Shown in pieces: positions 1 through 64,000 of a DNA stretch of 64,000 nucleotides. Position 1 is the first letter of the stretch, and every line of letters begins with the position of its first letter. Below the pieces are notes generated by a model. It did no database searches, was not told the origin of the DNA, and was given only the letters and a program-made list of their open reading frames with translations. The translations under genes were made by a program, and so were the position numbers. The stretch lies in the IMG/VR virus record IMGVR_UViG_3300025759_000058; one strand, given 5' to 3'. This stretch comes from a virus.

Positions 1-513
1 AATATACAAACGAACAATCCAGAGTGGGAAGCTCAGAACATCCGGTCAACTCGTAACTTTATTCGTAAATGGGGACATTTCGTTAAACATGATAGGTATA
101 TGAAACCTATCATTCCGCCGAAGTATAATATTGAGTTTAGAGTGTTTAACTGCACATTAAATGCATTAGCTCAATTAGAACCATGGTGTTCGATAATATA
201 CACCGATTTGCCAGAATCTGATCGGCAGAGATATATCAAGCAGGAACAGGTTAATACTAGATTTAAGCTTTCTAATCGTGTATATGGATTAATGGGAGAG
301 CTAGCATCAGAAGCTGATATCTTGGTAAGAATAGATTGTAATAATTTTGATTGGCAACGAGATTTTTATTATATTCAGCATATGTCAGAAATTATTAATG
401 ATAGTGGCGAGCAAGGTACATTCGATTTAGGAAATCTAAGAATCACTATCGAAGATATGTCGACATATGAAAGCGATTTAATCGTCTGTGAAAGTAATAT
501 TTATTCAAAATGA
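1..513 (+). CDS. C-terminal part of a probable glycosyltransferase (GT2-like), truncated by the window start
   Basis: Frame 1 is open from base 1 (NIQTNNPEWEAQNIRSTRNFIRKWG...) into ORF 100..513. The 'RNFIRKWG' segment resembles the end of GT2 domains. Confidence 0.45.
   Translation, partial: NIQTNNPEWEAQNIRSTRNFIRKWGHFVKHDRYMKPIIPPKYNIEFRVFNCTLNALAQLEPWCSIIYTDLPESDRQRYIKQEQVNTRFKLSNRVYGLMGELASEADILVRIDCNNFDWQRDFYYIQHMSEIINDSGEQGTFDLGNLRITIEDMSTYESDLIVCESNIYSK
497..504 (+). promoter_or_regulatory. Putative late promoter ATATTTAT
   Basis: The motif recurs shortly upstream of ~18 genes, including structural genes. Confidence 0.55.
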
Positions 514-761
514 TGTACTATATTTTGTACCCCGGCGATACGGAGTCAGATGCTATTAGAGAAATTAATCAATTAGGCGAGGATAATGGATTTGGTGTAT
601 TTTGGGCCGGCCAAGGATTAAATGTACTGCAAAGAGCAGTAGAACAAAATCATGATATTGTAGAACATTTTTCAATCTTCGATGAACGTCGTAACTCATA
701 TACAATCGAAGAATTTTTAACTAAAATAGCAAAACTTAAAGTTAGGATTAATAATGGGTAA
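510..761 (+). CDS. Hypothetical protein
   Basis: 83 aa ORF following an ATATTTAT motif. Confidence 0.7.
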   Translation: MMYYILYPGDTESDAIREINQLGEDNGFGVFWAGQGLNVLQRAVEQNHDIVEHFSIFDERRNSYTIEEFLTKIAKLKVRINNG

Positions 762-894
762 GTTTCAATGGCGAGAAGTCGATGAATATGAAAGAGCAGG
801 TAGCCAGAAAATTAAACGTCGTACTAAGTTTATTGATGAGGATGGTACGGATTTGTCTCCAAAAAAGCCGCAGCGTAGAGCCAAGCGTAAATAA
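754..894 (+). CDS. Small basic protein (46 aa), not in the ORF track
   Basis: MGKFQWREVDEYERAGSQKIKRRTKFIDEDGTDLSPKKPQRRAKRK fills the gap and overlaps the upstream stop. Confidence 0.55.
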   Translation: MGKFQWREVDEYERAGSQKIKRRTKFIDEDGTDLSPKKPQRRAKRK

Positions 895-922
895 TCAGAT
901 ATTTATTGAAAAAGGAATTAAT

Positions 923-1528
923 ATGTGTTATACTAGAGAACAAATAGAAGCTGCTATGCAGTCTAAAGGATACCGTTGGTTTACTAATGGCGATTATAAC
1001 GTTAATATCGTAGGTGTACGTAACATGGACACTGCCGGCGAAGTAACTAACAAATTTGACGACTGCGTTACTATTTCATACAAAGAAAATGATGAATGGC
1101 AATTTAGATGTTATGAAGCAACTACAGATCCAGGTAAGTATTGGATGGAAAATCTAATCAACCCAGATGGTGCTGCTATTCTTAAACCAGGCCAATATCG
1201 TAAGTCTCATAAGATAAGATTACATCGCGGTCAATATGAAGCGTTAGGTCAATGCGGTCCATTAAAAGTATATAGGGATGATGACCAGGACTTAACATAT
1301 GATATTAGCGAAGAAAATGTTCAGGAAGGATTGTTTGGCATTAATATCCATAGAGCAACTAAATGGGAAGGCAAAACATCTACACAAGTTGATAAGTGGT
1401 CAGCTGGGTGTCAGGTAATTGCTTCCAATGACGATTGGCATGAATTCATGGACGTGATGTATAAAGCAAGAGATGCATGGGGTAATTCGTTTACTTATAC
1501 TCTGCTTGAATCTACAGATATAGCTTAA
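923..1528 (+). CDS. Probable endolysin, YkuD/L,D-transpeptidase-like His-Cys peptidoglycan hydrolase
   Basis: GINIHRA...WSAGCQV His/Cys motif. The likely start is ATG 923, after ATATTTAT (899-906) and AAAGGA. Confidence 0.6.
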   Translation: MCYTREQIEAAMQSKGYRWFTNGDYNVNIVGVRNMDTAGEVTNKFDDCVTISYKENDEWQFRCYEATTDPGKYWMENLINPDGAAILKPGQYRKSHKIRLHRGQYEALGQCGPLKVYRDDDQDLTYDISEENVQEGLFGINIHRATKWEGKTSTQVDKWSAGCQVIASNDDWHEFMDVMYKARDAWGNSFTYTLLESTDIA

Positions 1529-1872
1529 TGAGAAATTTGTTATATGGTTTTGTCTTGTTTCTTGCCGGGCAAACATTAATTTGGTTTCAAACTAATTTGC
1601 AGTTTATTAATACATGGGCAAAGGAACATCCGTTTCTAATGTCGATTATTTTTAGTACTCCTATATCATATATGTTTATTAAAGCCACAGGCTTTTTAGC
1701 TGATTATTATGACGGCGCAATTTGGCCCGGCCGGATGATAGGCTTCGGGTCTGGGATGATAGTATTCGCCTTCTTAGCCTATTTAATACTAGGCGAAGGC
1801 ATAAGTGCAAAGACTGCAGTAAGCTTGGTATTAGCTACTACACTTGTACTTATTCAAGTACTATGGAAATAA
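1528..1872 (+). CDS. Small multi-pass membrane protein (DMT/EamA-like; possible holin)
   Basis: About four hydrophobic segments; coupled (TAATG) to the putative endolysin. Confidence 0.45.
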   Translation: MRNLLYGFVLFLAGQTLIWFQTNLQFINTWAKEHPFLMSIIFSTPISYMFIKATGFLADYYDGAIWPGRMIGFGSGMIVFAFLAYLILGEGISAKTAVSLVLATTLVLIQVLWK

Positions 1873-1881
1873 GGTTGTATG

Positions 1882-1889
1882 ATATTTAT
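1882..1889 (+). promoter_or_regulatory. Putative late promoter ATATTTAT
   Basis: About 20 nt before ATG 1910. Confidence 0.55.
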
Positions 1890-1909
1890 TAAAAAGAACT
1901 GGAGTACTC

Positions 1910-2788
1910 ATGAATTTAAAATCTCTACTCAATGAGATAATGTCTGAAGATGCCGTTGATGATTTAGCGAATGCATTCGAGACTGAAAAGATACCGGCAT
2001 TTACAGTAGCATTAGCTAATGCTATTAAAGATCCAAAGGTTAAAGCAATATTAGATGCAGGACTTGCTGACGGCTCGTTAAAGGATGATCAATTTATGTT
2101 TTCAGAGAAGCGTATACAATGTAAAAAATTACAGCCGACGCAGAACGAAATAGGATTCGATCAAAGTATTCAGAATTTATTAACAGATAAACACGGATCA
2201 TTAGAATCTATATTACGTGGCCAAGCTGATATGGGTCCTAATCCTATTGTAACTTATGACGGTAAGTTTATCATTGATGGACATCACAGATGGTCTCAAG
2301 CATTTACAGCTAATCCTAATAGTACAATTAGAGCAGTAGATATAAAAGCTAAGTCAGGTTACAGCCATTTAGATATTCTTAAAGTGGTACACGCCGCGGT
2401 CGCTAAACAATTAGGCAAAGTACCGTCTAATACAGCTCTAGGAAGTAATATACTCAAAGGCACTACGGAAGCAATTGTACAACGTGAAGTAGATGCTAAT
2501 CTAACGGATGAAGCTAGAAATATCTGGATGGAATTTGGCCAGAATATAGATTCGGATGCGGATATTGCACGCCAGATTACAGCTAATATAAATTTAATGG
2601 CTAAGAAAGGAAGTGCATTAGGCGCTCCTGGCAGAGAACATATGCCCCAAACGGATGCTGGTAATTTAAAGACAGCGGATACATTAAAACAACTTAAAGG
2701 TATAGTTAATGTTACCGAACCGTTTCAGGAATCGGTACGTGAAAAGTTTACTAGAATAGCGAGATTAAGAAAATATGGAAACGCCTGA
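1910..2788 (+). CDS. ParB/sulfiredoxin-fold protein with N-terminal tag
   Basis: LQPTQNEI...PIV...IIDGHHRW motif; N-terminus MNLKSLLNE. Confidence 0.7.
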   Translation: MNLKSLLNEIMSEDAVDDLANAFETEKIPAFTVALANAIKDPKVKAILDAGLADGSLKDDQFMFSEKRIQCKKLQPTQNEIGFDQSIQNLLTDKHGSLESILRGQADMGPNPIVTYDGKFIIDGHHRWSQAFTANPNSTIRAVDIKAKSGYSHLDILKVVHAAVAKQLGKVPSNTALGSNILKGTTEAIVQREVDANLTDEARNIWMEFGQNIDSDADIARQITANINLMAKKGSALGAPGREHMPQTDAGNLKTADTLKQLKGIVNVTEPFQESVREKFTRIARLRKYGNA

Positions 2789-3575
2789 ATACTTTGATAA
2801 CGTAACGATTGGCCAGTTTGCATTAACTGGTGTGCCGACTAAAGTATACGTTAATAACAGATATTTAAACATTACAGATCCGGATGATGTAGAGGATGCA
2901 TCTGTTGGATTTGGAATGGATGAGGATTCGGAAATGCATCCTTTCGATTATCGTTTAGTGCGACATTTACTTGTTGGCGGCGAAGTTGTCGATTTAGAGA
3001 CATTTAAAAAGGCATCTGAAGATGAATCAGGTGCTAAGGATGATTCTAAAGGCGAAGATAAGAAAGACAAGGAAGAGGATAAAGGCGAGGATAAGGAGTC
3101 AGATAAAGATAAAGGCGATGAAAAGGATAAAGAAGAGAAGAATCCTTTCGAAAGTATTTTAAAACTAAAGAGTATAGTCTCAGAATTAACAAAAGATGAG
3201 TTTGATGCTCAACAAGATTCATTGGAAGCAGACATGGATGCAGGAAAAGCAAAAATAGATGCAGCTAAAAAGAAATTAGCTGACTTGAAAAAACAACCGA
3301 TAGAAGAAGCGGCTAAGCCGAAATTTACGCAAGGCGATATTATTCAGAACACGGATAAAGAATGCGGTAGCTATGGTGCAATAGGTGTTGTTCAGAAAGT
3401 ATACAAAGATGACGATATTGAGAATGTCGTGTATAGAATAACAAATAATGGTCCTATGTTTAAGACTGGCGATTTGAGTACTAATAGAGCTGATCAATTA
3501 AAGGCGTATAGTAAAGACGATTTAATGCCAGATCCAGAGCTGCCCGAAGGAGAGCAGGTAAAGGAGAAAAAGTAA
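2775..3575 (+). CDS. Acidic low-complexity protein, possible prohead core/internal protein
   Basis: D/E/K-rich tract, an internal LKLKSIVSE tag-like motif and a coiled coil. Confidence 0.45.
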   Translation: METPEYFDNVTIGQFALTGVPTKVYVNNRYLNITDPDDVEDASVGFGMDEDSEMHPFDYRLVRHLLVGGEVVDLETFKKASEDESGAKDDSKGEDKKDKEEDKGEDKESDKDKGDEKDKEEKNPFESILKLKSIVSELTKDEFDAQQDSLEADMDAGKAKIDAAKKKLADLKKQPIEEAAKPKFTQGDIIQNTDKECGSYGAIGVVQKVYKDDDIENVVYRITNNGPMFKTGDLSTNRADQLKAYSKDDLMPDPELPEGEQVKEKK

Positions 3576-4009
3576 TGGCGTCTGGTAAAAAAAAAGGCAT
3601 CGACGGAAAAGCATGTTGGGACGGATATCGCTATGCCGGAACCGAGGATGGAAAAGATAAATGCGTTAAGGTCAGTGAGTCATTAAAATTAGAAATCTGG
3701 GAGCATTCGCAGCCAGTGTTATGGCAAGAAGCAGAATACCAAGGACGTACGGTTAAATTAGGTAAAGTACAGAGAGGCGGCAAGAAGAAGTTTCAAGTGT
3801 ATGTACAAGATCCTAAAACTAAAAATGTTAAGAAAGTGTCATTTGGCGATACGACAGGACTTAGTATCAAAACTAAAGATCCAGATAGACGTAGATCGTT
3901 TAGAGCTAGACATAATTGCGATAATCCAGGTCCCAGGACAAAAGCAAGATATTGGTCATGCCGTATGTGGTCTGGCCCGGACGCTGTTAAGAATATGCTA
4001 AAGAAATGA
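3575..4009 (+). CDS. Conserved T4-like phage basic protein
   Basis: EAEYQGRTVKL...VSFGD...RRRSFRARHNC...KARYWSCRMW, a pattern I recognise from large myoviruses. Confidence 0.6.
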   Translation: MASGKKKGIDGKACWDGYRYAGTEDGKDKCVKVSESLKLEIWEHSQPVLWQEAEYQGRTVKLGKVQRGGKKKFQVYVQDPKTKNVKKVSFGDTTGLSIKTKDPDRRRSFRARHNCDNPGPRTKARYWSCRMWSGPDAVKNMLKK

Positions 4010-4851
4010 TTAAATTAAAAGATTTATTAGTTGAGTATCGCTCCGTTAAAGGTTTAGATACATTCGATTCCTCTAAAGAGAACGTTGTATTTTGGTCTGA
4101 TGGTATTATTATGATCAACCCTGAAAAGCCAATGGATGCAGCATCGGCAATGAGGACACTCACTAGTAAGTTTACAGGTCCTATTAGTATACAAGTAGAT
4201 CCAGTAAAAAAGTTTGTTACGATTTTTGATTATGATGATTGGAGTTCATTTAAGACAGTACCTTCATTTCAACAAGCCATAAAAGATTTAGTTCGTTTAA
4301 AATTGGTCAAGCCGAATTACGGTTTAAGAATTGGGTTATCAAATACAACAAAAAACCTGGGCAAATCTACAGTAAATGCGCTTCTGAAATATGATGCAAG
4401 TTATTCAAATACTATTCCTAGAGCATTTCATGGTACTACTGTAAAAGATTTAGGAACAATCAAACGATTAGGACTTGTTCCACCTAGCAAGAATAAATAC
4501 TCGGTATTGAAATGGGATGCGTTTTACACTGACGATTCGCCAGATAATATTTATCTATCTACGGATTTCGAACGTGCTGATACATATGCGAGACATGCGG
4601 TAGAAAAATACAAGGAAATAGGTATTAAAACTAAGCCTGTAATTTTGCAAGTAGATAATTTACCTATTGACAATGTAGTAGCGGATGACGATTTTAGATC
4701 AAACATGAGTATGGTCCATCTGATGAGTGTATTTCAGACGGGCAAAAAAGTAGATCCAGATTCATATATGTCGTCGATACGTAGTACTGCGCAATTCGGG
4801 TACAGAGGTCGTATACCAGCTTCGAAGATAACAAAGATTCATAAAATATGA
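4006..4851 (+). CDS. ADP-ribosyltransferase-fold protein (HGT / Tpt1-KptA-like class) with N-terminal tag
   Basis: AFHGTT...IKRLGLVP...IYLSTD...A..YA...GRIP; N-terminus MIKLKDLLVE. Confidence 0.7.
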   Translation: MIKLKDLLVEYRSVKGLDTFDSSKENVVFWSDGIIMINPEKPMDAASAMRTLTSKFTGPISIQVDPVKKFVTIFDYDDWSSFKTVPSFQQAIKDLVRLKLVKPNYGLRIGLSNTTKNLGKSTVNALLKYDASYSNTIPRAFHGTTVKDLGTIKRLGLVPPSKNKYSVLKWDAFYTDDSPDNIYLSTDFERADTYARHAVEKYKEIGIKTKPVILQVDNLPIDNVVADDDFRSNMSMVHLMSVFQTGKKVDPDSYMSSIRSTAQFGYRGRIPASKITKIHKI

Positions 4852-5009
4852 TTAAACTTAAAGAAATGTTATCAGGATATGAACCAGTTGATGATTCTAA
4901 ATCTAACTTCGACCGGCCAGCTCATTATGAAGAGTATTATAAAAACTTAACGCCGAGCGAGTTTTCTGTAATGCGGAAGGGCAACTATATCGTAATAAAG
5001 ATTACATAA
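4848..5009 (+). CDS. Small protein (53 aa) with a tag-like N-terminus, not in the ORF track
   Basis: MIKLKEMLSGYEPVDD...; ATGA overlap with the upstream gene. Confidence 0.6.
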   Translation: MIKLKEMLSGYEPVDDSKSNFDRPAHYEEYYKNLTPSEFSVMRKGNYIVIKIT

Positions 5010-5048
5010 TCTTTTGATTTATGTAATATAGTTTTTATATTTAAGGAG

Positions 5049-5252
5049 ATGGTGATGGAAGAAAATTATCTCGAGTTAGCACTAGATGAAGTATACCAAC
5101 TAGTTGCATCAGGCGTTCGATGGCCGGAAAGCTTACAATCATCTTCTCATCGTAAAGCGTTCTTACGTGATATGATTGAATATTACGAAGAACATGAAGA
5201 ATATGAAAGATGTGCAACGTTACAGGAAATGATCAATGAATTGGAAGATTGA
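5049..5252 (+). CDS. UVR (UvrB/C motif)-like small protein
   Basis: EEHEEYERCATLQ matches the E.YE.AA.L pattern; a -33/-7 promoter lies at 5012-5043. Confidence 0.5.
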   Translation: MVMEENYLELALDEVYQLVASGVRWPESLQSSSHRKAFLRDMIEYYEEHEEYERCATLQEMINELED

Positions 5253-5442
5253 ATCTCGTCCTATAGATGTTTATGAATTAGGACCAAATGATACACAACA
5301 AAAATATATTGTTTATGTATTAGATGATTTCGGCCGTCCTATTGAAGCCGAAGAGGCGTATGGAATAGAAGACCGTACACGTAAAACAAGATTATTTACA
5401 GCAAAGTATGGTAAATACATAGTAAAAATTGAACATCAGTAA
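5236..5442 (+). CDS. Hypothetical protein
   Basis: 68 aa ORF within an operon. Confidence 0.6.
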   Translation: MNWKIESRPIDVYELGPNDTQQKYIVYVLDDFGRPIEAEEAYGIEDRTRKTRLFTAKYGKYIVKIEHQ

Positions 5443-5463
5443 TGTGGTATACAACTTGTACAT

Positions 5464-5730
5464 ATGACGTTGAAGTCCAATACACGCTCAAAGAGAAGAA
5501 AAAAGTTTAAGATTCATCTATTAGATGATGAGTTCAATTCATTTGAGCATGTCATTGTAGTATTGACATCATTGTTACCGGCATGCAATACAATTCGTGC
5601 AGAATCAATAGCCATGATTACACATAACGCCGGCCGATGTCATATCTATTCGGGGTTTGCGCCTGAAGCATTTGTGATGTACGCAAATTTAAAAAAAGCT
5701 GGCTTAACAGTTTCTTTAGATCGATCATGA
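5464..5730 (+). CDS. clpS: ATP-dependent Clp protease adaptor ClpS-like protein
   Basis: IHLLDDEFNSFEHVIVVL...AESIAMITHNAGRC matches the ClpS N-degron pocket and the H..G motif. Confidence 0.75.
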   Translation: MTLKSNTRSKRRKKFKIHLLDDEFNSFEHVIVVLTSLLPACNTIRAESIAMITHNAGRCHIYSGFAPEAFVMYANLKKAGLTVSLDRS

Positions 5731-6203
5731 AAAAGTATTTAGTTATATCATTTCTATTTATACCGATGACGATGTCATTAACGCCAATGCCCAGCCTTAA
5801 TTTACAGTTACCGCATGTACGAAAGATTACGCCTATTCAAGTAGACTCAATACAGCAAAGAGATGATCTTATCGCAGCCTTGATTCAGGTTGAATCGTCT
5901 GGTAATGATAAGGCATATAATGAATCTGAAGATGCGGTTGGATGTCTACAAATTCGACGTGTAATGGTAAGAGAAGTAAATCGTATCCTACGGCGTACGA
6001 ATAGTAAAGATAGATATGATATGGCCGATCGATGGAATTGTGATAAATCAAAAGAGATGTTCAATATATGGCGTGAATATCACCATGCCGATAGTGAATA
6101 CGAAACTATTGCCCGTAATTGGAATGGAGGCCCGAAAGGCTATAGTATGAGAGCTACGGAACGTTATTGGAAAAAAGTACAAAATCATTTGGATAGTAAA
6201 TAA
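5727..6203 (+). CDS. Lytic transglycosylase / lysozyme-like protein with an N-terminal hydrophobic signal
   Basis: ALIQVESSGN...AVGCLQI...WNGGP (SLT-like catalytic Glu motif). Confidence 0.75.
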   Translation: MKKYLVISFLFIPMTMSLTPMPSLNLQLPHVRKITPIQVDSIQQRDDLIAALIQVESSGNDKAYNESEDAVGCLQIRRVMVREVNRILRRTNSKDRYDMADRWNCDKSKEMFNIWREYHHADSEYETIARNWNGGPKGYSMRATERYWKKVQNHLDSK

Positions 6204-6223
6204 TACTTTTATATATTTAAGAC

Positions 6224-6571
6224 ATGATAACAAATGTAATAGTTAAATTGCAGGTAGATGGATTACACTCCTGGCCGGATGCAAAAAAGGTATTTCCCGA
6301 AGTAGGATTCCTTTCAGATAATCATCGACACATGTTTCATGTTACAGCTAAGAAGCGTGTAAATCATGATGATCGAGATGTTGAATTTATCATGTTTAAA
6401 CGAGATATTGAAGAGTATCTACATGATAAGTATTGGAGGCAAGATTACCGATCACATTTCTTTGGAGCAAAATCATGCGAAATGATTGCTAGAGAAATTT
6501 TAGAATATTTTGGTTGCGAATATGTATCGGTATTCGAAGATAATGAAAATGGTGCAGAAATCTATATTTAA
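6224..6571 (+). CDS. QueD / 6-pyruvoyl-tetrahydropterin-synthase-like T-fold protein
   Basis: H..W...HRHMFHV, SCEMIA and VSVFEDNENGA motifs. Confidence 0.65.
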   Translation: MITNVIVKLQVDGLHSWPDAKKVFPEVGFLSDNHRHMFHVTAKKRVNHDDRDVEFIMFKRDIEEYLHDKYWRQDYRSHFFGAKSCEMIAREILEYFGCEYVSVFEDNENGAEIYI

Positions 6572-6579
6572 AAATACAA

Positions 6580-6876
6580 ATGGATAAAAACAAAACAATT
6601 CCTACTAATCGAGTTATCACAGAATGGTATGAGGCTATGGACGCCATGTCCGTAAATGTGTCACCCACAGCATCGACATTATTGCAAGCAGTTTTAGATC
6701 AATATGATATCCAGCAACGTAATCGCGATGTATGGCAAGAATTCTTACGGACAGATGTTGACGAACTTCCGATGTTTTATTCATCATTGACTGAAGAGGA
6801 GCGCAGTATCATCGATGCCCGCCGAGCCTCATCATGGAGAGATGCTCGTAGCAGCAAAGAACTTCTTAAAGGATAA
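6580..6876 (+). CDS. Hypothetical protein
   Basis: 98 aa ORF. Confidence 0.6.
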   Translation: MDKNKTIPTNRVITEWYEAMDAMSVNVSPTASTLLQAVLDQYDIQQRNRDVWQEFLRTDVDELPMFYSSLTEEERSIIDARRASSWRDARSSKELLKG

Positions 6877-6878
6877 CA

Positions 6879-7400
6879 ATGACGTATAAGCCGGGCGACG
6901 GACGACCTGCAATGAATATATCGGAATCAGAGATCCGGTATGCCATGGAGAATACTAGGTCATGTGCTGAAGCTGCTCGGTTTTTAAAAGTTTCGTACGA
7001 AACGTTTCGTAAGTATGCGAAGTTATATAAAGATTCAAAATCTGGAAAAACGTTATTTGAACTGCATAAGAATGCAAACGGCAAAGGTATACCGAAACCA
7101 CAAAGAGAACGATTGCGCGGCCATTATGGCATTGAAGATATTCTAGAAGGCAAGTATCCTAAGTATAATCGACATCGACTTAAATCGCGCTTGTTGCGTA
7201 GCGGTTTGATTGAAGAGAAATGCGAATGTTGTGGTTTTAATGAAAGGCGCGTAACGGACTATACAGTTCCTTTGTTACTAGATTGGATTGATGGAGATTT
7301 TACAAATCATAAGCGAGAAAATTTACGTTTTCTATGTTATAACTGCTATTATCTCATTGTTGGTAACCCGTTGGGCGGGAGAATGAAAAATTCTTACTAA
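6879..7400 (+). CDS. HTH plus degenerate HNH-endonuclease-like protein
   Basis: CAEAARFLKVS HTH; CECC...LDWIDGD.TN...ENLRFLCYNCY, with the catalytic His positions replaced. Confidence 0.65.
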   Translation: MTYKPGDGRPAMNISESEIRYAMENTRSCAEAARFLKVSYETFRKYAKLYKDSKSGKTLFELHKNANGKGIPKPQRERLRGHYGIEDILEGKYPKYNRHRLKSRLLRSGLIEEKCECCGFNERRVTDYTVPLLLDWIDGDFTNHKRENLRFLCYNCYYLIVGNPLGGRMKNSY

Positions 7401-7416
7401 AAAAGTTTGAAAAAGC

Positions 7417-7448
7417 TTAGGATTCGAAAATCATTATACTTATCTTTA
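7417..7448 (+). promoter_or_regulatory. Early promoter, Bacteroidota -33/-7 type
   Basis: TTAGGATTC...TATCTTTA, in a 24-nt register shared by ~18 copies. Confidence 0.75.
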
Positions 7449-7451
7449 AGT

Positions 7452-7736
7452 ATGAAAAAAGTTAAAAAGATGCAACGTTTGAAATTTCAATTGACAATCG
7501 AGTCACCGGCGTTCCTTGTTGGAATTGCAGGTTTGGTTTTGGCAATCATGACCGGTACTGGTAAGATGGCAGAGTATATTTCTTTTCAAAGTGTAGATAA
7601 CGAAATGGCATTTGCTTTTGTGACTATGTTGATGATGTTTACAGGGTTCTACGCCGGCGTAAGAGTTCGTCGTATTAAAAGGTTTGAGCGTTACGGAAGT
7701 GACGTAGATGTTGTTCGAGATGGCAAAAAAGGATAA
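7452..7736 (+). CDS. Two-TM membrane protein (early)
   Basis: Two hydrophobic helices; start revised to the ATG after the promoter. Confidence 0.6.
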   Translation: MKKVKKMQRLKFQLTIESPAFLVGIAGLVLAIMTGTGKMAEYISFQSVDNEMAFAFVTMLMMFTGFYAGVRVRRIKRFERYGSDVDVVRDGKKG

Positions 7737-7866
7737 ACGTAAAATTGACGGCTATTCCACCGGCGAGTTATCGCAATTGGCCCGTAGAAGAATGATTCAA
7801 AAAGATCACGGTGATAAAACTAAATATGACCGTAAAAATAAAGATTGGAAAAATGAAGAACTTTAA
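7720..7866 (+). CDS. Small basic protein (48 aa), not in the ORF track
   Basis: MAKKDKRKIDGYSTGELSQLARRRMIQKDHGDKTKYDRKNKDWKNEEL. Confidence 0.55.
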   Translation: MAKKDKRKIDGYSTGELSQLARRRMIQKDHGDKTKYDRKNKDWKNEEL

Positions 7867-8086
7867 GATTGAAATTGAAGAACATGAAGATATCTCAGGA
7901 ATTCATTATAGAATTCGTGAGAAGCATTATGCATTTGGATTCTTGAGAGTAGTGAATGAGTTGTACAGCAAACATTATACTTCATATGAAGATGCCGCAG
8001 AGGTTGCGGATCGGTATCGTCAACATTGTTTGCGTGCAAATAGCAAAAGAACATTCGTAAAAAAAGTTACGGAAATTGTTGGCTAA
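7853..8086 (+). CDS. Hypothetical protein
   Basis: In-frame ATG 7853 of ORF 7811..8086. Confidence 0.6.
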   Translation: MKNFKIEIEEHEDISGIHYRIREKHYAFGFLRVVNELYSKHYTSYEDAAEVADRYRQHCLRANSKRTFVKKVTEIVG

Positions 8087-8088
8087 GG

Positions 8089-8120
8089 TTAGGATCTAAA
8101 TATAGAAGTTCTTATATTTA
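8089..8120 (+). promoter_or_regulatory. Early promoter driving the tRNA cluster
   Basis: TTAGGATC...TATATTTA, 24-nt register. Confidence 0.7.
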
Positions 8121-8139
8121 AGAGATGAGTTTAAAACAT

Positions 8140-8225
8140 GGCCGGATGATGGAATTGGTAGACATGACAGACTTAAAATCTGTTGAGCCGAAGGGCTCGT
8201 GCGGGTTCGACTCCCGCTCCGGCTA
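8140..8225 (+). tRNA. tRNA-Leu(UAA)
   Basis: Acceptor stem GGCCGGA/TCCGGCT, anticodon arm ACAGA-CTTAAAA-TCTGT, long variable arm, GTTCGAC T-loop. Confidence 0.95.
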
Positions 8226-8242
8226 CCTTATTTTTAATAACA

Positions 8243-8464
8243 ATGGAATTTGAAGTAATTGACTCTAAAGAAGTTTGGTGGGCGGTTACAAATCAATATG
8301 AAGTCGCCTTTAAGGATGGTAACACTTTTAGTTTTCGAGCTGCTGAAGATCCTAACGGTACTGATTTCTATGTGTTATCCGATGATGGCTGGTCGCCTTT
8401 AGAAGATGGTAATGAATATCATGATTCATTTTATGAGGCATGGAGTGAAGGTACATTAGATTAA
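8243..8464 (+). CDS. Hypothetical acidic protein inside the tRNA cluster
   Basis: ATG 8243 (MEFEVIDSK...); the upstream ORF extension overlaps tRNA-Leu. Confidence 0.65.
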   Translation: MEFEVIDSKEVWWAVTNQYEVAFKDGNTFSFRAAEDPNGTDFYVLSDDGWSPLEDGNEYHDSFYEAWSEGTLD

Positions 8465-8470
8465 CAATAT

Positions 8471-8544
8471 GCGCCCGTAGCTCAGCTGGATAGAGCAACA
8501 GCCTTCTAAGCTGTGGGTCATAGGTTCGAATCCTATCGGGCGTA
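8471..8544 (+). tRNA. tRNA-Arg(UCU)
   Basis: GCGCCCG/CGGGCGT acceptor; ACAGC-CTTCTAA-GCTGT. Confidence 0.95.
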
Positions 8545-8548
8545 CGAG

Positions 8549-8561
8549 AGTTCTTTGACAT
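8549..8561 (+). promoter_or_regulatory. boxA-like antitermination element
   Basis: AGTTCTTTGACAT resembles rRNA-operon boxA (E. coli TGCTCTTTAACA) and lies between tRNAs. Confidence 0.45.
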
Positions 8562-8619
8562 CTTGGTTTTAATTCGCTGATGCCGTCACTGCGAAAAATA
8601 AATTATGACGAGCCAATAT

Positions 8620-8693
8620 GGGGACGTAGCTCAATTGGTTAGAGCATCAAGCTTATATCTTGAAGGTCGTAGGTTCAATTCCTACCGTCCCTA
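8620..8693 (+). tRNA. tRNA-Ile(UAU)
   Basis: GGGGACG/CGTCCCT acceptor, discriminator A; TCAAG-CTTATAT-CTTGA gives anticodon TAT. Confidence 0.9.
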
Positions 8694-8697
8694 CACT

Positions 8698-8855
8698 AGT
8701 TGTGTGAGTTGGTTAGGTAGCAGCACAACACCTGGTCGGAGGCTAACCTCTCACGGACCGAGGAAATACTACTTAAGTGTAGCGTTTAGATTATTTTGTA
8801 CGAAACAAATATCCAGTTGGTAGTCTGACACTACAAGTGCCCCTTCAGGGGTGCG
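8698..8855 (+). ncRNA. Candidate structured non-coding RNA between tRNA-Ile and tRNA-Asn
   Basis: Helices GTTGTGT/GCACAAC, GGTTAG/CTAACC, GTGAG/CTCAC, TTAGATTA/TAGTCTGA, GTAG/CTAC and a CCC-TTCA-GGG hairpin. Confidence 0.4.
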
Positions 8856-8860
8856 GATCT

Positions 8861-8934
8861 GATCTCTTAGCTCAGTTGGTTAGAGCATCTGACTGTTAAT
8901 CAGAGGGTCCTGGGTTCGAGCCCCAGAGAGATCG
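8861..8934 (+). tRNA. tRNA-Asn(GUU)
   Basis: GATCTCT/AGAGATC acceptor, G73; TCTGA-CTGTTAA-TCAGA. Confidence 0.93.
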
Positions 8935-8950
8935 CCTGAAGACTGCGTAC

Positions 8951-9025
8951 GCAGTATATAGCTCAATTGGTTAGAGCACTGGTTTGTGGTACCAGAGGTT
9001 ATCAGTTCGATTCTGATTATACTGC
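8951..9025 (+). tRNA. tRNA-His(GUG) with encoded G-1
   Basis: G-CAGTATA/TATACTG-C 8-bp acceptor; CTGGT-TTGTGGT-ACCAG. Confidence 0.92.
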
Positions 9026-9064
9026 CATATTTTATTATAAGTAAACTGTTGAAAAGATGAATGA

Positions 9065-9304
9065 ATGCAATACCAATATGATCCTGCCTTTAAGGATAAC
9101 CCTTATTTAACAACATACCCCAGTATAGGAGATGAAGTAGACATAGTAATTGATGATATTGGATATGATCACCAATGTGATAAACCAAATCCACCCCCTT
9201 GGTGTCCTAATGCTAATGTCCCTTTAGAAGTAAGCCCACTAGGCTTGATTTTATCAATGGCGTTTGGCATATTATTATTAAAAATGAAAACTAATGTTAC
9301 TTAA
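9065..9304 (+). CDS. Small protein with a C-terminal membrane anchor (PID-CTERM-like)
   Basis: PPPW...VPLE followed by a hydrophobic helix and a basic tail. Confidence 0.4.
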   Translation: MQYQYDPAFKDNPYLTTYPSIGDEVDIVIDDIGYDHQCDKPNPPPWCPNANVPLEVSPLGLILSMAFGILLLKMKTNVT

Positions 9305-9368
9305 ATTTGCAATGTTAATATTGTTTGTATGGACAATTCAAAATTTACCATTCTAAAATCTATAAAAA

Positions 9369-9581
9369 ATGAAAAAGTTATTTTTAACACTAACAGTAGT
9401 AGGCCTCGTAGCTTGTAATTCTACTGAACAACCTATTATTATTCAGCCATGCTGCGACACGGCAGATCAAGTTGATGTACATCCTACTGATTCAAATGGC
9501 ATTTCGACTGAAATTGATTCGCTAAAAGAAGTAAATGAATTATTAGAGTATCTAGAGTCTATTCCAGCGACTCATAGATAA
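9369..9581 (+). CDS. Lipoprotein
   Basis: MKKLFLTLTVVGLVAC lipobox. Confidence 0.7.
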   Translation: MKKLFLTLTVVGLVACNSTEQPIIIQPCCDTADQVDVHPTDSNGISTEIDSLKEVNELLEYLESIPATHR

Positions 9582-9605
9582 ATTTTAAAAAAAGTTACAT
9601 AAAGG

Positions 9606-9637
9606 CTTGGATTCGAAATAGTTATTTCTTATCTTTA
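9606..9637 (+). promoter_or_regulatory. Early promoter (-33/-7)
   Basis: CTTGGATTC...TATCTTTA, with an ATG 3 nt downstream. Confidence 0.75.
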
Positions 9638-9640
9638 GAT

Positions 9641-9991
9641 ATGAAGAAAAATAAAACGCCCAAGTTGATGTACGGAATTAAGATTACGACGCCATGGAGC
9701 CCGGAGATGTATGAGCACAATGAACAGGTACGTAAGCGTGTAATTGTTAATCTTAAAGAGGCATTAGATCTTGCAAAGAATAGTAAATCAACAGAGGATG
9801 TAAAACGGCTTGCAAAAGAAATTGCGGGGTATGGACACGGTCATGGATTTGGCATTGATGAGATTTATAACGATGCCGTTGCTCAATTAGATACCGTTCC
9901 CAATTATTGGTTGAACGAAGTGTATTTGCAGTTAGTATGCGATGCATATGTACCAGAGGTCCAGCCTTTCTTCGTCGGTTATGATAAATAA
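9641..9991 (+). CDS. Hypothetical early protein
   Basis: 116 aa ORF directly after the promoter. Confidence 0.7.
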   Translation: MKKNKTPKLMYGIKITTPWSPEMYEHNEQVRKRVIVNLKEALDLAKNSKSTEDVKRLAKEIAGYGHGHGFGIDEIYNDAVAQLDTVPNYWLNEVYLQLVCDAYVPEVQPFFVGYDK

Positions 9992-10009
9992 AAAAAAGTT
10001 ATCAGAGCA

Positions 10010-10041
10010 TTAGGATTCAAAGAAGAAAGTTCTTATCTTTA
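10010..10041 (+). promoter_or_regulatory. Early promoter (-33/-7)
   Basis: TTAGGATTC...TATCTTTA. Confidence 0.75.
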
Positions 10042-10075
10042 AGAGAGAGTTAATTAATCACCTAAATTATTTAAT

Positions 10076-11236
10076 ATGCGTAAGTATAATTATTACCGAG
10101 TAGTAGCCGACGACGTTAATGGTTTGGTTTTGATCGACAGTGACGATCGAGTAATCAAATCACATAGTTGTCGTGATATTATGATGGAAAAGGCGTATGC
10201 TGAGGATCAATGTCTTCGCCATGATATGGATGAAGACCGATGGATGCGGCGTCCGAAGAGCGAGTGGGAGAGTGAACTTAAATCAAAAGTAAATGCCATG
10301 CATGAGCAACCAATTGAAGCCGATCCAGTATTGAACTTTATTCATAATGAAGCTGTAGGATTGCGTCCCGAGACATTGATCATGTCAGACTTGAAATGGA
10401 AGTATTTAGTCCGATCTGCAGTACGTGGCAAGAACATTATGATGACCGGCCCTGCGGGTTGTGGTAAAACGATGGCCGCTAAGCAACTAGTGAATGCATT
10501 GGATCGTCCGGATTATTATTTTAATCTTGGCGCGACACAAGATCCTCGAGGGACATTGATTGGTAACACCCACTTCAAGAAAGATGAAGGGACATTGTTT
10601 TCAGAATCGATGTTTGTAAAGGCAATCCAACAAGAAGATGCAGTGATTTTGCTTGATGAGATTAGCCGGGCACACCCAGAGGCTTGGAATATTTTGATGA
10701 CAGTGCTTGATCAAGGTCAGCGGTACCTGCGATTAGATGAACATCCGGATTCGCCAACCATCAAAGTGGCAAAGGGTGTGACGTTTATTGCTACTGCAAA
10801 TATCGGTAATGAATATACGGCGACCAGGGCAATGGACCGAGCGTTAGTTGATCGTTTCGTAATTATTGAAATGGATACATTGACTATGGAACAAGAATCG
10901 GCATTGCTGAAGATGTTGCATCCGCGCTTAGATCAGAGCCATGCAGATAACATTGCAGAAATTGCATCAATGACCAGACGAGAAGTACGTAGTGAGTCAC
11001 CTCGGATCAGCAATTCATTGAGTACACGTATTAGTGTAGAGATGGCCGGATTGATGGAGGATGGATTTTCATTAGCCGAATCGGCAGAGGTATGTGTCTA
11101 TCCATTCTTTGATGAAGAAGGAGGTGTAGATTCAGAACGTACATATATCAAGCAAATTGTTCAGAAGTATGCTGATACCAATGCTGAAGAAGATATCTTC
11201 AATACACAGGCAGAGACAGCAAATAATCCATTCTAA
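10076..11236 (+). CDS. MoxR-family (CbbQ/NirQ/CobS-like) AAA+ ATPase
   Basis: Walker A GPAGCGKT, Walker B ILLDEISR, ATAN sensor and DRALVDRF arginine finger. Confidence 0.9.
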   Translation: MRKYNYYRVVADDVNGLVLIDSDDRVIKSHSCRDIMMEKAYAEDQCLRHDMDEDRWMRRPKSEWESELKSKVNAMHEQPIEADPVLNFIHNEAVGLRPETLIMSDLKWKYLVRSAVRGKNIMMTGPAGCGKTMAAKQLVNALDRPDYYFNLGATQDPRGTLIGNTHFKKDEGTLFSESMFVKAIQQEDAVILLDEISRAHPEAWNILMTVLDQGQRYLRLDEHPDSPTIKVAKGVTFIATANIGNEYTATRAMDRALVDRFVIIEMDTLTMEQESALLKMLHPRLDQSHADNIAEIASMTRREVRSESPRISNSLSTRISVEMAGLMEDGFSLAESAEVCVYPFFDEEGGVDSERTYIKQIVQKYADTNAEEDIFNTQAETANNPF

Positions 11237-11246
11237 TTTAGGTGAT

Positions 11247-11280
11247 GGGGCAGCGGGTAATGCCGGCCCCTTTTTTATTT
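11247..11280 (+). terminator. Intrinsic terminator
   Basis: GGGGC...GCCCC hairpin followed by a T-run. Confidence 0.7.
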
Positions 11281-11286
11281 TTAATC

Positions 11287-11712
11287 ATGCAAATTGATAG
11301 ATATACTGATAAAGGGTTTATACGTTACGCGGAAATGCGGTCTGATGAAACTGGTAAATATCGACAAGGAATTGTAGTTAATAAACTTCTCACAAATATG
11401 GACTGTCCCGGTGTCTATGTATTATGTAACTGTACGGATGGGTCCGTTGAGAAGATTGGCGAGACGGCCGATTTCGAAGCACGTATGCGTATGTATGTAT
11501 CAATAGTTAATACTACAAACAATAGAGTACGTAATCAAGTCAAATTCAGCGGCCTAGACGTATATGTTTATCCAACACCTGTAGTATCTGAAATCGTCAT
11601 GGGGCATAAATGTTTAACTAGCTTTCAGAAGGATTTAGAGAAATATTTATTGATGGAGTTCAGGAAAGAAAATGACGGCCGGTTACCATTACTTAATGCA
11701 TGTAATCGGTAA
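11287..11712 (+). CDS. GIY-YIG nuclease-like protein
   Basis: PGVYVL...EKIGETADFEARMRMY...LEKYLL...PLLN. Confidence 0.6.
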   Translation: MQIDRYTDKGFIRYAEMRSDETGKYRQGIVVNKLLTNMDCPGVYVLCNCTDGSVEKIGETADFEARMRMYVSIVNTTNNRVRNQVKFSGLDVYVYPTPVVSEIVMGHKCLTSFQKDLEKYLLMEFRKENDGRLPLLNACNR

Positions 11713-11729
11713 ACTTTTTTTACAAAAGA

Positions 11730-11761
11730 TTAGGTTTCGAAATAGTTATTTCTTATCTTTA
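11730..11761 (+). promoter_or_regulatory. Early promoter (-33/-7)
   Basis: TTAGGTTTC...TATCTTTA. Confidence 0.75.
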
Positions 11762-11764
11762 GAT

Positions 11765-13822
11765 ATGAAGAAAAAGGTAAATAAAATGTCAAAGAGTGCT
11801 TCAAGCTTTTGGTTGGATGAAGATTTTCTTGATAATCATGGTCAGGATAAAAAAGGAAAGGATCCAATCAAATTGGCAGCATATCGTAAAGCAGTTGCAA
11901 ACTTTGTACGTATTGTAACGGGTGAGGATATTAAGGTTAAGTTTACGCAGAACGGTAAAAGTTATACGGACGGCAAAGCTGTTACTATTTCGGCTACATT
12001 AGATGATAAGAAATTTGATTCGGCTGTAGGTTTAGCTTTGCATGAGGGTTCGCATATCAAATTGACGGATTTTAATGTCGTGCGTATGATAGATGATTTC
12101 ATCCAACGTAAGGACGATTATGTGTTGGAGTATAAGCAAAAATATCAGTTAGAAGATCGATGGATGGTTAGTAACAAAATTGGTGTAACGTTACGTGATC
12201 TTCTTAATATCGTCGAAGACCGACGTATCGACAACTTTGTATATAAGTCAGCTCCCGGCTACCGCGGGTATTATCAAGCATTGTATGATAAATATTTTAA
12301 TTCAACCATTATTGATAAAGGTCTTGAATCGGACGAGTATCGTACAGAGGAGTGGGAGTCGTATATGTTCCGTATTATTAATATTACCAATCCTAAACGA
12401 GATTTAAATGCATTGAAGAGTCTTCGTACGGTATGGGATATAATGGATCTTGCAAATGTCGATCGACTTAAAAGCACGGCCGATGCATTGAATGTTGCAT
12501 GGGAGATCTTTAAAGCCGTTGAAGAATCAATTGAAGTAGTAGAAAATAAAGCTTCAGATAGCCAGCCAGATTCGGATCAGATACAAGAACAGCAATCCTA
12601 TGGCAACTCGGCAGGCACCGGAACGTCCGGAACTTCAAATGAAGATGATACTGAAGATGGTGATGATGATGGAGAATCGGCTGATGGTAGTGAAGTAGAA
12701 GCATCGCCAGGTAATATTAACGGAGGGTCTATGCCAGATGTTGAGCTTGAGCCTTTAAGTGCTAAAGAACATGATCGTCTGCAACGAGCAATTCATCAGC
12801 AAAAAGATTTTCTGAATGGTCATCTTAAGAAGACCGGTCTTAGTAAAAAGAATCTACGTGAAGTAGAAGCTTTGGAAGCAGCGTCAGTTGACGAGCGAGA
12901 AGTTTCATATACGAAGCAGTCTTATTACGGCGATACAATTCAAAAGCAAAAGGTTGTTGTCATTAAAGATATTTCAAAAGAAATGATTGATAACCTAAGA
13001 TGCGATATGTGGTCTGAATGGGGAGTAAATGATCGTCTTGAATGGGTGAATGAAGGTATCATATTTGGTACTGCATTGGGTAAGAAGTTGAAAGTGCGTG
13101 ATGATGAGAAGTCGACTAAATACAATCGTCTTCGTTCCGGCCGAATTGATAAGCGAATGATTGCAGCTGCAGGTTATGGTGCCGAAGGTATCTTTGAGAA
13201 GATTGAGACATTTGCATATCGCCCGGGCATGATTCATATTTCAATTGACAATAGCGGATCGATGAGCGGCCATAAATTCCGTAAAACAATTGTGAGTGCA
13301 ACTGCAATTGCAAAGGCTTGTAGTATGATTGATAATATGGAATGTGTTATTAGTTTTCGATCGACAGCAACGATCGGTGATCAAAGTTATCATCAGGCAT
13401 TACCGACGATTGTTATTGCATATGATAGTCGCCGAGATAGCATCATGAAGATGCGAACCATTATGCCATTCATGAATGTATGTGGCGGCACGCCAGAAGG
13501 CCTATGTTTTGATGCCGTTATGAAAGAAATTCTTGACGGTTCAAATGGTAAAGATGCATATTTTGTTAACTTCTCCGATGGTCAGCCATATTGTGGTAAC
13601 TACCATGGTGTAGCCGCATATACACATACCAAGAAGCAAGTTGATAAGATGGTTAATAATAATATCAAAGTTATTAGCTATTTTATTACAGAGAGCCGTT
13701 CATCATACGGCCACGATGAGGATGTATTTAAAACAATGTATGGTAAAGATGCATCATTCATCGATGTAACAAAAATGCGTGAAGTTGCCGGCAGTATTAA
13801 TAAGAAGTTTTTGCAAGTATAA
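11765..13822 (+). CDS. vWA-domain protein with an N-terminal HExxH module (CobT/NorD-like MoxR partner)
   Basis: LHEGSH and NIVEDRRID, an acidic linker, MIDAS DNSGSM, GGTP and FSDGQP. Start is 11765 or 11786. Confidence 0.85.
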   Translation: MKKKVNKMSKSASSFWLDEDFLDNHGQDKKGKDPIKLAAYRKAVANFVRIVTGEDIKVKFTQNGKSYTDGKAVTISATLDDKKFDSAVGLALHEGSHIKLTDFNVVRMIDDFIQRKDDYVLEYKQKYQLEDRWMVSNKIGVTLRDLLNIVEDRRIDNFVYKSAPGYRGYYQALYDKYFNSTIIDKGLESDEYRTEEWESYMFRIINITNPKRDLNALKSLRTVWDIMDLANVDRLKSTADALNVAWEIFKAVEESIEVVENKASDSQPDSDQIQEQQSYGNSAGTGTSGTSNEDDTEDGDDDGESADGSEVEASPGNINGGSMPDVELEPLSAKEHDRLQRAIHQQKDFLNGHLKKTGLSKKNLREVEALEAASVDEREVSYTKQSYYGDTIQKQKVVVIKDISKEMIDNLRCDMWSEWGVNDRLEWVNEGIIFGTALGKKLKVRDDEKSTKYNRLRSGRIDKRMIAAAGYGAEGIFEKIETFAYRPGMIHISIDNSGSMSGHKFRKTIVSATAIAKACSMIDNMECVISFRSTATIGDQSYHQALPTIVIAYDSRRDSIMKMRTIMPFMNVCGGTPEGLCFDAVMKEILDGSNGKDAYFVNFSDGQPYCGNYHGVAAYTHTKKQVDKMVNNNIKVISYFITESRSSYGHDEDVFKTMYGKDASFIDVTKMREVAGSINKKFLQV

Positions 13823-13844
13823 TATTTAATAAAGGAAGAAGGTT

Positions 13845-14063
13845 ATGTATAGACTAACAGTACACATCGAAGGCGTTAAGCACGTAAACCGAGAAGTAAA
13901 AGTCGGTAAAGAAAAGAAGTCAAAGTCTTTCATCTATAACACGATCAGCATCAGAAACATTCCTAGTATGTTTGAGGTCAATCGTAGATTGGCGGATATG
14001 CGCGATCGATATACTATCAAACAAAAGAATGGCAAAGAATTGTATAACATAGTTCTGCAATAA
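13845..14063 (+). CDS. Hypothetical protein
   Basis: 72 aa ORF. Confidence 0.6.
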   Translation: MYRLTVHIEGVKHVNREVKVGKEKKSKSFIYNTISIRNIPSMFEVNRRLADMRDRYTIKQKNGKELYNIVLQ

Positions 14064-14100
14064 TTTGTTTTGTTGAATAAGTTTTATTATAATAGAGGTT

Positions 14101-14751
14101 ATGAAAGTAGAATTAATTAACAAGACGCCAGATGCTGAAATGCATATTGTGGAGGTTGCACGTGTATCTAGTTCACGTACGGATAAGAAAGATAAACCGG
14201 AAGGCCTTTTATCATACTTGGTACGTCACAAGCACTGGTCACCGTTCGAGCACAGTTATGCGACGTTCGAGATTGAAACTTCCAAAGCCATCGGTATCCA
14301 GCTCATCCGTCACCGTTCATTCACTTTTCAAGAGTTTAGTCAACGATATCAAGATGTTAATCATTTGGGAGATATCTTCGAAGCCGTTGAGTTACGGTCG
14401 CAGGCAAAAGATAATAGACAAAGTTCAGTCGATGTGATTGATCCTAGGATTGACTTTAAGTATCCTGAAATAGCCGCATCCGCTGCGATAAACAGTCACC
14501 TCAAAGATGTCCATGAGTTATATGATAAACTTTTAAATGCTGGCGTAGCGCGCGAAACGGCACGAATGATTTTGCCTCTATGTACTAAGACAAAAATTCA
14601 TATGACAGGCTCATTGAGATCATGGATACATTTCTTAGAGCTACGAGATGATCCTCATGCACAGAAAGAGATTCAAGAGATTGCAAAAGAGGTTAAGCGG
14701 CAGTTTGCAGATAACTTTCCTATCATCAGTAAAGCATTAGGTTATAAATGA
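14101..14751 (+). CDS. thyX: FAD-dependent thymidylate synthase
   Basis: HWSPFEH, QLIRHRSFTFQEFSQRY, ARMILP and HAQKEIQ. Confidence 0.95.
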   Translation: MKVELINKTPDAEMHIVEVARVSSSRTDKKDKPEGLLSYLVRHKHWSPFEHSYATFEIETSKAIGIQLIRHRSFTFQEFSQRYQDVNHLGDIFEAVELRSQAKDNRQSSVDVIDPRIDFKYPEIAASAAINSHLKDVHELYDKLLNAGVARETARMILPLCTKTKIHMTGSLRSWIHFLELRDDPHAQKEIQEIAKEVKRQFADNFPIISKALGYK

Positions 14752-14999
14752 TTGAAGTATTTGGATGGTTATGTACCATCATTATATTAGCCGGTTTCGT
14801 ATTAAATAGCTATGGTAGATTATATCCGGCACTGATAACATGGATTGTAGGTGATATTGGCTGGATAGTCTATGATGTATTTATTGATAACATATCACAT
14901 CTAGCTTTATCAATGGCTATCATTGGTATCAATGTATTCGGTATCGTCAATCTATTAAAAAAGAAACGCAATGAAGATCGCCGTTTGGATGAACACTAA
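14748..14999 (+). CDS. Small three-TM membrane protein (PnuC/PQ-loop-like)
   Basis: Three hydrophobic helices and a W..GD..W motif. Confidence 0.4.
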   Translation: MIEVFGWLCTIIILAGFVLNSYGRLYPALITWIVGDIGWIVYDVFIDNISHLALSMAIIGINVFGIVNLLKKKRNEDRRLDEH

Positions 15000-15195
15000 A
15001 GATTTGTCTAAAGCAGATCGTGGTGAGTATGTACCATTCTATCATACAAAGCCATCATATCCAGTAACAGCTGTATTTGCTCAAGTACAACTTACATATG
15101 ATGAATACGTATATTTGAATGACAATAAACCAAAAGATGTTAGCCACGTTAATAATTACGACTACGGCGACGTATATGGAGATACAGACTATTGA
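14971..15195 (+). CDS. Hypothetical protein
   Basis: 74 aa; resembles the next ORF (V/I-W-x-x...V.L/VTYD). Confidence 0.55.
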   Translation: MKIAVWMNTKDLSKADRGEYVPFYHTKPSYPVTAVFAQVQLTYDEYVYLNDNKPKDVSHVNNYDYGDVYGDTDY

Positions 15196-15383
15196 AACCA
15201 GTAGTCCAAATATGGATCCATGAATCAGCACTGGCTCAAATAGAACGTGGCAACTTTCCTAGTAGTATATGGACCAGAGACCCAGGCAAAGAGAACGTTA
15301 TTTGTATCAATGTAACATATGATTGGTTCAGGTCAATGCGTGAGTATGAACTTAAACTAAAACAAAACGATTTACCATTTTAA
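15192..15383 (+). CDS. Hypothetical protein
   Basis: 63 aa, TTG start, coupled to its neighbours. Confidence 0.55.
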   Translation: MKPVVQIWIHESALAQIERGNFPSSIWTRDPGKENVICINVTYDWFRSMREYELKLKQNDLPF

Positions 15384-15769
15384 TGCAACTAATAACAACA
15401 CATCCTGTAAAGAAATCAGATTTAGGTTTCCATGGAAATCTATTTGGTGGTAAGCTACTGGCATGGATAGATGCCGCGGCTGCCGCATATGCCTCGGAGG
15501 TATGTGATTCACCTAGGATGGTTACTGTTGCAATAGAAAGATGTAACTTTAGACGGCCTGCTAAAGAAGGCCAAATGATAAAAATATATGGCGATGTTGA
15601 CTCTATAGGAACTAGTAGTATTACTTTACGGCTAGAGGCTAGAACACATAATGTCTACAACGGCAATCAGAATATCGTATTGAATACTAAAATTGTATTC
15701 GTACGTATTGATGAACAAGGCGATGCGATTCCAATATCAGATCGCGTACGTAATAAGTTTGAATCTTAA
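15383..15769 (+). CDS. Acyl-CoA thioesterase (hotdog fold, YciA-like)
   Basis: DLGFHGNLFGGKLLAWIDAAA...VTV...F..P...G...VFVRIDEQG. Confidence 0.85.
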   Translation: MQLITTHPVKKSDLGFHGNLFGGKLLAWIDAAAAAYASEVCDSPRMVTVAIERCNFRRPAKEGQMIKIYGDVDSIGTSSITLRLEARTHNVYNGNQNIVLNTKIVFVRIDEQGDAIPISDRVRNKFES

Positions 15770-15806
15770 CCAAATATAATTTTTAAAAACCTTAAAGGAG
15801 AAAACA

Positions 15807-18530
15807 ATGAAAACAATGGTTAATGTGATGCTGACAATGTTTATGATGGCAATGTCAGTTCCAATCTTTGCCCAAATTACGGGTAAAGTAGTTGATTCTA
15901 GTAACGGCGATCCACTCGTCGGCGCTAGCGTGTATAAGGAAGGTAACCAGACTGGTGTATCGACAAATGTCGATGGCGGGTTTGATTTATCTGCAGAAGC
16001 TACTGGTAACATAGTTATCAGTTTTATCGGTTATGAAACGGCTACATTGGCAGCTGCAACCGATATGGGTATAATTAGCCTTGACCCTACAGCATTAACA
16101 TTGGCAACTGCCTCTGTTATTGCTAATGTGGTTGATGTGGCTAAAGTAAGAGAAACGCCTGTTGCAGTATCTACTATTGCACCTGCTGAAATTGAATTGA
16201 AAGTCGGTAACCAAGAGTTTCCGGAGATCATGAATAGTACGCCTAGCGTATATGCGACTAAGCAAGGCGGCGGTTATGGTGATTCTCGTATATCATTGAG
16301 AGGTTTTGACCAACGGAATACTTCGTTCCTTATTAATGGTCAGCCTGTTAACGATATGGAAAATGGTTGGGTGTATTGGTCCAATTGGCAAGGGTTGACG
16401 GATGTAGCTTCCGGCATTCAAATTCAACGTGGCTTAGGTGCAACTAGATTAGCAGTGCCATCCGTAGGCGGAACTGTATCTATCTTCACTAAGGCCGCAG
16501 AAAGAGAACGTGGAGGATCTGTATCAGAAACGCTCGGTAATGATGGCTATGCTAAGACATCTGTAACTTGGTCATCCGGTAAGAATGACAATGGTTGGGC
16601 TTCTTCTTTCTTGTTGAGCAAGTGGGCTGGTAACGGCTACATTGACAATACGTCAGGTGAAGGCTGGACATACTTTGGTGCTATAGGATATGAGCCAGAG
16701 GGGTCAAAGCATGCACTTAACCTGTCAGTGTTAGGCGCCGGCCAATGGCACCACCAGAGAGACTTATGGGTATCAATTAGAGATTATCAAACGTTCGGTG
16801 AACAGAATGATGATGGTATTAATACTCGTTGGAACTCTGATGGTGGTACATTGAATGGCGAAGAGTACAATATGCGTCGTAACTTCTACAACAAGCCTTT
16901 GGCGACATTTAACTGGGACTGGGATATCAATGAAAACTTAACATTGAATACCTCAGTTTACGGTTCGGCGGGACGTGGAGGCGGAACAGGGCCACGTGGT
17001 AAGAACTATGACGTATTACCATACAATGTAGACCTGTATCAATTTATGTATGAAGATAGCGTAACGGCATTCCGTACGGACGATGGCCATGTTGATTATG
17101 ATGCTATTGTTGCTGATAACCAAGCTGGTGCATTACCGCATGATGGATCCGTTAATGAAGACTTTGCTGGTCAGTTGATCGGTGGACATAGTTATGGTGA
17201 TTCGACTATTTTCAAATCAGGTATGATTCGTAGAGCATCCATGAACTCCCATGACTGGGTCGGTGCTATCTCTAATTTGGAATATAATAAAGGCAATTGG
17301 AGAGCATCTGTTGGATTGGATTTGCGTAAGTATACAGGTTACCACTACCGTGTTGTCAATGACTTGTTAGGATTTGATGCTTACTATTCCGTAGGCAATA
17401 ATAATAGTAACGGCCAAATGATTAATACAACGGTAGAAGCTAGGCCATTTGCTAACACAGGATTAAATGGTCCTAAGATTGATTACTATAACGTAGGTAA
17501 TGTTGGATGGACAGGCGTAAATGGTTTGCTTGAGTATAACAACCAGAGCAATATTACAGCTGTTGTCCAGGCTGGTGTTTCTAACCAATCATACCAACGT
17601 GAAGATTACTTTGATCAACCTAACAATCCTATATCAGATGTTGCTAATTTGATAGGTGGTTATGTAAAGGGCGGATTGAACTACAACTTGGATGAAAGAT
17701 CCAATGTATTCTTCAATACCGGCATGATCTCAAGACAGCCTATGTTTGATGCAGTGTTCCCTAACTATGCTAATAACATCAATGAAGATCTCGAAAATGA
17801 GCAGATCCGTTCATTGGAATTGGGATATGGCTTCATTGGTAATGACTTGACATTGAATGCTAATGTATATTCAACGACATGGGGTAATAGATTCATCTCC
17901 CGTTCATTGACCAATGCACAAGGCGTCGATGGGTTTGCGCAGTTTAGAGATATCGATGTACAGCATAACGGTATTGAACTTGAATCAACATACAGACCAA
18001 ATAGCGATCTTAAATTGACCGGTATGTTGTCTATAGGCGATTGGAGATATACTAAGAACTTTACAGCGACCATCTTTGATGAGAATCAAACAGAGATTGG
18101 TACCGGAACGCTTTATACGAAAGGCGCAAAGGTAGGTGACGCTGCTCAGTTCACTGGCAACCTCGGTGTTGATTATCGAATCGGCAAGACGATTAATGTA
18201 GATGCTCGTTATAGATTCGTAGATGGTCTGTATGCAGACTATTCTATTAATGATTCAGACTTCTTGAATCCAGATAATAACGGTGCATTGCAATTACCTT
18301 CATACGGTTTATTAGACGCCGGCACCACTGTAAGATTCAATATGTTTGGCAATGATGCTACATTTAGAATTAATGTCAACAACGTATTGAATACTACGTA
18401 TATCGCAGAGTCTAATACTAATATCCATGCTACTGCAGATTCAGATACATGGAATGGAGTTGATACTCAGAACTTCGTATGGTTCGGCTTTGGTCGTACA
18501 TGGAACGCTTCTTTGAAGTATAACTTCTAA
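15807..18530 (+). CDS. TonB-dependent outer-membrane receptor, Bacteroidota type
   Basis: Signal peptide, carboxypeptidase-regulatory-like N-domain (GKVVD...PLVGASV), plug (ISLRGF...LINGQP), and C-terminal GRTWNASLKYNF. Confidence 0.9.
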   Translation: MKTMVNVMLTMFMMAMSVPIFAQITGKVVDSSNGDPLVGASVYKEGNQTGVSTNVDGGFDLSAEATGNIVISFIGYETATLAAATDMGIISLDPTALTLATASVIANVVDVAKVRETPVAVSTIAPAEIELKVGNQEFPEIMNSTPSVYATKQGGGYGDSRISLRGFDQRNTSFLINGQPVNDMENGWVYWSNWQGLTDVASGIQIQRGLGATRLAVPSVGGTVSIFTKAAERERGGSVSETLGNDGYAKTSVTWSSGKNDNGWASSFLLSKWAGNGYIDNTSGEGWTYFGAIGYEPEGSKHALNLSVLGAGQWHHQRDLWVSIRDYQTFGEQNDDGINTRWNSDGGTLNGEEYNMRRNFYNKPLATFNWDWDINENLTLNTSVYGSAGRGGGTGPRGKNYDVLPYNVDLYQFMYEDSVTAFRTDDGHVDYDAIVADNQAGALPHDGSVNEDFAGQLIGGHSYGDSTIFKSGMIRRASMNSHDWVGAISNLEYNKGNWRASVGLDLRKYTGYHYRVVNDLLGFDAYYSVGNNNSNGQMINTTVEARPFANTGLNGPKIDYYNVGNVGWTGVNGLLEYNNQSNITAVVQAGVSNQSYQREDYFDQPNNPISDVANLIGGYVKGGLNYNLDERSNVFFNTGMISRQPMFDAVFPNYANNINEDLENEQIRSLELGYGFIGNDLTLNANVYSTTWGNRFISRSLTNAQGVDGFAQFRDIDVQHNGIELESTYRPNSDLKLTGMLSIGDWRYTKNFTATIFDENQTEIGTGTLYTKGAKVGDAAQFTGNLGVDYRIGKTINVDARYRFVDGLYADYSINDSDFLNPDNNGALQLPSYGLLDAGTTVRFNMFGNDATFRINVNNVLNTTYIAESNTNIHATADSDTWNGVDTQNFVWFGFGRTWNASLKYNF

Positions 18531-18550
18531 TGAATGAAATGCTATGCGTT

Positions 18551-18579
18551 GAGAGTGTGCCTACGGGCACCTCTCTTCG
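18551..18579 (+). terminator. Stem-loop after the TBDR gene
   Basis: GAGAG-TGTGCC-TACG-GGCAC-CTCTC-TTC. Confidence 0.55.
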
Positions 18580-18603
18580 CTTAGTTTAAAGAAATTAGTA
18601 TGT

Positions 18604-18996
18604 ATGAGTAAGTATCCGGATAATGTAGCATGGGACGATGAAGAAGAGAGATGGATTGCTCACATACTGCCATATGCATCTAATGTAGGTGCACCTGTTA
18701 TTAAACCAGATAATATAGATAGTTGGAGAGAACGAGGTGTTAGCAAAGTTAACCACCATTTAGAATCTAAGTTCTTAGAACTTAAAGACCAATATCTTTC
18801 TTTAGTAGAAGAATTCCGGTGGAATGATATTATCTATAATGCAAAATTTAGTTTCGAGCCTGTAGTAGGTGAAGTGTATTATTTATATAAGTCCAATGAT
18901 GAACACTTCTTATCATTAATATCTCCTAATGAATGGAATAAAGAATGTATAGGCTCGTTCCGATTAAATGCAGATCAAAGATGGACGAAACAATGA
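18604..18996 (+). CDS. DUF2452-like protein
   Basis: LPYASNVGAP...YNAKFSFEPVVGEVYYLY...LSLISPNEW. Confidence 0.7.
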   Translation: MSKYPDNVAWDDEEERWIAHILPYASNVGAPVIKPDNIDSWRERGVSKVNHHLESKFLELKDQYLSLVEEFRWNDIIYNAKFSFEPVVGEVYYLYKSNDEHFLSLISPNEWNKECIGSFRLNADQRWTKQ

Positions 18997-19190
18997 AGAT
19001 CTCAGATGAGACGAAGAGAGAATATATTGATAGACTCAATATAGTTGGCGGATTCATAGATGAGTTATTACTACATCACCCAGTGTCCTCATACAATTTA
19101 GACTTTAAAGAAAAAGTAGAAGAGGCCGCGGAGATATTATGGGAAGTGTATACAACAGCCCAAGATAAGTATAAAAACAAAACTCTTTAA
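18993..19190 (+). CDS. Hypothetical protein
   Basis: In-frame ATG 18993 with an ATGA overlap. Confidence 0.6.
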   Translation: MKISDETKREYIDRLNIVGGFIDELLLHHPVSSYNLDFKEKVEEAAEILWEVYTTAQDKYKNKTL

Positions 19191-19210
19191 AGAAATTCTA
19201 GTAAGAATCT

Positions 19211-19242
19211 CTAGGATTTGAAAAGTATTTACCTTATCTTTA
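19211..19242 (+). promoter_or_regulatory. Early promoter (-33/-7)
   Basis: CTAGGATTT...TATCTTTA. Confidence 0.7.
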
Positions 19243-19252
19243 TGTGTAAGTT

Positions 19253-19588
19253 ATGACTAAATATAAAAATCGATATGGAGATATTTTCACATTCGAAGTA
19301 AATGAACGTGGAAATATTGATTGGAAAGGTAACTTTGAGTATTGCCGTTTCAGTTATGTTGATAACCTAGAAGATTTAATTATGATAGACCCAAGTGGTG
19401 GACCTTATATCGAAATTGGAGCTGATATGAGTCTGTTTGGTTTAGAAGGAAAAGTTGCAGGCTTCATCCCACAAGAATATGGTTATGAACTTGTAATTGA
19501 ACCTTGTGAGGTGTGTGATGGTAAAACATACCACAAATTGACTTGCCAAAATAACCCAAACAAACAACCTAAAGTTCAAATACAATGA
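19253..19588 (+). CDS. Hypothetical protein with a C-terminal CxxC-H-C motif
   Basis: YKNRYGD...DPSGGPYI; CEVC...HKLTC. Confidence 0.7.
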   Translation: MTKYKNRYGDIFTFEVNERGNIDWKGNFEYCRFSYVDNLEDLIMIDPSGGPYIEIGADMSLFGLEGKVAGFIPQEYGYELVIEPCEVCDGKTYHKLTCQNNPNKQPKVQIQ

Positions 19589-19728
19589 CTGAAAAAGAAA
19601 TACTTAACAAGATCTTTGAGTTTGAAACCTATTGCACAGCAAGATTTGATTCTGAACATCGGGTTGCTATAGCAGTCTATGATTACGTTAAACAAATGAA
19701 ACGTGAGTTTAACTCCAAAGAGGAATGA
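19585..19728 (+). CDS. Small hypothetical protein (47 aa), not in the ORF track
   Basis: MTEKEILNKIFEF...; overlaps both neighbours by ATGA. Confidence 0.55.
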   Translation: MTEKEILNKIFEFETYCTARFDSEHRVAIAVYDYVKQMKREFNSKEE

Positions 19729-19949
19729 ACGAAGTAGAAATCTTTATTAATCGACTCAAAAAAATAGGTATTGAACTTGAACTAATGGGTAATGTACCTT
19801 GGATTTATTTATCTAAAGTAAACGGTAATAGAATACAGCCTGAGGATTATAATGCTAATCATGGTTTTACTATAGCATGGAATAGGGATAAGATTGAATT
19901 GGATTCTGATACCAGGCGAACATTTCAAGTAATTAGAAAGTACAAATGA
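19725..19949 (+). CDS. Hypothetical protein
   Basis: 74 aa ORF. Confidence 0.65.
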   Translation: MNEVEIFINRLKKIGIELELMGNVPWIYLSKVNGNRIQPEDYNANHGFTIAWNRDKIELDSDTRRTFQVIRKYK

Positions 19950-20173
19950 AAGTAACAATTGAATTTAACCTTCCTGAACAACAAGAGAAGTATGAGGATT
20001 TCATGAACGGAGAAAAATGGAAATATGTCGTCAGAGAGTTTGACGAGTATATGAGAGGGATGCTTAAATGGAACACAGAGAACTTAGACGAATCTCAACT
20101 ACTTACAGTGAGGCAAATCAGAAGTATGCTGCTCAATTATATAGAACAAGAAACCTTAAGATTACATGAATAA
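19946..20173 (+). CDS. Hypothetical protein
   Basis: 75 aa, MKVTIEFNLPE. Confidence 0.65.
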   Translation: MKVTIEFNLPEQQEKYEDFMNGEKWKYVVREFDEYMRGMLKWNTENLDESQLLTVRQIRSMLLNYIEQETLRLHE

Positions 20174-20228
20174 AACTAAAGGATAAATCTAAAAATTTCT
20201 TAAAAATGAAAAAAAAGTTATCATAGCA

Positions 20229-20261
20229 CTAGGATTCATAAGGTGAATATCCTTATCTTTA
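20229..20261 (+). promoter_or_regulatory. Early promoter (-33/-7)
   Basis: CTAGGATTC...TATCTTTA (25-nt register). Confidence 0.7.
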
Positions 20262-20338
20262 GATAATTGGAAAGAAATGGTTGCGGAGCAAGTAATGGGT
20301 GTAGCATAATAAAAAGAATAAATAAAGATATAAGTATC

Positions 20339-20557
20339 ATGAGTATATTGTATAAAGGTTTAGGAGTGTTCTTCGGTAGTTTGGGTCTAGTTATATTGAT
20401 TGCATTGATTGCAGCGTTACCGACGTACCTGCTATGGAACGCATGCCTAGTACCAGCAATCGAAGGCATTAATGAGATCGGATTTGGTCAGGCAGTAGGG
20501 ATTAATATCTTATCTAGTATTTTGTTTAAATCGAGTCATAACGACAACAACAAGTAA
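20339..20557 (+). CDS. Small membrane protein
   Basis: Hydrophobic helices; LLWN...EIGFGQAVG...LF. Confidence 0.65.
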   Translation: MSILYKGLGVFFGSLGLVILIALIAALPTYLLWNACLVPAIEGINEIGFGQAVGINILSSILFKSSHNDNNK

Positions 20558-20558
20558 A

Positions 20559-20915
20559 ATGGATAAAAATTTTACAGCGGTAAGGAACGGTGGAATCCAA
20601 ATGAACATTAACGGTTTCCGGATCAGTATTCAATTTGGGCCAGGTAATTACGTTTCGGATCCATCCATACGGTTCAACGGCAAATGGGACGCTTCATTGC
20701 ATGCAGAAAATGGTATATGGCAAAGTGATGATGCCGAAGTGATGATCTGGGGTAGAGACGACCAACCTCTTTTTAAATTGGATGACGGTATTATCGATGA
20801 TCAAGTAATGGGATGGTGTACATCTGATTGTGTAGCTAGAATGATCGGATGTCTAGCTAGTTGTGGAGATGAAGATCCACGGAGAGCGATTGCGCAAATT
20901 TGGAAGGCACAATAA
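20559..20915 (+). CDS. Hypothetical protein
   Basis: 118 aa, ISIQFGPGNY. Confidence 0.7.
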   Translation: MDKNFTAVRNGGIQMNINGFRISIQFGPGNYVSDPSIRFNGKWDASLHAENGIWQSDDAEVMIWGRDDQPLFKLDDGIIDDQVMGWCTSDCVARMIGCLASCGDEDPRRAIAQIWKAQ

Positions 20916-20917
20916 TC

Positions 20918-21193
20918 ATGAGTGGATTTATATTAGGCATAGTAGTAAGTATATTTCTAACATTGGTTAATGTTGCATTCATATGGTATTCAAAGCGTAT
21001 TAGTGGACCTTCGGCCTTTGCATTAATGCAAGCAGGAATGCTAGTTAAATTTATGCTAGGTGTTATCATGACATTCTGTATTATCAAGTTAACGGATGAT
21101 ATTAACCTTTGGGCATATGCATTAGTGTTAGGTATATTTGTATGTATATCATTCCCAGTTTCAGCTTACATAATGACACGTAATGGACAATAA
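20918..21193 (+). CDS. Three-TM membrane protein
   Basis: Three hydrophobic helices. Confidence 0.6.
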   Translation: MSGFILGIVVSIFLTLVNVAFIWYSKRISGPSAFALMQAGMLVKFMLGVIMTFCIIKLTDDINLWAYALVLGIFVCISFPVSAYIMTRNGQ

Positions 21194-21620
21194 AAAGAAA
21201 CAGAAATATTATACAGGGCCATGGCAGGTGCATCCGAGTAAGGTGTATATGTATAGTGAGGTCAGCGCCAGTGAGGATAAGACATGTGAGGAGAGCTCGT
21301 CCTCCCTAGGGTCGACTCGCGAGGCCTCCGGCCCAGTATGGACAGAAGGGCAGTTCATGGAAGTATTAAACATGTGCGAGCATACAGATCGATATCGAAA
21401 GCATGACAAGTGGATGGTGCATGTATTTCGTACGGGTAGGCGATATGCAGTTGCATTGAATCGTATTGAATACAATCGTGTAGAAATGCTTTGGAAGCGC
21501 CAAGGAGACGATCGGGAACATGTGACTTGCATTCAACCCAATTGCATGATAGATTCACCAGAAGCCCAATCCATCCTACGGCAAATGTATGATGACATAA
21601 AGAAGAAGCAATGGAAATAA
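21183..21620 (+). CDS. Hypothetical protein
   Basis: 145 aa ORF. Confidence 0.55.
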   Translation: MDNKKKQKYYTGPWQVHPSKVYMYSEVSASEDKTCEESSSSLGSTREASGPVWTEGQFMEVLNMCEHTDRYRKHDKWMVHVFRTGRRYAVALNRIEYNRVEMLWKRQGDDREHVTCIQPNCMIDSPEAQSILRQMYDDIKKKQWK

Positions 21621-22196
21621 TGGATCAAGGAAAGCGAAGAAACCAAATAGCAGATTCAGAAAGAATGCTATATGCAGCGTATGCAATAGTAGCAATAATA
21701 ACAATAGCAGTATTGATAGTATCAATATGGTATTGAATGCAATCCAGAACGCTACGCTAACCTGGAATCCATGGGGAAATGATTCAATCTAACCGTACAT
21801 AGAGTTCGTTTAAAGAACTAGCAAAGTACCATATGATTCGTACCATATATCCTAGTAGCCTTGTTATTTGAACCATTAAATCAATTGATAAGAGATAAGT
21901 AGTAAAGGGTTATGCATATGTGTCTAGTGTATCATGATATCAGTATAGAGTCTAGGAAGATTGGGGTAGTACCGTTACGTCTTTCTTTCGGAAAAAAAAA
22001 TTTTTTTGCAATAAAGAAATTAGGATATACGAAATGTTCATTCTGACAGGAAAAAAGCTATATAATAATTAGGATTTACGGAATGTTTATTTATTAAGAC
22101 TTTTTAATATAATCTTATAATCAAGGCGTACGGGTGGTTGCGATTATGCTGCGTATATTAATAGCGTAACTTTTCTGAAACTTTTCTGGTGATATA

Positions 22197-22228
22197 TTTG
22201 GATTCGGAGAGATTTGTCCTTATCTTTA
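22197..22228 (+). promoter_or_regulatory. Early promoter (-33/-7)
   Basis: TTTGGATTC...TATCTTTA. Confidence 0.75.
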
Positions 22229-22231
22229 AGT

Positions 22232-22525
22232 ATGAATAAAAAGGTAAAGGATATGAATTATTCGGAATTAGCTCAGATGAGCCTCGAGGATTTGCGCAAG
22301 TTGAACCGCATGGTAGTTGATACCATTAAGCGTAAGCGTTCGGAAGTAGCGCATGTGACCAAGGAGCAATTGTATGTAGGTGCTAATGTATCCGTTAACC
22401 ATCCTAAGTTGCTCGGTAAGCAGTTGAGGGTTGAGAAGATCAATCGTGTTAAGTGCGTCCTTAAGGTCCTGAATGGAAAGGGTACTTATACGGTACCGAT
22501 GAGTATGATTACCATTAACCGATAA
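22232..22525 (+). CDS. Early protein with an N-terminal helix and an SH3/KOW-like beta domain
   Basis: LYVGANVSV...VEKINRVK...YTVPMSMI. Confidence 0.65.
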   Translation: MNKKVKDMNYSELAQMSLEDLRKLNRMVVDTIKRKRSEVAHVTKEQLYVGANVSVNHPKLLGKQLRVEKINRVKCVLKVLNGKGTYTVPMSMITINR

Positions 22526-22539
22526 TAAATATAAAGATC

Positions 22540-22749
22540 ATGTATACCTTAACTATTAGTACTTTGTTTTGGAGCATTGGATGTGCGTTCATGTTGCTAG
22601 CATATATGTTTGCTATCGATGTCCGTAGGCATTATAAGAGCTTTAAACATGTACGAGATAATTCAGATGAGTTCATGCTCGAATATTCGGATTGCCCGGA
22701 TCTTGCTTCGACCGTAGCATTATTCCTAATTAGAAAAAAAAGCTCCTAA
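22540..22749 (+). CDS. Small membrane protein
   Basis: N-terminal TM helix. Confidence 0.5.
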   Translation: MYTLTISTLFWSIGCAFMLLAYMFAIDVRRHYKSFKHVRDNSDEFMLEYSDCPDLASTVALFLIRKKSS

Positions 22750-22753
22750 AGCA

Positions 22754-22785
22754 TTAGGATCCCGTTAGAATAAACCTTATCTTTA
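22754..22785 (+). promoter_or_regulatory. Early promoter (-33/-7)
   Basis: TTAGGATCC...TATCTTTA. Confidence 0.75.
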
Positions 22786-22788
22786 GAT

Positions 22789-22962
22789 ATGGATAAAAAG
22801 GTAACAATGTATGAAGCGATCGCCAATGCTATATACAACGGCGAGTTCGATCGCGTAATTGAATTGCTGGAACGGTACGATAGCTGTTACGGAAAGATGA
22901 ATATAGAAGAAGCAGCGCAAGTAGCAAGAATACATAATGCAATAGTAGAAGCAGCATCATAA
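22789..22962 (+). CDS. Small early protein (57 aa), not in the ORF track
   Basis: MDKKVTMYEAIANAIYNGEFDRV... directly after the promoter. Confidence 0.6.
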   Translation: MDKKVTMYEAIANAIYNGEFDRVIELLERYDSCYGKMNIEEAAQVARIHNAIVEAAS

Positions 22963-23238
22963 TATATAAGAGCGCTATATATATAGAGATACCATACCGA
23001 ACCAGGGTGGATCAGGGGCATACCTAGCAATACCTGGGGCAAGCACCCCTATATACCCCAAAAGCAGCCCAAAACCGCCCTATATAGGGGAGTATACCGG
23101 TTAACCTTAACATACCAGGTGCTACCGGTGCTCTGGGTGGCCTTAATCTAATTTCTCTTGTGAACAACGCTTTTTGCCTATAGCCCCTGGTCTGTATAGT
23201 TAGAGGCTATGCCTCCATGCCCCTAGGCATGCTCGAGC
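22963..23238. other. GC-rich palindromic non-coding element (candidate terminus/pac or origin)
   Basis: Inverted repeat CCCCTATATA (23046-55) / TATATAGGGG (23081-90), repeated ATACC/CCAGG motifs, no ORF. Confidence 0.4.
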
Positions 23239-23272
23239 ATATTTATATTTAGTTAACAAAAGGACATTACAT

Positions 23273-23563
23273 ATGCGTATACTTGCAATAGTTTTCATGA
23301 TCATCGGTACGGGTTGTGCTTCAACCCATAATATGCAATGCGATGAATTGTACGGGGATTACAATTGCCCCAACCATAGGAGTGTTTCATACTGGTATTC
23401 CCCATCCCCTTATAGTTCATATTACCCCAATACCCAGACCGTTCATTATGTACCCGTGTATATACCTAACAAGCCCATATGCCCCGAGCCTACACCAGAA
23501 CCAGTCAGGGTGGGGCCTAGGCCACAAGGTACTATTACACATCATCGATCAAAGCGTGATTAG
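23273..23563 (+). CDS. Pro/Tyr-rich lipoprotein
   Basis: MRILAIVFMIIGTGC lipobox; ATATTTAT at 23239. Confidence 0.55.
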   Translation: MRILAIVFMIIGTGCASTHNMQCDELYGDYNCPNHRSVSYWYSPSPYSSYYPNTQTVHYVPVYIPNKPICPEPTPEPVRVGPRPQGTITHHRSKRD

Positions 23564-23635
23564 TATAATTGCAATTACAAGCATTTATACCAATACAATG
23601 CATATTTATATTTAGTTAATTCAAAAAGGAAACTC

Positions 23636-23869
23636 ATGAACAAATCACAATTGCGCGCTATTATAAGAGAAGAGATTGCCATGATTAAAAATCTCAATGA
23701 GCGCGAAGTATATCGATCTGCCGAATTTGAAGAAATTGATGGCGCTATAGAAACACTCATGGATAACATGAATATTGCATATACCGATAAAAATATAGTG
23801 CGTAAATTTGAAAATATGCTCAAGCAGATATCCGATTATAATACGCAAGTAGGCACCCAAATCCAATAA
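23636..23869 (+). CDS. Small protein with an LRAIIREE tag variant
   Basis: MNKSQLRAIIREE; ATATTTAT at 23602. Confidence 0.7.
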   Translation: MNKSQLRAIIREEIAMIKNLNEREVYRSAEFEEIDGAIETLMDNMNIAYTDKNIVRKFENMLKQISDYNTQVGTQIQ

Positions 23870-24035
23870 CATGAAGCATTCCGAATTACGAGCAATGGAC
23901 GCACTCAATGGCAAACGGATTGCCGGCCGTGCATTTAAGTATTCGGATACCACACAATTGTATCGGATTACTAAGCCGAAGCCACACGATGGGGGCATGG
24001 CTAGCTGATAAAGGCTTTAAAGTACAACTCGAATC

Positions 24036-24686
24036 ATGATAAAACTTAAAGATTTCATACCGGAAGATTTTAAAGATGCGGCGTTCCATGGTAATGGAAT
24101 GACACCGCAGGAAATGAGAACGAATACATGCTCCGTAACATGGGAAAATCCAGAACAAGATACTGGATGCCCTCAGTTTTCATTTAAAGGCGGTAAGATA
24201 TCTAAAGAGAATCAACAACTGGCAATGCAGTATCTTAATTCAGAACATATTAAAGTATTAATAGCATTTTCTTCCGGAGGCCCTTTATTAATGCAATCTT
24301 TAACCGCTGGAGCAAAAAGGCCAGATCAAATTAATTTTGTTGCACCTGCATGGAAAAAACATTGGGTATCGGCGCCTATTAATCCTAAGGATTGTGCAGG
24401 TAAAGGTTTTATCGTGCAAGGTGTAGATGATGTTGCCGTACCAATTGCACATTCCATAGAGTTGTCAATACAGAGCGGATTACCTTTATATCTATTTCCA
24501 GACCGCGGTCATATCAATATTTTAAAACATAAGTTATCAACTGCAGGAGGAACGCCAATATCAAGAAATGAGTTAAAAACTGCGTTAAAATATTTACCAG
24601 ACTGGGGATCGGAGAGGGATGGTAATTCTAATGAAATCAAACAGCAACAAGAATGGTTTAATACTTTTATTGGCAAAGCTTCGTAA
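24036..24686 (+). CDS. Alpha/beta hydrolase with N-terminal tag
   Basis: LIAFSSGG nucleophile elbow, QGVDDVAVP (Asp), RGH (His); N-terminus MIKLKDFIPE. Confidence 0.7.
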   Translation: MIKLKDFIPEDFKDAAFHGNGMTPQEMRTNTCSVTWENPEQDTGCPQFSFKGGKISKENQQLAMQYLNSEHIKVLIAFSSGGPLLMQSLTAGAKRPDQINFVAPAWKKHWVSAPINPKDCAGKGFIVQGVDDVAVPIAHSIELSIQSGLPLYLFPDRGHINILKHKLSTAGGTPISRNELKTALKYLPDWGSERDGNSNEIKQQQEWFNTFIGKAS

Positions 24687-24702
24687 TTCTTAGCAGTAGC
24701 AG

Positions 24703-25473
24703 ATGATTAAATTACGTGACATATTACAAGAATTAGATTACGGTAAAAAACTATTTGCTCATGACCCGGACGATCAAATCGCCGATTATCCGTTTGATTG
24801 GGATAAATTTATTGAAAAGTTATATTCACCGGACTTCGAAGCTAATACATGGGCCGAAGATGCTATGCTTAAAGCATTGCAAGCTTATACTTCCGGTAAA
24901 CAAGGCCGTACCGATACATTAGCCAACATGTTGCGTAAATTGTTACCTCTCAAATCCAAATTCCCACGTATATTAGATCCGATGGGTAACACTACAAAAC
25001 CGCCATCCTGGAAGATGGATTTAGATTGGGCTGCTGATTATCCTGATCATGCATGGCGAGGCACTCGTGTGACCCCTGCGTGGGCACATGGTCAATTGGC
25101 CAATCCATCGGTATACCGCACCATTGCAATATCTCAAGCATGGTCCACACTCGATGGACCTGCGGACAACCTAAAAGCATACATCATCGATGATGGATCT
25201 GTAACCTATCGATCTAAGGGTGAGGCTATGATATCATTTTCCGAATCCCCACGTACTGCACTTAATTTTGCTAAAAAAGCGAGTGGTAATACTTTGCCTG
25301 TTATATTAGGCGTATCTAAACGGCATCCGGAATTGATCATGAATATAGATTCCATGGAGGCCTTATCAGAATATAATGAAGCCGAAATGTTTCTTTTGAA
25401 CAGTACCTTTAACCCCGATGTTATTGTATTTTTAGATCCATGGAGTCCAGACTATATAGCATCCTTAGTATGA
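24703..25473 (+). CDS. R-S-E ADP-ribosyltransferase paralog 1 with N-terminal tag
   Basis: AWRG...ISFSES...EAEMFL; N-terminus MIKLRDILQE. Confidence 0.7.
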   Translation: MIKLRDILQELDYGKKLFAHDPDDQIADYPFDWDKFIEKLYSPDFEANTWAEDAMLKALQAYTSGKQGRTDTLANMLRKLLPLKSKFPRILDPMGNTTKPPSWKMDLDWAADYPDHAWRGTRVTPAWAHGQLANPSVYRTIAISQAWSTLDGPADNLKAYIIDDGSVTYRSKGEAMISFSESPRTALNFAKKASGNTLPVILGVSKRHPELIMNIDSMEALSEYNEAEMFLLNSTFNPDVIVFLDPWSPDYIASLV

Positions 25474-25527
25474 CTTACTTTACATAAGTACTTGATATTT
25501 ATTAATAGATACAAGGAATAATTGTTT

Positions 25528-34406: not shown

Positions 34407-37115
34407 ATGCGAATAATATCCTTTTTATATTTGTTTTTAGCTGTTGCATTAACAAATATATCTGCGCAATGTGACGTATTTATCGAACCAGGGTCTGTAG
34501 AAGTTGTAGATAATGGTACTGGAGTTCAATTTAGATTTGATATAACGAATAATTCGGGAGTAGATTGGTATGGTGATGTTTTAAAAATGTATTGGTCACT
34601 CAATTCAAGTGCCCCAATATGGAATATTGATTACAGTACTGATGTAAATCAACCCCCAATAGCACCCGGTGAAACTAGGACAATCAAAACACCATGGTTT
34701 GATATTCCTAACTTACCTTCTTGGTTCCCCGATGACCCTACTACGGCTCAACCTTGGGAAGAATCTATGGAATGGCCCTATTATGGGCTATCTTTTCCTT
34801 TCCAAGGTGCCTGGTCCCAAATGAATTTAAGATTGGGAAGTTGTGGATTAGCAGATGGAGCATGGGTTCATGATGATAATGGTGATGCATACTATGGCCC
34901 ATTTAATACAGATTGCCCTGATTTAGATAATGATGCATTTTGTGATTGTGATTTAGAAATAGTAGGATTTAACCCTTCTAGTTTAGATATTGAAGTTGAA
35001 GTAGTGAGTCATTGGAATTGTGGACAACCCTTAAATGGATTAGATAACAGTACATCTGCTAATATTGATGGAATTAATATGATTCATTTCGGTATCCATG
35101 TGCCAGGATGGGATTTTCAATGGGGTTGTACTACTGATATTAACCATCCGGGCTGGTCTTTTACTGGATGGTCTACGTCTGATGAAAGCGAGTTCTTACT
35201 TGCAGGTGATGTTTTTCAGGAGAATTTAAATAATCTAATCCCTCCCAATTCATGTTTCGAGGACATATTATCTAACGATTCGATATCAGAATGTAGAGAA
35301 ATTGTATTATGGCAAATAAACTATTCTCAAACTTTAAGTACGGCTGACGGCGGCTGGGCATTGAATCCGCTAGATGAAAATAATACACAAGAATATCCTG
35401 ATAATACGCTTATAGATAACACAATATTAATTTGCGAAATACCTGTTGAAGGCTGCATCGATCCTTTTGCATCTAATTATAATCCTGACGCTGAGGTAGA
35501 TGATGGGTCATGCGAATACCTTTTCCCCGATGCTGACCCCAATGCAAACTTCAATGATGTAATATGTAATGGGGAAGAAGCTGAATCATTATATAACGTC
35601 TTTGTTTACAATCCAGGTAGTGATACTCTTTTTTATTATTGTGTAGAAATTCCTGAAATAGGGTTTGATGAATGTTATAATGGGTATCAATCAGGAAATT
35701 TATGGATTGAACCTGGCGCCGGCCAGTTTATAGGAACCTTTAATATTCCTTCTGATATAACTCAATTTACTATTATAGTATACAATGCTGAAGGTGAACA
35801 GGATGACGATAACTCAAATAACACACAAATAGTTAATGTAACTCCACCTAATGAAACTATTTGTATAGACCCTATTGAACTAGATTTATTAGGAGAAGAA
35901 ATATGGTCTATAGGAGGAACATGTACTGATCCTTATTTTAATCAATCATTTGTAGTTGAAAATACTGGAGAAGCAGTTGTTGATAGTTTCCTATTCGATA
36001 TATTTGTAACAACCTGGGACAATCAGTTTGTAAGTTCCTTATCTCAAACATTTTACCCTTCATTAGAACCGGGAGAACAATATACTATTAATAATCTTCC
36101 TAATATTTTTACTGGAGATTTAAACTATGTCTTTGTTTCAGTATCGTGGTATGATGAAACTGGAGAATTAGTAGTAGATACTCAATCTTTTAATGTTATT
36201 ATATACTGCTGGGGTTGTACAGATCCTGAAGCCAATAATTACATAGATAGTCCTTATGTATTCGATGAAATCCAAGACTACTGGACAAATGACTTCCCTA
36301 ATATTACTCCTCCTACGCCAGACCAAATAGAGTGTACATATGATATTTATGGCTGCACCGACCCATTAGCGTTGAATTACGAGCCAGATGCCAATATTGA
36401 TGACGGAAGCTGCGAGTATAATGTTTTTGGATGTACCGATCCTGCAGCTAACAATTACAATGCAGATGCTACTATCGATGACGGAAGCTGTGAATATGAT
36501 ATCTACGGTTGTACAGATTCAGATGCAATTAATTATGACTCAAATGCTACCATAGATGATGGTAGCTGTATGTTTCCAGGTTGCACAGACCCGGACGCTG
36601 ATAATTACGATCCTACAGCTAACGTCGACGATGGTAGTTGCGTCTATTATATCTACGGTTGCACAGATTCTGCAGCTATAAATTATAATCCTGATGCGAA
36701 CGTAGATGACGGTAATTGTATATATAATATTTACGGTTGTACAGATTCCAATGCCATTAATTATAATCCTATTGCATCGACTGATGACGGTAGTTGTATA
36801 TACGATCCATGCGATGGGCCGTTAGGTGCTATATATTTTGCACCTAATACGTTTACGCCTAATAACGATGGGATAAATGATGGATGGGCGGTTATATCAG
36901 ACCCATCATGTTGGCTTCGATGGAATGTTTATATTTTCAACCGATGGGGTCAATTAGTCTGGGAATCGACGACGCCTGGAGAAGTTTGGCCTGGTAGTAC
37001 ATTTAGTGGCGGTTATTACGTAGCTGATGGTATCTACTTTTATAAAGTAAAAGGTATTGGATATAATCCTGCTAATACATTTGAAACAACGGGTCATGTA
37101 ACAGTCTTTAGATAA
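34407..37115 (+). CDS. Large secreted Cys-repeat protein with a T9SS type-B (gliding-motility-associated) C-terminal domain
   Basis: Signal peptide; GCTD repeats; C-terminal PNTFTPNNDGIND...IFNRWGQLV...DGIYFY...G.VTVFR. Confidence 0.85.
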   Translation: MRIISFLYLFLAVALTNISAQCDVFIEPGSVEVVDNGTGVQFRFDITNNSGVDWYGDVLKMYWSLNSSAPIWNIDYSTDVNQPPIAPGETRTIKTPWFDIPNLPSWFPDDPTTAQPWEESMEWPYYGLSFPFQGAWSQMNLRLGSCGLADGAWVHDDNGDAYYGPFNTDCPDLDNDAFCDCDLEIVGFNPSSLDIEVEVVSHWNCGQPLNGLDNSTSANIDGINMIHFGIHVPGWDFQWGCTTDINHPGWSFTGWSTSDESEFLLAGDVFQENLNNLIPPNSCFEDILSNDSISECREIVLWQINYSQTLSTADGGWALNPLDENNTQEYPDNTLIDNTILICEIPVEGCIDPFASNYNPDAEVDDGSCEYLFPDADPNANFNDVICNGEEAESLYNVFVYNPGSDTLFYYCVEIPEIGFDECYNGYQSGNLWIEPGAGQFIGTFNIPSDITQFTIIVYNAEGEQDDDNSNNTQIVNVTPPNETICIDPIELDLLGEEIWSIGGTCTDPYFNQSFVVENTGEAVVDSFLFDIFVTTWDNQFVSSLSQTFYPSLEPGEQYTINNLPNIFTGDLNYVFVSVSWYDETGELVVDTQSFNVIIYCWGCTDPEANNYIDSPYVFDEIQDYWTNDFPNITPPTPDQIECTYDIYGCTDPLALNYEPDANIDDGSCEYNVFGCTDPAANNYNADATIDDGSCEYDIYGCTDSDAINYDSNATIDDGSCMFPGCTDPDADNYDPTANVDDGSCVYYIYGCTDSAAINYNPDANVDDGNCIYNIYGCTDSNAINYNPIASTDDGSCIYDPCDGPLGAIYFAPNTFTPNNDGINDGWAVISDPSCWLRWNVYIFNRWGQLVWESTTPGEVWPGSTFSGGYYVADGIYFYKVKGIGYNPANTFETTGHVTVFR
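36351..36803 (+). repeat. Six tandem 72-78 nt repeats encoding GCTDxxAxNYxxxAxxDDGSCxY
   Basis: Units start at 36351, 36429, 36507, 36579, 36657 and 36735; dispersed copies lie near 35451 and 36212. Confidence 0.9.
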
Positions 37116-37132
37116 AAAAAGTTTCCAAAGAA

Positions 37133-37164
37133 TTTGGATTCGAATATCTTTATCCTTATCTTTA
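37133..37164 (+). promoter_or_regulatory. Early promoter (-33/-7)
   Basis: TTTGGATTC...TATCTTTA. Confidence 0.75.
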
Positions 37165-37187
37165 AGTATAATTAAAAGATAAAGGTT

Positions 37188-37349
37188 ATGTTAAAGACTT
37201 TTGGAAACATTGAAGTTGAATTGAGCGGTTCTTTGCTCAATATACGAAACAATGGCGAGCTTGTTAAGTCCGAGCTTTGCAAAGCGGATGATGCCGTTTA
37301 CAAATTCAAGACAATGTGCAAGCGTGTTGAAGAATATCTCGCTGCGTAA
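37188..37349 (+). CDS. Small early protein (53 aa), not in the ORF track
   Basis: MLKTFGNIEVELSGSLL...; coupled to the next gene by TAATG. Confidence 0.6.
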   Translation: MLKTFGNIEVELSGSLLNIRNNGELVKSELCKADDAVYKFKTMCKRVEEYLAA

Positions 37350-37642
37350 TGATCGAGTTTAAAGGTAGCTATGCACCGGCAATTGTATCAGTAGGATCTG
37401 GTACATATCTATGCCCCGGATGGATTCCAGTTCCGCCTAATACAACGCGCGCTGATATCAAATGGATTCGGCCGGAGCCTCCAAAAATCAAATCATATAA
37501 TGTTACTAGTAGCAATGGTAAGTCATCATATACAGTAACTAACATCAATGACCGTTGGAGTTGTAACTGTACCGGATTTAAGTTTCATAAACGTTGTAAA
37601 CATATAACACATGCCCAGGAAGAAAAAATTAGTTGTAGGTGA
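37349..37642 (+). CDS. SWIM zinc-finger protein
   Basis: YTV...WSCNCTGF...CKHI. Confidence 0.75.
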   Translation: MIEFKGSYAPAIVSVGSGTYLCPGWIPVPPNTTRADIKWIRPEPPKIKSYNVTSSNGKSSYTVTNINDRWSCNCTGFKFHKRCKHITHAQEEKISCR

Positions 37643-37937
37643 TAAAGCCGCAGTACGTTTTTTAGGTGGTATTGAAGAATGTACTGTTATCGAAGTAATG
37701 AAAGATAAGTCGTATAAAATGCGCATGCGTACCGGTACTATCATTCCTAACTGCTTTTGGAAGCAGGATGCGCATAAAAAAGCAGCCTGGTACATTGAAG
37801 AGTACCTAGGCAAAGATATAGGCGTAAAGTCTCCGGAGATTCATAGTACCAAGGAGCACACTACGGATAAAAAACAGCTTAAAGATGAAATCAAAAAGCA
37901 ACAAGACTTTATACGAGGCAAGCATAAAAAAGGCTAA
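37611..37937 (+). CDS. Hypothetical SH3-like protein
   Basis: 108 aa ORF. Confidence 0.6.
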   Translation: MPRKKKLVVGDKAAVRFLGGIEECTVIEVMKDKSYKMRMRTGTIIPNCFWKQDAHKKAAWYIEEYLGKDIGVKSPEIHSTKEHTTDKKQLKDEIKKQQDFIRGKHKKG

Positions 37938-38134
37938 ACCATTCCCGTTTATTCATATTTATAAATGCTTGATTGAAAGTCGACGAGGCCAATGTTGGGT
38001 AAAGTATCCTATGCATTGTGATTATCCAGAACCTAGGTGTCGTCAAAATTTAATGGAGTTAAGAAATCGTTTCAGACTGGCATATGGCCAGTTTCGTTTA
38101 GTTAAAATAAAAGTTTTAAAATCAAAAGTTAACA

Positions 38135-38272
38135 ATGGCTAAAAAAATGTCTATCTCAGGGTATTCTGCTAGAACCCCAAAAAAGCGTCCAGGCGTGCAC
38201 GCTAAAACAAAAAATAGTAAGAATAAACAATCTAAAAATTATAAAAAAGCATATCGCGGTCAGGGGAGGTAA
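38135..38272 (+). CDS. Small basic YRGQG-terminal protein (45 aa), not in the ORF track
   Basis: MAKKMS...KKRPGVHAK...YKKAYRGQGR; this C-terminus is common in phages. Confidence 0.7.
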   Translation: MAKKMSISGYSARTPKKRPGVHAKTKNSKNKQSKNYKKAYRGQGR

Positions 38273-38276
38273 GACT

Positions 38277-38456
38277 ATGAATCGCGAAGATCGTTTCCTA
38301 TTCGTATATAACGAAATTGAGTCACGTCAATTGCGTGAGCAGTTTAATGCACAGGTCAATAAGATGCGTGCCCAATCTAAACATCGTTTTAAAGATATGT
38401 TAGAAATTTGGGAATATGCGTATGAAAAACTCACCCATAATCAAGATTATCGATAA
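38277..38456 (+). CDS. Small hypothetical protein (59 aa), not in the ORF track
   Basis: MNREDRFLFVYNE...WEYAYEKL. Confidence 0.6.
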   Translation: MNREDRFLFVYNEIESRQLREQFNAQVNKMRAQSKHRFKDMLEIWEYAYEKLTHNQDYR

Positions 38457-38469
38457 TATTTATATATGA

Positions 38470-38685
38470 ATGATTATTTTAGAAAATATAGAAACGGGTG
38501 ATATCTTCGAAGGCGATGACATCGAATACTTTGTTGATGATGATACTCTGATAGGTGAAGTGTATCTCGATGGAGAGCTTATTTATCAAGACGTGGATAT
38601 TATTGACGAAGAACAGTTAGAACTATCTTTTAACAGATGTTTCATACAAACGAACGTTGACCCATTAGATCATTATTTTATCTAA
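38470..38685 (+). CDS. Acidic hypothetical protein
   Basis: 71 aa, strongly acidic; ATATTTAT at 38456. Confidence 0.65.
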   Translation: MIILENIETGDIFEGDDIEYFVDDDTLIGEVYLDGELIYQDVDIIDEEQLELSFNRCFIQTNVDPLDHYFI

Positions 38686-38715
38686 CATTAGATATTTATA
38701 ACAAAGGAGCATGTT

Positions 38716-38901
38716 ATGACATCACAAGAATTATTTACAAATATGGAAGCTCATTGGAATGAGTTTGTAGACAATCATACTAAGTATGTTGAGAAAGGAA
38801 ATAAGGCAGCTGCAACTAGAGCACGTAAATCTATAGGTGAACTCAAAAAGTTAGTTACAGAGTACAGAAAAGAATCAGTTGCTGAAAGCAAAAGATCGTA
38901 A
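38716..38901 (+). CDS. Histone H1-like (Hc1-like) small protein
   Basis: KGNKAAATRARK...EYRKES, as in the Bacteroidota Hc1-like family. Confidence 0.7.
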   Translation: MTSQELFTNMEAHWNEFVDNHTKYVEKGNKAAATRARKSIGELKKLVTEYRKESVAESKRS

Positions 38902-38903
38902 TT

Positions 38904-39299
38904 ATGAAAACCGACTTAGAAAACAGACTTAAAGATATTATTCGAGAAGAAGTACGTACCATTGTACGAGAAGAGAGTGGTAAGTATGGACGTATTTTAG
39001 ATATCGAAAATTTTGATCCAGTAGATCCAGAAGTATATGTCACCGGGTTCGGGACAATGACTCGTTCCGTATTACGGAATGACATTGCCAAACGATTACT
39101 TGGCTTAGCAAAAACAGCAAAACAAGCGGCGGCCGGCGATACAGGATCTTTTGATAAATTTAAAGTCTTAGAATCTGAGTTAGGCGAACGATCACAAATT
39201 ATGCAACTGATTAAAGCTGAAGTAGAAATTGCAGAACAGTTAGAAGCATTACGTACCCAAGGCGGGCGTAGAACAACACCAATTCCAAAGCAATTTTAA
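38904..39299 (+). CDS. Protein with an LKDIIREE tag variant
   Basis: RLKDIIREEVRTIVREE. Confidence 0.65.
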   Translation: MKTDLENRLKDIIREEVRTIVREESGKYGRILDIENFDPVDPEVYVTGFGTMTRSVLRNDIAKRLLGLAKTAKQAAAGDTGSFDKFKVLESELGERSQIMQLIKAEVEIAEQLEALRTQGGRRTTPIPKQF

Positions 39300-39344
39300 A
39301 TTTGGAATTATAAAAAATCGTTATTATATTTAAAACAAAAAGTT

Positions 39345-39557
39345 ATGAGTTATTATCTAGTAAAGGTAAAGGTCGCTACAGATACTCCTAAAGGAGTTAA
39401 ATGGCAAACAGAAACATATTTAGCAAACGCCGCTACAGTAACGCATGCAGAGGCAATGGTTAATGAAGATTTTCAACATAGTGGAATTGACTTCGAAGTT
39501 AAGTCGATATCAGCTAGTCCTATTATGAAAGTTATCGAGTCTCAAAACAAAGGATAA
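39345..39557 (+). CDS. DUF4494-like protein
   Basis: YYLVKVK...ETYLANAATVTHAEA...FEVKSIS.S.I; promoter at 39301-39332. Confidence 0.65.
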   Translation: MSYYLVKVKVATDTPKGVKWQTETYLANAATVTHAEAMVNEDFQHSGIDFEVKSISASPIMKVIESQNKG

Positions 39558-39931
39558 TGAGTAAATATGTACAAGGCGACCATGTTGTTATTTTCAACGA
39601 AGGCCGATATGAAGTAGCATTGGTTACAAATATCCGTAAGAAAAAAAATGCAATCGTAGGATACGATCTCCGAACAGAACGTGGGTCAGGCTTACCAATT
39701 GTAACAGTAAGTAAGTCTAGAACTAATACATTTATCGATCCACAAATGACTCATATGTGGCATGCTAATGGCGGATTTACACATATGTATGTTGATAAGA
39801 GTTTAGGGCATACGCGTGCAAACTATGGTTCAGATGTTCAATTACGTATTGATGGTGACGATGGAAAGGTTGGTCATTTTGAAAAATATAATGATTTAAT
39901 CTTCCCAACGATTGGTGCCAGATCATACTAA
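39557..39931 (+). CDS. Hypothetical protein
   Basis: 124 aa ORF. Confidence 0.65.
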   Translation: MSKYVQGDHVVIFNEGRYEVALVTNIRKKKNAIVGYDLRTERGSGLPIVTVSKSRTNTFIDPQMTHMWHANGGFTHMYVDKSLGHTRANYGSDVQLRIDGDDGKVGHFEKYNDLIFPTIGARSY

Positions 39932-39934
39932 GTC

Positions 39935-40231
39935 ATGAACAAATTTAAACGTAAAGTACTTAAACAACACCCTACCGCAAGAATCGAGTTTACTGATGCA
40001 GGACTTCAAGTTACAGCAAACGGTAACATCTTAGCAGAAGAATATTTTCTGCCAGAAACTAATGATGAAGATACTGCATGGGAGTATGCAGCCATGGCAT
40101 GTAGGGTAACGCAGAACTTTAATCGTACACATCCAATGAGAATGGACTTATCTTCATTAGAAGAAAAGATTAATAGAATTAATAGACGTAAACGTAAAGC
40201 AAATGTTCGATCGAATAAGAAAAAAAATTAA
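39935..40231 (+). CDS. Hypothetical protein
   Basis: 98 aa ORF. Confidence 0.65.
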   Translation: MNKFKRKVLKQHPTARIEFTDAGLQVTANGNILAEEYFLPETNDEDTAWEYAAMACRVTQNFNRTHPMRMDLSSLEEKINRINRRKRKANVRSNKKKN

Positions 40232-40913
40232 AAAACAAAATACTGAAATGCAAGATATTATTTCAGATGAATTACAAGAAGTCGAATTAACCGAGCCGGA
40301 ACAAGCTGAGCTCGAGACGACGATACAATCTGACCCGGATTATTTACAGTATGCTCCGGAGGCAGTAGGATATGCTACTCGAGAACAGCAGTTTAATATG
40401 TATAAAGCAATTGCAACGCATATTGATGATCCGACTCGTAGTATATTAGATTTCGGTGCAGGTAGAGGAGACTTTGGCCGATGGTTATGTTCAAACTATG
40501 AACTTACAACGAATGACATTCAGTATAAAGGTATAGAACTAAATCAACCTTTGGTAGATGCATGTACTGCACTAAATGACAATATCAATGTCACTACGGC
40601 GGATTGGCTTAACTTAGATGATAGTGTAAAAGCAGAATGGTGTGTTAATATCAATTCAAATAATATGCGTTATGATGCAGATATTACGAAATCTGATATG
40701 GACTATCTTCAGAGTACTATTTCTAAGATGTATGACACTGCAGAATTAGGAGTCGTAATTTCGTTAACATCGGATGTAACAAATACACAAGATGGCTTGA
40801 TAAATTGGAACGCCGGTGATATATTTAATTGGGCACAAAATACATTTGGACGTGTTGCGTTAGACCATACAATGTCCGATGACATGTTCATTTTAATCAT
40901 TTATAAATTTTAA
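40203..40913 (+). CDS. Class I SAM-dependent methyltransferase
   Basis: SILDFGAGRGD motif I and YKGIELN motif II. Confidence 0.75.
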   Translation: MFDRIRKKIKKQNTEMQDIISDELQEVELTEPEQAELETTIQSDPDYLQYAPEAVGYATREQQFNMYKAIATHIDDPTRSILDFGAGRGDFGRWLCSNYELTTNDIQYKGIELNQPLVDACTALNDNINVTTADWLNLDDSVKAEWCVNINSNNMRYDADITKSDMDYLQSTISKMYDTAELGVVISLTSDVTNTQDGLINWNAGDIFNWAQNTFGRVALDHTMSDDMFILIIYKF

Positions 40914-40917
40914 AACT

Positions 40918-41193
40918 ATGAGTATAAACAATAGACATTCTGTTGATCAGCAAAAGGTTCGTCGTTATGGACGTCATTACGGTTCAATTGATTTTGAATG
41001 TAATCAATCAATCGACGCAAATTTGTTTCAAAAATCACCGGAGCGTCCGGTCATTGGAACATTTATGATTGATAATAAATCATTTGATCTTACATGGGAC
41101 GAATTGGAACTTATCGAAGAAACGATGAAGACAGCACGTGAGACGACCATGAAGCGTTATCGTTTAGGAATGATGGGGAGATTGAGCAGATAA
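40918..41193 (+). CDS. Hypothetical protein
   Basis: 91 aa ORF. Confidence 0.65.
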   Translation: MSINNRHSVDQQKVRRYGRHYGSIDFECNQSIDANLFQKSPERPVIGTFMIDNKSFDLTWDELELIEETMKTARETTMKRYRLGMMGRLSR

Positions 41194-41423
41194 TGGGGTT
41201 TCATCGTCGCAGTATTAACGTTGATCTAATTAGATCAGAATATTTGCGGCTAGGTTATGAAGGAATCGATAGACTTTTTAAGAAAGGAAGATATGATGTA
41301 TTATCATTAAGTGATGCAAAGTCAGTTAAAATTCATGATATCTTCCTTTCTTACTTTGATTCTGAGCTAGATAAATGCAAGCATATTCATAAGATTCTAT
41401 TTGATGAGATTAACGAAATCTAA
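41193..41423 (+). CDS. Hypothetical protein
   Basis: 76 aa, MGFHRR. Confidence 0.6.
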   Translation: MGFHRRSINVDLIRSEYLRLGYEGIDRLFKKGRYDVLSLSDAKSVKIHDIFLSYFDSELDKCKHIHKILFDEINEI

Positions 41424-41492
41424 TATTTATTTTAAAGAGGGTATTATCCATGACCCAGTCACTCTCTTTACTATTAGATAATCTATAGTATT

Positions 41493-41885
41493 ATGAAGTT
41501 AAGTGACCTACAATTACATGAGGATGAATTTGATGTATTCATCGGACTTCCGCCGTCGTTAAAAATAGCTTTTATTGAAGATATACACCGTAACGGCGAA
41601 GTTGAAATTGAAAAATACTTGCAAGGAATGTATGATCGGCAAGATCTAATGTTTCAATTTCAAGAAGTAGTTGTTGATGATGAATATATGAGCGTGATAC
41701 AATATGGTGATGTGTTACGACTAAATGCATCTAGCCTTAAGCTTCTAAAAACATTCGTTAAAAAGCTTTGGATGGATGGTCTTATTTTATCTCGAATACA
41801 CGAAACAAAAACAATTTGGGATACGAGGAGATATTTACGTGTCTATAAATTGCTATCACAAGTATCACCTATCTGCGAAAATTAA
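41493..41885 (+). CDS. Hypothetical protein
   Basis: 130 aa ORF. Confidence 0.65.
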   Translation: MKLSDLQLHEDEFDVFIGLPPSLKIAFIEDIHRNGEVEIEKYLQGMYDRQDLMFQFQEVVVDDEYMSVIQYGDVLRLNASSLKLLKTFVKKLWMDGLILSRIHETKTIWDTRRYLRVYKLLSQVSPICEN

Positions 41886-41900
41886 AAAAGTTTAAAATAA

Positions 41901-41932
41901 CTTGGCATTTAACGTTAAAGTTATTATATTTA
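41901..41932 (+). promoter_or_regulatory. Early promoter of the hsp20 gene
   Basis: CTTGG...TATATTTA, 24-nt register; overlaps an ATATTTAT motif. Confidence 0.6.
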
Positions 41933-41940
41933 TATCTGAA

Positions 41941-42445
41941 AAGGGTTGATACTGCGGGTCGGCCATTTTTTAAAAATTATTGTTTAACCATCTAAGGAGG
42001 TAAAAATTATGAGTAGATATCCACTACAATCATTCGATCTCTTGTTTAGAGATATGTTTAATGCAAATTCAGATTTTGCATCAGCTTTTCAAACCAAAGT
42101 TCATCACCCAGTAGATATTCGAGAGACCGATGAAGGTCTTTTAATTGAGATTGCAGTCGTAGGAGCTGAGCGTGATGATATTGAGCTTTTGGCTCAAGGC
42201 GATACTATTAGGGTCGCATATCGCAAAGATAATCGTGAAGAAGACGATTATATCCAACGTGGGATTGCAAAACGCAATTTCGATTTAGGCTGGCGCTTGG
42301 CTAGTAAGTTTGTCGTTGAGCAGACAACAGCAACTCTTGATAAAGGGCTGTTGACTATCCATGTTCCATTTGTTAAAGAAGAAAAACCAGTTAAGGTTAC
42401 GATTAAGTAATTAGTTACGTAGGCCGGCCCGCAAATCAGCCTCTT
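41941..42445 (+). repeat. Inverted repeat bracketing the hsp20 gene (5'UTR/3'UTR stem)
   Basis: TGCGGGTCGGCC (41953-64) pairs with GGCCGGCCCGCA (42422-33); GGGTTGAT (41943-50) pairs with ATCAGCCT (42435-42). Confidence 0.8.
42009..42410 (+). CDS. Small heat-shock protein (Hsp20/alpha-crystallin)
   Basis: HPVDIRE...IEIAVVG...YIQRGIAKRNF...ATLDKGLLTIHVP. Confidence 0.9.
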   Translation: MSRYPLQSFDLLFRDMFNANSDFASAFQTKVHHPVDIRETDEGLLIEIAVVGAERDDIELLAQGDTIRVAYRKDNREEDDYIQRGIAKRNFDLGWRLASKFVVEQTTATLDKGLLTIHVPFVKEEKPVKVTIK

Positions 42446-42475
42446 ATACCTATTTTAAGAACGATTAACAACGCT

Positions 42476-42670
42476 TTGAAGCAATACCAGTATATAGATT
42501 ACCAGAACCAACTCTTTATTGTGGAACGTGTTATACGTAGAAGCCATTTTAAAAAAGAATTGGATAGTGTATTGTTAAAGAAATGGACACATTGTGATAC
42601 GATATTACAAAAAGATGACCATTTCTATTTTTGCAATTTAGTGCCTGATGCGGAAATAATTTCCGAATAA
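42476..42670 (+). CDS. Hypothetical protein
   Basis: 64 aa, TTG start. Confidence 0.6.
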   Translation: MKQYQYIDYQNQLFIVERVIRRSHFKKELDSVLLKKWTHCDTILQKDDHFYFCNLVPDAEIISE

Positions 42671-42671
42671 A

Positions 42672-42703
42672 TTTGGATTCGTACTTTTTTTCTCTTATCT
42701 TTA
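42672..42703 (+). promoter_or_regulatory. Early promoter (-33/-7)
   Basis: TTTGGATTC...TATCTTTA. Confidence 0.75.
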
Positions 42704-42722
42704 GATATAAGAAATTAAGAAG

Positions 42723-42828
42723 AAGTAAGAGCGAGTGAGTACGCTGTTAGGTTGGCATCAAGAAAAAGGGTTTGTAGTAAGGCCAGCATACCAGAAACCC
42801 CGAAACACCCATAAGCTCGCTCTTACTT
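42723..42828 (+). ncRNA. Candidate ~106-nt structured RNA (6S-like rod or leader element)
   Basis: Perfect 13-bp closing stem AAGTAAGAGCGAG/CTCGCTCTTACTT, inner GGGTTT/AAACCC stem and a large internal bubble, directly after a promoter. Confidence 0.55.
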
Positions 42829-42838
42829 TAAATAATAA

Positions 42839-43309
42839 ATGACGATGAAAAATAAAGTTGTAATCTTCGATCTCGATGGCACATTGGCATTGATCGACGA
42901 TCGTCGCAAATTAGCGACAAAGCCAGATGGCAAAATGGATTGGGATAAATTTTTCGATCCTACAAATATTGATTTAGATTTGCCTAACGATCCAGTAATT
43001 CAAATGGCACAATCGCTTAAAGATTCTGGTAAAACTATTGTCATCTTTTCCGGAAGGAGTAAGGCGACCAAGGATGCTACTCGAAATTGGCTGAATCGCC
43101 ACAATGTACCATTTGATATTCTTAAGATGCGTCCGACCGGGCACCCATGGGCATTTATGCCAGATGATAAACTTAAGCAAGGATGGCTTGATGATTTGTT
43201 TACCGATAAGTCAGATATTCTTTGTGTATTTGATGACCGACAAAAGGTAGTAGATATGTGGCGAGCAAATGACATTACTTGTATGCAAGTTGCACCAGGA
43301 CAATTTTGA
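42839..43309 (+). CDS. HAD-family phosphatase (polynucleotide kinase 3'-phosphatase domain-like)
   Basis: FDLDGTLA, FSGR, LKMR, FDDR..VV.MWR and QVAPG. Confidence 0.85.
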   Translation: MTMKNKVVIFDLDGTLALIDDRRKLATKPDGKMDWDKFFDPTNIDLDLPNDPVIQMAQSLKDSGKTIVIFSGRSKATKDATRNWLNRHNVPFDILKMRPTGHPWAFMPDDKLKQGWLDDLFTDKSDILCVFDDRQKVVDMWRANDITCMQVAPGQF

Positions 43310-43338
43310 TTTTTGAGAAATAGTTATTATCTTTATAT

Positions 43339-44391
43339 ATGAGTGATTTAGTACAAGTCGGTTATGCATGTGTTAACATGACATTAACAAGCCGGCCCAA
43401 AAAGTTAGGCGGCCGTGTTACAACGTCTCGCGGTTGTCGCAAAGCGACATGGTATCCTACGCGTGATTTGCATAAGTTAGGTGAGCTAGCATTAGCCAAT
43501 GCCAACGACTTGCTTATGTATCTCCGATGGAACGAAGAAAACAATATTCGCTTGTTTCGGCTAGGTTCTGAGCTTGTTCCATGGCACGACCAATTCGAGC
43601 TACATGAGCTACCGCAGTATGACGAGTTAGCAGATACGTTACGTATTGCCGGCAACTATGCCAAGCAGCATGGCCATCGTATTACGACACATCCCGGTCC
43701 GTTCCACGTATTAGGTTCGCCTACTCAAGCGGTCGCGGACAAGACTATCATCGGCCTCGAGCGCCATTCTGAGATATTCGATCTTATGGGGTTTGACCCG
43801 TCACCGCATAACAAGATCAATATTCATATCGGCGGCGCTTATGGTGACCATGAGACTACGGCCAAGCGATGGATTGCCAATTGGCAACGCCTATCCGATG
43901 CATGCAAGGCCCGACTTGTTATCGAGAATGACGACAAACCCAGTATGTACAGCGTTGTGCAGTTGTACGAGTTATTCCATCGAGAGATTGGTATTCCAAT
44001 TACGTTTGACTATTTTCACCATACATTCCATACTGGTGGTTTATCCGAACGCGAAGCGTTAGAGTTAGCCGGCTCGACTTGGCCGGACGATGTCGTGCAG
44101 TGTACTCACTATTCCGAATCACGACGTGATGAGCAGACATTAGCTTTGCAACGTGTATGTGAGTCCCATGGCATTAGCATTGACGATATGCCCAATTGGC
44201 CGACATTTGCCAAGATGCATGAGCAGTTTCAGAAGATCAAGGCTCAAGCGCATTCCGATTACATTACCAAGCCTATCGACAGCTACGGCAATCGCATCGA
44301 CGTCGTTGTCGAAGCCAAAGCCAAAGAGTTAGCCGTTTTACGGTATAAGAATGATGTAATTAAAGAAAATTCTAGATTGTTAGTTTCTTAA
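43339..44391 (+). CDS. uvsE: UV-damage endonuclease UvsE/UVDE
   Basis: GYACVN, FRLGS, HPGPF, IHIGG, IENDDK, FDYFHH, HSDY and VEAKAKE. Confidence 0.92.
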   Translation: MSDLVQVGYACVNMTLTSRPKKLGGRVTTSRGCRKATWYPTRDLHKLGELALANANDLLMYLRWNEENNIRLFRLGSELVPWHDQFELHELPQYDELADTLRIAGNYAKQHGHRITTHPGPFHVLGSPTQAVADKTIIGLERHSEIFDLMGFDPSPHNKINIHIGGAYGDHETTAKRWIANWQRLSDACKARLVIENDDKPSMYSVVQLYELFHREIGIPITFDYFHHTFHTGGLSEREALELAGSTWPDDVVQCTHYSESRRDEQTLALQRVCESHGISIDDMPNWPTFAKMHEQFQKIKAQAHSDYITKPIDSYGNRIDVVVEAKAKELAVLRYKNDVIKENSRLLVS

Positions 44392-44414
44392 TATTTATAC
44401 AAAAGGTTTTACTT

Positions 44415-44588
44415 ATGAAAGATAGAGAAAATGTATTACGACTTTTAGATGAAGTCGACAATATGGTTATGATTTTTGACTCAGCAGTCGAACGGAAATT
44501 ACCAATTGATCCGGCGGAGGCTCGTAACCGATTTCGGCAAATGCGTCATAAATTACAAATTATAACAGATAGAGTCACCGCTTCATAA
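44415..44588 (+). CDS. Small helical protein (57 aa), not in the ORF track
   Basis: MKDRENVLRLLDEVDN...; ATATTTAT at 44391. Confidence 0.6.
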   Translation: MKDRENVLRLLDEVDNMVMIFDSAVERKLPIDPAEARNRFRQMRHKLQIITDRVTAS

Positions 44589-44593
44589 AATGA

Positions 44594-45691
44594 ATGAAAA
44601 ACAGAATATTACCGTTTATAATTGCACTTAGCGCACTTTCGGTGTCTGCATCGGCAGCATTTTATTCTGTTACAGGACTTAGTAAGTTATTCGCCGGCGC
44701 TAGTTTAGAAGTGTTAATAATGGCTAGTTCTTTGGAAATTTCCAAATTAGTCATTGCATCATTGCTATACCAGTACTGGAATCGTATAAATAAATTATTA
44801 CGTGCGTATTTAGCTGCTGCATGTATCATTTTAATTCTTATTACTTCAATTGGAATATACGGATTCCTATCTGCAGCATATCAAGAAACAGCTGCGTTAG
44901 CTGGAAACCTAGATGCTCAAATTGAGTTAATAGAAACTAAACGCGATAATGTTAAAGGCCAGTTAGCTGTATATACGGAAGAGAAAACGAGTGTGACTAC
45001 AGCTATATCAGAATTGCGACAGGGGCTATCAAATAACGTTATACAGTATAAAGATGATGAAGGAAATATTATTACTACAACATCATCATCGACTAGACGA
45101 GCATTAGAAAATCAATTAGATCAAGCAATAGAACGTCAAACGGTTATCAACTCTAAGATTGATATTTTAAATACTCAGCTATTTGATTATGAAACGGAGA
45201 TAGTCGAGACACGTAATGGCAATGACATCGCTAATGAGTTAGGACCATTAAAATACTTATCAGGCCTGACGGGTGCACCAATGGATAAGATTATTAACAT
45301 ACTTTTATTAATAATAATTTTTGTTTTTGATCCTTTGGCTATATCTTTAGTAGTGGCTGCAAACTTTGCATTTGATCAGAATAAAGGACATATAGTAATG
45401 AAAGATACAGAATCAAATAACAAAGAACTAGACCATTTACAAGATACTGCGGATGTTATATCTGGCGGGTTAACGTATGATAAAGATAAATCGTTTGCTA
45501 AATTTATCAAACAGCAAGAAGCTAGAGAAGAAGAATGGGACGAGGAACATGCTCATGACATGGCCCTGAATAATGCAATTGGAAGTCTTAGTGATGACGA
45601 TAGAGAATGGTTAGAAAATCAAATTGCAAAAGAAACGGAATTAAAAAAAAATAAAAAGCCATCAAATCCAAGAAATTCATATTGGACATAA
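44594..45691 (+). CDS. Membrane-anchored coiled-coil protein conserved in large phages
   Basis: Three N-terminal TMs (GIYGFLS), a coiled coil and ELGPLKY...IIFVFDPLA. Confidence 0.7.
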   Translation: MKNRILPFIIALSALSVSASAAFYSVTGLSKLFAGASLEVLIMASSLEISKLVIASLLYQYWNRINKLLRAYLAAACIILILITSIGIYGFLSAAYQETAALAGNLDAQIELIETKRDNVKGQLAVYTEEKTSVTTAISELRQGLSNNVIQYKDDEGNIITTTSSSTRRALENQLDQAIERQTVINSKIDILNTQLFDYETEIVETRNGNDIANELGPLKYLSGLTGAPMDKIINILLLIIIFVFDPLAISLVVAANFAFDQNKGHIVMKDTESNNKELDHLQDTADVISGGLTYDKDKSFAKFIKQQEAREEEWDEEHAHDMALNNAIGSLSDDDREWLENQIAKETELKKNKKPSNPRNSYWT

Positions 45692-45703
45692 ACTAATGTA
45701 GTT

Positions 45704-46225
45704 ATGAAAAAAATTAAATATAGTTTTAAAACACGTACGCAGAATGGAAAACGGCTTATGATTTGCCGTAATAGCATCGAAGATAAGAATCATTGGTCAT
45801 GGGAACAGTTTAAAAATAAACCTAGGTGTACCAATTGGTCTGAAGTAGGTAGTGATGCGGTTGCAGTTCTTTGTAGTAGCTGTACACAAAAAACAGTTGA
45901 ACCACCAAAACAACCGCGTGGGTATGTTTCTAAAGGTCGCCCGCGCGGATGGCAATTTATGAAAGAGTTTGTCGATCCTCAAGGCAACGTTTTTCATAAA
46001 GGTGTAGAACAACCACAGCTTAAAGGTACATTAGAACCTACAAAAATTGAGCCAGCTGAGAAAACAAAGCTTTCAAAACGAGAAAAGGAAGAGCTTAAAG
46101 ATCAAATTTTACAACAGATTGCATTTACGCGTGGTGAAATAAAAAAGGCTAAATGGAAAAAGGACGTTAAGGCTGGCCATGTAGAGATGCGACGGCTTCA
46201 ACGAAAGTTGAAAAAACTTAACTAA
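45704..46225 (+). CDS. Basic hypothetical protein (Zn-ribbon-like)
   Basis: C...CSSC; RPRGWQFMKEFVD..GNVFHKG. Confidence 0.7.
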   Translation: MKKIKYSFKTRTQNGKRLMICRNSIEDKNHWSWEQFKNKPRCTNWSEVGSDAVAVLCSSCTQKTVEPPKQPRGYVSKGRPRGWQFMKEFVDPQGNVFHKGVEQPQLKGTLEPTKIEPAEKTKLSKREKEELKDQILQQIAFTRGEIKKAKWKKDVKAGHVEMRRLQRKLKKLN

Positions 46226-46264
46226 TACTTTGTCTTATTAAGAAGAAGTTTATATATTTAGGTT

Positions 46265-46861
46265 ATGAGTATATACGGAGATAATATATCGCAGCGCGAT
46301 AATTCTAGTCAATCGATAGAGACTGTATCATTGAATGATCGTCTACAGTATTTGATCGACTTCGATGATAATGTCATTTTTATTAATGGTGAAATTGATA
46401 GCAATACATTATCTCAATTTATACTTAAAGTCCGTGCATTGGTAAAAGAAAATAATACAGAATCAATCAATGTAATTATCAATTCACCTGGCGGAGATTT
46501 ATTCGAAGCATTTGGTATTATTGATTTTATGGAATCGGCGAGTATAAAATTTAACACAATATGTCGCGGTGTTGCATGGTCAGCAGCTGCATTAATTCTT
46601 TTATCGGGTACTGGTGTACGTGTCGCTAGTAAACGATCATCTATTATGCTGCATGAACCGTTATCTAGTAACGATTATACGAATATTTCTAACATTGCAG
46701 TACAAGCTGCATTTCATGAAAAATCGTTAAATAACATGTATGAGTTACTAGCTGCTAGAAGTAATAAAGATAAAGAGTGGTGGATGACAAAGCTACGTAC
46801 AGATATGTGGTTATCTCCCATGGAAGCCGTTGAATTAGATATTATTAATCAAGTTAATTAA
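46265..46861 (+). CDS. clpP: ClpP-like serine protease
   Basis: INSPGGD, GVAWSAA (Ser), IMLHE (His) and DMWLSPMEA. Confidence 0.85.
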   Translation: MSIYGDNISQRDNSSQSIETVSLNDRLQYLIDFDDNVIFINGEIDSNTLSQFILKVRALVKENNTESINVIINSPGGDLFEAFGIIDFMESASIKFNTICRGVAWSAAALILLSGTGVRVASKRSSIMLHEPLSSNDYTNISNIAVQAAFHEKSLNNMYELLAARSNKDKEWWMTKLRTDMWLSPMEAVELDIINQVN

Positions 46862-46862
46862 C

Positions 46863-47600
46863 ATGAGTTTAACATTAGATCAAATTGCAGAAAATTGGAA
46901 AACGTATCGAGAACGAGTCGAATCATGGTTTCCAGAGCGCGCGACCGCGCTAAATAAAATGTATGACTTCTTTGAAGATCGTATGATGACAATGCCAGCT
47001 TCGAGCGTAGATCATTACCATAATGCATTCGAAGGCGGTTATGTAGATCATGTATTACGTGTAATGGATTGTGCAGATAAGTTGTATACTTCATGGGGAG
47101 AGATGGGTGCTAGTTTAGATGGCTTCACAAAAGAAGAACTTATGTTTGCAGCAATGCATCATGATTTAGGTAAAGCTGGATTTCCTAATGACGGTGGCGA
47201 AGTATACATTTTTAACGACTCGGAATGGCATCGTAAAAACCAAGGTAAGATGTACAAGTATAATCCTAACAACCCATTTTCAATGGTACCTGATTTAGGA
47301 CTATGGGTACTTCAAAACTTTAAAGTACCAGTGACATGGAATGAGTATCAAGCAATTCGTATTCATGATGGCTTGTATGATGATGCTAATAAGCCTTATT
47401 ATATTTCTAGAAGTGCTGATAGCAAGTTACGCACCAATTTGCCTGTCATCTTACATCATGCTGATATGATGGCTGCTCGAATTGAATACGAGCAGTGGCG
47501 TGATAATGCTCCGGCCAAATCTACTACTAAGAAGAAGGCTAGTGGACCAAAGCCTTCGATAAACGCAAACAAATTGTTTGAAGATTTATTTGGAGAATAA
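46863..47600 (+). CDS. HD-domain phosphohydrolase
   Basis: H..F.GG..DH, HHDLGK, IHDG and HHAD. Confidence 0.85.
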   Translation: MSLTLDQIAENWKTYRERVESWFPERATALNKMYDFFEDRMMTMPASSVDHYHNAFEGGYVDHVLRVMDCADKLYTSWGEMGASLDGFTKEELMFAAMHHDLGKAGFPNDGGEVYIFNDSEWHRKNQGKMYKYNPNNPFSMVPDLGLWVLQNFKVPVTWNEYQAIRIHDGLYDDANKPYYISRSADSKLRTNLPVILHHADMMAARIEYEQWRDNAPAKSTTKKKASGPKPSINANKLFEDLFGE

Positions 47601-47601
47601 C

Positions 47602-47886
47602 ATGGAATATGCAGTTATAACTATAGCTATTGTATTAGTAGCCTCTATAATTGGTAACGTAGTTGCAATACGTAGACAAGAAAAATTGGAAGACTATATA
47701 CGCGAATTGGAAGAGTCTAATACAGAGTTTTACAATTTCTTTAAGGAACTAAAAACTAAAATGTCTGAATCTAATTCTAGAATTAGAGCTATCGACCACC
47801 GCGGTTCCTTTGAAGCCGATGACGAAATTGGTTTTGTTTTTAAAGAAATTCGAGATATAGTTGAGTTACTCAATAGGAGTTTTTAA
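47602..47886 (+). CDS. Single-TM coiled-coil protein
   Basis: N-terminal TM; GSFEADDEIG. Confidence 0.65.
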   Translation: MEYAVITIAIVLVASIIGNVVAIRRQEKLEDYIRELEESNTEFYNFFKELKTKMSESNSRIRAIDHRGSFEADDEIGFVFKEIRDIVELLNRSF

Positions 47887-48641
47887 TGATATCGGCAGAG
47901 GCGTTTTATAAATGGCTAGAACAATACGAACCAGTAGATCCTAATTCTAAGCGAGGGCGAAAACCGTCAAAGAAGCAGTACTTTACAGTTGTTACGGAGA
48001 ATGCAATTATTGCATATAATAATGAAGATGATCAAAATGCTCGAAACAAATTATATAGAGAACATATTCATTATCCTTTTGATAAATTAGTAGAAAATAT
48101 ATATCATACATTTAAATTTAGTTATTTTGATATTCCATATGAAGATGTTAAATGCGAGGTAGTTGCATTTCTTAATGAGAAGATACACAAATATAAAGCA
48201 GGTAAGGGAAAAGCCTTTTCTTACTTTTCTATTATTGCTAAAAACTATCTTATAATTCAAAACAACCAAAACTATGCCAAGCTTAAGGCGCGCGCGGAAG
48301 TTGATGAGATTGACAACTCGCGAGATTTAGACATCGAACGTTCATTAAACGATCAACAATCTCAGTTACGTGATTTTACCAATCTTTGGTGCGATTGGTA
48401 TGATGTAAATCTTACATCTATATTTACAAATAGTAGAGATATTGCAGTAGCCGATGCGATACTTGAGTTATTTCGCATGCGCGAAAATATTGAAGATTTT
48501 AATAAAAAGGCATTATACATTCTTATAAGAGAACGGACCGGGCTTAAAACTCAAAACATTACTAAAGTAATAAATGTAATGCGTAAAGATTTCATGAAAA
48601 TGTTTTCTGTTTATCGCAAGACCGGCCAAATTCTAGCCTGA
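47886..48641 (+). CDS. Phage sigma-like factor (gp55-like late sigma candidate)
   Basis: Region-2-like KY...KGKAFSYFSIIAKNYL and a C-terminal helix-turn-helix-like segment. Confidence 0.65.
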   Translation: MISAEAFYKWLEQYEPVDPNSKRGRKPSKKQYFTVVTENAIIAYNNEDDQNARNKLYREHIHYPFDKLVENIYHTFKFSYFDIPYEDVKCEVVAFLNEKIHKYKAGKGKAFSYFSIIAKNYLIIQNNQNYAKLKARAEVDEIDNSRDLDIERSLNDQQSQLRDFTNLWCDWYDVNLTSIFTNSRDIAVADAILELFRMRENIEDFNKKALYILIRERTGLKTQNITKVINVMRKDFMKMFSVYRKTGQILA

Positions 48642-48675
48642 AATAGATATATACATATTTATTTTAAAGGGCAGT

Positions 48676-49074
48676 ATGGATCCTAATGATTTTGAACTTT
48701 TCAAGGGTACGACGTTTTCGGACCTAATGAAAGATGTCTATCATAACTCTAAAAAGAAATCTAGACAAATAGATGGACTAATTCAAGAATTGCAGCCTCT
48801 AGTTAAAAACATAAGCGATGCTACTCTATTAGTTCCTATGATAAAAGACTATATCGAAGTATCCGTTAAAAACGATGATGCATTAGTTAAGTTAGCTGGC
48901 ATTGTACAGCGGTTAATGTCTGCCGGAACAAAAGAAGAAGGTGGAGAATTCGGATTGTCAGATGAAGAACGTTCTAGATTATTACAAGAAGCAGAAGACG
49001 AAGTTAAGTCATTAAAAACTGAACAGAGTGATATAAACAAGGATATTGATGACGTACGCTCAAGTGATAGATGA
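48676..49074 (+). CDS. Conserved hypothetical helical protein
   Basis: 132 aa; ATATTTAT at 48655. Confidence 0.7.
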   Translation: MDPNDFELFKGTTFSDLMKDVYHNSKKKSRQIDGLIQELQPLVKNISDATLLVPMIKDYIEVSVKNDDALVKLAGIVQRLMSAGTKEEGGEFGLSDEERSRLLQEAEDEVKSLKTEQSDINKDIDDVRSSDR

Positions 49075-50197
49075 AGGTAACGGCGGTCCGTACAATAACC
49101 TACCAATTACTGATCAGAATGGTGTACAAAGAGAACGGCTTCCAGGCGAAATTTTAGTTCGTACTCAAAATAACCGGACGCAGGCTGTTAGTGAAACATA
49201 TGTTTTACCTTTACTAGATTATATTACACGTGTTCCCTTGCACGGCGAGATAGTCCAGCTTCATATGTTACCATCGGGGACTGCTGAAAACAAATATAAT
49301 GATAATCGATTTTATTATACAACTACATTAAACTTACACGGTTCGCGTAATATAAATCAGCTACCATGGATCATGAACACAGTAGCCAAAGGCTCGACGT
49401 TAGATTCGTTTATATCACCAGAAGGCAACAAAGTACCGGAACAAAGTTCGTTTGCAGAAAAATCTGTTAATACATTACAGCCATATGAAGGAGATCTAAT
49501 TATCAATGATCGATTTGGTTCTTCAATACGTTTTTCATCTGGTGTAGATACTAATTCACGTGCATCAAACGGTTCGTTATTGTATAATACATTACCGCCA
49601 TGGGATGGACCTGTCAATGAACCTTTGATGATACTTACTGCAGGTAACAATCAAGAATCAAACGTCGAAAATTTTCAAAGCGATGCATCATCTATTATTT
49701 TATCAACGTCGCAAAAGCTAGAATTAGATACTTCACAGCAAAATATAGGCCGCGGTATACTATCAACACGTAGTTATTCAGAACCGCAAATTATTTTAAA
49801 TAGCGACCGTATTACTATTAATAGCAAGGTCGACGAAGTAATTATTTCAGGTAAAAGTACCGTATCTATTGCAACGCCAGGATGGGCATCGGACATGGAT
49901 AAATTTTTTACTATGGTTGAAGATATACAAAATGAATTGAAAAGCTTACATTCGCAAGTTAATGCCCTAACGACTCAAGTCAATACTTTGTCAGTAGCAA
50001 CTACTACATTTGGATCTGCGCAAGCATCGGTTGCTGCGGGGCTTGTGATACTTGCTCCATTAGCGCCGGCACCCGGAGCTTTAGCCGGTGCATCTGGTGC
50101 TGTTGTCGGCCAAACAACATCTATTTTAACAAAACTTGGCACTATTAAAGCAAATCTATCTAAGATCGATTCTACAATTGCAAGTCTAAAGCAATAA
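49049..50197 (+). CDS. Probable baseplate hub/spike (gp5-like) protein
   Basis: OB-like PLHGEIV, EGDLII..RFGSSIRF, beta-repeat QIILNSDRI; precedes a gp25-like gene. Confidence 0.55.
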   Translation: MTYAQVIDEGNGGPYNNLPITDQNGVQRERLPGEILVRTQNNRTQAVSETYVLPLLDYITRVPLHGEIVQLHMLPSGTAENKYNDNRFYYTTTLNLHGSRNINQLPWIMNTVAKGSTLDSFISPEGNKVPEQSSFAEKSVNTLQPYEGDLIINDRFGSSIRFSSGVDTNSRASNGSLLYNTLPPWDGPVNEPLMILTAGNNQESNVENFQSDASSIILSTSQKLELDTSQQNIGRGILSTRSYSEPQIILNSDRITINSKVDEVIISGKSTVSIATPGWASDMDKFFTMVEDIQNELKSLHSQVNALTTQVNTLSVATTTFGSAQASVAAGLVILAPLAPAPGALAGASGAVVGQTTSILTKLGTIKANLSKIDSTIASLKQ

Positions 50198-50221
50198 CAT
50201 ATTTATTATAAAGGATATTTT

Positions 50222-50650
50222 ATGAACTCTAAAGTATTTCTAAAAGCGTTACGAACAATAATCCGAGAAGAAGTACGTACTGCCATTCGTCATGAGTTAA
50301 ACGAACGTACGGAACCAAAAAAATCTCACAATGAAGTTATAGACCACGGCATGCGTATGCATAAACAAGCAACGCAGTCTCAAAAGCAGTACGTAAAAAA
50401 TCCAATGTTAAATGACATCTTAAATGAAACATCCGCAATGTCATCAGATGAATGGTCTACTATGAATTTTAGATCTGAAATGGCACAAGCGTTTGGAATG
50501 CAATCTGCCGAGCCTGTCGCTGTACAGGATGTATCTGGCAATGCTATTTCTACAGATTCATTAAAATCTAAGGAAGGCGGTGAAGCCGTCGTTAACGCTC
50601 TTACGCGCGACTATTCTTCGTTAATGAAGGCAATGGATAAAAAGAAATAA
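50222..50650 (+). CDS. Protein with an LRTIIREE tag variant
   Basis: MNSKVFLKALRTIIREEVR; ATATTTAT at 50199. Confidence 0.7.
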   Translation: MNSKVFLKALRTIIREEVRTAIRHELNERTEPKKSHNEVIDHGMRMHKQATQSQKQYVKNPMLNDILNETSAMSSDEWSTMNFRSEMAQAFGMQSAEPVAVQDVSGNAISTDSLKSKEGGEAVVNALTRDYSSLMKAMDKKK

Positions 50651-50653
50651 TAA

Positions 50654-51196
50654 ATGGCACGTAGTGTTTATAGATATGAACCAATCAATGAGACGCCAGA
50701 TAAAGGTGTAGGTATACTCTTACCTTTAAATAGACCAGTTACCGGACGACTAAAAGAAGAGACATCGTATGATGCTGCTGGAACAAATGGTAAAGGCGTA
50801 TTTGTACAATCGTATACAACAGAGGAACAGTCTATAAGTAATTTACGTAATTTATTACATACCCTTAAGGGTGAACGTTTCATGCAACCTAATTTTGGGA
50901 CTAGAATTCGTGAGTTTTTATTTCGTCAGTCGTATGAATCCTTAGCATCCGACTTATCAGAATCTATCACTAATGATATTAATACATGGATTCCGTATAT
51001 TATACTCGACGCTGTCGATGTGGTTACCAATGAACATAGAATAGATATCAGAATACGTTTTCGTACAACACGTAACGGTGCTAATTTAATCATTAATGTG
51101 TTGGCTCAAGAAAATGCAATTATAGTATCAGAACCAATTCAAGATACATATTCGCCGGCATCGAGTAGATTAGTACAGGTATATGGAGGACTTTAA
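50654..51196 (+). CDS. Baseplate wedge subunit, gp25-like
   Basis: NLRNLL.T.KGERFMQPNFGT.I..FLF...WIPYI. Confidence 0.85.
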   Translation: MARSVYRYEPINETPDKGVGILLPLNRPVTGRLKEETSYDAAGTNGKGVFVQSYTTEEQSISNLRNLLHTLKGERFMQPNFGTRIREFLFRQSYESLASDLSESITNDINTWIPYIILDAVDVVTNEHRIDIRIRFRTTRNGANLIINVLAQENAIIVSEPIQDTYSPASSRLVQVYGGL

Positions 51197-53073
51197 TGAC
51201 ATTAGTTAAAAAAGATGTAAAATATCTTAATAAAGATTTTGCGCAGTTTAGACAAAATTTAATAAACTTCGCACGTACGTATTATCCCAATACCTACAAT
51301 GATTTTAATGAATCGTCGCCTGGTATGATGTTTATGGAAATGGCATCATATGTCGGCGATGTATTGTCATTTTACACTGATACTTCTTATAGAGAGTCAT
51401 TACTTAATAGCGCTAAAGAAGATGCTAATGTATTGCAGTTATCCCAAATGTTGGGATATAAGCCAAAATTAAATTCACCCGCGTTAGTCGATTTAGATGT
51501 GTATCAACTTGTGCCGGCACTTGGTTCTGGAGCATCTGCACGTCCAGATGAAAGATATACGTTATCAATCCAACCTGGAATGACAGTGACCGGTAATGAT
51601 AATGTCACATTTCGTACATTATCGACTGTAGACTTTTCATCATCAAGTTCTATAGATCCATTAGATATTTCTGTATATGAGATTGATAGTAATGGTAATG
51701 TACAATACTACTTATACAAAAAATCCGTTCCGGCAATATCTGGCGAGGTTAAGACGGCTACATTTACATTCGGTGATCCTAAAATATATGATAAAATTGC
51801 ATTAACAGATACTAATGTATTAGATATAATCAGTGTTACTAGCGACGAAGGCTCGACATGGCATCAAGTCGATTATTTAGCGCAAGACACTATATTCGAA
51901 GATATCGAGAACATTCCATTTAATGATTCAACCCTATCTTCATTTAGAAGTGCTGTGCCGTATATTTTAAAATTACGACGTACACCTAGAAGGTTTGTAA
52001 CTAGACTTAGAGAAGACTTACGTACCGAAATACAATTTGGTGCTGGTATAAGTTCCGATGCTGATGAAGAATTAATTCCTAATCCTAAGAACATTGGTAG
52101 CGGCTTAGAGTATTTAAATCGAACTACAAACAATAACATAGATCCATCGAACTTTTTATATACTAGTACATATGGATTGGCTCCAAATAATGAGACACTA
52201 ACTGTTACATATTCGGTAGGTGGCGGCACAAAAGAGAATGTAAGTGTTAATTCATTGACAACAATTTTATCTGTACCATATAATACTGCAACAGAAATTT
52301 ACGGCGTTGATTTGACTGATACAAAAGCATCTCTGGCTGTAAACAATCCTGTACCGGCACGTGGCGGAAAAGCTAAAGATGATATCGAAAATATACGTCA
52401 ATCTGCCATAGCAGCATTTGCTGCTCAAAATAGAGCTATTACACGTGAAGATTATATTTCTAGATGTTATGCAATGCCTTCAAAATACGGATCAATTGCA
52501 AAGGCATATATTGTCAGTGATACCCAAATTAATACATCAGATAATGAATATCCACGCGAGACTATATCTAATCCATTAGCTCTAAATTTATATACGTTAG
52601 GTTATGACGTCGCCGGTAACTTTACACCGCTTAATACTGCAGTAAAACAAAATTTACGTACATACTTATCTAATTATAGAATGTTAACGGATGCAATTAA
52701 TATTAAAACTGCATATGTGATTAATATTGGCGTAGAGTTTGAAATTATACCTAGGCCTAATGCCAATAGTAATGAAGTGTTAATACGTTGTATAAATAGG
52801 CTTAAGACGTTGTTAAATAATGAACGTATGCAGATTAACGGTAGTTTAAACATATCTAATTTAATGACGGAACTTGATAAAATTGATGGTGTTCAAAGTG
52901 TACCTAAATTAGATATAATAAATTTATATGATGCTAATAAAGGTTATAACAATAATGTATATAGCATTAATGGTGCTACTAAAAATGGTATTGTATATCC
53001 GAGTTTAGATCCTTGCATTTTTGAAGTTAAGTATCCCGATTCTGATATTAAAGGAAGAATAGTAAAGGCATAA
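51196..53073 (+). CDS. Baseplate wedge subunit, gp6/BplJ-like
   Basis: DF...RQNL..F, SYVGDVLSFY, LGYKP, GG...ENIR and QNRAITREDY. Confidence 0.85.
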   Translation: MTLVKKDVKYLNKDFAQFRQNLINFARTYYPNTYNDFNESSPGMMFMEMASYVGDVLSFYTDTSYRESLLNSAKEDANVLQLSQMLGYKPKLNSPALVDLDVYQLVPALGSGASARPDERYTLSIQPGMTVTGNDNVTFRTLSTVDFSSSSSIDPLDISVYEIDSNGNVQYYLYKKSVPAISGEVKTATFTFGDPKIYDKIALTDTNVLDIISVTSDEGSTWHQVDYLAQDTIFEDIENIPFNDSTLSSFRSAVPYILKLRRTPRRFVTRLREDLRTEIQFGAGISSDADEELIPNPKNIGSGLEYLNRTTNNNIDPSNFLYTSTYGLAPNNETLTVTYSVGGGTKENVSVNSLTTILSVPYNTATEIYGVDLTDTKASLAVNNPVPARGGKAKDDIENIRQSAIAAFAAQNRAITREDYISRCYAMPSKYGSIAKAYIVSDTQINTSDNEYPRETISNPLALNLYTLGYDVAGNFTPLNTAVKQNLRTYLSNYRMLTDAINIKTAYVINIGVEFEIIPRPNANSNEVLIRCINRLKTLLNNERMQINGSLNISNLMTELDKIDGVQSVPKLDIINLYDANKGYNNNVYSINGATKNGIVYPSLDPCIFEVKYPDSDIKGRIVKA

Positions 53074-53074
53074 T

Positions 53075-54244
53075 ATGTATAAACTTTATTACATAGAACG
53101 TGATACGACTATATATGAAAAATATCCAGAACGTAATACTGGATTAGATTCTATACTTGAATTAACAAAGATTGCATGTGGTTCTCGCGATGATATGGGC
53201 AATGTGTTAAGTAACACATATAATTCACGTGTATTGTTAGATTTAGGAAATAATGTAACGACGTTACGTACCGATATTAACAATGGTACTATACCTGCAT
53301 TTGCATCTCATCCATTATCGTCATCTGCATATTTAACATTACGATTGGCTAATGCAAATTCTGTACCGGCAAATTTTTCGATTGAAGCATATCCAATTTC
53401 GGAATCTTGGACAATGGGCACTGGTACATTTGATTCTGACCCAGAATCACGTGTAGGTGTATCATGGTACTATCGTAATGGGACTGATGTCAGCTTACCA
53501 TCTGCTTGGAATACTGGGTCTGCTCAATCAGCCGGCCAAGAAAGTGTTACTAATTTAAATGGCGGCGGCACATGGCTAACTAGTTCTGCAGATAATAGCA
53601 TAAGTTATCGAGCTAGTCAATCATTTAGTAATGCGGAAACTATAGATGTCCGTTTAAATATCACTCCGATAATGAATGCATGGATATCTAATGATATTTT
53701 AAATCATGGTTTAATTATCAAATGGCCAACGGCTGTTGAAATATCTGGCGACTTAGCTGGTAGCTTAAAATTCTTTGGTCGAGAATCAAATACGATCTAC
53801 GTACCTAGACTTGAAGTAGCTTATGACAATTCTATCTTATCTGGAACGGGTTCGTTTACTGAAATAAACAGCGATATATATGTTCCGTACTTTACAAATT
53901 TGCGATCTGCATATCATGAATCTGAGAAAGCTAAGCTACGTATTCAGACGCGACCAGAATTCCCGACACGTGCATATCAAACGTCTTCAGTATATTTAGA
54001 TAATTATAGATTGCCGACATCATCGTATTGGAGTGTTTTAGATTCTGTTACTGACGAAACTATCATTCCGTTTGATACGGGTTCTACGCGCATATCATGT
54101 GATTCGTCCGGTAACTATATTAATATAGATTTTAATTCGTTCTTAACGGAACGGTATTATAAGTTAGTACTACGTATTGAGCGCGAAGGTGGTGAAGATG
54201 TACAAATTCATGATAACAAATATTACTTTAGAGTAGATAGATGA
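53075..54244 (+). CDS. Virion structural protein (DNRLRE-like beta fold)
   Basis: DTTIY...NTGLD..LE, SRVLL, W.MGTG, NHGLIIK and PRLEV; baseplate context. Confidence 0.6.
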   Translation: MYKLYYIERDTTIYEKYPERNTGLDSILELTKIACGSRDDMGNVLSNTYNSRVLLDLGNNVTTLRTDINNGTIPAFASHPLSSSAYLTLRLANANSVPANFSIEAYPISESWTMGTGTFDSDPESRVGVSWYYRNGTDVSLPSAWNTGSAQSAGQESVTNLNGGGTWLTSSADNSISYRASQSFSNAETIDVRLNITPIMNAWISNDILNHGLIIKWPTAVEISGDLAGSLKFFGRESNTIYVPRLEVAYDNSILSGTGSFTEINSDIYVPYFTNLRSAYHESEKAKLRIQTRPEFPTRAYQTSSVYLDNYRLPTSSYWSVLDSVTDETIIPFDTGSTRISCDSSGNYINIDFNSFLTERYYKLVLRIEREGGEDVQIHDNKYYFRVDR

Positions 54245-56535
54245 TGGCAACAAACCGATTTACAGCAGCTAATAAACCAGAACATACATCCCCTACTCTA
54301 GATAGCCTTTTACTTGAGATAATGCGTGATGAGTTTCCTGATGACCCCAATTTTAAAGCCGGTATTCTGACTGAAGAACTTGACCCTAATCAAGAACTTA
54401 TCGATCAAGTTACATTACCTGAATTCGAACCTACTTCACGTAACTCGAGACAAGTATTACAAGTATCGCCATCTGTTGTACAACATACGAATTATCAACT
54501 TACAAAATCAATTCCGACTATTGACGAAGACATATTAGATGATTTGTTGGACGAAGAATGGAATTTCTTTTTAGATGAAGAAGTACAATATGAACCGGGC
54601 GTATCTGGATTATTTCTAATCCATCCAGACCAAATTAAAGAACCAGTAGATTATCATGATGCATATATTCAAGCTGGGCCACAAAACCTTGGTTCATTTG
54701 ATTCTGTGAATGATATTTTCTGCGTATATTTTATTCGTGATAATGTTGCATATCCTATACCTAATTACAAAACGTTAGAGGTCATGTTAGTAGAGCGTAG
54801 ATTGACGTACCGCGATATAACAATAGCTGATAATACTCAACTACAGCAGTTCGATTTATCTATGGATGGTAAAACTACTATTATAGATGAAGTAGTATCG
54901 CCGGAAGCGGAATTTGCAGCCCGTAGTTTATTTGATAGAAGTGCAGAATGGAATTTCCGTATTAGATATGAAAGTGGATATAGACCATTATCGCCGTTCA
55001 CGCGTGACCCAGGTGAATATATCGATCCTGTATCAAAAGGGTATTTTAATGCAGTTTATAGTAAGCAGACGTATCAGGAATCGTTAAGAGCTAGATTTGA
55101 AGGTAAAATGGTGATTTTATCATGGCCGCCGGCATCATTGACGGACGAAGAATTTAATTCAGAAGTTATACAAAACGACAATAACCAATTAAACGATTTA
55201 GTCAACGGCGTACGTATTATGACGAACGGTTATTGGAAACAGGTTACGGATGGCGAAGTATTTCGGTCATATGCATATGTAAATGATTTAGATGTGAGCG
55301 GGTATCAAGACCCTAACGGCAGATATGGCCGCGCCGGATATATTAACTTGTTAATACAAAATGGTGGCATAACTGTATTGTCGGGTGAAGATGTTGTAGA
55401 TGCTAGAGAAGGCTTAGATCCAGTATGGAATGAATTTGCACATATCATTGAAGCAGACCGAATGGATATAGATGAGTTTAAAACTTATATTGATACGTAC
55501 AGCAACAATCCATTTGATATTGAATATTTACTGCCATATGAACCACGTGGCAGTGTTAAATACTATGACCAAGATACATTAAATATTTTACGTGAGCAGT
55601 CCATAGAACAAAGTTTAATAAATAATTTAGTTGATACGATTAATATTAGATATGAGGAAATTGCAAGTATCGTAGCTAATGCAACCGTTATGCTAAACAG
55701 TACACAAAACTCTGCAATAACTGTTCTAGATCAGATTGAAAATGATATAACTCGAATAGGCGATGCAAGTGATAGATGGCAATTTATCAAGTTTAAAAAT
55801 AACGGCAACATAAAAGTTAAAGGTACTGAACACTCTTTATTTAGATTAGTTGAAACAACGCAACGTATAACTTCTAACTTAACAACATCGCAAGAAGATG
55901 AGATTGCAGGCGAATGGTCACGTGTTGTTAATGCAGACTCAGTTACGTTAAGTGAAGTAGGTTCGAATTCAGGTAATGTAAAAAACGCTCAGACGTTTGA
56001 ACTTCCTAGAGACGGCATTGGACGTGATAAACCATCAATGAAGAGTAGTAGTTATATACGTGCTAGTATATTAAATGCATTTTATTATAAATGGGATATT
56101 GCCGGCGACAGTGTTAACACTGGAACACGCGCGAACGTGCGCGAATTGGCAGAAGATATCGATAACACTCGGTCAGCAACTGCGAATGAATTTCAATTAT
56201 TAAGTAGCCAATTTGATGATATTACAAATGCAATTGCTACTAGTGATACAGTAGAACAATTCCAAGAAATTTTAAATACATTAAATGCAATAGATAATGC
56301 ATACATAGAATTTAATAATTCAGTAGACGATGTCAATGATTTTATTTTTACTTTAAATTCAAATACTAAAGCATATATTAATAACGTATATGAATCTATA
56401 CAACTTCTTCGTAAAAGAATATATAATAACGTCGGTAATAGTAACAAGTTTGCTATTAAATGGCCAGCAACGGTGATTGCAATAATAGAAAAATACTCAC
56501 CCGGTAAAACGTATACAAATTACCAGAAGTCTTAA
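54241..56535 (+). CDS. Large putative virion protein
   Basis: 764 aa in the baseplate operon, with a C-terminal coiled coil. Confidence 0.6.
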   Translation: MMATNRFTAANKPEHTSPTLDSLLLEIMRDEFPDDPNFKAGILTEELDPNQELIDQVTLPEFEPTSRNSRQVLQVSPSVVQHTNYQLTKSIPTIDEDILDDLLDEEWNFFLDEEVQYEPGVSGLFLIHPDQIKEPVDYHDAYIQAGPQNLGSFDSVNDIFCVYFIRDNVAYPIPNYKTLEVMLVERRLTYRDITIADNTQLQQFDLSMDGKTTIIDEVVSPEAEFAARSLFDRSAEWNFRIRYESGYRPLSPFTRDPGEYIDPVSKGYFNAVYSKQTYQESLRARFEGKMVILSWPPASLTDEEFNSEVIQNDNNQLNDLVNGVRIMTNGYWKQVTDGEVFRSYAYVNDLDVSGYQDPNGRYGRAGYINLLIQNGGITVLSGEDVVDAREGLDPVWNEFAHIIEADRMDIDEFKTYIDTYSNNPFDIEYLLPYEPRGSVKYYDQDTLNILREQSIEQSLINNLVDTINIRYEEIASIVANATVMLNSTQNSAITVLDQIENDITRIGDASDRWQFIKFKNNGNIKVKGTEHSLFRLVETTQRITSNLTTSQEDEIAGEWSRVVNADSVTLSEVGSNSGNVKNAQTFELPRDGIGRDKPSMKSSSYIRASILNAFYYKWDIAGDSVNTGTRANVRELAEDIDNTRSATANEFQLLSSQFDDITNAIATSDTVEQFQEILNTLNAIDNAYIEFNNSVDDVNDFIFTLNSNTKAYINNVYESIQLLRKRIYNNVGNSNKFAIKWPATVIAIIEKYSPGKTYTNYQKS

Positions 56536-56543
56536 GGATAACA

Positions 56544-59500
56544 ATGAGTTTAGATAGATTTACTAACCGAGATGAGATTTTACAAAAGGATGGTATAACT
56601 GCTGGCATTACATGGAAGCAATCTGATATTGATATATTACAATTATCTACTCAAAATGTTACATTGACTGATACATCTGTTGTTGAATTACATGCATATG
56701 TACGTGATATAGGCGATTATATCGTTGGTGGTTCGATTCAAGATTTTGTATTTGAAAACGATACTATTTGGATCGACCATGCTACAGCAATGTCCAAATT
56801 TGGAATTGAACGGGGTGAGTTTGAAGTTACTGTCAATATACATAAACCTATTCTAGGTAATGAATCAAATCCTTTAGTTTTTATTAAAGAGATTTCGCCG
56901 GATAGACGTGAATTACATCTTAAACTAATTCCTACGGACGATGATTCGCTTGATGGCGTTATAGATGAGTACTTAGATGAATACGGTGCAGTTGAAGCAT
57001 TTTCATTGGCACTAAATTTCGGTCAGAATAATATCTTTAAAATCATCAATCAACGTGATTGGAGAGAACCTAATGATATAGTCGTTAGACTATATACACC
57101 GCTGCCAGTTAATATAAATCAAAATGATACGGCATGGATTGTTGAAGAAATGATCGATCCGTTCATTGATAACATTTCAATCTTTAAAGAAGATCCGACA
57201 ATAACACCGGTTCAACTCCGTGGTGCAAATTTTGAAATTGATCCAGGTTATACGACAATTACGGAAACAGATTTCCAGTCATGGAATTCATTGTTAGGGT
57301 CTAATACATCAACATCTCAACAACTTATTGATAAATACTTTTCTGGGTCGTTAGCTGGTATTAATGTCGGTGTTGATTATTCTGCATTTGATAATTTTAT
57401 ATTTTATTCATCAGCGACTGAGCGCTTAAATAATTTTAAGTATAAACTAGAACTAATAGAATATTACAGCGGTAGTATTTCTACGTTACAAGCAGCGTCA
57501 GGTTCAGATTCTGGTTCATTATCTGGTAATATTGCAACAAACCAAACTAGATTAGATTCTGTTATAGGAGGATTTGATGCATGGGAACGTTGGCTTTATT
57601 ATGAACCTACTGCTAGTTTAACTACACATGGCGTATCTGGTTCAGTTCTTGGGGCACAAGGATATACAGTAACACCATGGCCAAAATATTTATCGAATGG
57701 GTCGTATGTTAATCATAAAGTAGATTCGGCAATCGGCCAAGCTTGGTACACGTCATTATACGATAACGCTGTTATCTATGATAGAGAAAGTGAAACTGCA
57801 TTAGTTAAAACAATACCAGAACATATACGTAATGATGAAAATAACAGCGAATATGAATTATTCGTTAATATGATTGGTCATCATTTTGATATTATATATT
57901 CGTACGTAGATGCTCTTACAAAAACATACAAACCTGAAGAACATCCTAAATTAGGTGTCGGCAAAGAAACGTTATATGATGTTGCTGAGTCGTTAGGATG
58001 GAAGCTAGCTAACGGTAAACAAGCATCGTCTCTCTGGCAATATACATTAGGCGTTAATACATCAGGCTCATATGCCAGTACTGGTTCTTTATTTTCTAAA
58101 ACTGATGAAGAAATAACAACAGAAGTATGGCGTAGAATAGTAAATAATTTACCTTATTTACTTAAAACTAAAGGTACAGAACGCTCGATTAAAGCATTGA
58201 TGAATACATATGGTATTCCTCAGACTTTACTTTCCATTAGAGAATATGGCGGTCCTACTGTAGGTGATGAAGCTCCTACTTTGATTGAAGATAGGTTTTC
58301 ATATGCAGTAGAATTTGATGGCAATTCTAGGATTTCATATAACATGGATGATCTAGACAGAACTTTATTCAATCATTTCGAATCTACGCCATTTGCAGAT
58401 ATTCCGCCTCGTGCGCGTGAATTACGATTTAAGCCTACAAATAAATCTGATATGCAGCTTTTAACAGTAATTGCCGATATCGGAGCTGGTCAGTATGCCG
58501 GATCATCAATAATATTACAATACACGGGCTCATATTCTGGAAGTACAGATTATGGAAGAATTGTTTATTCACATCTAGATCAAATATCAGGTGTAGTTGC
58601 AATGACTGGTTCTACTGAATGGCTTCCATTATATAATAACGAATTTTGGAATTTGCATTGGTATTTTACTCCCGATTCGCCAAATATCTTTAATAATTCA
58701 TATACAACGGCTCTTACATATAACGTTGATATATACCAAAAATCTAAAACAAATGATACTATATCTCATAGCGGTAGTATAACCGTACGTCCGGTAACCA
58801 CTACATATCACAAATCCGGATGGTCTCAATATCAGAGTTCCGATTTTTCACATCTGCATATTGGCGGGCTAACAAAAACAGATGACGGCGGATGGACCGA
58901 TTTATTCGATGTATTTCAAGATGCATCAGAAGGCTTTTTAAATAGTTCTTCAACATATATCCCTAGTCCTTTTATTGGATATATTCAAGAGTATCGAGAA
59001 TGGGCCGAAGATTTAGATTCGGCTACGATTATTCAACATACTATTAATCCGACATCGTATATAGGTACTGTATCAGCTACTTCATCATATGCAACGTTAG
59101 TACGTCATTATCCGTTAGGAACAGACTTAAATGCAGTTGATTTATCGACGGATAGTACTATAATTTCTTCATCTCATCCTAATCAATCGATTGTCGATTT
59201 TTCAAACCCAGATGGTGATGCATATAACTCAAATGCGCGCGCATATGGATTCTCATCACCATCAAATTCAGAACGCGGAAATTTTGTACCAATTGAAGAA
59301 ACATATTATGTTAAGTCAATATCTGGCGGCGCAAATACACCTAGATCACAAAAAATTCGTTTAGAAGATAATAGTGTAATTCGTCAATTATCACCGACTA
59401 ATACAAGTGAACGTTCGTCATTTGATTATGCACCTATTGATACTAATCGATTAGGATTATTTTATTCGCAGGCTGATCAAATTAATAAAGATATTTTCAA

Positions 59501-60494
59501 TCAATTCGCCGGCGAATCATTAGATGATTATATAGGAAACCCGGAAGACGAATTTGAATCATCATATCCTGAACTTAGGACATTATCTAAAGAGTATTGG
59601 AAAAAGTTTTCTGACAGAAATGATATAAATGCATATATAAGAGTTTTTAGTCAGTTTGACTTTACACTGTTTAACCAGATTAAGCAGTTACTACCAGAGC
59701 GTGTAGATGATGTAATGGGTTTGTTAATTGAACCGCATGCATTAGAAAGATCAAAAGTTCAAATCACAAAACGTCCGACTATCACCACACCGCAGTATGA
59801 CATGTTAGTTGATTCAGTCGATCCTACTGCAACAGCCGAATACATTCTTTATACTGCTAGTATCGCATCTGCACCAAACTTAGCTGAAGCAGTAACTGTA
59901 TATCATGTAGGCGATAATGGATATGCCGATTCTGGCAATTACTTAATGGATTTAGATAGAGGTATAGATCCAGTCAATTCTTCGGTGTATAAGCATATTT
60001 ATACATTATTTCCTTATAACCAAGATTCGGCCGGTGCAGCTAATTTAGGTCTGCCGGCGGAAATTACATCTTCATTACATCCGTTAATAACATCGCCAAC
60101 TGGCAGTGTTATTGATACTACTAGATCTAGCAATGTATTTAAGTTAGTCACTTATCACTATTCTGGTAGCGTAACGGGTGATAAGTATTTACGTGATAAG
60201 TACAAAGCAGTTAGCCAGTCGTTAGGATTATATTATTCTCGTAGTTTATCCGATGCTAGTTATCATGACGATGAATATCAAATGATCGATAACTTAAGAT
60301 TCAACGGTAGCCGTATTACATGCCCGGGTATTAATCAAAACTCTACAATATCGGCATTAGGGTTTAAACCGGTTATTGAAGTATATGAAACAAATCCAAA
60401 CCAATTAATTTTCAATCAAGATCCAGTACCTCAAACTAGAGGTGGCGGATCGACGTCTCCGGTAATTACGCCAGGTAATATATCAGTTAGATAA
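56544..60494 (+). CDS. Large baseplate/tail structural protein
   Basis: 1316 aa; WRRIVNNLPYLLKTKGT..SI..L...YG resembles P2 gpI/gp7-like wedge motifs. Confidence 0.65.
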   Translation: MSLDRFTNRDEILQKDGITAGITWKQSDIDILQLSTQNVTLTDTSVVELHAYVRDIGDYIVGGSIQDFVFENDTIWIDHATAMSKFGIERGEFEVTVNIHKPILGNESNPLVFIKEISPDRRELHLKLIPTDDDSLDGVIDEYLDEYGAVEAFSLALNFGQNNIFKIINQRDWREPNDIVVRLYTPLPVNINQNDTAWIVEEMIDPFIDNISIFKEDPTITPVQLRGANFEIDPGYTTITETDFQSWNSLLGSNTSTSQQLIDKYFSGSLAGINVGVDYSAFDNFIFYSSATERLNNFKYKLELIEYYSGSISTLQAASGSDSGSLSGNIATNQTRLDSVIGGFDAWERWLYYEPTASLTTHGVSGSVLGAQGYTVTPWPKYLSNGSYVNHKVDSAIGQAWYTSLYDNAVIYDRESETALVKTIPEHIRNDENNSEYELFVNMIGHHFDIIYSYVDALTKTYKPEEHPKLGVGKETLYDVAESLGWKLANGKQASSLWQYTLGVNTSGSYASTGSLFSKTDEEITTEVWRRIVNNLPYLLKTKGTERSIKALMNTYGIPQTLLSIREYGGPTVGDEAPTLIEDRFSYAVEFDGNSRISYNMDDLDRTLFNHFESTPFADIPPRARELRFKPTNKSDMQLLTVIADIGAGQYAGSSIILQYTGSYSGSTDYGRIVYSHLDQISGVVAMTGSTEWLPLYNNEFWNLHWYFTPDSPNIFNNSYTTALTYNVDIYQKSKTNDTISHSGSITVRPVTTTYHKSGWSQYQSSDFSHLHIGGLTKTDDGGWTDLFDVFQDASEGFLNSSSTYIPSPFIGYIQEYREWAEDLDSATIIQHTINPTSYIGTVSATSSYATLVRHYPLGTDLNAVDLSTDSTIISSSHPNQSIVDFSNPDGDAYNSNARAYGFSSPSNSERGNFVPIEETYYVKSISGGANTPRSQKIRLEDNSVIRQLSPTNTSERSSFDYAPIDTNRLGLFYSQADQINKDIFNQFAGESLDDYIGNPEDEFESSYPELRTLSKEYWKKFSDRNDINAYIRVFSQFDFTLFNQIKQLLPERVDDVMGLLIEPHALERSKVQITKRPTITTPQYDMLVDSVDPTATAEYILYTASIASAPNLAEAVTVYHVGDNGYADSGNYLMDLDRGIDPVNSSVYKHIYTLFPYNQDSAGAANLGLPAEITSSLHPLITSPTGSVIDTTRSSNVFKLVTYHYSGSVTGDKYLRDKYKAVSQSLGLYYSRSLSDASYHDDEYQMIDNLRFNGSRITCPGINQNSTISALGFKPVIEVYETNPNQLIFNQDPVPQTRGGGSTSPVITPGNISVR

Positions 60495-60507
60495 TTATTG
60501 CCATTAC

Positions 60508-60515
60508 ATATTTAT
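60508..60515 (+). promoter_or_regulatory. Putative late promoter ATATTTAT
   Basis: Upstream of structural gene 60535. Confidence 0.6.
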
Positions 60516-60534
60516 TAAAAAGATGGAATAAAAC

Positions 60535-61200
60535 ATGGGATATTTGAATAACAGTACTATAACAGTTGATGCAATCCTTACTAAAAAAGGACGCGAATTG
60601 TTAGCGCGCGGCCGTGATGAATTTAAAATTACGCAGTTCGCATTAGCAGATGATGAGGTTGATTATGATTTATATAATCCAGATCACCCGCTTGGTACAG
60701 CATATTACGGCGCGGCAATAGAAAACATGCCAGTATTAGAAGCATTGCCTGATGAAACGCAGATGTTAAAATACAAGCTTGTAACATTACCAAAAGGTAC
60801 TGCAAATATTCCTGTTGTTAGTATAGGCCAAACATCCGTTTCACTAGAAAATAATCAGTCATATGCAATACTTCCACAGACAGTAAACTTCCAAGGCGGC
60901 AACCGTACATTTGGATATACTGCAATATTGTCTGATTCAGATGCCGGAACATTGACAGCGACGGTTGCAGCGCCGAATGTTAATGCAGCTGCATCATCGC
61001 CTCAATTTATTGGAGATTCGGAAGCAGCACAAAGTGTTACGGTTACTGGGTTAGAATTCCAATTTGTAGCTAAGCCTCAATTATTAGCTGATAAAACAGC
61101 GACTATTCTTATTATAGGAAATGAGACCGGAGGCCGAGCGACCCTTAATGTTACAGTTAATAAAGTACAAGTAGCTACATCAGGCTTAAATGCAGGATAA
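60535..61200 (+). CDS. Conserved tail/baseplate structural protein
   Basis: DAILTKKGRELLA...ITQFALADDEVDY (tail-collar-like N-terminus). Confidence 0.65.
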   Translation: MGYLNNSTITVDAILTKKGRELLARGRDEFKITQFALADDEVDYDLYNPDHPLGTAYYGAAIENMPVLEALPDETQMLKYKLVTLPKGTANIPVVSIGQTSVSLENNQSYAILPQTVNFQGGNRTFGYTAILSDSDAGTLTATVAAPNVNAAASSPQFIGDSEAAQSVTVTGLEFQFVAKPQLLADKTATILIIGNETGGRATLNVTVNKVQVATSGLNAG

Positions 61201-61211
61201 AGGAATAAAAC

Positions 61212-62450
61212 ATGGGATTAAATAATCGTCAAATATCAACACCTGGATTTTCGCCGCGATTTGGAGCGCAACAATCAGGTACTATTAGTCAACAAGTTTC
61301 TCGATTAGCACGTCAATTGGCAGATGATATTATCAGGGAACGGGAGCAAGTATCTTTACGTGCACGTAACGGTCGTATATTTACGCCATTTCAGACTCCT
61401 GACGATGTATTATCAAATCAAGTAGAGACTGTTACTAAAGGTTTATTTTCTAGCAACACCGGTAGTATGACTAGTTTTTATTCTAGTTCAACTGCAACCA
61501 CTGCTCAAAGATCATATTTTTATGAATTATATGATAAAGATCCGGAGACAGATACTACTGCAACGCCAATGCTTTCGATTGCATATGGACATTATAATGG
61601 GTCAGGATCTGTTGATACTACAGGTAATTTAAATAATGATACACCCTCTAGAGCTATTTATCGTCAGTATGCTCAATTGTTATTAGCCCCTAATGATAGA
61701 AAGTTTACTATTAACGGCACTGATACAGATTCTATATATGTCTTAAACTTTAATAGAGCACGTTATAGAGAAAAATTAGATCCAGGTAATTTTGAAATTA
61801 CATTAGCTGAGATTTCAGCATCTGGCACTGCATTTACAGAAGTAAGTTCTAGTAATATTTACCGACAAATTATTGATGATTCATCAATTAATGCTGCAAC
61901 TGAAGGCGAAGCTGGCCAAGTTTATAACTTAATATCAGGCTCAATTGATGGCGGTACTAGTATTTATAATTCTTCATCGCCTACATATTTCGGTTTGTTA
62001 TATCCACAGCACGGTGTTGCTATATTAAATGGCGATACATTAGATTTAAGTGCAGCCGCCGGCGGTTTAAGTTTTAACACCGGTGTAGCATCTGGCATTG
62101 AGGGAAATAATCGACAAAAACTTTTTGGATCTTTGTCAGGTTCTCATGCATTAACGCCATCGACGATTACCGGAGGAATACAAGGCAGATCTGCAGAACA
62201 AGTTAAATCGACATATTATTTTGTACGTGTTAAAAATGGCGAATATAATTATTCAAATAATCCGTCATTTGTAACCGGCTCGTTAGGTCAAGTTGCATTT
62301 AGTTCATTTGTTAACGATCCACAAACATATATCACTAGTGTAGGCCTGTATAATGATCGACGTGAGTTGTTAGCAGTAGCAAAACTTAGCCAACCATTGT
62401 TAAAAGCGTTTACTAGAGAAGCATTGATTAAGGTTAAATTAGACTTCTAA
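61212..62450 (+). CDS. Tail/baseplate structural protein
   Basis: C-terminal YITSVGLYND..ELLAVAKLSQP..K...IKVKLDF. Confidence 0.65.
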   Translation: MGLNNRQISTPGFSPRFGAQQSGTISQQVSRLARQLADDIIREREQVSLRARNGRIFTPFQTPDDVLSNQVETVTKGLFSSNTGSMTSFYSSSTATTAQRSYFYELYDKDPETDTTATPMLSIAYGHYNGSGSVDTTGNLNNDTPSRAIYRQYAQLLLAPNDRKFTINGTDTDSIYVLNFNRARYREKLDPGNFEITLAEISASGTAFTEVSSSNIYRQIIDDSSINAATEGEAGQVYNLISGSIDGGTSIYNSSSPTYFGLLYPQHGVAILNGDTLDLSAAAGGLSFNTGVASGIEGNNRQKLFGSLSGSHALTPSTITGGIQGRSAEQVKSTYYFVRVKNGEYNYSNNPSFVTGSLGQVAFSSFVNDPQTYITSVGLYNDRRELLAVAKLSQPLLKAFTREALIKVKLDF

Positions 62451-62460
62451 TTAAAATGTC

Positions 62461-64000
62461 ATGCCAGCAACACCTACAGTATTTCGAGGGATTCGATCGA
62501 ATGACTATCAAAGTAGACCGTTCCGTGCATACAAGCAATATACGATAACAAATGCTTCGACATCTGTTACTCAATATAATGCTATTTACACAGGTAATAG
62601 AGTTGATGTAAATGATACGGCGGCTGTTTATCCATTAAATAGCGACGGTACGAATCAACATACAGTATGGGATACTATAGACCATAGATATTATCGGTAT
62701 CCATATGACCCGGCACGTTCTCACGAATTGACAAATAGATCGACGGCTAGAAAGCATTTAAATGTTTCGGCATCTATTGTTTCGATTCCATATTTAGATG
62801 TAGGCGAACGTATAAAGCCTGGTTCTGTTTCTATTACTGCAACGCCTGTTAATACATCTATAACGTTACGAGATGACAGCAACGGTAATTTACGAGACCC
62901 ATTAATTGATACATCGTCATTTGCTAGCAGTTCTAGAAATGTATTTTATATGTCATTTAATGATGAATTTCGTAGATTCCCGTCTGGCTTAGGTACATAT
63001 ACTACCGGTAATTTCAAATACATATTAAATGGTACTGAACATACTGATGCAAGTATACAAGGCGTAAAGCTAATCGACGGGGTTACGGCGACAAATACTT
63101 CTGCGTCTATAGGCAATGCTGCAGAATTTCCAGATAATACATATATACGTATACCACATAATGATTTGTTTAATAAATTGCAACGATGTGATGATTGGAC
63201 ATTATCATTTTGGCATCGCGATCGTGTCGGTGTCAGTGATTCAAATTTATTATCTTTTATAATCAATAAACACGGCGTGACTCGAGAGCGATACATTACT
63301 GATAACGGAACGTTTGATTATCGTGATTTAAATATTACAGGTACTAATGAATCAAATTTATATTTTCAACGACCGGAATTTTGGAAAACACGTACGCCGA
63401 TTGCATTATATATTAAACATGAAATTGCAGAATCCCAGAAACGTTTGATTTACATTGCATCCGACGGAACACAGACTTCGGTAATTAGCGGTAGTTTTGC
63501 AAATGATGGACAATGGCATCATATGTGCATACGTAATAGTGCTAGTATATGTGAGTTATTTATTGACACTGTAGCTTCTGCATATTCAAGCTCATTGCCT
63601 AATAATAATACAGCAACATCAGCTGATATTATGATAGGTGCAGAAAATCCAGAGGCTGACCCATGGGGTGGGCAGAGTACAATATATGGATTGGCTGAAA
63701 TGAGATTATATGATTATGCAGTATCGAATGCTAATATTCAATCATTAGCTAATCGGCATTTCTTATCAGCATCGTGTTTACAAACTAATGTCGTAGGTAA
63801 TGTATTTTATCGCAACGGCCATGCTGTAGTTTCTACACCGTTGCCAAGATATAATTCAGGATCTGGATTCTTTGGTAATACTTGGTCAATGACATATAAA
63901 GGTCAGCATACAATTTATGAAAACGAAGTATTGGTACGCGTACCAGCTGATCAATTAAATGTTTCAATGAATCCATCTGCGACATATAGACCTTCGACAG
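62461..64000 (+). CDS. LamG/ConA-like domain tail protein, truncated by the window end
   Basis: ATG 62461 (MPATPTVFRG...) appears open to the end; WTLSFW, NDGQWHH, LFID and EMRLYDYA motifs. Confidence 0.7.
   Translation, partial: MPATPTVFRGIRSNDYQSRPFRAYKQYTITNASTSVTQYNAIYTGNRVDVNDTAAVYPLNSDGTNQHTVWDTIDHRYYRYPYDPARSHELTNRSTARKHLNVSASIVSIPYLDVGERIKPGSVSITATPVNTSITLRDDSNGNLRDPLIDTSSFASSSRNVFYMSFNDEFRRFPSGLGTYTTGNFKYILNGTEHTDASIQGVKLIDGVTATNTSASIGNAAEFPDNTYIRIPHNDLFNKLQRCDDWTLSFWHRDRVGVSDSNLLSFIINKHGVTRERYITDNGTFDYRDLNITGTNESNLYFQRPEFWKTRTPIALYIKHEIAESQKRLIYIASDGTQTSVISGSFANDGQWHHMCIRNSASICELFIDTVASAYSSSLPNNNTATSADIMIGAENPEADPWGGQSTIYGLAEMRLYDYAVSNANIQSLANRHFLSASCLQTNVVGNVFYRNGHAVVSTPLPRYNSGSGFFGNTWSMTYKGQHTIYENEVLVRVPADQLNVSMNPSATYRPST

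Follow-up and report, generated by a model that had tools for sequence, protein, structure and literature searches.

Functional pairing between the 5' and 3' untranslated regions (UTRs) of bacterial mRNAs is, to our knowledge, described in only a handful of cases, namely hbs, icaR, hilD, and hok; in most of these the pairing is short or weak, and only a few are backed by phylogeny. In the hok family of plasmid R1 and its relatives, the fbi-tac pairing of the 5' and 3' ends is conserved by coupled covariations and controls both stability and translation of the message. In the hbs mRNA of B. subtilis, a 14-bp pairing of the two UTRs restricts cleavage by RNase Y and stabilises the transcript (PMC5737220); the pairing was proven by compensatory mutants, and it is the primary transcripts that are stabilised (Braun, Durand & Condon 2017, PMC5737220). 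The 5'/3'-UTR pairing of S. aureus icaR and the case of hilD are taken here as that paper cites them.

We describe what is very probably a panhandle, a long-range RNA helix acting in cis, formed by the sense transcript of a phage hsp20 gene, apparently an RNA structure undescribed so far. The window, that is, the whole stretch of 64,000 nucleotides analysed (IMG/VR virus record IMGVR_UViG_3300025759_000058), contains on its plus strand an open reading frame of 133 aa (42009-42410) that encodes an HSP20/alpha-crystallin protein (Pfam PF00011, E 3.9e-9, 37 bits against a cut-off of 20.8, residues 36-130). The gene is bracketed on the same strand by two pairs of arms. The inner pair, TGCGGGTCGGCC (41953-41964) and GGCCGGCCCGCA (42422-42433), is identified by a repeat finder (match I7, 12 nt, 92% complementary, 457 nt between the arms), by RNAalifold, and by compensatory changes; the outer pair, GGGTTGAT (41943-41950) and ATCAGCCT (42435-42442), is identified by sequence, pairing analysis, and folding. 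Between them lies a small internal loop, seen in the sequence and the pairing analysis, of unpaired AC at 41951-41952 and unpaired A at 42434. The helix proposed in a first-pass annotation of this DNA, with 12 bp and 8 bp arms 457 nt apart, is thus borne out by the sequence and the repeat finder, and so are its three G-U pairs: the only non-Watson-Crick positions are U41959.G42427, U41946.G42439, and G41943.U42442, all of which are G.U on the plus strand and would be C.A on the minus strand. At the outer end, A41941-A41942 may add weak A-U pairs to the 5' arm, and C42443-U42445 may lengthen the 3' arm beyond a bulged U.

The loop that the helix encloses, about 450 nt long, holds the 5' leader, a conserved small hairpin, and the entire hsp20 frame. 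The leader from the 5' arm to the hairpin (41965-41986, plus strand) is A/U-rich and single-stranded in both the MFE and the centroid folds, and its sequence varies among relatives. The hairpin, ACC-A-UC-UAAG-GA-GGU (41987-42001, plus strand; -3.1 kcal/mol in predicted folds), holds the Shine-Dalgarno (SD) sequence AAGGAGG (41994-42000), and the long-range helix stops 29 nt upstream of the latter. On the other side of the gene, the 11-nt spacer TTAGTTACGTA (42411-42421, plus strand) separates the stop codon from the 3' arm; TTAGTTAC within this spacer is kept in two clades. Upstream, a consensus scan finds a promoter-like region TTGGCA-17-TATATT (41902-41930, plus strand, score 10 of 12), from which the start site is predicted; it overlaps a box ATATTTATA (41926-41934, plus strand) that recurs in the window, with ten copies on the plus strand and none on the minus strand, mostly upstream of open reading frames. 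The 5' arm begins about 0-6 nt after the predicted start, in agreement with the earlier placement of the arm a few nucleotides past it.

The hsp20 message and hbs have much in common, both being small monocistronic mRNAs (<600 nt) with a strong SD that encode an abundant small protein, and in both a stretch of the 5'UTR pairs with one just past the reading frame. They differ in the helix itself. The hbs duplex has 14 bp, is A/U-rich at -19 kcal/mol, is set within the 5'UTR, and is followed by a normal terminator (PMC5737220), whereas the phage helix has 14-28 bp with a GC-rich core at -25 to -40 kcal/mol, begins at about the first transcribed nucleotide as predicted, and occupies the place of the terminator. 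The phage pairing, predicted from sequence, is conserved with covariation over hundreds of relatives. As in hok and icaR, a short mRNA is closed by pairing of its own 5' and 3' parts; in those messages, however, the pairing masks a translational activator or the SD so that the mRNA stays untranslated, whereas in phage hsp20 the SD and AUG are well inside the loop and outside the helix, and neither an antisense RNA nor any sign of a toxin is present. The traits of the hbs/icaR/hok type of mRNA that are present here are the complementary 5' leader and 3' trailer segments and their natural covariation.

Within the window, the pairing stands far from chance. Its duplex energy is -39.6 kcal/mol against -21.6 +/- 3.9 kcal/mol in 2000 dinucleotide shuffles of both flanks, the most extreme of which matched the observed value (p of the order of 1/2000). 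The hsp20 flanks rank best among the 91 flank pairs of plus-strand reading frames and form the strongest of 12,821 pairs of intergenic windows up to 3.5 kb apart (mean -8.1, sd 3.9). Both the MFE and the centroid fold of the 514-nt RNA are closed by the helix (z -4.6), and the arms fold poorly by themselves (z -0.2 for the 5'UTR alone, z +1.3 for the 3' flank). The scans of reading-frame flanks and intergenic pairs found no gene-bracketing helix in the window besides that of hsp20: other strong intergenic pairs are tRNA genes (about 8.5-8.9 kb) or fall in non-coding GC-rich sequence at about 23 kb, and none brackets a gene as cleanly. The arms do not belong to a dispersed repeat: the other near-matches to the arm motif in the window fall within coding sequence, and the exact matches in IMG/VR beyond two close relatives come from GC-rich contigs and are due to chance. 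A terminator-like local hairpin at the 5' arm (41944-41964) does not keep its register in other clades and was rejected. Rfam gave no family match. The comparative evidence is far stronger than these single-sequence statistics.

The hsp20 family, a large one from uncultured phages, comprises 551 relatives in IMG/VR, from which 75 distinct loci were sampled, and a helix of 14-28 bp was found in 75/75; among the further IMG/VR loci it was seen in 52 of 53, the sole exception being a mis-called start codon, which brings the total to 75/75. From 22 aligned relatives RNAalifold predicts the helix de novo (columns 38-48/522-532). Here 81.8% of cells are paired compared with 25-53% in slid registers, both sides have changed in 13 of the 20 pairs, the covariation score was reached by none of 500 shuffles, and the individual duplexes have 17-25 bp at -26 to -40 kcal/mol. 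The outer arm covaries too, from A-U to G-C in one relative (L025) and from G.U to C-G in another (L143). Over the family there are about 15 arm families with unrelated sequences, all of them complementary: a locus pairs with its own flank at -30.5 +/- 4.2 kcal/mol, against -13.8 +/- 4.0 kcal/mol in between-family controls. Distant clades retain the helix with arms that are partly or wholly different, for example ATCACTGCGGG-TTGTA in L052 and GTTCACAGGCAGAAC in L057. In general the helix is GC-rich on its inner side and A/U-rich on its outer side, in most cases with a small bulge or loop; the junction bulge or loop is retained in most clades with the CUGCGG core and is fully paired in L052. 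The comparison of hsp20 flanks that the first-pass annotation had named as the check on its proposal therefore found arms that are conserved and covarying, with a pairing that outlasts complete sequence turnover, and its core claim, an hsp20 mRNA closed by a long-range 5'UTR-3'UTR helix, is supported by both. Since the pairing is kept in all sampled relatives while the paired letters have changed completely, we regard it as a real RNA structure; judged from sequence comparison, selection maintains the pairing rather than the sequence throughout this hsp20 family.

The position of the arms relative to the gene is also kept. The 5' arm begins right after the promoter-like box, and the 3' arm lies about 1-23 nt past the stop codon, with no hairpin in this interval. 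Of 67 distinct relatives, 48 have the ATATTTATA box upstream of the 5' arm, and in most of these 48 the distance from the end of the box to the first paired base is -2 to +8 nt; in L057 and L052 the predicted start is 10-20 nt upstream of the arm. A search of the genome collection gave one match, L057 itself, a contig binned with a Methanosarcinales MAG, which carries the helix and which we read as a viral contig within that bin. One 913-nt contig (L017), in which the 3' arm is present, an unrelated sequence replaces the 5' arm, and the end carries an Illumina adapter, was treated as a chimeric assembly and left out. Two hsp20 genes from other contexts (L048 and L049, 35-36% identity) have no convincing helix, at -13 and -16 kcal/mol, and are not included in the helix counts. 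No DNA similarity to cultured phages was found, and protein searches returned only Hsp20s 27-33% identical, from Pelagibacter phage HTVC115P and three Synechococcus phage records, the latter being S-H38 (two records) and MA10. The hsp20 genes of these cultured phages are without the helix and have a local terminator hairpin at that position, so no cultured model system was found.

Two inverted arms around a small gene could also be explained at the level of DNA, as ends of a mobile cassette, invertase or recombinase sites, or duplicate protein-binding sites with incidental RNA pairing. Inverted repeats do flank here a small accessory gene that is present in many different phage contigs, and concerted evolution of two site copies could imitate covariation. 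The mismatches argue otherwise. Isolated transition mismatches in the helices are of the G.U type in 11 cases and of the A.C type in one, read on the sense strand (p 0.006), a bias that is not expected of a DNA repeat and that points to RNA rather than DNA; the selection at the RNA level suggested earlier for the window alone thus generalises to the relatives. This stricter count replaces a looser DNA-level census (61 G.U against 38 A.C), which was contaminated by mis-scored bulges and A/T-rich extensions. The more stable duplex is that of the plus strand in 49 loci and of the minus strand in 25. A DNA repeat is further opposed by the asymmetric bulges, by the precise placement of one arm between promoter box and leader and of the other immediately past the stop codon, and by the lack of a second arm copy elsewhere or of an empty site: no relatives without hsp20 were found, all contigs reached through the upstream reading frame carrying both hsp20 and the helix. 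In every contig with neighbours listed, hsp20 has the orientation of its neighbours in an unchanged order (methyltransferase ... hsp20, a 64-aa reading frame, UvdE), and a scan of eight neighbouring reading frames revealed no recombinase or transposase domain. We consider an origin in DNA repeats highly improbable.

From the promoter-like motifs and the lack of a terminator between the arms, we infer that both arms lie on one transcript. The conserved 64-aa reading frame lies outside the helix (42476-42670, plus strand; TTG start, ATG in relatives), and in the window no promoter-like box is found between the 3' arm and this frame. In the window clade this frame lacks its own promoter, so that the primary transcript probably extends past the 3' arm, which in that case is not the primary 3' end. 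In L052, the start codon of the 64-aa frame falls within the 3' arm, and in many relatives a further promoter-like box directly follows the 3' arm with no ordinary terminator between. A rival explanation is that the host RNase III cuts the helix of about 20 bp, as it does rRNA precursors and T7 early mRNAs, and excises the hsp20 cistron from longer transcripts, leaving a shorter stabilising stem or else starting decay; in the window clade, where the transcript probably runs on into the 64-aa frame, the cut would part two cistrons. Upstream read-through, likely in the L018 clade, where only about 18 nt of intergenic sequence precede the 5' arm, would also suit such processing. The classical RNase III substrate has the shape of T7 R1.1-type sites and rRNA stems, and T7 processing by this enzyme leaves stabilising stems at mRNA ends; in most clades the helix, with 17-28 bp and an internal loop or bulge between its GC-rich and A/U-rich parts, is similar, and like the processing stems of 16S and 23S rRNA it spans about two turns, is interrupted by an internal loop, and encloses a whole functional RNA over a long range. 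Here, however, a protein-coding cistron is enclosed, and the helices of some clades are too short for typical substrates (14-15 bp in L072 and L105). In addition, the position and size of the bulge are not conserved, the bulge being absent in L057, L105, and L062, and, with a dedicated promoter-like box directly upstream of the 5' arm, no cut would be needed on the 5' side. Cleavage by RNase III is an unlikely account of the helix, although the strongest of the alternatives.

The small hairpin in the leader adds a second conserved element. Its pair 80-92 in the alignment of relatives covaries (C-G in 15 sequences, U-A in seven); the element, a stem with a bulged A, a UC-GA step, and a tetraloop, holds the SD in many clades, and its architecture recurs with other stems in relatives without the SD. 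This covarying element, the restriction of the long helix to hsp20 among the window genes, and its universality in this hsp20 family would fit an operator specific to hsp20, in which the panhandle and the hairpin are bound by the phage Hsp20 or act as a conformational switch, so that synthesis follows unfolded protein or temperature. A parallel exists in E. coli, where IbpA binds the structured 5'UTR of its own mRNA and represses its own translation (PMC10474464; bioRxiv 10.1101/2020.04.20.050740). The complete turnover of arm sequences excludes a protein that reads sequence, so that recognition of shape alone would fit, and the long helix is clear of the SD and AUG; we hold such an operator to be quite unlikely. 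RNA thermometers (ROSE, Synechocystis hsp17, fourU) belong to the same gene class, and a weak SD hairpin is present here as well. These thermometers, however, are local hairpins, short and imperfectly paired, which take in the SD or AUG and open at 30-45 C, whereas the long-range helix excludes the ribosome-binding site and is, at -25 to -40 kcal/mol, far too stable for heat-shock melting. A thermometer role for the long-range helix is thus unlikely; the separate small SD hairpin could qualify as a better candidate. The other two functions put forward in the first-pass annotation, stabilisation and RNase III processing, would both fit the anatomy.

The order of elements, an A-tract, a GC-rich arm, the gene, a GC-rich arm, and a U-rich tract, might also be read as an intrinsic terminator acting over a long range, with the 5' arm free until the 3' arm leaves RNA polymerase, upon which the GC-rich helix and the U-tract would release the transcript. 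The 10 nt past the GC core have 54% T against 34% A, though the strand overall is richer in A than in T, and runs of at least four T follow in 13 of 39 arm variants, for example L014 (U7), L071, L114, and L123; the next promoter-like box often comes directly after, and the outgroups have a normal terminator at this place. About two thirds of the arm variants, however, have no usable U-run, including the window (CUCUUAUACC), L052, L057, L062, and the GGTAGGTCTC family; in the window no U-tract directly follows the stem (CTCTTATACC), and locally only one terminator-like hairpin is called, a weak G.U-rich one of 7 pairs inside the 5' arm. In the window clade and L052 the downstream frame relies on read-through. 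The loop of 457 nt with a gene inside contrasts with the 3-8 nt in the definition of an intrinsic terminator, and no natural terminator is known to us whose loop reaches about 450 nt. Termination by the helix seems very unlikely.

We favour the reading in which the panhandle protects both ends of the hsp20 message and insulates it, and give this explanation as a whole about an even chance (probability roughly 0.5). Its functional part, end protection and insulation, is purely inferred from layout and precedent; it is tentative, at even odds or somewhat below. The helix would join both ends of the message, so that the 5' end would be shielded from 5'-end-dependent RNases, while its 3' side would halt 3' exonucleases or set the 3' end. 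The outcome would be a long-lived, context-independent, monocistronic hsp20 message, and hsp20 would form a self-contained cassette of promoter, helix, gene, and helix. As the initiation region lies 30-60 nt within the loop, translation could proceed. End protection is favoured by the start of the helix at about +1 of the RNA (the start being predicted), by arms that have no good local partners, and by the proven precedent in B. subtilis hbs mRNA (PMC5737220). Insulation is favoured by the many relatives with the next promoter-like box after the 3' arm and no ordinary terminator, and by the cultured-phage hsp20 genes, where a local terminator hairpin takes the same place. Several observations fit end protection less well, among them the probable run of the window-clade transcript past the 3' arm. 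The 3' arm over the start codon of the 64-aa frame in L052 looks more like regulation, and the 5' end may not be fully paired in L057 and L052, given the distance from the predicted start to the arm. In many clades the 3' arm is 3-7 nt past the stop codon, so that the terminating ribosome must open part of the helix. Finally, if the helix gave general protection more genes should carry it, yet hsp20 is the only one in the window that does, a hint that its function is bound up with this gene.

A bolder version of end protection, which we regard as a long shot, is that the panhandle is a new phage design for an autonomous gene cassette, with one long-range helix serving as both 5' stabiliser and terminator and a closed loop with ribosome re-initiation or even a circular mRNA. 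Closed-loop re-initiation is conceivable since the helix places the stop codon beside the initiation region. As to a circular mRNA, the juxtaposed ends would be joinable, and a gene for a PNKP-type end-healing phosphatase is nearby, 430 nt downstream (42839-43309).

A strong helix around a whole gene, with its sequence replaced about 15 times, is about the clearest signal of natural covariation that an mRNA structure gives. Scans for covarying long-range flank pairs in metagenomic phage families can find structures missed by local-fold methods and Rfam. The two arms of 15-25 nt are a simple design, and one that lends itself to trial as a portable insulator or stabiliser of synthetic genes. The family also offers a clean natural system for asking how closure of an mRNA affects its stability, end formation, processing, and the coupling of termination to initiation. 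For the phages themselves, the finding suggests that they move hsp20 as a self-contained expression module.

A conserved long-range helix is predicted to close the message region of the window's hsp20 gene (42009-42410, + strand), which encodes a 133-aa HSP20/alpha-crystallin protein (PF00011, E 3.9e-9). On the + strand, which carries all large ORFs of the window, the 5' outer arm GGGTTGAT (41943-41950), an unpaired AC (41951-41952), and the 5' inner arm TGCGGGTCGGCC (41953-41964) are followed, after 457 nt of intervening sequence between the inner arms, by the 3' inner arm GGCCGGCCCGCA (42422-42433), an unpaired A (42434), and the 3' outer arm ATCAGCCT (42435-42442). Both the sequence and a repeat finder reproduce the positions and pairing of the two flanking arms given in the first-pass annotation, and the three positions that depart from Watson-Crick pairing are all G.U on the + strand. 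The helix has an energy of -39.6 kcal/mol, compared with -21.6 +/- 3.9 in dinucleotide shuffles of the flanks; since one extreme shuffle equaled the observed energy, p is about 1/2000 for this test alone. It ranks first among 91 ORF flank pairs and among 12,821 intergenic window pairs, and it closes both folds computed for the complete 514-nt RNA, MFE and centroid (z -4.6); the 5'UTR alone and the 3' flank alone fold no better than shuffles. The arm motif is no dispersed repeat.

Several other features of the window were recorded. It is A/T-rich, with a G+C content of 34-42%, but non-coding DNA at 22980-23240 is unusually rich in G+C and contains runs of C and of G; within this stretch, GGCUAUGCCUCCAU (23205-23218) can pair with 23989-24002, about 770 nt downstream (14 bp, three of them G.U; -32 kcal/mol), forming the second-best long-range intergenic pair. 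The longest inverted repeat (35 nt, 54410-54444 / 55947-55981, 97% complementary, 1502 nt between arms) has both arms within the 764-aa ORF 54241-56535, and a 24-nt hairpin (41279-41302 / 41330-41353, 92% complementary, 27-nt loop) lies inside the 76-aa ORF 41193-41423, two genes 5' of hsp20. Five tRNA genes (Leu-TAA, Arg-TCT, Ile-TAT, Asn-GTT, and His-GTG) occupy 8140-9026, and a CobS/MoxR-like ATPase, CobT-like proteins, and a T4-type baseplate wedge protein are encoded at 10076-13822 and 51196-53073. Many ORFs have no PHROG match. The window belongs to a large myovirus, and no DNA-level similarity to any cultured phage was found for it.

Protein-guided searches of IMG/VR, JGI metagenomes, and a large assembly collection yielded orthologues, all on metagenomic contigs, with 89-46% amino-acid identity and a common synteny of methyltransferase, small ORFs, a 130-139-aa ORF, hsp20, a 64-67-aa ORF, and UvdE. 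The helix is kept, with compensatory change, in all orthologues from the search of the window's clade. In the relatives' loci (designated L plus a number), an inner-arm U.G becomes U-A in L002, two double changes occur in L016 (TGCGGGCTAGCC/GGCTAGCCCGCA), an outer-arm A-U becomes G-C in L025 (TGCGGGTCGATCTA/TAGATCGGCCCGCA), and the outermost G.U becomes C-G in L143. The L014 clade has AGATTGG-TA-CTGCGGACCA / TGGTCCGCAG-TCAATCT, with one A-U pair replaced by G-C in L027, and the L018 and L035 clades have TACGGGCCGTT/AACGGCCCGTA and TACGGGTCAGT/ACTGACCCGTA, respectively. Given 22 distinct sequences aligned with MAFFT (A2), RNAalifold recovered the long-range inner helix de novo as its main predicted feature; 81.8% of cells were paired versus 25-53% in slid registers, both sides had changed in 13 of 20 pairs, and none of 500 shuffles reached the covariation score, with the outer-arm counts lowered because MAFFT shifts that arm by one column in some clades. 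Computed for each sequence separately, the duplexes are 17-25 bp long.

Two further observations concern these loci. The octamer TTAGTTAC, abutting the stop codon (window 42411-42418; A2 columns 506-513), is kept between clades with only 47% identical Hsp20 proteins, and the adjoining spacer is variable. In L017 (ENA ERZ27313225 k141_1160755, 913 nt), whose Hsp20 protein and 3' arm are identical to those of L016, unrelated sequence replaces the 5' arm from a breakpoint that coincides exactly with the arm's inner end, and the 3' end carries an Illumina adapter; this is probably a chimeric assembly or library artifact at the inverted repeat.

The helix extends far beyond the window's clade. It is formed by ATCACTGCGGG-TTGTA / TACAACCCCGCAGTGAT in L052, whose Hsp20 is 43-50% identical to six other family members aligned with it, and in L057 (38% identity) by a perfect 15-bp helix of the unrelated sequence GTTCACAGGCAGAAC. 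A profile of diverse family members matched 551 IMG/VR relatives, from which 80 loci were kept, 53 of them with distinct flanks and sufficient flanking sequence. In 52 of these 53, the 5' leader forms a compact duplex of -23 to -38 kcal/mol with the nucleotides immediately past the stop codon; in the sole exception, L069, the start codon is mis-called at an ATG inside the 5' arm, and the helix is present there too. Together with the earlier loci it occurs in 75 of 75 distinct loci, a count that overstates independence because the loci are phylogenetically related; counting arm families and unique mismatch contexts is fairer. About 15 mutually unrelated sequence families make up the arms (for example, GACCCTAGGGCAC, CACGGTAGGTCTC, ATACAGGCAGGTT, ATACCGGATGGGTAT, and AATCAACCCCAGAGAG), and a locus's own 5' and 3' flanks pair at -30.5 +/- 4.2 kcal/mol versus -13.8 +/- 4.0 for flanks combined between families. 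The helix is absent from the outgroup hsp20 genes of Pelagibacter phage HTVC115P and Synechococcus phages S-H38 and MA10 (27-33% identity), which have ordinary local terminator hairpins with U-runs 3' of the gene, and no convincing helix was seen in L048 and L049 (35-36% identity, other contexts).

Maintenance of the arms as a repeat in DNA would leave G.T-type and A.C-type mismatches from transitions equally often on each strand. We therefore aligned each 5' arm to the reverse complement of its 3' arm with a score blind to this difference, and counted only isolated transitions with at least three matches on either side, each sequence context once. The sense strand showed 11 G.U-type mismatches against one A.C-type (binomial p 0.006), a bias that extends to the relatives the G.U preference from which the first-pass annotation proposed RNA-level selection. 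Of the two possible duplexes, the sense one has the greater stability in 49 loci and the antisense one in 25, these loci not being independent. In addition, hsp20 orientation and synteny are constant wherever neighboring genes were listed, no recombinase domain was found in eight neighboring ORFs scanned, and the arms are placed precisely relative to transcription and translation signals, the 5' arm beginning 49-95 nt ahead of the ATG and the 3' arm about 1-23 nt past the stop codon. On these grounds the pairing has very probably been selected in the sense RNA, and a DNA-level repeat is hardly credible.

Promoter calls throughout are consensus matches. In the window a sigma-70-like site, TTGGCA-17-TATATT (41902-41930), lies just 5' of the arm, which would thus begin about 0-6 nt past the predicted start. 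This site overlaps the 9-mer box ATATTTATA, which occurs ten times on the + strand (23239, 23602, 31212, 33436, 37955, 38456, 38692, 41926, 44391, and 59995) and never on the - strand, mostly before ORFs and typically 10-40 nt ahead of start codons, and probably serves this phage group as a promoter element. Of 67 distinct upstream regions, 48 have a box of this type ahead of the helix (at most two mismatches; 20 exact), with -2 to +8 nt from the end of the box to the first paired base in most of the 48, so the helix is predicted to start at about the first transcribed nucleotide. L057 (CAZOXV010000004.1), a 19.5-kb contig binned in a MAG labeled uncultured Methanosarcinales archaeon, carries a phage-type hsp20, two TTGACA-17-TATATT promoters, and the panhandle; the contig is probably viral and mis-binned.

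The anatomy of the helix is terminator-like: its inner part is GC-rich and its outer part A/U-rich, the 5' arm supplying the A and the 3' arm the U, and T makes up 54% and A 34% of the 10 nt past the GC core. Many relatives have a new promoter-like box directly 3' of the 3' arm, with no ordinary terminator in between. A long-range intrinsic terminator is nevertheless quite improbable, as a T-run of at least four occurs in only 13 of 39 arm variants, and not in the window, and some clades need read-through. In the window's clade and L052 a conserved 64-aa ORF without a promoter comes next, its start codon lying inside the 3' arm in L052. Just downstream of hsp20 the window encodes a stand-alone PNKP-type HAD phosphatase domain protein (42839-43309, PF25109, E 1.7e-30) and the UV-damage endonuclease UvdE (43339-44391, PF03851, E 1.8e-53), and UvdE follows hsp20 in most relatives. 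Rfam gave no family matches.

The initiation region lies outside the helix, in a second conserved element, a small 5'UTR hairpin that the entire hsp20 family retains (stem, bulged A, UC/GA, tetraloop UAAG/UUAG/UUCG). The window copy (41987-42001, + strand, -3.1 kcal/mol), like that of many clades, contains the Shine-Dalgarno (SD) sequence AAGGAGG; where clades have no SD, an A-rich leader follows the hairpin, which stands about 17 nt ahead of the ATG and has covarying stems (GCUG/CAGC, GGUG/CACC, GAGU/ACUC, GACG/CGUC). The temperature switch initially suggested for the long helix is unlikely, since the helix does not include the SD and its stability is too high; a better candidate is the small hairpin, which could serve as an RNA thermometer or as an operator bound by a protein. 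An hsp20-specific regulatory operator would agree with the restriction of the helix to hsp20 within the window and with the repression by E. coli IbpA of its own mRNA via a structured 5'UTR (PMC10474464), but seems unlikely.

We favor, at a rough probability of 0.4 to 0.5, a panhandle that ties the ends of the message and yields a protected, context-independent hsp20 mRNA; the other readings are not mutually exclusive with it. A precedent established by experiment is the B. subtilis hbs mRNA, in which single and compensatory mutants showed that a 14-bp 5'/3'-UTR interaction limits RNase Y cleavage and stabilizes the primary transcript (PMC5737220). The hsp20 element may work like the 5'-3' UTR interactions of hbs, icaR, hilD, and hok, and its shape resembles the RNase III stems of rRNA and T7. 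Processing by RNase III, for which the length and internal loop of the helix are suitable, is a doubtful though conceivable role, given that some clades have only 14-15 bp. In contrast to all these systems, the hsp20 helix encloses a protein-coding gene, is strong and GC-rich, begins at the predicted 5' end, stands in for a terminator, belongs to a phage accessory gene, and is universal in a large gene family while its sequence has repeatedly turned over completely. Full-text literature searches on phage hsp20, flanking structure, and cyanophage transcripts, incomplete in coverage and thus no proof of absence, found no description of it. By joining both message ends, the panhandle would shield the 5' end against 5'-end-dependent RNases and would either bar 3' exonucleases or set the position of the 3' end. 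The outcome would be a durable hsp20 message whatever the genomic context, with promoter, helix, gene, and helix forming a self-contained cassette.
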